32,000 nt of DNA, from assembly GCA_048882505.1 (NCBI GenBank), contig JBHLRO010000001.1, positions 270,001 through 302,000 of the forward strand. Direction: 5' to 3'. This document shows positions 1 through 32,000 of this stretch, one piece after another. Both the position numbers and the translations under genes were made by a program. The notes below the pieces were generated by a model that saw only the letters and a program-made list of their open reading frames with translations, had not been told where the DNA came from and made no database searches. How positions within the stretch are numbered: position 1 is the stretch's first letter; the number at the start of each line of letters is the position of its first letter. This DNA comes from Candidatus Thorarchaeota archaeon. GTDB taxonomy: Archaea > Asgardarchaeota > Heimdallarchaeia > Hodarchaeales > Hodarchaeaceae.

Positions 1-170
1 AATACTTCGGATAATTTAAAATATCCTGTTTCTTGCAGAGGATTTGAAAGTTTATTCCCATCTCTATCATACTTGTTAATTAGGCCCGCTGCAATTTTGA
101 GACGAATGTTTTCCTCTGTTCGATTGGTGATTCGAAACACGTCGGTCAATTTCAGAAATGTTTCTTTCAT
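1..170 (-). CDS. Hypothetical protein, N-terminal part only (runs off the window start)
   Basis: Manual translation of the minus strand is open from ATG 170 (MKETFLKLTDVFRITNRTEENIRLKIAAG...) to the window edge. An AGGTGG RBS-like sequence lies just upstream. An alternative in-frame ATG is at 206. No family recognised. Confidence 0.5.
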   Translation of the reverse strand, partial: MKETFLKLTDVFRITNRTEENIRLKIAAGLINKYDRDGNKLSNPLQETGYFKLSEV

Positions 171-348
171 GGAACCACCTCTACAATACTCATTTGGGAG
201 AGGCATTTAACACAGTAAAAATCTCTCTTCTTATGATCCAAAGAATTAAACTGTGGCTTTAATAGATTGGCGGAAGATAATCTTGGGGGATTTGGATATA
301 GAAATTCTTAATTGTTGATTTAAGAATCAATTTTTAGAGGTTAATTGG

Positions 349-1287
349 TTGGATTTGGTCTTAGGAGTGTCCAAGGGCATCTCACGTTTTATCAAACCTG
401 ACGGTTTCGAATCCATTGAAAAGGTAATTGTCCCAGAATTGAATGCTATTGAATTTGGACTTTTAAACTGTACATTGGGTCGAACAGTCATTCCTGGAAC
501 ATTGCCTTATCCTACAGAAGGTCAAGTGGCATCCATTTTATCAGTGGTTCCTGAAGCTTACCATAGAAGTGTACATGGGCCATATAGGATTAGTGCTACA
601 ACGACTGATCCTAAGAAGCTTCGTTTCTCCAAATCTAATTTATCTGCAACCCTCAGAGTTGCTCAAGGACTTAAAGCAAAAACTGTAACCTTCCATTGTG
701 GGAGTTTCAAACGTCGGTTTAATACAGAGCATATAAAGGGAGTACTCAAAGATTGGGAACAGAACAGGGTAGAAAAAGGCTTTCTACCACGTTTGGCACC
801 TGAAGTTGGGGGAAAAGTAAATTCCTATGCAGATTTCTTTACTCTCGCGGAACTGGCAAGTACGATTGAAAATTTACTGATCACTTGGGACATCAGCCAT
901 GATTTCGCACGTGGAGGAAATGTCACAACCGAAGCGGGGATTCTGAAACGATTAGAAGTATTAGACGATACTTTTGAGTTAAACTCTGAGAATCGCCTGC
1001 CTGTACACTTTAGTGGAATGGTAGTTGGAAAATCGGGAGAAAAACATCATACATTGCTTGACCATGGAACAGGAGTCCCTTGGCAGCTAGTTTTTTCTGT
1101 GTTAAAAGACCAAAAGTATCTAGAAAAGTTAAGCCTGATCTGTGAAAGTAAAATTCCTAAGAAAGAAAGACTCATGGGAAATGCCATCACTGATGCATTA
1201 CTGGTCAAGGAATTTTTACGCTCCAATGTTGTTGTTAAAGAATATAAAGGAAAACCAGGTTATTTGGATTATTATTTTTCTTCATAG
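349..1287 (+). CDS. nfo: Archaeal-type endonuclease IV / AP endonuclease family 2 (TIM barrel)
   Basis: Metal-ligand motifs appear in EndoIV order: HGPY, FHCG, APEVGGK, WDISHDFARG, VHFSG, GEKHH, ICES. TTG start 8 nt after GAGG. Confidence 0.8.
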   Translation: MDLVLGVSKGISRFIKPDGFESIEKVIVPELNAIEFGLLNCTLGRTVIPGTLPYPTEGQVASILSVVPEAYHRSVHGPYRISATTTDPKKLRFSKSNLSATLRVAQGLKAKTVTFHCGSFKRRFNTEHIKGVLKDWEQNRVEKGFLPRLAPEVGGKVNSYADFFTLAELASTIENLLITWDISHDFARGGNVTTEAGILKRLEVLDDTFELNSENRLPVHFSGMVVGKSGEKHHTLLDHGTGVPWQLVFSVLKDQKYLEKLSLICESKIPKKERLMGNAITDALLVKEFLRSNVVVKEYKGKPGYLDYYFSS

Positions 1288-1410
1288 GATAATCATTGCC
1301 ATTTCCAGAAAGCCATACAAAGAGGATAAGCTTTAGAAGCGTTTATGAATACGAAACCTGGGTCGCTAACAAACTTTAATGTGATTTCTAATTCAAGGAT
1401 AGCGTGAAAA

Positions 1411-2550
1411 TTGATATTTCAGGTTGATCCTGTACTCATTGGTTTATTAACTTCAATTTTAACTGGTACAGCTGAAGTACTGATTCTAATGTTCGTTTTT
1501 TTGATAACCTTGTACAGATATTTTAAAACGAACTATATTCAGTTTCTGTATCTTTCCTTGGAATGGCTAGCACTGCTACTTTGGCAAGGATTTACAACAG
1601 CCTCGAACATTGTCTATTATAGCAATCAAGATCCCAGCATACCTAACCTGGCATCTGTTGATCTTGCAACTCTTCTAGGATATTTCGGATATTTTTCTCT
1701 TCTATTCGGTAGCATATTCTTAATCTTATTCGTTGATTCCCTCAGTCGAATGGGTGTAGATCCTGTCAAAGCGATTCTATACGGGATTTTTGTAGGATTG
1801 GGAGTTTATGCTGCTCTACTTCCAGGACAACAAGTTAAGTTCGTTTCAGATCTGACGTTTTACGTTTCTGCTGGATTTTGGGGGTTCCGAGCCATTTTAT
1901 GGACCTATTACTCCGCCCTATTGACCTTAAATTCCCCCAATACGGAAGTAAAAAGATACGCGCTGAGTACTTTTATAGGGTCATTCTTGGTTCTACTAAC
2001 GGCATTCTTCATTACATTTGGTATCGTTGAATCTGATCATATTATCAACGAAGCCCTCTTTTTATTCAGTGTTGTTTTACAGGCCATTCCTCTATACCTG
2101 GAACCGAAATTGTTATACATTTTACCGTACCGGGTAAGCAGTATTACCGTTGTCAATGATAACGGATTACCGCTTTTTACATACAGTTGGGTACCTGAGG
2201 AGGCCGCTTCTTTGAAGCATGACATACTTTTTGGGAGTTTAATGCACGGTATAAGTGGCATTCTCAAGGAATCATTGGATAAAGGAAACATACGCGAAAT
2301 CTCTTTAGAGGGTTCCATACTTTTACTTTATCGTCATGTTCAGTTTCCTGTAACCTTTGTTTTAGTTTCCACAAGATCATCAAAATCATTGGTTCAAGCG
2401 CTTCAAAGGTTTGCAATTGATTTTACCAGTAGTTTTGCAGATGTTCTCGAGGTTCAGAACGAAGTAGTCTCTCCTACGGCTTTCCAAGACGCTTCGAGAT
2501 TGGTTGAGTCAAGCTTTCCTTTCCTTCCTGACTTTTCATCGTCTATTTAG
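1411..2550 (+). CDS. Seven-transmembrane protein with C-terminal longin/roadblock-like domain
   Basis: Seven hydrophobic segments in aa ~8-230. The soluble tail (aa ~240-375: SITVVNDNGLPLF...LFGSLMHGISGILKESL...IREISLEG...VTFVLVST...LQRFAIDF) follows the beta-beta-alpha-beta-beta-beta-alpha longin-like pattern. Confidence 0.7.
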   Translation: MIFQVDPVLIGLLTSILTGTAEVLILMFVFLITLYRYFKTNYIQFLYLSLEWLALLLWQGFTTASNIVYYSNQDPSIPNLASVDLATLLGYFGYFSLLFGSIFLILFVDSLSRMGVDPVKAILYGIFVGLGVYAALLPGQQVKFVSDLTFYVSAGFWGFRAILWTYYSALLTLNSPNTEVKRYALSTFIGSFLVLLTAFFITFGIVESDHIINEALFLFSVVLQAIPLYLEPKLLYILPYRVSSITVVNDNGLPLFTYSWVPEEAASLKHDILFGSLMHGISGILKESLDKGNIREISLEGSILLLYRHVQFPVTFVLVSTRSSKSLVQALQRFAIDFTSSFADVLEVQNEVVSPTAFQDASRLVESSFPFLPDFSSSI

Positions 2551-2592
2551 TCACGTCTCTGGAGATGCAGTCCTATAAGAAAAACTATCAAA

Positions 2593-2943
2593 TTGGCCCG
2601 GGAATATATCGCCGACGTGGAAAATGAAAAGGCCATTGCCCTTTTAGAAGAAGCACTAGATACCTTCACCCATAACCCCGAACTTCATCGCATGGCGGGG
2701 CTCGTATATTCGAATTTGGGAGATCATTCGAAGGCAATCGAGCATTTCAAAAAGGCTCTCACTCTAGAACCATCGCATCACCAAACTTGGTGGAATTTAG
2801 GAAACGTATATGAAATGAAAGGCCAATTCAAAGATGCAAAGCACGCGTATGACCAGGCGGCAGAAGTAGCTTTAAGTGAAGATCCAGTTAAAGCCGAACG
2901 ATATCGTGAATGGAGTAGAAAAGTCCCAAAAAATTTACGATAA
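2593..2943 (+). CDS. TPR-repeat protein (about 3 repeats); start uncertain
   Basis: TPR consensus segments: HRMAGLVYSNLGDHSKAIEHFKKALTLEP and WWNLGNVYEMKGQFKDAKHAYDQA. Confidence 0.85.
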   Translation: MAREYIADVENEKAIALLEEALDTFTHNPELHRMAGLVYSNLGDHSKAIEHFKKALTLEPSHHQTWWNLGNVYEMKGQFKDAKHAYDQAAEVALSEDPVKAERYREWSRKVPKNLR

Positions 2944-3034
2944 GGCCATAAAAAAGATATAATCCTACTGGCCATTTAGCATATTAATAGCTCAAAACCA
3001 CCGAGACTGCTGACATTGGCAGGCGGATGAAAAA

Positions 3035-3532
3035 ATGGATGAAACCAATGCAAAAGAACGGTTAAAGGCGTTGATTGCGGATCTAAGGGCCTACGGACTC
3101 AGATTGATAGATGGATTGTCCCTAGATGAGTTTATTTGGAAACCTAAGAGTTCAAAAGGGCGATCGATACAAAGTATTTTTCGGCATGTGGTCAATACGG
3201 AACTCTTCTGGCTAAATACTCTTAATCTCATTGAACAAGAACCTGAGTATTCTCCTCGGGAATCAAATCTCAAGGAATTGAAAGAGCGCTATATCGAACT
3301 CCAGGAATTATTAACAAATCTCCTTGATAATGCAGGCCCGAATGATTTGATCGCTAACGTGGATCCCGAATCTAGAACTCTTGCATGGGCCGTTTGGAGA
3401 ACCTCATTACATTCAGTGCACCATCTGGCCCAAATTTCCTATCTACGCTTTGCTTTAAATAAACCCCCAGATGCAGCTTCTGTTGATACCTCGTGGGGAA
3501 AGGTTATTGATTTAATCATCGCCAACATGTGA
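3035..3532 (+). CDS. DinB/YfiT family four-helix-bundle metalloprotein
   Basis: SIQSIFRHVVNTELFW and HSVHHLAQI give the His triad typical of the DinB superfamily. Confidence 0.8.
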   Translation: MDETNAKERLKALIADLRAYGLRLIDGLSLDEFIWKPKSSKGRSIQSIFRHVVNTELFWLNTLNLIEQEPEYSPRESNLKELKERYIELQELLTNLLDNAGPNDLIANVDPESRTLAWAVWRTSLHSVHHLAQISYLRFALNKPPDAASVDTSWGKVIDLIIANM

Positions 3533-3621
3533 TCTCTGAGGGTATGATCCTTATATTATTATTAATCCTTATTTCGTTGATAGGTTACGCTGTATAGTTG
3601 GATATGGTTTTTATCCTCTCT

Positions 3622-4815
3622 TCAACAGCCTAAATAACGTGCAATGACTATACGTTGTATTTCGCTTGTCCCTTCGCCGATTTCTAATAAGCGTTGGTCA
3701 CGATAAAATCGTTCCACGGGGTATTCCTTCATCAAACCGTATCCACCATGGATTTGAACAGCATTATGGACGACACGCTTCGATACCTCGGAACAATAGA
3801 GTTTGGCCATTGCTGCGAGTTTCCTGTATTCCTCCCGCCCTTGATCAAAAAAGCATGTAGCTTTATATAAGAGGTTTCTTGCAGCTTCTATCTCGGTGGC
3901 CATATCGGCTAATTTAAACGAGTTGGCCTGAAATTTCGATATTGGCTTCCCAAAAGCAACTCGTTGTTTTGCATATGCCAGCGCTTGTTCATATGCCCCT
4001 TGTGCGCAGCCTAATCCCATGGCACCGATGGATAATCGACCTTTATCAAGAGTATCGAGCATTTGGTGAAATCCCTCCCCCTGGGATCCAAGCATTTGAC
4101 TTTCGGGGACTCGACAGTCTGAGAAAAACAGTTCGGATGTAATAGATGCCCGCCAGCAGATTTTATTATGCATTGTCCTTGCCTCAAAACCATCCGTCCC
4201 CTGATCTACCAGAAAACATGTATATTCTTTACCCCTTCCATCTTCTCTCGTCCCAGTTACCGTTTGCACGGTGCTCCCAAGATTGTATTGTGTAGAACCA
4301 TTAGTGATGAAGATTTTTGACCCGTTGATTATCCAATCAGTCCCATCTTTGACAGCTTTTGTTCTTGTCCCACCTGCATCGGAACCAGCCTCTGGTTCAG
4401 TCAATCCAAATCCCCAGAGTTTTTCTCCAGTTGTTAGTTTAGGTAAATACTCATACTTGTGATCTTCTGTTCCGAAGTAGTATATAGGACCAATACCTAG
4501 GCTGTTATGAGCGGCTACAGTAGCTGCCTGGGAACCATCGACGCGAGCAATTTCCTCGACCGCGATGATATAAGCTAGATAAGACAATTCGCTTCCTCCA
4601 TATTTTTCTGGGATAGTAATACCTAGTAACCCTAGGTCTCCCATTTTTTTGGTTAATTTAGGTGAAAATTCTTCTTTTTGATCTAGCTCACTGGCAACAG
4701 GAGCAATTTCCTTTTCTGCGAACTCTCGAACCGATTCACGAATCATTTTACATTCTTCAGGAATATCAAAGTCCATAGATGCCGATTCTCCTTCGATAAG
4801 ACTTTTTAAGGTCAA
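3622..4815 (-). CDS. Acyl-CoA dehydrogenase (short/branched-chain type); real start may be ATG 4776
   Basis: FGLTEPEAGSDA, WIINGSKIFITNG, GRLSIGAMGLG, QIHGGYGLMKEYPVERFYRD and IGEGTSEIQR motifs. Confidence 0.95.
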   Translation of the reverse strand: MTLKSLIEGESASMDFDIPEECKMIRESVREFAEKEIAPVASELDQKEEFSPKLTKKMGDLGLLGITIPEKYGGSELSYLAYIIAVEEIARVDGSQAATVAAHNSLGIGPIYYFGTEDHKYEYLPKLTTGEKLWGFGLTEPEAGSDAGGTRTKAVKDGTDWIINGSKIFITNGSTQYNLGSTVQTVTGTREDGRGKEYTCFLVDQGTDGFEARTMHNKICWRASITSELFFSDCRVPESQMLGSQGEGFHQMLDTLDKGRLSIGAMGLGCAQGAYEQALAYAKQRVAFGKPISKFQANSFKLADMATEIEAARNLLYKATCFFDQGREEYRKLAAMAKLYCSEVSKRVVHNAVQIHGGYGLMKEYPVERFYRDQRLLEIGEGTSEIQRIVIARYLGC

Positions 4816-5403
4816 TTACTTAAATAACCTAGTGTTGTGCACATTTCTGAATAAAAAAATACAATTAAGGCTAAACCGAAGATCTTTTAGTTTGTTTTTA
4901 TGCTATAGCGCTTCTAAGGTATCGAAATAATTGTTTGAATGCCCCTCTTACGTCACGCATTGACCGCAAGAAGTTCACATTTGGAGTAAAACTTTTTCCA
5001 GCAATAAACTGAAATTTGTCCCTATCCTCATAATACCCCCGTTTTTTTTAATTTTTGGCCAAAAAAATAGGAGTCTGGATAGGATCAAACATATGTGGTC
5101 GAAATTATTAGGTTAGGGATTGGTGGAGAACATTCGTCTTATCGAAACCAAGCTCTTTCTATTAGAATATTAGATTCGTTACCCGTGTTCTCACCCCCCT
5201 TCCAATGTAACGAAAACCTTTAAATGGGTTATAAATGGACAAATATGAGCGATAGATTCTGATTCTTCGAAAAAAGGTGAAGACTTTTTAATTCATGAAC
5301 GCAGCATTAAAAAGAAAATCAAAGTGGCAAGAATCGTTTATCACTAAAGATTCTCGTGTTTTCGCTGTTTTAAATAATAAAAACGAGGCCTTGAGGTTCA
5401 CCC

Positions 5404-7758
5404 ATGGCAGAAGAGTCCGAGAAACCTTCCAAAAAGCTGGTTATTCTTTCCGCAGGGGTTGAACTATCACCTGTCATGGAACAATTACTCCGTGCAGGTC
5501 TTAAATTTACTGTTGGTCTTAACACAACAGCAGATTTTGCACTATACGAGGATGTTGAAAAAGAAAAGGGCAAGGACAAAGAACCGATTGTCGAAGTTTG
5601 GTACCACCATGAAATTGTAAAACTCGCCGCTACTATTGTACCTGACGACCTTACGACTAGTCCACTGACCAAAATATTTACTAGGAATATCGACCAGTCG
5701 CGTATTCCATTGAGTGAGACGGAAATGTTCTTGGTTCAGTGGGTATCTGAAATGCATCGAGCAAATCAAAATCTTTTCGATTTCTTCAAAGCACTAAACG
5801 ATTATGCCCGGAATTCTGTTGAGGTTCATCCTTTAATTCTGGCCCCAGACGCAATCGCAGTTAAAACAGATGGCAATCATGTTCCTTTACGATATTTCCA
5901 GATTACTGGCCTTATTGAAAGGGATGCCAAAACTAAACCTGATATTGAACATCTTCAGGAATTGCTTGTGAAAAGCCAAGAATTAAAGGATAAAAAGAAA
6001 GCTAAAAAACTCATTGAGATTATAGGCGCGGATTTTGACAGAACAGTGCTGCCTGAAGAATTAAAAAGGGCGATAGTTGAAGCAGACGGTCTTCTGTTGG
6101 TCACCGGGGATCCATGCAGTATGGCGTTGATGCTTCTCCACAAAGAGATTACAAAAGCACTATCAAAATCCAGCGCTCAAACCACCATGGTGTGCCCTGG
6201 GCGCCTTACATTTCGGGAACAGTTTATATTGGAACTGTTAGACGTTAAACCGTCTCTTTTGGGAATAGCAGAAATTGGCGATGGGATAGTTGACAATTTA
6301 GTTGTTGGCCCCGAAGATGCTAGTGAGGTCACTGATTTACGATCCAAAGGATTCAATGTCATAATGCAGGATATAGAGGAGATTGAAGGCGATAAAGATC
6401 TTAATTCAATCCTAAAGAGTGTTGGAATCTCACTTAAGGATATATCTATCAAATCTGAGGGCGGGGGATCGATAGGAACCTTAGAGGATTTGGTCACTCA
6501 ATTAACATTCAAGCCCGTGGAAAAGCCGATACTCGATTCGGAAGAAGAAACCAAGAAGATAGAATTGCCGCCGTCTGCCGCTGTGGCGGATATGCAAACG
6601 ACTCTTGAAGTACATGCACAACAGGAACCAGAAAACACTGTCAAATTGCAGGATGTCAACGTGAAAAACTATGACTTTTCTGATCCTACGCTCGCCCTAA
6701 CCGACGATATGGTCGAAGCCTTAATGAAAGAGTTAACAGGAGAGTTTCCACCCTCATCAGTGGTAATAAAAACTGGAAATTCTGACGAGGAAAAGTCTGA
6801 GGTCAAACCCCTACAGTTTGAAAGCCAAGAGGCGTTTACGGAGGCTATTCAGAACTTTTTGAAGCTAACCTCATTCAAGAACCAAGAAGAACTGATCACG
6901 GGAATCGGAGAAGCCATTGCAGAGAACGCGGACATGGCAGCGTATGCAGCGAAGAGACTTACTAGTGCTTTGGAGGTTCACTCTAATACCCAAGAACTTG
7001 TAGACATTTATCTTCGCTATCTCAAGCCTCGCCCCTTAATCTTCATCAAGGAACTGTTGGATTTGCTTTTCAAAGACATTGGAAATCCAGACTTTGTTTC
7101 TTTTTCCCAGCGCGCAGCAATTGTCGTTCAAATGAGAAAGACCGAACTTAAATTTGTTAGTGAACTCATTGAACAAATGATTGAGTTCCAACTCGTAAAG
7201 TCATTGTCACCAAAAGAGAAGGAACATATTAGAACCGTATTGGTAGGAATCACAGCCCGGGATGTCACTCTTCAAAGACGAGCGATTTCAACCTTTTTGA
7301 AACACTACGATGAAACCTCAATGAATGATGAAGTTTGGTTAGGTTTATTGAAATTTGACGCTGCATTAGTCGCTCTAGAAATCGTTGAGCATCAAAGCAA
7401 GAAGGGACTTCATATTGTCCAAGATCTTTCTAAACGACACCTAGGCAGCTTTGGACACGTGATTTATGATGTGTGGACCGCCTACCAAGCTGGCGACATG
7501 CAACATGTGCTCCAGATTGCGGGAACCTTGTCCGACGGACTTCTTCGAAAACAACAGCGTATTGAGCTCGCTGGTCGAATTAAAAAGTTCGGAAGTGTTC
7601 CAATTGAAACACTGTCTCGTAGTGTAGAAATGGATCCAGGAGAATTGGAAGCCCTTGTGTACGAAATGATTAACGAAAATGAATTAAATGCTAAGATTGA
7701 AGTCGTGGAAGGTCGATTGACAATCGTTCAGGTAAATAATGAAGAAGTTGCCGATTAA
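5404..7758 (+). CDS. 784-aa multidomain protein: degenerate CofD/YvcK-like N-terminal domain, acidic linker, helical region, C-terminal PCI-like winged helix
   Basis: aa ~10-335 follow the CofD strand/helix order (KLVILSAG, FTVGLNTTADF, AIVEADGLLLVTGDP, TTMVCP, VKPSLLGIAE..VDNLVVGPED). The C-terminus FGSVPIETLSRSVEMDPGELEALVYEMINENELNAKIEVVEG matches the PCI winged-helix consensus. Confidence 0.65.
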   Translation: MAEESEKPSKKLVILSAGVELSPVMEQLLRAGLKFTVGLNTTADFALYEDVEKEKGKDKEPIVEVWYHHEIVKLAATIVPDDLTTSPLTKIFTRNIDQSRIPLSETEMFLVQWVSEMHRANQNLFDFFKALNDYARNSVEVHPLILAPDAIAVKTDGNHVPLRYFQITGLIERDAKTKPDIEHLQELLVKSQELKDKKKAKKLIEIIGADFDRTVLPEELKRAIVEADGLLLVTGDPCSMALMLLHKEITKALSKSSAQTTMVCPGRLTFREQFILELLDVKPSLLGIAEIGDGIVDNLVVGPEDASEVTDLRSKGFNVIMQDIEEIEGDKDLNSILKSVGISLKDISIKSEGGGSIGTLEDLVTQLTFKPVEKPILDSEEETKKIELPPSAAVADMQTTLEVHAQQEPENTVKLQDVNVKNYDFSDPTLALTDDMVEALMKELTGEFPPSSVVIKTGNSDEEKSEVKPLQFESQEAFTEAIQNFLKLTSFKNQEELITGIGEAIAENADMAAYAAKRLTSALEVHSNTQELVDIYLRYLKPRPLIFIKELLDLLFKDIGNPDFVSFSQRAAIVVQMRKTELKFVSELIEQMIEFQLVKSLSPKEKEHIRTVLVGITARDVTLQRRAISTFLKHYDETSMNDEVWLGLLKFDAALVALEIVEHQSKKGLHIVQDLSKRHLGSFGHVIYDVWTAYQAGDMQHVLQIAGTLSDGLLRKQQRIELAGRIKKFGSVPIETLSRSVEMDPGELEALVYEMINENELNAKIEVVEGRLTIVQVNNEEVAD

Positions 7759-8768
7759 GACGAAGTTAATACGATAAGATAAAGCGTAATGATCAGGAGG
7801 GCCGTAACAACTGATATCCAAATGATATTCAGCCTCTTAACCTTTGCGAGCTGTCTTTTTGACAAACCTCTGCTTTTTACACCAAATATCCAAAACACTC
7901 CCGTACAAGATAGATTGATTGCCAAAACGTTTAGTACCAATAAACTGGTTGCACTCAATGTAAGATCCCAAGCTCCAAGTGCACCTAGGATTCCTATAGT
8001 CGCTGCAGGAGGGCATAATGAAGCTGCGATCGCTACTCCTACAATTGAAACGTCAAGTCCTCTAGCCACGATTAATCCTGCAGCCAATCCCCCCAAAAAG
8101 GCTAGAGCAATTGCGGGTGGGCCCAAAATTGCACGATTTAGAATTTCAGGGTATACAAACTGATTAGTTATGGGATCTTTTTCAAGGATTTCGATTCCGG
8201 AGATCGCGTGGAAAATAGTTCCCCAGACCGCCCCTGTCAATACGGTGACAGAAAGTCCGGTAAACTCGGCCCAAGTTCCCCGCTTAACGAAAGAAGTAGT
8301 ATCAAGGCTTAATAGCCCTAGAGAAGTTAGAACTATAGGTCCAAGTAGCGGAGCCACTATCATACTTGCAATGATTACAACAGAATCATTGTTTATTAAT
8401 CCAATGCTTGCTAATGTCGCTGCAAGTATATTCATTAGTAAATATATCCCAGAAAAGCCTGAAATATCGCCTAAATTCGCTAATATTTCTTCTCGATTGA
8501 CACCAGCCGCGGAAGGGAGCGTGTTCGCCTCCTTCTGACTTGAAATCATCAAAGAAACTGGCCGTACAATAATATCCCCATATGCAACACCGATTCCCCG
8601 GGCTTTTAGCTCCTCAATCATAACATTAGTTTGGTAATCTTCAACAGATAGTTCAAACACAACTAGCTCCAGGAAATCGTAGGTATTTGATCGAAGTTTA
8701 AAATCTAGCAAAAACTCGTCCATAAGACTTTTTTTGTCTGTAGGAATTGTAACTTGAATTTCCTTCAA
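7755..8768 (-). CDS. TIGR00341 / DUF389 family membrane protein
   Basis: IGLINNDSVVIIASMIVAPLLGP and VGVAIAASLCPPA motifs. Start moved to TTG 8768 (MKEIQVTIP), 6 nt after GAGGTG at 8775-8780. Its stop overlaps the stop of the convergent gene at TTAA 7755-7758. Confidence 0.9.
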   Translation of the reverse strand: MKEIQVTIPTDKKSLMDEFLLDFKLRSNTYDFLELVVFELSVEDYQTNVMIEELKARGIGVAYGDIIVRPVSLMISSQKEANTLPSAAGVNREEILANLGDISGFSGIYLLMNILAATLASIGLINNDSVVIIASMIVAPLLGPIVLTSLGLLSLDTTSFVKRGTWAEFTGLSVTVLTGAVWGTIFHAISGIEILEKDPITNQFVYPEILNRAILGPPAIALAFLGGLAAGLIVARGLDVSIVGVAIAASLCPPAATIGILGALGAWDLTLSATSLLVLNVLAINLSCTGVFWIFGVKSRGLSKRQLAKVKRLNIIWISVVTALLIITLYLIVLTSS

Positions 8769-9315
8769 GTACGGCACCTCTTATAATTAGTCTAGAAAAA
8801 TTAGGTAAGAAACAAGAACAAACGAAGGTAAAAAACTGATTTTACATTTTTGTGAACTGTTTTCCTCATATCGATACTTGATTAAAGGAATCTAGCAACC
8901 CTTTCGGTTTAACCTTTTGCTTTTTTCCCCATGTTAGAATTCACGCTTGATCACGAATTATTTGACTTGAATTTCTATTAATGCGGTGTAAGATTGAATC
9001 AACTAGAGTATCCGAGTTTTTTGCAGCAATAAATCGATAAGGGAACTCGATATTGCATTAATCTGGCTTTTGTGTTATGAATACTTGTATTGACATCCTA
9101 TTGCCAAATTTATAACCAGTTTTGGCATTAGTACCAGATAAATGCCCGCTAATACGCCAAGAGCTTGTTTGTGATTTTCGCATCTTTACGTTTAGATTTG
9201 ACTAACGAAACTCGAACCATCTACGAAAAACTTAATAAACAGTTTTCGAAGTTTAAATCATAGAAACTTACAGAACTATTAACTATTGTTAACAACACTA
9301 AAACGGTGAATAATT

Positions 9316-9780
9316 ATGAGTCACGAAATATTTGACGAAATAGACCGAGAAATCTTAGAAATTCTCAGTCAGGATGGTCGAACGAAGTTTACTACCATAG
9401 CGAAGAAAATTAACAGAACAGAGGGAACAGTCCGCAATCGAGTTCGCCGCCTGAAGGAAAAAGGCATCATACAGGGATTTAAAGTTATCACAGATCCAGC
9501 AAATCTTGGATATGAAAGACAGGCTATCGTAAAGTTTGAACTTACGCCAAAATATGAAGTCTATACCCAACTCTCGAATCTGCCATTTGTATGTAGCTCT
9601 GCTGATTGCCAGCTCCTTTCACTCTATCGATCCAATGGAGAAAGTACGTTCATCCTAGAAATTCAAAGCAAGTCTGAACAGGGACTAGATCATTTCCTTG
9701 AGGCATTATCAGAATTTGATGGCCTCAGCGATATGGAAGTCCTTGTAAAGGAAGAGAAGCTTTATAGTAACTTAGCCTAG
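9316..9780 (+). CDS. Lrp/AsnC family transcriptional regulator
   Basis: N-terminal HTH FDEIDREILEILSQDGRTKFTTIAKKINRTEGTVRNRVRRLKEKGII, plus a C-terminal RAM-like domain. GGTGA RBS upstream. Confidence 0.93.
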   Translation: MSHEIFDEIDREILEILSQDGRTKFTTIAKKINRTEGTVRNRVRRLKEKGIIQGFKVITDPANLGYERQAIVKFELTPKYEVYTQLSNLPFVCSSADCQLLSLYRSNGESTFILEIQSKSEQGLDHFLEALSEFDGLSDMEVLVKEEKLYSNLA

Positions 9781-9793
9781 GTAATCTAATTAC

Positions 9794-9830
9794 TTTCTTC
9801 TCTTTTCTTTTTCATTTGTTGTTGCTTTTC
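9794..9830 (+). terminator. Pyrimidine/oligo-T tract, likely archaeal terminator of the Lrp gene
   Basis: TTTCTTCTCTTTTCTTTTTCATTTGTTGTTGCTTTTC begins 14 nt after the Lrp stop, between convergent genes. Confidence 0.5.
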
Positions 9831-9847
9831 TCCAGTTTCTTAATCGT

Positions 9848-11635
9848 TTACTTATCTGGAAAGAGCACGCCATCAATGATTTCGGTTCGTGCCATTTCGA
9901 TATCAAGGTTTTGCCCGTATATTCGTTCGATTGCATCAATAAATGCGGAATGCCGCCGTGCATTTAGAAATTGACTGGTTCTTCTATGAAGTGATGGGCG
10001 TTGAAGAGGCTCTTTTTGGTCCAGCTCTTCCGTCCCAATGGTTTTAGCAAGTGCAATGGTACCTACTGCTCTGTCTTTACTTCTATTTAAGCTAAAGATT
10101 AGCTTTGTTTCGCGTTCATTCATCATAAACAGTTCTTCGATATCAATGGATTGCGGATCAGAGAAGGTAACCGTATGGAATCGGTCAACCGCTGTCTCTA
10201 GCCCACCTAGCATTTGGACAATTTCAGGTACCATCTTAAATTGCGGATTAACTTTAAATTCGATTTTGCTTGTAATTTTGTCTGAATCAAAAGCGCCCTG
10301 GACATAGTAGTTCGCTTCACGTACAGAATCGAATAGCTCAAAGATGTGAAGGTCACCTACTGCATCAATAGTCAGGCCTTGAGCTATGAACGAATAGGGA
10401 GCTATAATAGATGAAAAATCCCTTGCCTTGCGGGTCATCTTTTTCTTCACAGGTTTTGTTACAGATTTATCCTTATCCACCTCTGTAGATCCTTTTTTTC
10501 CAAACAATAAACCTAGAATACGGCCGAAAAGTCCAGGTTTTGATTTTGGTCTCCTAGGATCTAGTGATGGTTTAGATGAGGTCACCTTCTCGGGAACTGG
10601 CTGCTCAGGTTCGATTTTAGTAATGATCGATTCACTAGATCTTTCTAGCGCGTCCCGCCATCCTTCTCTTTCCGCGCCTCTAAATCCTAATATAGTCAAT
10701 ATCTTGGTAAGATTAAGGTCGTCAGCGGGAGTTACGAGTACAAACACGGACTTAGAGGGGATAAACGGATTTCTAATAATGAAAAAGTCGTTAGAACTAT
10801 TTCCTATTCTCCCTCTTAATGAAACAAAATGATACTCCCCTATCTGTTTATCCAGGGCCTTAACAAGGTTCTTGAGTTCGTCCTGTATTTTTTCTAGGTT
10901 TAGCTGAGATTTTCGGCTCCATGCCGCGAGATATGCAGGTTTGCTCGAGTCAAACACAACGGCGCTTTGACTCTCGTTAAAATTCGGAACGCTCACGATT
11001 TCCTTCTTTTGAATTGTATGGCCTACCTGATATTTCTTTAGGAGTTCCCAGATATATCTAGTCAATTCTTTAGATCCTTTATGAGACGGCACTTGGTCAA
11101 AATAGCCGATCTCGGCATCTGGATATCCACGTTGAAGTGCTGCGGAGATAACACCGAGTTCCCATCCTGCAGGCCCCTCTCCTAGGATGTCTGCAGCAAT
11201 CCAAAGGTAGGGGGTTATGTAAGCATCCTTTAACCTTAATAACGAAATTTCCCGTGTGACTCCACGATCACCCATAAATGCGTCTTGCGAGCGGATTTCA
11301 ACCGCCGTCTTGTAGGCTAGATAGATGATTTTTAGCAGTTTTTCGGGAGATTCGCACCTCTTTTGTCCCATGATAAAAATATTAACAACCGTACGATAAC
11401 GGTCTTCGTCTGTACATCCACTAGGTAGTACAGATGAAGTAATAATGAAATCTGCGACAAATAAGGCTTTTGATGCAGTTTCTGAACTAAGTCCCTTTTC
11501 CGTTGCAAAAGATATCCATTCAGGTGAATATGTAGGATATTTAGCGAGACGATCGGCTAGATTATATTCCTTCTCGAGATTGGAAAGCATATTCCGTAGT
11601 ACTGTTTCATTTGGTATAAAAACTTGCCTTTGCAT
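9848..11635 (-). CDS. Hypothetical 595-aa protein with two possible roadblock/longin-like domains and an internal amphipathic helix
   Basis: Long ORF with ATG and no TM segment. It has a helical N-terminus, two alpha/beta segments, and a K/P-rich linker containing KPGLFGRILGLLFGKK. Fold calls are pattern-level only. Confidence 0.6.
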   Translation of the reverse strand: MQRQVFIPNETVLRNMLSNLEKEYNLADRLAKYPTYSPEWISFATEKGLSSETASKALFVADFIITSSVLPSGCTDEDRYRTVVNIFIMGQKRCESPEKLLKIIYLAYKTAVEIRSQDAFMGDRGVTREISLLRLKDAYITPYLWIAADILGEGPAGWELGVISAALQRGYPDAEIGYFDQVPSHKGSKELTRYIWELLKKYQVGHTIQKKEIVSVPNFNESQSAVVFDSSKPAYLAAWSRKSQLNLEKIQDELKNLVKALDKQIGEYHFVSLRGRIGNSSNDFFIIRNPFIPSKSVFVLVTPADDLNLTKILTILGFRGAEREGWRDALERSSESIITKIEPEQPVPEKVTSSKPSLDPRRPKSKPGLFGRILGLLFGKKGSTEVDKDKSVTKPVKKKMTRKARDFSSIIAPYSFIAQGLTIDAVGDLHIFELFDSVREANYYVQGAFDSDKITSKIEFKVNPQFKMVPEIVQMLGGLETAVDRFHTVTFSDPQSIDIEELFMMNERETKLIFSLNRSKDRAVGTIALAKTIGTEELDQKEPLQRPSLHRRTSQFLNARRHSAFIDAIERIYGQNLDIEMARTEIIDGVLFPDK

Positions 11636-11835
11636 GGTTCATCCGCCAGCGTCTATGGCGATAACGAGTTCAATGGCCTTTAAAGGGCTATATTCGACAA
11701 AGATCGAGAGAGATGACAGTAAACTTCGTAACAGCTAATAGAAGACCCACAGATTTTTAAAAGGTGTTGCAATTATTGGGAGATAAATGAATGATTTTAA
11801 TGATTTTCCTAATAGATAAGCAAAGGTGAACCTTA

Positions 11836-12309
11836 ATGGGCCGTAGAGTATATGTAAAAGGGAAAAAAACGTACGCCAAGGGTCAGGCGCCAGATTTATC
11901 GAAAAGTAACCGCTATCAGAACATTATTAGTCTTAGTAGCATTCGCGTCGAAGATGTTCATGAAACAAATCCTATAGACAGAACAGGTGAATTTTATTTT
12001 CAAGTTGGCGGGAAAGGAGTTATCAAACAAGATGTTCGGGTACCCTATGAGGGTACAATCAATGTTAAGGAAAATATGACGTATACGTCAAAGCAAGATT
12101 TCACCTTATGGCTAGAATTCGACGAAACGAGTAAAGCGAAGACAAAAGCGATCCCTATCAAACTTAGAGAAGCGGATGCGTCCAAGGATGATACAGTAAT
12201 AAAAACGGACATCAATTTGGTTTATGGCTCAGGTACAAAACATGAAGTAATAAAGGGAAAAGGGGTAACAGTTAAGCTAAAAATATCATCCCATAAGACC
12301 AGATTCTAA
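11836..12309 (+). CDS. Small all-beta protein, C2-domain-like
   Basis: Alternating-hydrophobic strands with acidic loops at C2 Ca2+-loop positions (RVEDVHETNPIDRTGEFYFQV; IPIKLREADASKDDTVI). GGTGA RBS upstream. Confidence 0.55.
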   Translation: MGRRVYVKGKKTYAKGQAPDLSKSNRYQNIISLSSIRVEDVHETNPIDRTGEFYFQVGGKGVIKQDVRVPYEGTINVKENMTYTSKQDFTLWLEFDETSKAKTKAIPIKLREADASKDDTVIKTDINLVYGSGTKHEVIKGKGVTVKLKISSHKTRF

Positions 12310-12344
12310 TTATTAGATCAGATTTCCGACCTCTGGTGATCCTG

Positions 12345-12926
12345 TTGTCTTCAAATGAAAGAAACGAGAAAATTTCGAAAGGAGAGGGATTATTTGATAA
12401 AATTAAAAAGGGAGGTAAAGAATTTGTTGAGGGGGTTAAAGAGGAAATAAATACAGGCATGGCAAGTGTCGAAGAAAAAACCCAGGAATTCAAGTCGGAA
12501 CAAAGCACAAAGGTGCGATCAGCAGTTGCAAGGCGAAAAACACAAACCACCACGCCAGAGGAGCTGTATTTTTCTACCTGGGCGTGGTTTTGGGCCCTCA
12601 TATTCAGTATAATAGGTTGCTTCTTCCTTTTTTTAGTTGGATTAACGAATTCCCGCTTTTTTTATCTCGGTTTGTTGTCTCTCCTGGCTTTCCCGTTCAT
12701 TGCAGGCTGGTGTTTGATTCATATGATTCCGACCGTTAAGATTTTTGGATATACAATATTTGACAGACGCAAGCTTTCACTTAGACGTCAGCTTTCAGTA
12801 GGTAAGGAAATTGCCCGCCTTTTTTCTCGAGAATTTATTAACGATGAACCTTTGTTCGCTTTTTTGCTTTTTCTATTCATTCTCGCTTTTGGCTTCGCTT
12901 TAGCGATCGCCTTTATCTCGGTTTAA
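12345..12926 (+). CDS. Small membrane protein (about 3 TM) with charged amphipathic N-terminus
   Basis: TTG 12345 follows GGTGAT at 12335-12340, so the track's GTG start is probably part of the RBS. Hydrophobic segments: WAWFWALIFSIIGCFFLFLVGL, FFYLGLLSLLAFPFIAGWCLI and LFAFLLFLFILAFGFALAIAFISV. Confidence 0.7.
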   Translation: MSSNERNEKISKGEGLFDKIKKGGKEFVEGVKEEINTGMASVEEKTQEFKSEQSTKVRSAVARRKTQTTTPEELYFSTWAWFWALIFSIIGCFFLFLVGLTNSRFFYLGLLSLLAFPFIAGWCLIHMIPTVKIFGYTIFDRRKLSLRRQLSVGKEIARLFSREFINDEPLFAFLLFLFILAFGFALAIAFISV

Positions 12927-12990
12927 CCAATCATGGAGAGGATTAGGCAAATGCGAATGAAATTTCCATTGGAGCTTCATTAATCGATCG

Positions 12991-13015
12991 GAGGGGAGTT
13001 TCTTGAATTCTCCTC
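12991..13015 (+). promoter_or_regulatory. 11-bp RNA hairpin between the small membrane gene and tldD
   Basis: GAGGGGAGTTT-CTT-GAATTCTCCTC pairs fully on the + strand, including three G-U pairs. Confidence 0.35.
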
Positions 13016-13122
13016 TAGGCTGAAAATTCCAAATCATATGCTTGCCTTGACCCAACGCATTTTAAATTGGTGGTGAGGTGGAGCTTAAGGCAAATTGAAC
13101 GATTTTGATAAGAGTACTGGTC

Positions 13123-14565
13123 GTGATTATTATCGAAGATTTACTTATTTTTGCGGCAAGAGAAGCTGAAGGGTCTGGAGCTTTCATTGAAGCGCGTTAT
13201 GAGGATTTAACCCTAAAAACCCTTGTTAGAGAAAAAGATACACTAAAAGAAGTAATCAATAACAGGCGATTGGGAATAGCAATAACTGCGTATTACCAGG
13301 GAGTTCAAGGTTTTTCTTTTACAGCGTCCGCAGAAAAAAAAGATATAAGTGAAACTGTCGCCAGGGCAATAAAAATCGCAAAGGTTAGCGAACCCACAGC
13401 TCGCTTGAGGCTACCCTTTGATACTGACGCTAATTTACCCGACGTACGAACCCCGTTGGCTCCCAAACATATCAAAAAGCATCCACTTGACTTCGATTTA
13501 GAGTTCAAGAAAGAAATGGTAGATCGTGCTGTTAATACGGTACTATCTTTCAAGAAACCTGAAGCAAATTCAGTTATTGGGAGATACGGAGAGTTAACTG
13601 GCATTAAAATGCTGTACACCTCTGATGATAGGATGGCGGTTTGGAATCCCCTAATTACGGATCTTCGCATAGGAGCTATCGTTAAAGATGATCGTGGAGA
13701 ATTGCTTCGCGCTGGTGGCGGGAGTGGTGGAGCTTGGGGATTGGATTATTGGGATGGGAACGACAACACTCCAGAGAAACTAGCGGAAAATGCCTATAAT
13801 TGGGCCGTTGAAAAATGTGGTGCAAAAAAACCACCTGCAGGGGAGCATCGAGCGCTTACCGATCCTAAACTATCCGCAGTACTTGTACATGAAAGTTTTG
13901 GTCATCTATGTGAGGCCGACGGTGTTGTCGAAAATACTAGTCCGCTTGCTGGAAAGATTGGGAAAAAGATAGCTACGGAAGAAGTTTCGGCCATAGATGT
14001 AGGTGTTATGGACGGAACAGCAGGTGGATTATATCTACCATTCGATGATCAAGGTGTTCCGACCGCTCGGACGGTTTTAGTTGAAAAAGGAATACTTAAG
14101 TCCTACCTACATAATCGTGGAACGGAACATTATCTCCCTGAAACGGGAGGTTTGAGCGGTAACGCTCGTGCCATTACTTATCGCTTTCCCCCGATTCCAC
14201 GCATGAAAAACACCATTTTCTTGCCTGGATCAGTTAAAACTGAGGAAGAAATGCTAGAACTTCTTGACACAGGTATCTACTCGATTGATACCACGGGAGG
14301 ATCTGTGGCGTTAGGTGAATTCCAGTTTTTCGCAACCCGGGGATACTGGATTGAAAACGGAGAAAAGAAATATCCTCTAAGAGATCATCTGCTAACCGGA
14401 CATATTCTACAGGCGTTGCAAAAAGTTGAAGCATTAAGCCAGGATTCTATTCTTCTATCTGGATATTTTGGAGGTTGTGGAAAAGCTGGTCAATTCCCAC
14501 TTTCAGTTGGAATGGGCGCCCCTCATATGCTGTTTTCGGGAATTCAAATCGGTGGGGAAACTTAA
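13123..14565 (+). CDS. tldD: TldD metalloprotease subunit (start uncertain, 13105-13132)
   Basis: HExxxH zinc motif VLVHESFGHLCEAD, PFDDQG, SGNARA, PIPRMKNT and C-terminal GCGKAGQ. Confidence 0.93.
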   Translation: MIIIEDLLIFAAREAEGSGAFIEARYEDLTLKTLVREKDTLKEVINNRRLGIAITAYYQGVQGFSFTASAEKKDISETVARAIKIAKVSEPTARLRLPFDTDANLPDVRTPLAPKHIKKHPLDFDLEFKKEMVDRAVNTVLSFKKPEANSVIGRYGELTGIKMLYTSDDRMAVWNPLITDLRIGAIVKDDRGELLRAGGGSGGAWGLDYWDGNDNTPEKLAENAYNWAVEKCGAKKPPAGEHRALTDPKLSAVLVHESFGHLCEADGVVENTSPLAGKIGKKIATEEVSAIDVGVMDGTAGGLYLPFDDQGVPTARTVLVEKGILKSYLHNRGTEHYLPETGGLSGNARAITYRFPPIPRMKNTIFLPGSVKTEEEMLELLDTGIYSIDTTGGSVALGEFQFFATRGYWIENGEKKYPLRDHLLTGHILQALQKVEALSQDSILLSGYFGGCGKAGQFPLSVGMGAPHMLFSGIQIGGET

Positions 14566-14586
14566 GACTAGTTAGAGGTGATTGTT

Positions 14587-15975
14587 TTGCCGAAGATACA
14601 ATTTGAAGAACTAAGGGACTACCTACAGCGGTTAGCAGAAGAAGGGGTGAAATATGGCCTAGGTTCATATCCTAAAGCTGAGATCGAGGTCTATCTTGCC
14701 TACGGGTATGAAGCAGAAGTTGCAATTGAACAGGGAATTCCTAAAGCTAAGGATGGAGCGTCAGGTGGAGTTGGAGTCCGAATCGCATTGGAAAAAAACC
14801 TGGGTTTTGCAGCGGCATCAGGACTTAGTAGAGATGTGATTAAATCGACGGTAGATGAATCATATGTTACAATGCGAGCTATTTCCGCCCCTGATAACAA
14901 ATTTGAGGGCTTTGCAGATCCAGTACAAAAAAATTCGAAAGATGGTATAATTTTTAAGCCGATTCTTGACATTACTTCAGCTGATCTTATTGAACGAGTA
15001 AATACAATCACTGCGGAAGCGAATGGAATTGACAGCAGGATTGTATCAATTTCTGGTGAATCTGGAGTCTCTTATGGCGGTTTTTCGGTCACAAACTCTC
15101 GTGATGTAAATGTAGCAAGTACTATGGCTGCCAGTTATATAGTAATCGAGTGTATCGCTCAGGAACAAGAAAAAAGGAAAGTAGGCTTCGAATTTGATGT
15201 TTCACGGGCCAGAGAGCTAGAATGGAATGATCTAGCTGAACTGGCTGCAAGGCATGCACTCGATCTTCTTGATACGCGAAAACTTTCAAAATCGGAAGTT
15301 CTTTCTACCGTGTGGGAACCACGTGTAAGTTCCACATTCATTCTTAATAGTTTGGCCAGGGCATTGAACGGCAGACAGGTTGTCGAAGGACGATCACGCT
15401 TTGCAGATAGAATCGGAGAAGAAATTGCTCATCCAAACTTTGGATTGGTGGATAACGGTCAACTCCCTGAAGGACTAAATACGAGTGCATTTGATGCGGA
15501 AGGCATACCCAGGCAGGAAACCGTACTTGTAGAAAGGGGTACTCTTCGAAGCTTTTTATTCGATTCTTACTACGCCAGAATCCATGGAACTGAATCTACG
15601 GGAAATGCAACACGTTCAGGACAAGAATCATTTTCAAATACTCCGAATGTAGGGATAACAACTCTCGATGTCCCTTCAGGCACCTCTAGTACTGCTGATG
15701 CCATCTCAAACATTGATGAAGGAATCTATATTCAGGATTATATTATGGGGTTATCACATTCTGACCCAATCAGCGGGGATTTTTCTGCTGTATCTCCACA
15801 AAGCTCCTTAATCAAGAATGGTGAAATTGTTGGTGCTTTGGAGCCGATCACAGTTGCGGGGAATTTTTATACGGCATTATTAAATATCCAGGCCATTTGC
15901 AATGACGCAACGCTCACACCTTGGAACATCAAAATCCCCACCATGATCATTGACGGTTTCACGGTCTCTGGTTAA
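14587..15975 (+). CDS. pmbA: PmbA/TldE subunit
   Basis: TldD paralog lacking HExxH, with FDAEG, STGNA and ITVAGNFY motifs. Lies directly downstream of tldD. TTG start 6 nt after GAGGTG. Confidence 0.92.
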   Translation: MPKIQFEELRDYLQRLAEEGVKYGLGSYPKAEIEVYLAYGYEAEVAIEQGIPKAKDGASGGVGVRIALEKNLGFAAASGLSRDVIKSTVDESYVTMRAISAPDNKFEGFADPVQKNSKDGIIFKPILDITSADLIERVNTITAEANGIDSRIVSISGESGVSYGGFSVTNSRDVNVASTMAASYIVIECIAQEQEKRKVGFEFDVSRARELEWNDLAELAARHALDLLDTRKLSKSEVLSTVWEPRVSSTFILNSLARALNGRQVVEGRSRFADRIGEEIAHPNFGLVDNGQLPEGLNTSAFDAEGIPRQETVLVERGTLRSFLFDSYYARIHGTESTGNATRSGQESFSNTPNVGITTLDVPSGTSSTADAISNIDEGIYIQDYIMGLSHSDPISGDFSAVSPQSSLIKNGEIVGALEPITVAGNFYTALLNIQAICNDATLTPWNIKIPTMIIDGFTVSG

Positions 15976-16028
15976 TTTTTCGAGATAGTTGGTTTTCTCC
16001 TCATCGAAGGGGAAAAACTACGAACCTA

Positions 16029-17870
16029 TCATTCCTGAGAATCATATATTGGAAGAGATAGGTAAAAAGTTGTCCCCCTGGGTGAATTCTCTTCAAACCA
16101 GATTTTACCTTGATATGCTTGAACAATATTGTATGATATTGACAACCCAAAGCCGCTCCCTCGTTTTTCGGGTGGCCCAATTGATGCAAACGGTTTGAAA
16201 ATTTCGTCCTGACCATTGTGTGGTATTCCAGGGCCATTATCGCTGATTCTAAATAACCACTGTCGTTGGTTCTCTTGTTTTCTTATCTCTACCTCTATAG
16301 TTCCCCCATTTGGGCTGAATTTAATGGCATTGTCCAATAGGTTTCGAAGGACACTATTAATCCTATAGTCTGCCGGAACCAAGATTTCCTCCAGATCTGA
16401 AGGCCATTTTTCTTTCAGTTGGAGTTCCTTCTTCTCCAACTCTATATTATAGGTTCTTTTTATAACGCTAAATTCCTTTCGGAGGTTCATCGGTTTTAAT
16501 TCTAGCTCACTATAATCATGTGTATCAAGAGTAACAACGTATTCCAGGGTATGATCAATGATATCTTCCATTCCTCTGGCTCTAAATGCTATTGATTCAA
16601 GATATCGCTCAGTTTCTAATGAAGTATTTTTAACGGCAAGGTTGGAACTCAATAAATCGGCGAAACCTCGGATTACATGTATAGAATTCTTCAAATCATG
16701 AGAAATGATGTTTAACAGGCTTTGTTTAAACTCATTACTTGTCTTTAGGAGGTTAGTAACCTCTCGTTCAGAGGTTATGTCCTGAATGAAATATATGTAA
16801 CCAATGTGACTATCTCCCTCGTGGAGTGCTTCTATAAGAATCCGAAAATAACTTTTACGAGATTGATCTGGCAGGGTTCCTTCGATTTCCAAATTAATTT
16901 TTGCGTTAGGATCGCTAGAGAGGGTTATCAACCCCTTTTCGATATCCTGAATTTGGTCAATGTAGGGAGTCAGTCTCCTCTGTTTAGCAAGAAATGAGAA
17001 AAAATTCATCCCTATGGAAGTCTCCCGAGACTCAGTGAAAGGCGGATCGGTAATATAAGTCCAACCTTGGGGATTTACGTCAATTATCCTATGATCTAAG
17101 GTGGTAATTATTATGCCCAGATTCGTGGTTTTAAATATCAAATTGTGTGCGGCGGGTAGAATACCCAGCAGATCGAAATTATACATACCGATGAGGAAGA
17201 TTGAAGTGAAAACCATAAATGTTAACGGCGTTATATTCAGGTAAATGGAGAAAGGGAATAATTCGATAATATCGATTATTAGGCCTGCCAATATAGCTGA
17301 CACAGAGGCTAGAAAAGTAATAACCTGCTTTTTATAGAGAGGATGCGGGTTTAACAAGTAGGAACGTACAACCATAAACACGGCAACTATCACAAACGAA
17401 GCGGATATTATTATATGTGCCCAAAGGAATGGACCGGGATTATATGTCAGTGATGGAAACGCAGCCTCTTCGTAAAGCTCAATATGGTCAAAAATCAATT
17501 CATGAGATGCATTTGTCAGTACCAAAACGTAAATAAGCGTTCCTGGAACAAAGAAAGGAATAAGACGTCGTCGATTTAGGAAAAAATACTCCGCATAGTG
17601 AGTAAAGGATAAACTGAATAAGAAAAAGAAAACGGGGAGATACATGATACTGAAATATTGAATATACAACCAAAAAACCATAGTTGAGTAATCTACAGCC
17701 AAAATCTCAAAAATGTAGCCAATTCCCCACCAAGAAGTGGTTCCAGTCATTAGGACGAACATATAATTGGTTCTAGTACGCGGGTAAAACGCAAACACGT
17801 AGAGCGTCAATAGACTTACAATGATAGCAGAGAGAATATAAGGAATAACTGCCATTGTGAACTCATACAC
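16029..17870 (-). CDS. Sensor histidine kinase: HisKA_7TM-type membrane domain, PAS-like domain, HisKA, HATPase_c
   Basis: Seven-TM N-terminus. H-box ISHDLKN, N-box NLLDNAIKFS, G1 DNGPGIP, F-box IFKPF, G2 GSGFGLSI. Confidence 0.92.
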   Translation of the reverse strand: MYEFTMAVIPYILSAIIVSLLTLYVFAFYPRTRTNYMFVLMTGTTSWWGIGYIFEILAVDYSTMVFWLYIQYFSIMYLPVFFFLFSLSFTHYAEYFFLNRRRLIPFFVPGTLIYVLVLTNASHELIFDHIELYEEAAFPSLTYNPGPFLWAHIIISASFVIVAVFMVVRSYLLNPHPLYKKQVITFLASVSAILAGLIIDIIELFPFSIYLNITPLTFMVFTSIFLIGMYNFDLLGILPAAHNLIFKTTNLGIIITTLDHRIIDVNPQGWTYITDPPFTESRETSIGMNFFSFLAKQRRLTPYIDQIQDIEKGLITLSSDPNAKINLEIEGTLPDQSRKSYFRILIEALHEGDSHIGYIYFIQDITSEREVTNLLKTSNEFKQSLLNIISHDLKNSIHVIRGFADLLSSNLAVKNTSLETERYLESIAFRARGMEDIIDHTLEYVVTLDTHDYSELELKPMNLRKEFSVIKRTYNIELEKKELQLKEKWPSDLEEILVPADYRINSVLRNLLDNAIKFSPNGGTIEVEIRKQENQRQWLFRISDNGPGIPHNGQDEIFKPFASIGPPEKRGSGFGLSISYNIVQAYQGKIWFEENSPRGTTFYLSLPIYDSQE

Positions 17871-18095
17871 TTAAATCAGTCTCCTAGGGTATCCACGCGT
17901 GTCTTACAATAACTCCAATAGACCTTTCATTAAAATGGATCCTTATTGAAGATATCTCCAAAAAAATGCAAGCAATGTACTTGATTAAATGCTGCCGCTC
18001 TTGCCATAGTTACGTAAACTTCAGATATGCCATAGAGGTCGAATTTCACATAGCACCAAATCGGCCCAAATTAGATGGATATTCGAAGGATCGCT

Positions 18096-19976
18096 TCATT
18101 CTTTAATTTTTGGGATCCCAGGTATTTCGCAAATGAAAATAGATCCAGCGGGTTTGTTGTCCTGCACCCAAATTCTGCCGTTGAACGACTCAATGATTTC
18201 TTGAACTATTGTTAAACCAAGACCAGTTCCGAGCTTCGTTTTAGAATCGCTGAATGTCGTGAACGGCTTAAATATTTCTTCTTTTAGCGTGTCAGGTACA
18301 CCTGGCCCTTGATCTGAAAAGCTGATCTGCCAAATTTCTGGAAATTGGATGACGTCGATCTTGATTTCGGAATTTGAGGGAGAAAACTTGACGGAATTAT
18401 GAAGAAGGTTAAGGAAAGCACTCTTTAAAGCGAAGTTTGCAGGTACAAGTGCCAAATCCTTTTCAGGAGGCTCAAAAACAACGTTTAACTCTTTGTCGTT
18501 AATTTCGGGCTCTAATTCCTTTAATACTTGAAGAAGTAAATCTGATACGTCTACCGAGACGATCTCCTGCGATTTGATATCTAAATCAATTTTAAGCCAT
18601 TTGGTCACATCTTCAATGAGGTTCAAAGTAGTTGTTGTCTTTGCTTCTATTGCTGCTAAACTCGTCTTAATATCGGAAGTATCCTGAGAGGAACTTCTTA
18701 ATGATGCCAGGGCCAGCTCGGAATATCCGCTCATCGTCATTAAATGATTCTTCAGGTCATGTGATAGAAGTTTGAGGATAGTACCGGTTAGTTTTTGCTT
18801 CTTTTGGAGACTGGTTTCCGCTCTTTTTCTATCCGTAACGTCACGTAGAATTACCAAGAATCCTAGGAGCTTATCCTTCCTTCTCAAACCCGTTGCTAGG
18901 AGATCATAGTATCGATTTTCAAGACCAGTAACCTTGTGTGGATTTCTAAGGAGGATTTCTGTACTACTTACTATTGTTTCTCCGGCCTCGATCTGCTCTA
19001 AACCAATTTGAAATAATGTAGCATAATAGGCGCGCTCCTGAGCGGCTTCCTTTAACACAGAGACGACGTTTTTTCCATATATTTCCTGAGGCTGGTGTTT
19101 GGGGACGAGAATACGATAACCCGCTGTGTTTATGTCAACAATTCGCCATTCCTGATCTAAAACAAGCAATCCATCCAAAACTTCCTCGAAGACATAATTG
19201 CGCGCAATGGGTGCAATATCTAGGAATCCTGTTTCAAAAATAGCGTACGCGAAGAGAATATAGGCAATTACAAACATTATTGGCGTCAAATCAATGAAAG
19301 CTATCGGTGGAATGAGGTTTGTAACCCGAATGATATTGCCAATGAATGGAAAAAGAAGTCCAGAGAACACTATTATTATTTGTTTTTGGTAAAGATAATT
19401 AACTGATTTTCTTCGTTGAACCACATATGCCTGGATGAGGAATATCATTCCAGCTAGTAATAGGATATATGAGTACAGAGTGTGAGAATAAAAAGCAAGT
19501 CCATATTCATGTTCCACCGATACAAACTCAGGAGTTATTATTAGTTGTGACTGAAGGTAAAACATGTTGTGCATGTCATTGGTAACTAAAACGAGGTAAT
19601 GGAGTAGGGGAGGGAGGAATAAGAGCCAAAGAAGTGGTTTGGTTACAGGGTTTCCTCGTTTCGTAAATATATACGCAAAAAAGAGAAAAAAAGGGGGAAC
19701 TGCAATAATTCCAATATATTCAATAAAGATCCACAAAAACTTAGTGGGAAGGTCTGTTGCCGCAAATTCCAAGGTATACCCGCCACACCAAATCGCCGTA
19801 GAAATAACCAATGCAATGAAATAGCCAGAATACATTGATCGGGGTCTAAAGAAAAGTGAGTAAAATAAGAGAAAAATTGCACAGACCGTTACGACACCCA
19901 ATACTAATACGAATACGGAGATTTGGTAACCCAAAGCTTTGTCCCGTTCCGTTACTCCGCTATGAAGAGTAACCAA
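18096..19976 (-). CDS. Sensor histidine kinase, tandem paralog with the same 7TM-PAS-HisKA-HATPase architecture
   Basis: H-box LSHDLKN, N-box NLLHNSVKFS, DQGPGVP, IFKPF and GTGLGLTI. The 7TM region aligns by eye with the neighbouring kinase. Confidence 0.92.
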   Translation of the reverse strand: MVTLHSGVTERDKALGYQISVFVLVLGVVTVCAIFLLFYSLFFRPRSMYSGYFIALVISTAIWCGGYTLEFAATDLPTKFLWIFIEYIGIIAVPPFFLFFAYIFTKRGNPVTKPLLWLLFLPPLLHYLVLVTNDMHNMFYLQSQLIITPEFVSVEHEYGLAFYSHTLYSYILLLAGMIFLIQAYVVQRRKSVNYLYQKQIIIVFSGLLFPFIGNIIRVTNLIPPIAFIDLTPIMFVIAYILFAYAIFETGFLDIAPIARNYVFEEVLDGLLVLDQEWRIVDINTAGYRILVPKHQPQEIYGKNVVSVLKEAAQERAYYATLFQIGLEQIEAGETIVSSTEILLRNPHKVTGLENRYYDLLATGLRRKDKLLGFLVILRDVTDRKRAETSLQKKQKLTGTILKLLSHDLKNHLMTMSGYSELALASLRSSSQDTSDIKTSLAAIEAKTTTTLNLIEDVTKWLKIDLDIKSQEIVSVDVSDLLLQVLKELEPEINDKELNVVFEPPEKDLALVPANFALKSAFLNLLHNSVKFSPSNSEIKIDVIQFPEIWQISFSDQGPGVPDTLKEEIFKPFTTFSDSKTKLGTGLGLTIVQEIIESFNGRIWVQDNKPAGSIFICEIPGIPKIKE

Positions 19977-20126
19977 TTATTTTTGATAAACTAAACCTAA
20001 AGTCTCAATTAAATATTTGCATTTATTCTTGCCCTGATATTTTGTTACATCATGTCCAATTGGAGAAAAGATAATCAAGCGGAGTAACAATTCCTGTTAA
20101 AGTAGTTTACCGAAAAGGGTTTATTC

Positions 20127-20828
20127 ATGATGTTAATATCCTATATAACGCTGTTTGGACTCATTGCACTCATTTCAATTCTCGTAAAGAGTGTTAAATC
20201 TGGCGAGGTCGTAATTGATAACATTATTCTTCAAAAATTAACCAGGATTAACGTTCTGCTGAAAATGACGCCTGCAGGTCTAGCGACAATCTTTGCGTAT
20301 TTATGGATAACAGATAATCCTTTCTACCAGTTTGGCCTTGCTGGTGCATTACTTTTTTGTTTTTTTGGCGATTTTGGTATCGATAAACATTTCTTATTGG
20401 GATTTGGGCTTTTTCTCGTGGCTCAATTAATGTTCACGGTAACCTTCTTGGTGGAAACATTCACTCTCGGGACCCCCGTCTATCTTACAGTTACTGGCGT
20501 CATCCTCATAGCATTGGTTCTAATTTACATGGTTTTCTATCTTAATTACCTTCGTTCATCGCCGTCTGGACTTGGAAATTACCTTATACCGATAATGTTA
20601 TATTGTATCGGGATCACCCTTATGGTAGTATCTTCCATCATCTTTTGGTTCAGTTTAAACGAAGTTTACGCTGGATTTATTGTGCTAGGGGCTATTTCTT
20701 TTGTTATATCAGATTCTTTTTTGGGGATCCATCGTTTTCATCATGAAATCACGTGGAGAGAATTCAAAGTCACTAGCACCTATTATCTCGCTTTACTTCT
20801 ACTGAGTTTGAGCGCAATCTATGTATAA
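20127..20828 (+). CDS. yhhN: YhhN / TMEM86 lysoplasmalogenase-like membrane protein
   Basis: LLKMTPAG, GDFGID..FLLGFGLFLVAQ, IMLYCIGI and GAISFVISDSFLG motifs; about 8 TM segments. Confidence 0.85.
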   Translation: MMLISYITLFGLIALISILVKSVKSGEVVIDNIILQKLTRINVLLKMTPAGLATIFAYLWITDNPFYQFGLAGALLFCFFGDFGIDKHFLLGFGLFLVAQLMFTVTFLVETFTLGTPVYLTVTGVILIALVLIYMVFYLNYLRSSPSGLGNYLIPIMLYCIGITLMVVSSIIFWFSLNEVYAGFIVLGAISFVISDSFLGIHRFHHEITWREFKVTSTYYLALLLLSLSAIYV

Positions 20829-20920
20829 GCTCAGTGAAGCCCAATATTCTCGGATCGGAAGAAAAAATAATTGTAACGCGAAAGAAAGGTAGCATAAACT
20901 TATAGAGGATCGGTGCACCC

Positions 20921-23900
20921 ATGGCTACATTTGATGTTTCTAGGCAAAAAAAGGAAATAAAGGGTCATTCAATCGAGTTAGATGAATTAATCTCTAGATT
21001 AAATACAGATAAGGATACGGGGCTTACCAATGATGAAGCGGCGCGTCGCCTTGAGGAGTATGGTGTCAATGAGATTCCGAAACCTCAACAATCATTTTGG
21101 CAGGTGTATCTAGCTCCCCTACTCAACACTCTCATTGTAGTTTACCTTGCTATGACCACTGTAATCTGCTTACTGGCGTTGATTTACCTTTTTATTAATC
21201 CCAATGATACTTCAATTTGGTGGACCGCTCTTCAATGGTTGATCATTGTTGCTATCAACTTCGGAATTGCAATAGTTCAGCAGGCGCGGGCGCAAAAGAA
21301 GATTGAAGCCCTTCAAAAGCTGGCAGCGCCAGAAGCAAGAGTAATCAGAGAAGATAAGGAGTCGGAGATTGATACAATATACCTAGTTCCAGGTGACGTC
21401 GTTAAGATCGCCCAGGGTGATAAGATACCTGCTGATTGCAGGATACTACGATCCAGTTCACTAAGGGTTAATGAAGCGAGTTTAACGGGTGAAAGTGTTC
21501 CAAGCACCAAGGTTGAAGATGGTGATCACACGTTTCCAGAGGACACACCAATAGGATCTCGTAAAAATATGGTGTATAATGGGACATTCGTCACGATGGG
21601 ATCAGGGATCTGTATCGCTGTTAATACGGGAGGAAATACCGAATTCGGAATGATTAGTCGGGAATTAGAAGAATTAAATACTGGAGATATTCCCATTAGG
21701 GCCAAAGTTAACGTAATCGGGAATTATCTAACTTTCGGTATGCTAATCGTGTTTAGTCTATTATTAATATATCAAGCGACTCTTATATTAAATAATATTA
21801 AATTTGGGCTCTACAGGACAGAATTAGAACTGTTGGGAGATGTTATATTCCAGATTAGTAATATGATCATTAAAGCCATGAGTGTTGTCCCCATTAACAT
21901 ACCATTGCTGACTACTATCGTTCTCCTTACGGGGGTATTGGCCATGGCAAAACGTAACGTAATTATTCGAAATTTGGCAGCAATAGAAAGTCTTGGACGT
22001 ATTTCAATCCTATGTAGCGACAAAACTGGCACCATAACGACAGGACAAATGACAATTCAGCGCTTATGGGATGCAAGTGAGGATAAATTCTATGAAATTA
22101 CGGGAATAGGCTATGCACCCGAGGGAAGTATCATTCCTCTTGCCAAATCAAAAACAGAGCCTAAGAAGCCTGCGTCAGAGAAACTAGACCCCGTAATCAT
22201 AGATCCAAATTCCTCATTAGGCTTCTTGATAATTGGTGGCATGCTTAACAACGATTCCGAAATTGTATCAGAAAAAGTAGGGGATATCCTAGTATACTCA
22301 GGAACAGGTTCTCCTACCGAATCCGCTCTTCTAGCACTATTTAATAAAACGGGGCTTTCAAAAGATAATATTTTAAGAGAATTTCGCCTTGTACGGGAGT
22401 ACCCTTTTGATTCAAGTTTTAAAAGGATGTCTAAGGTCTTCAAGGTCGACGAAAAAGAACAACATCTTGTTTTTTGCAAAGGAGCAACCGAGGTAGTTCT
22501 TGAAAGGTGCCAGAATCTGGGATATGCAGCTCATGCACGTCCCCTTAAACCTAGGGATCGGAAGAAGATTCTAGGCCACATGGAAGAGCTAGCCGCCAAA
22601 GGATTTCGCGTATTATCTTTAACGTACAAAGAAGTAGCCGAGCTACCAGCTAAGAATGATGAAGAAAGAGATTTAATAGAGGAGGGGCTTTCATACCTTG
22701 GATTTGTTTCAATTCTGGATCCACCTAGGGAACGGGTTAATGATTCTGTTGTGGAAACCATTAGCGCCGGAATAACGCCAATTATGATTACAGGTGACTC
22801 CTCTACCACAGCACAAGCGATCGCAACAGAAATTGGAATGCTATCTCGGCCACACCATCAGATCCATGAAGGACACGAGGCAGATGATCTAAATGAAACA
22901 GATTTCTTCGATACGCGAGTATTCGCGCGTGTGGCACCAAAAGACAAGCAGATTATAGTTGAACGATATCAGGAGAACACCCGCGTTGTTGCAATGACGG
23001 GAGATGGAGTAAACGATGCTTTGGCATTATCCATGTCGGACGCGGGAATTGCTATGGGAATATCAGGCACAGAGGTATCAAAACAGGCAGCAGACCTTGT
23101 AATCGCGGATGACAGTTTTAATTCGATTGTCACAGGAATCCGTGAAGGACGGGCCCTCTTTCAACGCATCCGCGTAATAATTTTCTTCTACATCTGTGTA
23201 AATTTGGCAGAAGCAGCAGCGTATATCGGGTCAACCTTTATTTCTGGCTTTATTCTCAATTTTGAACTCATGGACACACTCCAACGGGCATATATATTTG
23301 GAATCGCCCACACCTTTCCTCCCTTGGCATTAATTTTTGATAAAATCCCACGTGACATAATGGATCGTGATCCAATTGATTCAGCAGGAATTTTTAATAA
23401 AAAATTAGCAGCGACAATGCTTATTACATCTATTACACTTGCCACTAGCATTTATTTCTTCTATTTCACCACTTTCTTTGGTTGGATTCCAGTGAATGCT
23501 ATCAATATGAGTGGATTTGTACCGCTTTTTCAAACGGACCCCGAATGGATCGTTACACCGACCATTCGTAAACTTGCGCCCATGACATGGGAACATGCAA
23601 AAGCACGAACATTTATGCATACTATCCTTTATCTAACCATTCCCCTAATTGTCTTATCAATACGACGAGTAGATAAATCACTGTTTAACGCAATTAGGGA
23701 AGATTCCTGGTGGCCCACCTACGTATTTGTATTTGCGATTATCCCTTTCCACATGTTTCTTATGTATTTTCCCGTTATCCAAGAAATTCTAAGTACACTA
23801 TCATTTTATCTAGATATCATTGCCCTAGATCTAGTAGATTGGATAATTTGCCTCATAGGAGCTCTAATTCCAGTAATCGTGCTAGAAACTGCAAAGTGGT

Positions 23901-23929
23901 TAATACGCGCTAGTGGAAAATACTATTAA
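20921..23929 (+). CDS. P-type ATPase with P2A (SERCA-like) scaffold and non-canonical transport site
   Basis: VNEASLTGES, CSDKTGT (D367), FDSSFKRMS, KGATE, DPPR, MITGD, FARVAPKDK and MTGDGVNDALAL are all intact; about 10 TM segments. M4 reads VPINIP. Confidence 0.95.
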   Translation: MATFDVSRQKKEIKGHSIELDELISRLNTDKDTGLTNDEAARRLEEYGVNEIPKPQQSFWQVYLAPLLNTLIVVYLAMTTVICLLALIYLFINPNDTSIWWTALQWLIIVAINFGIAIVQQARAQKKIEALQKLAAPEARVIREDKESEIDTIYLVPGDVVKIAQGDKIPADCRILRSSSLRVNEASLTGESVPSTKVEDGDHTFPEDTPIGSRKNMVYNGTFVTMGSGICIAVNTGGNTEFGMISRELEELNTGDIPIRAKVNVIGNYLTFGMLIVFSLLLIYQATLILNNIKFGLYRTELELLGDVIFQISNMIIKAMSVVPINIPLLTTIVLLTGVLAMAKRNVIIRNLAAIESLGRISILCSDKTGTITTGQMTIQRLWDASEDKFYEITGIGYAPEGSIIPLAKSKTEPKKPASEKLDPVIIDPNSSLGFLIIGGMLNNDSEIVSEKVGDILVYSGTGSPTESALLALFNKTGLSKDNILREFRLVREYPFDSSFKRMSKVFKVDEKEQHLVFCKGATEVVLERCQNLGYAAHARPLKPRDRKKILGHMEELAAKGFRVLSLTYKEVAELPAKNDEERDLIEEGLSYLGFVSILDPPRERVNDSVVETISAGITPIMITGDSSTTAQAIATEIGMLSRPHHQIHEGHEADDLNETDFFDTRVFARVAPKDKQIIVERYQENTRVVAMTGDGVNDALALSMSDAGIAMGISGTEVSKQAADLVIADDSFNSIVTGIREGRALFQRIRVIIFFYICVNLAEAAAYIGSTFISGFILNFELMDTLQRAYIFGIAHTFPPLALIFDKIPRDIMDRDPIDSAGIFNKKLAATMLITSITLATSIYFFYFTTFFGWIPVNAINMSGFVPLFQTDPEWIVTPTIRKLAPMTWEHAKARTFMHTILYLTIPLIVLSIRRVDKSLFNAIREDSWWPTYVFVFAIIPFHMFLMYFPVIQEILSTLSFYLDIIALDLVDWIICLIGALIPVIVLETAKWLIRASGKYY

Positions 23930-23949
23930 GGATCTTAAATTAGATAATC

Positions 23950-24852
23950 TTATTGCAATAATTCTGGAAAGAAATGTTCAAGAATCCAATCTCCAACCGG
24001 CGGATACCGATGTATTGCAGGCCGCCAGGTCATTTTAGACTCGATCATATCCCATGGTACATCCAGAGTGTCAGGTATTGCTCTCTGTGCAAACTGACTA
24101 AGTCGTTTGAGAGTATTATCAAACGGATATGTCATGTGATCACAGGGGAACTCTTTCTGCGTCAAATTCAGATCGTTGGAGATTTCGGCCATTGGGAGAG
24201 AAGCAGAGGTGGTCGGGACAATCCAATCGTATTTTCCAATCGCGTTCAGCCATTGGAGATTTGGGTTCAATATCGGATCCTGATTTAAGCGTGATAATAA
24301 TTGGCTTTTTGGCGTGAGCTGAAAAAAACCAAGTCCCAAATCGGGGGGTAAACGCTCTTTACTTAATACCTGTTGAACGGAATTGAAAAACTCCTCCATT
24401 TTGGAGCGATTTCCCCGCGTTATGCCGTGATTCGGAACTGTAAGGAGCACGATTCCATATAGCATTTCTTCTATTCTCGTTAATTCAATCGAATGTCGGA
24501 AATTTGGGCTTGTCATGACCCGTGTGATTATCCCTCCCATGCTATGTGATATAATGGTAACCCGATGTTGTTTTTTTTCATATATTAGTTCGAGAGATGT
24601 CAAGAGGTCATTTTCGGCAAGATCAAGAATATTGGCATAGACAGCATTGCTAAGTGTAAGGCTCCAGCAATCGATTCCCTTCAAACTCAAGTAATTCCCT
24701 AAAGAATCTTCATAGCGAAACCAAATCTCCCCTGAACTTCCAAAGCCATGTACAAAAAGGATAGGTGGGCCTTTAGAAGAAGGATTGTGATGAACTAACT
24801 TTGCAATACCAAATTCAGTCTTAATTTGATATATTACGGCATCTAGGGACAT
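23950..24852 (-). CDS. Alpha/beta-hydrolase, lipase/PGAP1-like
   Basis: Oxyanion VHGFGS, nucleophile elbow SHSMGG, TVPNHG, acid KYDWIVP and candidate catalytic His in CDHM. Confidence 0.85.
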   Translation of the reverse strand: MSLDAVIYQIKTEFGIAKLVHHNPSSKGPPILFVHGFGSSGEIWFRYEDSLGNYLSLKGIDCWSLTLSNAVYANILDLAENDLLTSLELIYEKKQHRVTIISHSMGGIITRVMTSPNFRHSIELTRIEEMLYGIVLLTVPNHGITRGNRSKMEEFFNSVQQVLSKERLPPDLGLGFFQLTPKSQLLSRLNQDPILNPNLQWLNAIGKYDWIVPTTSASLPMAEISNDLNLTQKEFPCDHMTYPFDNTLKRLSQFAQRAIPDTLDVPWDMIESKMTWRPAIHRYPPVGDWILEHFFPELLQ

Positions 24853-24944
24853 TTTTTACCCAGGAATTAACCTATCTTCCTAATTGGGCGCTATGGTCAT
24901 TACTCCTGTTCAACTAATATAGATATTCGGAAATGGGTAATGAT

Positions 24945-25433
24945 TTAGAACAGCTTGGGAGGCCATAATCGGAACCATAATGGCCCCAAAATGCTTGATC
25001 TCTTGATAGTCCCCAATTGTCGGCTATCTGTACTATACGGGAGATTGTCTCCTAACAAAAAGTATGAATCCTTCTCAATATGAAATTTTATCTCATGATG
25101 AAGGGTGGAGCGATTTGAGGAAAGAGTTATATTTGTTGTAGCAGCCTCAATTCTTATTTCTGTCTTGTTTATGGAAACATATTCCCCAGGGAGTCCTAGA
25201 ATGCGTTTTATTAAGATTTTCGACCCAGTTTTGAAATGACAGAATCCAACGATCAGCATCCTTTCTATAGGATGAGTGTCGAAATAGTTTAAATCCAGTA
25301 GAACATATTGATCAGCAAGAATTGTTGGCTCCATTGAATGGCCATGAATGCGAAGCCATTTCCCTCTGAACCGCCCAGTGGAAAGTCTGATAAACGTATC
25401 TTTGAGTTTCTTACGACCTTTAATCTGCAGCAT
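24945..25433 (-). CDS. sodX: Nickel-SOD maturation peptidase (S26 family)
   Basis: GHSMEPTI (Ser), LIKRI (Lys) and GDNLPYSTDSR. No TM anchor. Lies immediately downstream of sodN on the same strand. Confidence 0.85.
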   Translation of the reverse strand: MLQIKGRKKLKDTFIRLSTGRFRGKWLRIHGHSMEPTILADQYVLLDLNYFDTHPIERMLIVGFCHFKTGSKILIKRILGLPGEYVSINKTEIRIEAATTNITLSSNRSTLHHEIKFHIEKDSYFLLGDNLPYSTDSRQLGTIKRSSILGPLWFRLWPPKLF

Positions 25434-25483
25434 CCCGTTGAGATAAACGTTAGATATAAAAAAAGAAAAAGATGGTTATTTTC

Positions 25484-25960
25484 TTATTTATGCAGAACTA
25501 GTTCAGCACCCGCACCTGCATAAGGAGCTTTAACTCTTACACTTTCTATACCTTTGATCTTCCAGAATATTATGGCAAATTCCTGAACAGAGTTGAGCAG
25601 CTGAGCGGCGATTTCCAAGTTGATTTCTTGCCGGGCTTGGCTTGCCTGTTGCATAATCCTTGGAACCAGATCTGAAATTTCAGGAAACTGTTCTACGTGA
25701 ACAGGTTTGATAAAATCTCCCCAAATTACTCTGATTTCATGTTTAACCAGTTCCGCATGTTCCTCTTTCGTTGCAATATACCGACTAAACTTGTGAGCAT
25801 TGGCCTGATCAGTTCTGTTCGGTAAATCATTGATGAGATTAACCATTCTGATAACAGTATGAGCAGCTACTTGGGCCAAATGCGGATCGTAAATCCCACA
25901 CGGAATATCGCAATGGGCATAACCTATCTCGGGTTTTAGGATTTTTTCTATTATTTTCAT
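25484..25960 (-). CDS. sodN: Nickel superoxide dismutase precursor
   Basis: 15-aa leader ending GYA, then a perfect Ni-hook HCDIPCGIYDP (25883-25915). KEEHAE..K and IWGDFIK motifs follow. Confidence 0.95.
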   Translation of the reverse strand: MKIIEKILKPEIGYAHCDIPCGIYDPHLAQVAAHTVIRMVNLINDLPNRTDQANAHKFSRYIATKEEHAELVKHEIRVIWGDFIKPVHVEQFPEISDLVPRIMQQASQARQEINLEIAAQLLNSVQEFAIIFWKIKGIESVRVKAPYAGAGAELVLHK

Positions 25961-25992
25961 TCATTTCACCTAATTCGTTTGTCTTTTCATAA

Positions 25993-26026
25993 AACGAGAC
26001 CTAGCTCGTTGCTAAACGCATTTATA
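25993..26026 (-). promoter_or_regulatory. Candidate sodN promoter: TATA box plus inverted-repeat operator over the expected start site
   Basis: Minus-strand TATAAAT at 26026-26020; AACGAG-N6-CTCGTT at 25993-26010; AGGTGA RBS 5 nt before the sodN ATG. Confidence 0.45.
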
Positions 26027-26186
26027 CTCTCAGTCCTTAAAAACTTTAACAGTTTCTCCGCATAAATTCGTAGTTTGAACCTATAATTTTGCAAATCTTG
26101 GGCGTTTTCCGAAGATATGCAAGGAAAACTTCATAACTTGAATTGAAATGGCAGATGGAATTCCTAGGTCAGGCCATCAGCTGAAA

Positions 26187-26909
26187 TTAGGGATCAGATA
26201 ATTTTGTTGGCCGAACACATAGGATCTTAGAAAGTTGGACAGGAATATTTTCTCTCCGATCATTCATTGCAACGATTACTCCCTTATCACTCTTTTCTTC
26301 GACCTGGAGTTCAATTCCTACTTTATTGATGCCAAAGCTTTCCAATGTACGAGCTGTATCGTCGAAATGGGACGATACACGAGTTAATGTAACTAACGTT
26401 CCATTGGGAATATCTAGAAGGCAAGGATCGTTACATCCCAGATCTTTGACCTCCCCATGAGGAATAGGCATGCCAAAGGGAGTTTTCTTGGTTCCTAATT
26501 TCTTATAGATAAAATCAGCCAGGACGTCAGAAATACCATGTTCAATAAGACAAGCCTGCTGATGGAGTATGTTAAACGGAACATCAAAGATTTCGTATAG
26601 CATAGCTTCTGCGAGTCGGTGATTTCTAGCGATTCGTCTTGCTGCTTGGAAGCCCTTTTTGGTTAGTTTCATGCCTTCATATGGCTTATAATCCACATAT
26701 TCCTCTTTTTCCAACTTACGGCGCACTATATTTGTCAGCTGGGTTTTCCCTATTTTCCCACCTAGTCTATTGAGGATTTCTCCCATTTTAATGCGCTGAT
26801 CGTCTGATAAGGTATCTACCGATAGATCAAACAGACATTCCATTATTTCTTGCTCGGGAACGCGAAGACCCTCGGTGGGACTGTGCATTGCGGGCAATCT
26901 TATCTCCAC
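26187..26909 (-). CDS. DtxR/MntR family metal-dependent regulator with C-terminal FeoA/SH3-like domain (start uncertain)
   Basis: YKPYEGMKLTKKG, RNHRLAE, HQQACLIEH (DtxR HDEACRWEH equivalent) and PFGMPIP. Confidence 0.9.
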   Translation of the reverse strand: MEIRLPAMHSPTEGLRVPEQEIMECLFDLSVDTLSDDQRIKMGEILNRLGGKIGKTQLTNIVRRKLEKEEYVDYKPYEGMKLTKKGFQAARRIARNHRLAEAMLYEIFDVPFNILHQQACLIEHGISDVLADFIYKKLGTKKTPFGMPIPHGEVKDLGCNDPCLLDIPNGTLVTLTRVSSHFDDTARTLESFGINKVGIELQVEEKSDKGVIVAMNDRRENIPVQLSKILCVRPTKLSDP

Positions 26910-27038
26910 CTTTTATTGATTTATTGTTTAATTTAAAATCTACTATCGAAATCCCCTATTGAAGATAGCCTTAGTTTTTATGGAAGCAGTTTATACCTAA
27001 AGACCAATCTTATATTTTCCCCCTAATTCTTTTCCTCC

Positions 27039-27815
27039 ATGTCGTTCGGGCCATCTACATTAATACATCTCCGTATTCTTCTATATTTACTATTGACAGT
27101 ATTCGTTCTAATATTATCCTTCTTTCCTGAAGGTTGGTTAATTTATTGGATAGTCAACACGGAAAATTTGGATTTAATGCACTATCTCCTTTCCCCATTA
27201 TACCTTTTTTTGACATACTGTGTTACAGTTGTATTTTTTGGAGTTGTCCACAGCCAAATCATCATCCGAGGGTTGCGTTTACTCCCATATCGGGTAGAAC
27301 CAGGTATCTACCCCCATCATTCAGCAATGGGCAGGGCAGTAGGAATTCGTATTGCCGCGGATGGTATTTTCAAGTCAATGCTTAAAGTTTTCACCTTTCT
27401 TCCGTTTATCTGGGGGATTTTTCTTTTTCCATACGGAATGAGATTATATGGGTTACGAGTTGGAAAGAATTCTCATATTGCCACCAGAACATACATCGAA
27501 GGAGCAGGATTGGTTGAAATTGGGGAGGATACTTTTGTAGGCTACAATGCAGTCGTAACGGGACATCGGAATGAAGATCGTGCAATCAAGGTAAACCCTA
27601 CCAAAATTGGAAATCGTTGTCTCGTCGGTGCTTATTCAGTTGTGGCCAATGGAGCTGAAATGGAAGATGGATCGGTGTTAGGAGCCATGAGTGGGCTTCT
27701 TACGATGAAAATTCCCCAAGATGAGGTATGGGCTGGAGTCCCTGCAAGATTCCTAAAGAAAAAGGGAGAATCATTAGGCGATAATTCGACGTCTCAACAC
27801 CATGATATTAAGTAA
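27039..27815 (+). CDS. Membrane-anchored hexapeptide-repeat (left-handed beta-helix) acyltransferase
   Basis: N-terminal TM segments followed by LbH repeats (GLRVGKNSHI, VEIGEDTFVG, TKIGNRCLVG, MEDGSVLG) and WAGVPAR. Confidence 0.85.
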   Translation: MSFGPSTLIHLRILLYLLLTVFVLILSFFPEGWLIYWIVNTENLDLMHYLLSPLYLFLTYCVTVVFFGVVHSQIIIRGLRLLPYRVEPGIYPHHSAMGRAVGIRIAADGIFKSMLKVFTFLPFIWGIFLFPYGMRLYGLRVGKNSHIATRTYIEGAGLVEIGEDTFVGYNAVVTGHRNEDRAIKVNPTKIGNRCLVGAYSVVANGAEMEDGSVLGAMSGLLTMKIPQDEVWAGVPARFLKKKGESLGDNSTSQHHDIK

Positions 27816-27878
27816 CCTCTGTTTATTAAAACTAGCGTAACTTCCAAAGGTATTGGGGGGAACGGTTACCGTCAATTA

Positions 27879-28247
27879 ATGACCGTTTATCTTGGGTTTG
27901 ATTTAGTGATAATTGGATGAAAGTTGAGGGAGACCGATTATGTATATGCGATGAAAGATACATTTCCTATCCGCTAGACCATTTTAATAGGGCAGTTTCA
28001 ATTCATGGAACGCCTAGGGATACGTTTTCCAATGACGTAACAGCTGGAAAATTTTCAGTTGTTACCATTGAACGATATTTTATCGAAAACGGAACCAATT
28101 AAGAACCAATCAGAGTACTTCAGTTGTGGATATTCTTATGATGGTTTGAAGAATCTTAGGAAACTAGCTGATAATAAAAGAACAATCCATTCTTGTGGCG
28201 TAAAAACGCCTAGTTTTTCGTTTATTGCATTCTCTGCTGTAGCCTAA
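27879..28247 (+). pseudogene. Possible decayed gene remnant
   Basis: A single frame from ATG 27879 (MTVYLGFDL...) runs 123 codons with only three internal stops (TGA, TAG, TAA). Family not identified. Confidence 0.2.
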
Positions 28248-28288
28248 ATAGCTACAGAGGAAAGAAGTTATTTTATAGCCCAGCCAGA

Positions 28289-28672
28289 TTATTCCTTGGA
28301 TACCTCGAATCCTTCTCCTCTTAGCACGGAGATCGCCTTATCCATATCTTCCTCCTGTATTAGTACATAATCAGTTTCGAATGTGGAGATGGCAAAAATA
28401 CTGATTTTCTGATTGGCCAAGGGAGTTGCAATGGAGACAAGGATACCAGTCAGATTGAACTCTAATGGGCCCTTAACTTTGAGGTAACGCCATCCACGCT
28501 CAGCTTTCAACTTGGGATTTAGGTCCTTTTCCTTCATAACAATTGAAACTTCGTTTTCAGTTTTTGTGATGGACCAAAACGGACTCAGACCTTCAAAGCT
28601 TGGAAGACTAGCATCAGGACTCAATTGAAAGATCGCTAGACGTGTTTTACCTACCAAAAGACTATATTTCAT
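28289..28672 (-). CDS. Tandem ACT-domain protein (COG3603 / CASTOR-like ACT)
   Basis: FWSITKTENEVSIV, WRYLKVKGPLEFNLTGIL and ISIFAISTFETDYVLI. Confidence 0.9.
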   Translation of the reverse strand: MKYSLLVGKTRLAIFQLSPDASLPSFEGLSPFWSITKTENEVSIVMKEKDLNPKLKAERGWRYLKVKGPLEFNLTGILVSIATPLANQKISIFAISTFETDYVLIQEEDMDKAISVLRGEGFEVSKE

Positions 28673-28998
28673 TCTTAAAATCCTCAGAGACGTTCCTCAA
28701 AAACCCAAAGATTGTTTTTCGTGTTTAATTTTTTCGTAAACCATTATATCAGCTTTGGACTTATTGTACACGGTTTGCTCATATCGAACCACTTGTGAGG
28801 TGCAAATTCCCTCAAAACCGAAAACCGAAAAGATCTGCATTTATATTTACCAGTCCAAAAGATTGATTAATAAGACTGGAGCTTATAAATAACCGTATAA
28901 CGATTTATCCAACACACAATCGGTTCTAGAAGTTAGAAGAAAAATCGAAGATTAAGGATGGACATGTTTTAGAGAATTAAAAGGAGTTTGATGGAACG

Positions 28999-29316
28999 AT
29001 GCGTTATGAAGAAGCATACCTGGTAATCATACGGGCTCGCCCAGATTTTCCGAACACAATGACGGAAAAAGAAAAAAAGATCATGAGCGATCATTATGCC
29101 AATTTAAAGAGGTATTTGGATCAAGATAAGCTGATATTGGCAGGACCAACGTTGGATGATAGCGGAGGGTACATTATTTTGAATGTTTCCTCGAGGGAAG
29201 AAGCTATCGAACTCATGTCTGAGGATCCTTCGGTATCCTCAGGAATTATGACGGCTACCTATCATCCATTTCGTGTTTCTCTAATCAAATGTCCCCCGAC
29301 GAACATACCTAGCTGA
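28999..29316 (+). CDS. YciI/YCII family protein
   Basis: DHYANL, LILAGPT, GGYIIL and MSEDP motifs. Confidence 0.88.
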   Translation: MRYEEAYLVIIRARPDFPNTMTEKEKKIMSDHYANLKRYLDQDKLILAGPTLDDSGGYIILNVSSREEAIELMSEDPSVSSGIMTATYHPFRVSLIKCPPTNIPS

Positions 29317-29449
29317 AATGGTACACGGATAACTTAAGGAAGAACTAAATTGCTTTCATAGGTTATTTGAACCCATTGCTTTTATTTGATGAGGCATTGA
29401 GATTGTGTATGTTTATATCTTATTGATTCGATCTTTTATCGTCCCTGTA

Positions 29450-30847
29450 TCAAGAAGGATTAATCAGATTAGCAGGATTTAGGATTTCATCTAAATCCTC
29501 CTCAGAAATTAAACCTTCTTCTCTTACAACCTCTCGAATCGTTTTTCCTTCTGTGTAGGCCTTATGGGCTATACCTGCGGCTCGCTCATATCCAACAATT
29601 GGAGACAACAGTGTAACGAGCATCAGATTTTTGTTTAAGTTTTCTTTGAGTTTCTTGTGATTTACGACCAAACCTTTAACGCATCGATCTGCAAAATTTT
29701 TCGCTACGTCCCCTAGCAGCTGAATGGACTGAAGAAGATTGAAAATCATTACTGGTTTGAAGACGTTCAGTTCGAAGTTGCCTTGAGATCCAGCGAACGA
29801 AATGGAGACGTCATTGCCAAGAATCTGAGCTACGACTTGAGTAACAGATTCTGATTGCGTTGGGTTTACCTTACCAGGCATAATTGAAGATCCTGGCTCA
29901 TTTGCAGGAAGAATAAGTTCTTGAAGGCCGTTCCTGGGTCCCGATCCCATCCAGCGAATATCATTAGCTATCTTCATTAGGGATATGGCAACGACCTTAA
30001 TCGCACCACTTATCTCAACAATAGCATCGTGGCTCGCCATTCCTTCGAATTTATTTTCTCCGGATACGAAAGGAAGATCGGTTAGTTCCGCGATTCGGTT
30101 TGCAGCTCGTTCCGCAAATTCAGGATGGGAATTGATGCCTGTACCTACTGCCGTTCCACCTATCGCTAATTCATAAAGATGAGGTAGACCATTGGTGAGC
30201 CTAGTGATCCCGTGTCGAATCTGAGTAGCATATCCCGAGAATTCTTGTCCTAAACTTATAGGAGTAGCATCCATCAAGTGCGTACGCCCAGACTTAATGA
30301 TGTCTTTATACTCCTCCATCTTCTCTGTAAGAATACTCAATAAATGGTTCAGAGCTGGAATTAAATGCTTTGAAATCGCTTGAACAGCGGAAACGTGCAT
30401 GGCCGTGGGAATAATATCATTTGATGATTGAGATCGATTTACATGGTCATTAGGGTGGACAGGCGTTTTGGTCCCCAAACTTCCACCCAATATCTTAATC
30501 GCACGATTCGAGATCACCTCGTTCATGTTCATATTGGTTTGTGTGCCAGATCCAGTTTGCCATATGACCAAAGGGAAATGGTCATTGAGCTTGCCAGCTC
30601 TAATCTCATCGGTTACCTGGATTATGACTTCAGCGATCTTTGCATCTATTAGGCCCAAATCTTTGTTGACCTCCGCACAGGCGCGTTTTACGATTGCCAA
30701 TGCGTGGATGAACTCAATTGGAAATATTACATGTCCAGATGACCGAAAAGGAAAGTTATCAACACTACGTTGAGTTTGTACTCCCCAATATTTGCTATCT
30801 GGAACTTCAACCTTACCCAGACTATCTGCCTCTTTTCGAAAGCCCAT
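29450..30847 (-). CDS. fumC: Fumarate hydratase class II
   Basis: YWGVQTQRS, WQTGSGTQTNMN, GRTHLMDATP and signature GSSIMPGKVNPTQSE. Confidence 0.97.
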   Translation of the reverse strand: MGFRKEADSLGKVEVPDSKYWGVQTQRSVDNFPFRSSGHVIFPIEFIHALAIVKRACAEVNKDLGLIDAKIAEVIIQVTDEIRAGKLNDHFPLVIWQTGSGTQTNMNMNEVISNRAIKILGGSLGTKTPVHPNDHVNRSQSSNDIIPTAMHVSAVQAISKHLIPALNHLLSILTEKMEEYKDIIKSGRTHLMDATPISLGQEFSGYATQIRHGITRLTNGLPHLYELAIGGTAVGTGINSHPEFAERAANRIAELTDLPFVSGENKFEGMASHDAIVEISGAIKVVAISLMKIANDIRWMGSGPRNGLQELILPANEPGSSIMPGKVNPTQSESVTQVVAQILGNDVSISFAGSQGNFELNVFKPVMIFNLLQSIQLLGDVAKNFADRCVKGLVVNHKKLKENLNKNLMLVTLLSPIVGYERAAGIAHKAYTEGKTIREVVREEGLISEEDLDEILNPANLINPS

Positions 30848-31231
30848 CGATAACTACCAACCTATTTCAGGATAAATAGAAGTAAAACGATACTGGTTTG
30901 ATTAGAGGTTTTTTTCCAGAGTTAAAAATGTTCTAGATTCTTGATTCGGAATTTTCAAACAGATACATAGTCAAAACCTTTCTAGTGGATTTGAAATGGC
31001 TGAGATTCGTCGATAATGGTCACTGAAAACTGGTTATATTGTAATTATAGACCATCGGTACCACCAGAGAATGTAAACGGCTTTGGAGAAGGAAAACTTT
31101 TTTTATCAAGTACACTAATCATTCTTCATCCTTGTCACGGTTTTCGTCAGTTTGCCGTATCAAAATCCCAGATTGAGTGGGCGTTCTAAGGATACCCAAA
31201 CAAATTGGACCATTTCGTGATTATCGAGGTG

Positions 31232-32000
31232 TTGAAAATTCGTCTCCTTGAATATGAAAGTAAAGAGATTTTCAGTGAGTATGGTCTTCCACTAGCCAAG
31301 AGGATGGTTCTTACCAGAAAGGACGAGTTAAGTTCAAAGATCAACCAGTTTTCCTTCCCAGCAATTGTAAAATCACAGATCGCGGTTGGGAGTAGAAAAA
31401 AAAGAGGCCTGATAAAAATCGCAAATACCAGCGAAGAGGCCATACAAATGTGTGAGGAATTCTTTCAGAAGAAAGTGGGTGACTATGGGGTAGAGGCTAT
31501 CTTGATCGAAGCACTCGCTAATATTCAGCATGAATACTATTGCTCAATAGCTCTAGACTCTTCAGGAAGGCAATTTGTTCTTATAGCCAGTATAGAGGGA
31601 GGGATTGACATCGAAGAAGTCGCAGCGACTCGCCCTGACGCCATAATCAAAGAATACATTTCCTTAAGTGAGGGACTCAGGAGAGATGTTGCACAGGATG
31701 TCGCGAAGAGACTGGGTTTCGAAGATAACATTTTAGCTGAAGCCACTGACATGTTCCTAAAGCTATGGCTAATAGCAAAGGAAAAAGAGGCTCAGTTAGT
31801 TGAAATCAACCCACTTGTTCTAACACCAGAAGGAATACTCGCTGTTGACGGGAAAATGACATTAGATGATAATGCGGTGTTCCGACAACCTGTTGTCCAA
31901 CATTTTCAAGAAAAAAAATTATCAGAGCTTGAGAAGATAGCCAAAAAAGTAGGTTTTTCATTTGTAGAGCTTAACGGAGATATCGGAATTTTGGCAAATG
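31232..32000 (+). CDS. sucC: Succinyl-CoA synthetase beta subunit, partial (missing from the ORF track because it runs off the window end)
   Basis: Manual translation: (L)KIRLLEYESKEIF...KSQIAVGSRKKRG...EGGIDIEE...EINPL...DGKMTLDDNA...FVELNGDIGILAN. Frame is open to the window end. Confidence 0.9.
   Translation, partial: MKIRLLEYESKEIFSEYGLPLAKRMVLTRKDELSSKINQFSFPAIVKSQIAVGSRKKRGLIKIANTSEEAIQMCEEFFQKKVGDYGVEAILIEALANIQHEYYCSIALDSSGRQFVLIASIEGGIDIEEVAATRPDAIIKEYISLSEGLRRDVAQDVAKRLGFEDNILAEATDMFLKLWLIAKEKEAQLVEINPLVLTPEGILAVDGKMTLDDNAVFRQPVVQHFQEKKLSELEKIAKKVGFSFVELNGDIGILAN

Follow-up and report, generated by a model that had tools for sequence, protein, structure and literature searches.

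A single conserved gene joins a CofD-like domain to a PCI-like winged helix

The window, a 32,000-nt stretch of an Asgard archaeal genome (contig JBHLRO010000001.1, positions 270,001 to 302,000), carries on its forward strand an open reading frame (5404..7758), uninterrupted by stops, which encodes a protein of 784 aa made of four parts: a pseudo-CofD domain, a linker, HEAT-like helices and a PCI-like winged helix. The next gene, on the reverse strand (7755..8768), encodes a TIGR00341/DUF389 membrane protein, and the stop codons of the two convergent genes overlap (TTAA, 7755-7758). In the predicted model of the whole 784-aa protein (pLDDT 77), an alpha/beta domain is joined through a disordered linker to a helical solenoid, and a winged helix comes last. 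A homologue search recovered 42 full-length homologues with an identity of 49-60%, mostly named Hodarchaeales or Heimdallarchaeota, so that the join between the CofD and PCI parts is natural and an assembly artefact is ruled out. A single-sequence search of the PDB gave no match, an Atlas feature search gave no usable match, a search of sequencing runs listed none that holds RNA, and the signals found in a promoter and terminator scan were at chance level.

When 301 Asgard genomes were searched with the fusion profile, the same architecture was found as a single copy in 60/64 sampled genomes of five families of the Heimdallarchaeia, the class of the window, beside an intact CofD. Where the contig is unbroken, these homologues are single open reading frames of ~730-1000 aa. 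The search recovered no fusion from family f7 or from two f2 genomes, both of them incomplete. The initial annotation knew of no described protein with this architecture, and this is supported: in the literature library searched, no paper dealt with a CofD/PCI fusion or with TIGR00341, and the CofD/PCI-like fusion is a real and conserved architecture, for which a function is proposed below.

The N-terminal domain has the CofD fold

A CofD/YvcK fold had been proposed from the letters alone for about aa 10-335. The domain (aa 10-343; 5431..6432, forward strand, as are all features of this gene) matches Pfam CofD (PF01933) below threshold (E 9e-4, 19 bits versus a cut-off of 30), and in NCBIfam the fusion protein matched neither TIGR01819 (CofD) nor TIGR01826 (YvcK). 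The family profile of the domain matched M. mazei CofD from end to end (E 7e-12), hhalign gave 98% to the genome's own CofD, and FbiA/CofD were the top matches in Foldseek (E 2e-7). With VIA, the domain was superposed on M. mazei CofD (3cgw) with a Z of 20.9 and an rmsd of 3.3 Å over 278 residues. The Z was 20.6 with FbiA and 13-17 with YvcK proteins, and the domain is therefore closer to CofD than to YvcK. The structural match to CofD/UPF0052 proteins on which the initial reading depended was thus present by both Foldseek and VIA, and it lies on the CofD side.

The full fold is shared with the CofD/FbiA enzymes (PF01933, TIGR01819; PDB 3C3E, 3CGW, 6UW3) at a Z of ~21, and G18, D44, P143, S239 and D297 are retained in the window protein. 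Unlike these enzymes, however, the domain lacks the Gly loop, the D45 ligand, WWG, GDxD, HxQE and the GP loop, has three new invariant residues, is fused, and coexists with an intact CofD, which in the host genome is encoded separately in an operon elsewhere. The YvcK/GlmR proteins (UPF0052, TIGR01826; PDB 2O2Z, 2PPV) belong to the same superfamily, but they match the domain less well in structure, and the domain carries neither of their motifs, GGGTG and DDGGSSG, and derives from the CofD branch.

The catalytic motifs are lost and the pocket is rebuilt

The motifs of 43 fusions were compared with those of 13 intact Asgard CofDs, in a register that agrees with hhalign. In the window protein the phosphate loop SGGTGTPK has decayed to SAGVELSP (5449..5472), with only G18 kept; HEIV is found in place of PDxD and PLRY in place of HxQE. 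The Gly-loop residues G9, G12 and K15 are present in 13/13 intact CofDs, whereas they are unconserved in the 43 fusions, which also lack the D45 position, WWG, GDxD and the GP loop, and keep G18 and D44. In FbiA the catalytic metal is bound through D45 and D57 (PMC7253369; PMC8498797). The first ligand is lost in the NTTADF segment of the window protein (5521..5538), where A43 takes the place of D45 and the next Asp is kept as D44 (38/43 fusions); across the fusions the residue equivalent to D45 is mostly L, S or C. The position of the second ligand (FbiA D57) is occupied by E70 (5611..5613), an E in 42 of the 43 fusions. Two new invariants, each found in 43/43 fusions, are R163 (5890..5892), at the invariant Q of the HxQE motif of CofD, and D236 (6109..6111), at the invariant N of its GPSNP motif. 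E70, R163 and D236 are near-invariant in the 43 fusions at ~20% identity, and they are not so in the stand-alone copies described below.

Since the CofD motifs are lost and three new invariants stand at positions that are invariant in CofD, the domain is not a CofD, and its cleft has been remodelled rather than simply eroded. The claim of catalytic degeneracy in the initial annotation was borne out; the GTP/GDP-binding phosphate loop and one metal ligand are gone. Judged by its sequence, the domain falls outside the CofD/FbiA enzymes: the fold is present, the Gly loop, the metal Asp pair and the family cut-offs all fail, and the activity is predicted to be lost.

Stand-alone degenerate copies point to a loss of function before the fusion

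Ten other Asgard families, including Freyarchaeia/Jordarchaeia and Asgardarchaeum, have stand-alone degenerate CofDs of 295-405 aa, in 26 genomes altogether, and no common set of catalytic residues is retained among these proteins. The tree places the fused domains in one group (support 100/99) and the intact CofDs in another (98/92), and puts the stand-alone degenerate copies between the two. If the root lies at the intact CofDs, it follows that function was lost before the fusion; with this rooting the tree shows a dead CofD older than the fusion, an early Asgard CofD duplicate that was later fused once to a HEAT-plus-winged-helix module in Heimdallarchaeia. A recent duplication of the host CofD as the source was rejected by the tree, with the long branches as a caveat. 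In a separate observation, the f20 genomes G020, G041 and G058 (L058, L111-L113) carry five or six CofD-like copies each, several of them mildly degenerate, as an intermediate stage of decay.

The C-terminal half is a helical region ending in a PCI-like winged helix

An acidic linker followed by a long alpha-helical region had been noted behind the N-terminal domain, and both were recovered. The linker (aa 346-472; 6439..6819) has 26 acidic versus 11 basic residues, is largely disordered (pLDDT mostly < 50) and varies in length across the family. Residues 473-709 (6820..7530) are helical throughout in the predicted structure and form HEAT/MIF4G-like hairpins, and the helices upstream of the winged helix match HEAT proteins by sequence. 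The winged helix itself (aa 710-776; 7531..7731) is the most conserved part of the protein; no helix follows it, since the protein ends in an 8-residue coil, and its relatives either stop there or have disordered tails. Folded alone, the C-terminal module reached a pLDDT of 92.6.

The assignment of this winged helix to PCI, as initially proposed, is upheld by sequence. Pfam PCI (PF01399) was matched at aa 723-772 with 25-29.5 bits versus a cut-off of 22, and it was matched by 32/40 family members, whereas any other winged-helix family was matched by at most one. The best PDB match by sequence was eIF3e (E 1.6e-6), followed by eIF3c, CSN2 and CSN7b. By structure alone, PCI (CSN2, Z 10.2) is tied with generic winged helices (Z 9.4), among them those of transcription factors and Z-alpha. 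The whole C-terminal module fits PCI subunits loosely (rmsd 8-21 Å; Z 9.5 at an rmsd of 8.3 Å), and in the Atlas its nearest structures were Rpn6/CSN2 with a TM of 0.47-0.48, MIF4G/HEAT proteins matching equally well. Of the residues in the third helix (745-757), five are acidic and none is basic, a composition that would favour protein over DNA binding. The f3 fusions L048, L052, L071 and L050 have swappable C-terminal tails, which are a C2H2-like zinc finger, a helix-hairpin-helix-like motif or Lys-rich repeats.

A homologue search with the C-terminal module, at lengths of 168-602 aa, yielded family fragments and one PRC-type paralogue, and no eukaryotic protein. Genomes of family f7 have, instead of the fusion, two proteins each in which a PRC-barrel-like N-terminus is placed on the same HEAT and winged-helix module (L091-L096; P0106, P0111, P0120), so that the winged helix, found also behind these domains, is a portable module. 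In the host genome, which is 94.6% complete, the module was detected only once. Pfam PCI matches above the cut-off were found in 107/151 Asgard genomes in many architectures, and an independent assembly of common parts is therefore possible for the C-terminal module. The idea that the window gene encodes the sole PCI protein of its genome was rejected, given that a tandem winged-helix RING protein, missed by the genome scan, also passes PCI. This tandem PCI-type winged-helix and RING-like protein (28.4 bits on PCI) is encoded 5 kb before the window (L144:1772-2866).

The pseudo-CofD gene is linked to a gene for a DUF389 membrane protein

The DUF389 protein encoded at 7755..8768 combines several membrane helices with an N-terminal domain that has the shape of P-II and c-di-AMP receptors (TM 0.73-0.75 over ~77 residues), and it is the proposed partner of the fusion. 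A DUF389 gene is present in 26/26 genomes with a stand-alone pseudo-CofD; it is the direct neighbour in 19 of them (18 on the same strand and one convergent), lies two genes away in five, and in the remaining two is 4 kb off or on another contig. In the complete or near-complete relatives G001, G006 and G038 neither a pseudo-CofD nor DUF389 was detected. The fusion adjoins DUF389 in 15 genomes of the window's own family and in 4 of family f3; in f4, f6 and most of f3 this adjacency is lost. These counts are inflated by kinship and amount to 1-2 independent contrasts. In Heimdallarchaeia the two genes are convergent, and thus they are not co-transcribed. DUF389 was also found where no pseudo-CofD was detected (f7, f11, f14, f17 and others), so that it can do without this partner.

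Co-folding of the N-terminal domain with DUF389 gave a score of 0.51 versus 0.01 for the best control, with at least 94% of contacts shared between runs and a partner pLDDT of at least 77. The mark for a pass was reached by 58/80 solved pairs and by 2/110 mismatched pairs; at scores of 0.60 or lower, however, it was reached by only 7/80 solved pairs, yet by both mismatches. Hence, the result lends the pairing weak support, in a score range where passes are often wrong, and it yielded no interface. R309 of DUF389 was found in 20/20 proteins from genomes with a pseudo-CofD versus 1/14 from genomes without one, and with 1-2 independent contrasts it was not counted as evidence; nor were the congruent trees of pseudo-CofD and DUF389, which are expected from vertical descent. 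The DUF389 proteins of f11, f14, f17, f22, f28 and f29 group together, and the last membrane helix is missing from them.

Across Asgard archaea, the gene neighbourhoods suggest that the pseudo-CofD partners the DUF389 protein and does not belong to a proteasome-type complex. A dead CofD that predates the fusion and travels with DUF389 is new here and had escaped the initial annotation, and the DUF389 link is a first functional handle both on an Asgard-wide pseudo-enzyme and on a widespread membrane family. In Freyarchaeia (L164:5001-9971), a pseudo-CofD stands ahead of genes for a Band 7/SPFH protein, for DUF389 and for a zinc-ribbon protein that weakly matches CdvA, all on the same strand, and this neighbourhood hints at a membrane-organising context.

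A putative non-catalytic adaptor and its alternatives

The reading that we favour, with a probability of about 0.45, is that the fusion is a non-catalytic adaptor which docks on the DUF389 membrane protein and uses its winged helix to recruit or multimerise. On the rooting given above, an early Asgard CofD duplicate lost its catalytic motifs and came to be linked to the DUF389 gene, and the pseudo-CofD was then fused once to the HEAT-plus-winged-helix module in Heimdallarchaeia. The pseudo-CofD domain may act as a regulatory or anchoring subunit bound to the DUF389 protein on its cytoplasmic side, and the domain's rebuilt pocket (D44, E70, R163, D236) could hold a small ligand or act as a salt-bridge lock, while the tethered winged helix would multimerise or recruit other proteins, giving a membrane-anchored scaffold. 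This adaptor reading is based on the loss of the CofD invariants in the presence of an intact CofD operon elsewhere, the tree, the old link to the DUF389 gene, the co-folding pass and the conserved, portable winged helix; it is weakened by the broken link in f4, f6 and most of f3, the convergent genes, the DUF389 proteins without the partner, the kinship behind the counts, and a co-folding score in the range of frequent false passes and with no interface. A non-enzymatic, ligand-binding use of the CofD/YvcK fold is known from YvcK/GlmR, which acts as a regulatory partner of another protein. By analogy, the window protein may be a pseudo-enzyme that works as an adaptor, as GlmR does.

The same precedent could serve a soluble metabolite sensor untied from DUF389, in which the pocket with an F420-like or nucleotide ligand would control the assembly of a PCI-like scaffold through the winged helix. 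This is the closest to the initial idea of a ligand-sensing domain on a PCI scaffold, and it is compatible with the adaptor reading. The near-invariance of E70, R163 and D236 in the fusions, which the stand-alone copies do not share, and the loss of the DUF389 link in several families favour such a sensor, but with the phosphate loop and the Fo-site motifs gone, and with the ancestral synteny and the weak co-folding pass pointing to a membrane partner, we consider it unlikely.

If the charged invariants at CofD pocket positions (E70, R163, D236 and D44) were instead a new catalytic site, the protein would be an active enzyme re-tooled for another phosphoryl transfer; E70 could still bind a metal. 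The Gly loop and one of the two metal ligands are gone, however, the stand-alone ancestors share no catalytic set, and no conserved enzyme genes lie near the fusion, so that such an enzyme is distinctly improbable. A nucleic-acid-binding regulator, with the winged helix on DNA or RNA under the control of a CofD-like sensor, draws on the structural comparison, in which winged helices of transcription factors and Z-alpha tie with PCI, and on the C2H2-like or helix-hairpin-helix-like tails of f3 members; it is very improbable, given the acidic third helix and the choice of PCI, not HTH families, by the sequence profiles.

Least probable is a role in a proto-lid, proto-signalosome or proto-eIF3 complex alongside MPN proteins, for which the Rpn6/CSN2 matches in the Atlas, the description of PCI as HEAT plus winged helix (PMC9467303) and five JAB/MPN matches in the host genome can be cited, but against which stand the missing C-terminal bundle helix, the lack of a detected paralogue of the module in that genome, whereas lid, CSN and eIF3 complexes have six PCI paralogues and an MPN pair, the location of two MPN genes in E1/E2 operons away from the fusion gene, and the large whole-module rmsd. 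The part of the initial annotation that made the protein a PCI scaffold subunit of a lid, CSN or eIF3-type complex is not supported, with no bundle helix, no paralogue set detected and PCI matches in so many Asgard genomes.

PCI complexes have been stated as not known in archaea (PMC6043591), and PCI subunits have been proposed to descend from a HEAT domain to which a winged helix was added (PMC9467303). The eukaryotic subunits Rpn6, CSN2 and eIF3e have helical hairpins followed by a Pfam-PCI winged helix, as does the window protein, which differs from them in a whole-module TM below 0.5, the lack of a bundle helix, its single copy and its N-terminal pseudo-enzyme. In the Asgard HTH/PCI proteins (Makarova et al. 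2024, PMC10936438) and in DDRGK1/UFL1, a PCI-like winged helix is likewise a portable domain for interactions, used beyond the three PCI complexes; that paper mentions no CofD fusion or DUF389 link. It would be a bold and rather improbable view that eukaryotic PCI subunits have a true archaeal sister in the HEAT-plus-winged-helix module, which would self-assemble into a ring and, in Heimdallarchaeia, be anchored to a membrane protein via a repurposed CofD, as a single-gene forerunner of PCI scaffolds. Since the family, found in the class nearest to eukaryotes, has the HEAT and winged-helix layout as a single copy, the proposal of PMC9467303 can be tested with one small domain.

Other genes were seen in the course of the analysis. 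In genome G000, E1-, E2- and JAB-like genes cluster at two places, C9 and C18 (L136, L137). Within the window, the long open reading frames at 1411-2550 and 9848-11635 have no Pfam or NCBIfam match, and that at 11836-12309 has no match on Pfam, the one library searched for it; a TldD/PmbA pair lies at 13105-15975 and tandem 7TM-PAS histidine kinases are encoded at 16029-19976.

Follow-up and report, generated by a model that had tools for sequence, protein, structure and literature searches.

Among described pumps, those closest to the protein considered here are the P2A-like Ca2+-ATPases, such as Listeria LMCA1, SPCA1 and SERCA. To our knowledge, every known single-site Ca2+ pump (PMCA, SPCA, LMCA1) keeps site II, not site I. 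P3A proton pumps, such as AHA2 and Pma1, have the M4 motif P-I-A-M-P and an Asp-Asn-Arg triad, so that an Ile at the position of SERCA E309 is common to P3A and P4 pumps. The hallmarks of P4 pumps (ATP8A1, Drs2, Neo1) are DGET, PISL and a linker insert between TM4 and the P domain (PMC11460456), and P5 pumps have the M4 motif PP(E/D/A/V)LP (PMC6884021). Since the P1–P5 scheme, one new family of P-type ATPases has been added, P6, and more prokaryotic families are expected (Palmgren 2023, PMC10654040). P6 pumps, of the mycobacterial CtpE type, branched off from P2-like pumps in prokaryotes; CtpE has Ile instead of the invariant M6 Asp, and a changed transport behaviour has been proposed (PMC10654040).

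The gene described here lies in a window of 32,000 nucleotides, the whole stretch of DNA that was analysed, and has a stop-free translation of 1002 residues (Table 1). Its catalytic core is intact, as had been claimed from first inspection: TGES, DKTGT and GDGVND were all recovered on re-translation. All Pfam P-type domains are found in the protein, including E1-E2/HAD and Cation_ATPase_N/C, and the marks of the superfamily as a whole are thus in place: DKTGT, a TGES-type A-domain loop, GDGxND and E1-E2/HAD. From these motifs, the gene is predicted to encode a catalytically competent P-type ATPase, and one of a distinct family.

Table 1. Features of the ATPase locus, in positions of the window
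Feature	Position	Strand	Remarks
YhhN-family membrane protein gene, upstream	20127..20828	+	92 nt before the ATPase gene; adjacency not conserved in orthologous loci
P-type ATPase gene	20921..23929	+	1002 aa; coordinates include the stop; belongs to the Asgard family with P-I-N/S in M4 and His in M6
M1 Ala65-Pro66	21113..21118	+	Pro66 in 135/140 of the family; near-invariant Gln (94/100) in PEGLP pumps
Gln121, cytoplasmic extension of M2	21281..21283	+	133/140 of the family; Glu in 98/100 PEGLP pumps
TGES, A-domain dephosphorylation motif	21485..21496	+	P2/P3 form, as opposed to DGET of P4; re-translated
PINIP, M4	21890..21904	+	Ile325 at the SERCA E309 position; Asn326 at the G310 position
DKTGT phosphorylation motif	22019..22033	+	Asp367 43 residues past the M4 Pro; all PEGLP pumps share this spacing
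GDGVND hinge motif	23000..23017	+	re-translated
NLAE (N761..E764), M5	23201..23212	+	SERCA N768/E771 site-I ligand positions retained
M6 F793-G-I-A796-H797	23297..23311	+	SERCA N796 to Phe, T799 to Ala, D800 to His
M8 His900..Ile907	23618..23641	+	Ile at the SERCA E908 position; subclade-specific
Alpha/beta-hydrolase (PGAP1-like) gene, convergent	23950..24852	-	not a conserved neighbour

How does the membrane site compare with that of a Ca2+ pump? In HMMER alignments, the query's M4 (vvpinipllttivll) lies without gaps over that of a Listeria Ca2+-ATPase (aaipealssivtivla), and its M6 (ifgiahtfpplal) lies over inlvndslpaial. A MAFFT alignment of 240 sequences, comprising 140 full-length family members and 100 PEGLP sequences, places I325 on the invariant Glu of PEGLP-type pumps, F793 on their invariant Asn, A796 on Thr, H797 on Asp, N761/E764 on N..E and I907 on Q/E. 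Together, the two alignments bear out the original prediction of a gap-free M4 with Ile325 at the E309 position and of the three M6 replacements, and the MAFFT alignment agrees with it that the M5 N..E pair is retained. The Ile seen in M8 is real for the query but is not a trait of the family: it is limited to a subclade of 34 sequences with at least 62% identity, all of which have His900 two turns above it, and 102 of the 140 relatives have Glu at position 907. Similarly, PINIP was correctly read, but an Ile at the E309 position is not confined to P4 pumps, since P3A pumps have it too.

The aligned positions are those that, in SERCA E1.2Ca2+ structures, form Ca2+ sites I and II; side-chain geometry in the query's pocket is likewise taken by homology to SERCA. 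Relative to PEGLP pumps, the side-chain ligands unique to site II have become hydrophobic throughout the family (E309 to I, V, F or W; N796 to F, V or Y), and the P2A ligands E309 in M4 and N796, T799 and D800 in M6 are missing from the query and family-wide. Four of the five site-I positions are still polar, namely N761, E764, E907 (in most members) and His797, which stands in for the bridging Asp. The family has an additional Asn or Ser at M4 position +2 (residue 326: Asn in 125/140, Ser in 15/140). The conserved M1 Gln and the acidic residues of the M2 extension have become uncharged; specific to the family are P66 in place of a Gln, and Q121 and Q125 each in place of a Glu. Pro66 is by alignment part of this neutralised cytoplasmic entry region.

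These features are strictly kept. M4 reads P-[hydrophobic]-[N/S] in 140 of 140 full-length relatives, with P324 in every one; Glu764 of M5 is likewise invariant (140/140), Asn761 is present in 133, and His797 of M6 (codon 23309-23311) is present in 139. Because the pattern is kept across 140 relatives down to ~33% identity, it is far beyond chance. No ortholog with PEGL came to light, and a private degeneration of the query was ruled out by the M4, M6 His and M5 Glu counts. The search of Asgard genomes for pumps with a P-I-[NS]-type M4, proposed with the original prediction, found the family in ~97 of 151 sampled genomes and did not find it in ~54; all named members are from Asgard archaea, and some Asgard lineages have tandem duplicates. 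No conserved metal-binding domain occurs in the family, and a PHHQIHEGHEAD patch of the query (22850-22885) is private to it. Database records label members as Ca2+-transporting ATPases, and full-text literature searches found no published description of an Asgard family with P-I-N/S and M6 His.

Trees built without eukaryotic references for P2D, P3A, P4 and P5 recover the family as monophyletic (100/100), with a long stem of its own, and unite it with the PEGLP pumps while leaving MgtA outside (87/94). Free trees nest the family beside Thermoproteota sequences. Nesting within the PEGLP pumps was not accepted, however, as a constrained tree that holds all PEGLP sequences together is ~88 lnL units better and is not rejected (AU p 0.88 and 0.98). 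A tblastn search of plasmids for labelled outgroups returned generic annotations only. Judged by these alignments and trees, the family is distinct, ancient, large and strictly conserved, is so far confined to Asgard archaea, and has the prokaryotic P2A-like (PEGLP) Ca2+-ATPases as the pumps with which it groups.

Comparison with known classes points to the same scaffold. P2A-like pumps share with the family their domain set, their 10-TM architecture, TGES, DKTGT and GDGVND, the 43-residue spacing between M4 Pro and phospho-Asp, and the M5 N..E pair; for the query, that spacing, the N..E pair and the Cation_ATPase_N/C domains were each verified. In the PDB, they are also the query's top hits by sequence (bit scores 354, 346 and 329). 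They differ in having PE(G)L in M4 where the family has P-I-N/S-I, and NxxTD in M6 where the family has F/V..A/T-H, and in carrying the M1 Gln and M2-extension Glu residues that are neutralised in the family. The best NCBIfam models are P2A and P2D models, all well under cut-off: TIGR01522 (P2A; 424 bits, cut-off 798), TIGR01523 (P2D Na+/K+ efflux; 419, cut-off 645) and TIGR01116 (P2A; 402, cut-off 703). The query is thus short of the curated P2A cut-offs by about 300-375 bits, whereas canonical paralogs from the same genome score 655-727 on the two P2A models, which is near the cut-offs though still under them. Scores on the P3A model TIGR01647 (319, cut-off 615; ordinary paralogs 431-471), the P5 model TIGR01657 (235, cut-off 618) and the P4 model TIGR01652 (100, cut-off 431; ordinary paralogs 98-112) are lower. 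An AF2 model of the query (pLDDT 88) was compared by Foldseek, and each of its 50 highest-ranking matches is a P2 pump. Structure-based identity declines from P2A (28-30%) through P2C (26), P2D (24), P2B (23), P3 (21-22) and P5 (18-20) to P4 (16-19); by Z, the top match is PfATP4, a P2D pump (31.9, identity 24%), and AHA2 scores 29.4 (identity 21%). The SERCA-like scaffold that had been proposed is supported, the pump having a P2 (SERCA/PMR1-like) scaffold. The suggested structural comparison with P4 pumps came out against P4.

Other classes resemble the family at single points. As in P6 pumps, the invariant M6 Asp is replaced; but P6 pumps retain PEGL in M4 and have a hydrophobic residue in M6, and the query has neither, with PINI and His in these places. 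Its PINIP also departs from the P5 M4 motif. Like the query, P3A pumps read P-I-x-x-P in M4, which puts a hydrophobic Ile at the E309 position, and their site is similarly lean, made up of a single carboxylate, one Asn and one basic residue. The carboxylate lies in M5 in the family and in M6 in P3A, where the query has His in place of the proton-accepting Asp, and the basic residue is an M6 His as opposed to an M5 Arg. By this analogy, P3A H+-ATPases are possibly work-alikes of the family.

What does the pump transport? With the canonical Ca2+ ligands largely gone, Ca2+ is an unlikely substrate, as the original prediction held. Of the two calcium sites, one is lost and the other has been rebuilt with a His at its centre, so that the likely cargo is a small ion, though not calcium, and a lipid is improbable. 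We favour, with moderate confidence, a P2-derived pump that lacks Ca2+ site II, retains a single, rebuilt site where site I lies and carries a small cation other than Ca2+. What had been offered as a minor alternative, an unusual cation bound via His797, thus turns out to fit the evidence best. The pump would run a normal E1/E2 phosphoenzyme cycle, and a single small cation would bind in the rebuilt site-I pocket, with the E764/H797 pair as the key element. For this cation, H+ or another monovalent ion is a tentative but serious candidate; in the H+ case, Glu764, Asn and His797 might, by analogy, play the role of the P3A triad. A borderline transition metal (Mn2+, Fe2+, Zn2+, Ni2+ or Co2+) is a possible but rather less likely candidate, for which the change of Asp to His in an oxygen-only site would move preference off hard cations. 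Several points weigh against the favoured reading of a non-Ca2+ small cation. The substrate is drawn from ligand chemistry only. His is unusual as an alkali-cation ligand. The query's subclade lacks the M8 Glu, and the one carboxylate left is lean for a divalent metal; in addition, the family lacks a metal-binding domain, and among 25 loci no metal regulator is a conserved neighbour. Finally, the acidic cytoplasmic funnel is gone, as it is in P4 and P5B pumps, which take no cytoplasmic cation.

That lost funnel is one of the points in favour of a transporter of lipids or of bulky or organic substrates, flippase-like or P5B-like and convergent with or kin to P4, in which a central gate would be formed by the hydrophobic side chain in place of E309, and the substrate head group would be bound from outside in E2P. 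P-I-[N/S]-[I/L] resembles the P4 PISL, 15 of 140 relatives have exactly PISIP, and the gene sits between genes for a YhhN-family protein and a PGAP1-like hydrolase. Compared with PISL, the query's PINI agrees in the Ile and the small polar residue beside it and differs in the Leu and its surroundings. Against such a transporter, the A domain of the query, like that of essentially every relative, has TGES rather than DGET. The Asp lies 43 residues past the M4 Pro in all 140 family members, as it does in all 100 PEGLP sequences, and the P4-specific linker insert is therefore absent. The P4 model scores the query no higher than ordinary paralogs, structural identity to P4 is the lowest of the classes compared, and the family, unlike P4 pumps, holds an invariant membrane Glu764 and an all but invariant His797. 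Neither flanking gene is a conserved neighbour, and a recurrent partner gene is missing across the 25 loci. Most P4 pumps depend on Cdc50, and all are eukaryotic, whereas the family is Asgard; Cdc50 (PF03381) has no match in the query's own genome, and none in control genomes either. The original description of a flippase-like or P2/P4-intermediate pump thus does not hold up, and we regard such a transporter as quite unlikely. A reading in which these are no cation pumps at all, and the family carries a lipid head group or organic cation or is the surviving prokaryotic stem of P4, P5B or P3A (eukaryote-specific families in which the M4 Glu is missing), is very unlikely, all direct P4 or P5 tests that could be run being negative for the query.

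Could the pump still handle Ca2+ or Mg2+, through an unconventional single site? Its annotation in databases, the P2A Ca2+ models as best HMMs and the retained N761, E764 and (in most members) E907 of site I would fit. Yet scores on those models are far under the curated cut-offs, the E309, N796, T799 and D800 positions are all replaced, and the known single-site Ca2+ pumps keep the site that is lost here. Moreover, the same genome already has two CorA genes (Mg2+) and two ordinary calcium-type paralogs with PEGLP, N..E and NxxTD, which probably perform the organism's ordinary Ca2+ pumping; a Ca2+ or Mg2+ pump is thus improbable. A K+ (or Na+/K+) pump that binds K+ from outside in E2P, like P2C and fungal ACU pumps, and fills an apparent Asgard lack of K+ uptake systems is unlikely, and overlaps with the monovalent-cation share of the favoured reading. 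P2-type K+/Na+ uptake ATPases do exist in fungi (PMC6884021). The query's own genome (94.5% complete) yielded no TrkH, KdpB, Kup or Ion_trans_2 channel. Among 151 Asgard genomes, TrkH was found in 1, KdpA and Kup in none and 2-TM K+ channels in 16, and a published transportome survey lists few or no K+ systems for Asgard archaea (PMC7997004). However, the ~54 genomes in which the family was not found are equally without known K+ systems; there is therefore no complementarity, K+ systems being scarce with or without the family. K+ sites also normally have oxygen ligands only, and the P2C M4 Glu and M6 Asp are missing.

What are the implications of this family? First, the family belongs to the archaeal lineage that is nearest to eukaryotes, and its signature is the reverse of that in all single-site P2 pumps known, in that site II has gone while site I is kept and rebuilt with a His. 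Second, an Asgard transportome survey listed putative Ca2+-ATPase orthologs in 5 of 5 Asgard proteomes and cited them in support of Ca2+ signalling; if any of them are pumps of this family, that support is overstated. Third, once its substrate is identified, the family would extend a textbook group of pumps by a new specificity class, and the answer could bear on how Asgard cells energise or provision their membrane and on why known K+ uptake systems are so scarce in them.

The gene neighbourhood was compared across 25 loci, of which 20 come from Asgard genomes and 5 from contigs encoding relatives. When the flanking ORFs were clustered all against all, no neighbour family occurred in more than 5 of the 25; the adjacency of the YhhN and hydrolase genes is therefore local, and neither gene is counted within the system. 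The few flanking families that recur reflect lineage-specific synteny. ZnuABC and Kdp each occur once among these neighbourhoods, and a DtxR-like repressor lies ~2-5 kb from the ATPase only in close Hodarchaeales-like relatives.

The P-type ATPase encoded in the window, here called the query, has the complete P-type set of Pfam domains (Cation_ATPase_N, E1-E2_ATPase, Cation_ATPase, Hydrolase, Cation_ATPase_C), and its TGES, DKTGT and GDGVND motifs are all intact, with coordinates confirmed by re-translation. Its M4 and M6 align gap-free to a Listeria Ca2+-ATPase (HMMER). We aligned 140 full-length relatives with P-[hydrophobic]-[N/S] in M4 and, in 139 of them, His in M6 (the PINIP family) with 100 PEGLP-type pumps, including two canonical paralogs from the same genome. 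Ile325 falls on a Glu invariant among the PEGLP pumps (100/100), Phe793 on their invariant Asn (99/100), Ala796 on Thr (94/100), His797 on Asp (91/100) and Ile907 on the M8 Gln/Glu, and Asn761 and Glu764 correspond to the M5 N..E pair. Because of these matches in HMMER and in the 240-sequence alignment, the residue assignments of the original prediction for M4, M5, M6 and M8 all hold.

The PINIP/His797 signature is a family trait rather than a private defect of the query. M4 is MPI[NS]IPLLTT-like in 118/118 best matches that retain the M4 region, down to 42% identity; these are annotated as Hodarchaeales, Heimdall-, Thor-, Odin- or Promethearchaeota. Across 1.84 billion cluster representatives, searched exhaustively, the motif broadens to P-[IVFWLM]-[NS]-[ILF]-[PV] and is seen down to ~425 bits, with classical PEGLP pumps intermixed from ~470 bits. 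Among the 140 relatives, P324 and E764 (M5) are each kept in 140/140, H797 (M6) in 139 and N761 (M5) in 133; position 325 is hydrophobic in every member, and position 326 is Asn (125) or Ser (15). Position 907 (M8) is Glu in 102 members and Ile in 34. These 34 are the query's own subclade (at least 62% identity); His900, two helical turns above position 907, is present in every one of them. Conserved polar or acidic PEGLP residues are also lost in a family-specific manner at M1 (Gln to Pro66) and along M2's cytoplasmic extension (Glu to Gln121 and Glu to Gln125). The SERCA equivalents of the replaced M1/M2 residues, E55/Q56/E58/D59 and E109, flank, along with E309, the path by which Ca2+ enters from the cytoplasm.

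What might such a pump transport? Site I of SERCA consists of N768, E771, T799, D800 and E908, and site II of E309, N796, D800 and M4 backbone carbonyls. In the PINIP family, four of the five site-I positions are polar (N, E, His replacing Asp, and E in most members), and both positions exclusive to site II carry hydrophobic or aromatic side chains. To our knowledge, the known single-site P2 pumps (PMCA, SPCA, LMCA1) retain site II, the opposite of the PINIP family, which retains site-I positions. The simplest reading is that the query would be a normal Post-Albers pump whose one rebuilt site has the Glu764/His797 pair at its centre. Ca2+ is very probably not its substrate, in keeping with the original prediction; transport of a small cation other than Ca2+ at one site that contains His, initially a minor alternative, is the best-supported reading and a fairly likely one. 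Judged from the site residues, two substrate classes would be the most plausible. Either H+ or a different monovalent cation would suit a lean site, in which a lone carboxylate is joined by Asn partners and a titratable basic residue, as well as the Ile in the P-I-x-x-P M4 motif and the absence of an acidic funnel, a design (lean site, M4 Ile, no acidic funnel) shared with P3A proton pumps, although the His counts against alkali cations. A borderline transition metal would suit the Asp-to-His change in an otherwise oxygen-only site, and the two carboxylates, His and Asn present in most members; against it stand the single carboxylate in the query's subclade and the lack of a metal-binding domain or a conserved metal regulator.

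The flippase-like identity also proposed originally finds no supporting evidence, since the P4 hallmarks examined outside M4 are absent. P4 pumps are marked by DGET and by an insert in the TM4-to-P-domain linker (PMC11460456). The query reads TGES rather than DGET, and the distance from the M4 Pro to the phospho-Asp is 43 residues throughout the family (140/140) and the PEGLP set (100/100), so the family has no P4-type insert in this linker. The P4 model TIGR01652 gives the query 100 bits and the ordinary paralogs 98–112, with a cut-off of 431. The 50 best Foldseek matches of the query's AlphaFold model (pLDDT 88, pTM 0.81) are P2 pumps only. An unfiltered structural scan recovers all 10-TM P-type classes at Z 20–32, a range that says more about conformational state than about kinship; in the structure alignments, identity is 28–30% for P2A, 26% for P2C, 24% for P2D, 23% for P2B, 21–22% for P3, 18–20% for P5 and 16–19% for P4. 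Finally, the P4 site is not known to contain acidic residues, which does not fit the conserved buried M5 Glu (140/140) and M6 His (139/140).

A role in K+ transport was considered because the query's own genome (94.5% complete) has no TrkH, KdpB or Kup and no 2-TM K+ channel. Known K+ uptake systems are nearly absent across 151 Asgard genomes: we found TrkH/KtrB in 1 (a fragment), KdpA and Kup in none and 2-TM channels (Ion_trans_2) in 16. This role is not supported, as genomes without the family equally lack K+ systems and there is no complementarity. On one metagenomic contig (L016), kdpABC adjoins a family member.

The family forms a single clade with a long stem (SH-aLRT 100 in a quick and 100/100 in a careful tree). 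In a tree that set it and the PEGLP pumps against E. coli MgtA (P3B) and the own genome's P1B pumps, the family and the PEGLP pumps split off together (support 87/94). Unconstrained trees place it inside the PEGLP pumps, beside Thermoprotei and Methylarchaceae sequences. However, a tree forcing the PEGLP pumps together is ~88 log-likelihood units better and is not rejected (AU p 0.88 and 0.98), so the family may be either a sister group of the PEGLP pumps or a branch within them. It is a variant form of the P2-like P-type ATPases and arguably a new subfamily. A 2023 superfamily review lists P1–P6, expects further prokaryotic families and does not mention Asgard pumps; the family differs from P6, in which PEGL is kept and the M6 Asp is Ile (PMC10654040). 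We found no description of the family among open-access papers and preprints. An Asgard transportome survey reported "putative Ca2+ ATPase" orthologs in 5/5 Asgard proteomes, taken as support for Ca2+ signalling. The two canonical paralogs in the query's genome carry PEGLP or PEGLA, S-x-N-x-x-E and W-[VI]-N-L-[VL]-T-D-G, and score 655–727 bits with the P2A models versus 402–424 for the query. Besides the query, then, the organism is equipped with ordinary Ca2+ pumps.

Counting scores over ~500 bits or fragments at ~45% identity, a six-frame search found a member in ~97 of 151 Asgard genomes, across 12 of 27 GTDB families. All source-named members are Asgard, the direct genome search having covered Asgard genomes only, and the ESM Atlas cluster has 327 members ("commonest Promethearchaeota"). 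Head-to-tail duplicates occur in a number of Asgard lineages, GTDB family f13 in particular, one copy being ~43–45% and the other ~38–41% identical to the query, a pattern suggesting that a tandem duplication happened long ago and may have led to subfunctionalisation.

Positions of the ATPase gene, its neighbours and examples of tandem copies
Feature	Sequence	Position	Strand	Remark
PCI-domain protein	window	5404-7758	+	784 aa, PCI domain C-terminal
TldD/PmbA metallopeptidase pair	window	13105-14565; 14578-15975	+	adjacent genes
Two tandem histidine kinases	window	16029-17870; 18096-19976	-	N-terminal 7TM sensor region (HisKA_7TM); PAS domain in one
YhhN	window	20127-20828	+	92 nt upstream of query ATPase
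Query P-type ATPase	window	20921-23929	+	uninterrupted frame, 1002 codons
His-rich patch	window	22850-22885	+	within query ATPase
PGAP1-like hydrolase	window	23950-24852	-	neighbour of query ATPase
Nickel superoxide dismutase (Sod_Ni)	window	24945-25433	-	
S26 signal-peptidase-like	window	25484-25960	-	
DtxR/iron-dependent-repressor-like	window	26187-26909	-	
Hexapeptide transferase	window	27039-27815	+	divergent from DtxR-like gene
Tandem ATPase copies	G040:C32	125909-131715		genome search match
Tandem ATPase copies	G129:C86	1979-7764		genome search match
Tandem ATPase copies	G025:C86	1223-7492		genome search match

A "cttatag" lies ~25 nt upstream of the query ATG and looks like an archaeal TATA box of a putative leaderless transcript; the query may also be co-transcribed with YhhN across the intervening gap. 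Across 25 orthologous loci, a flanking gene family is shared by at most 5, and the few that are shared reflect lineage-specific synteny. The lipid-related neighbourhood (YhhN, PGAP1-like hydrolase) is not supported as a functional clue, being local and not conserved in the 25 loci. The DtxR-like/hexapeptide-transferase pair lies ~2–5 kb from the ATPase in the window and in three close (66% identity) loci and is missing from distant ones. The histidine kinases lie directly upstream of the YhhN-ATPase pair in divergent orientation, and a homologous kinase is also found beside the close orthologous loci L012 and L013. The Sod_Ni gene is immediately upstream of the S26 peptidase gene, an order that matches NiSOD and the protease that matures it and is notable for an Asgard archaeon. 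The PCI-domain protein is a eukaryote-like signature protein, PCI being a signature domain of the proteasome, COP9 and eIF3. The His-rich patch PHHQIHEGHEAD lies in a cytoplasmic P-domain loop and is found in the query alone among its relatives.
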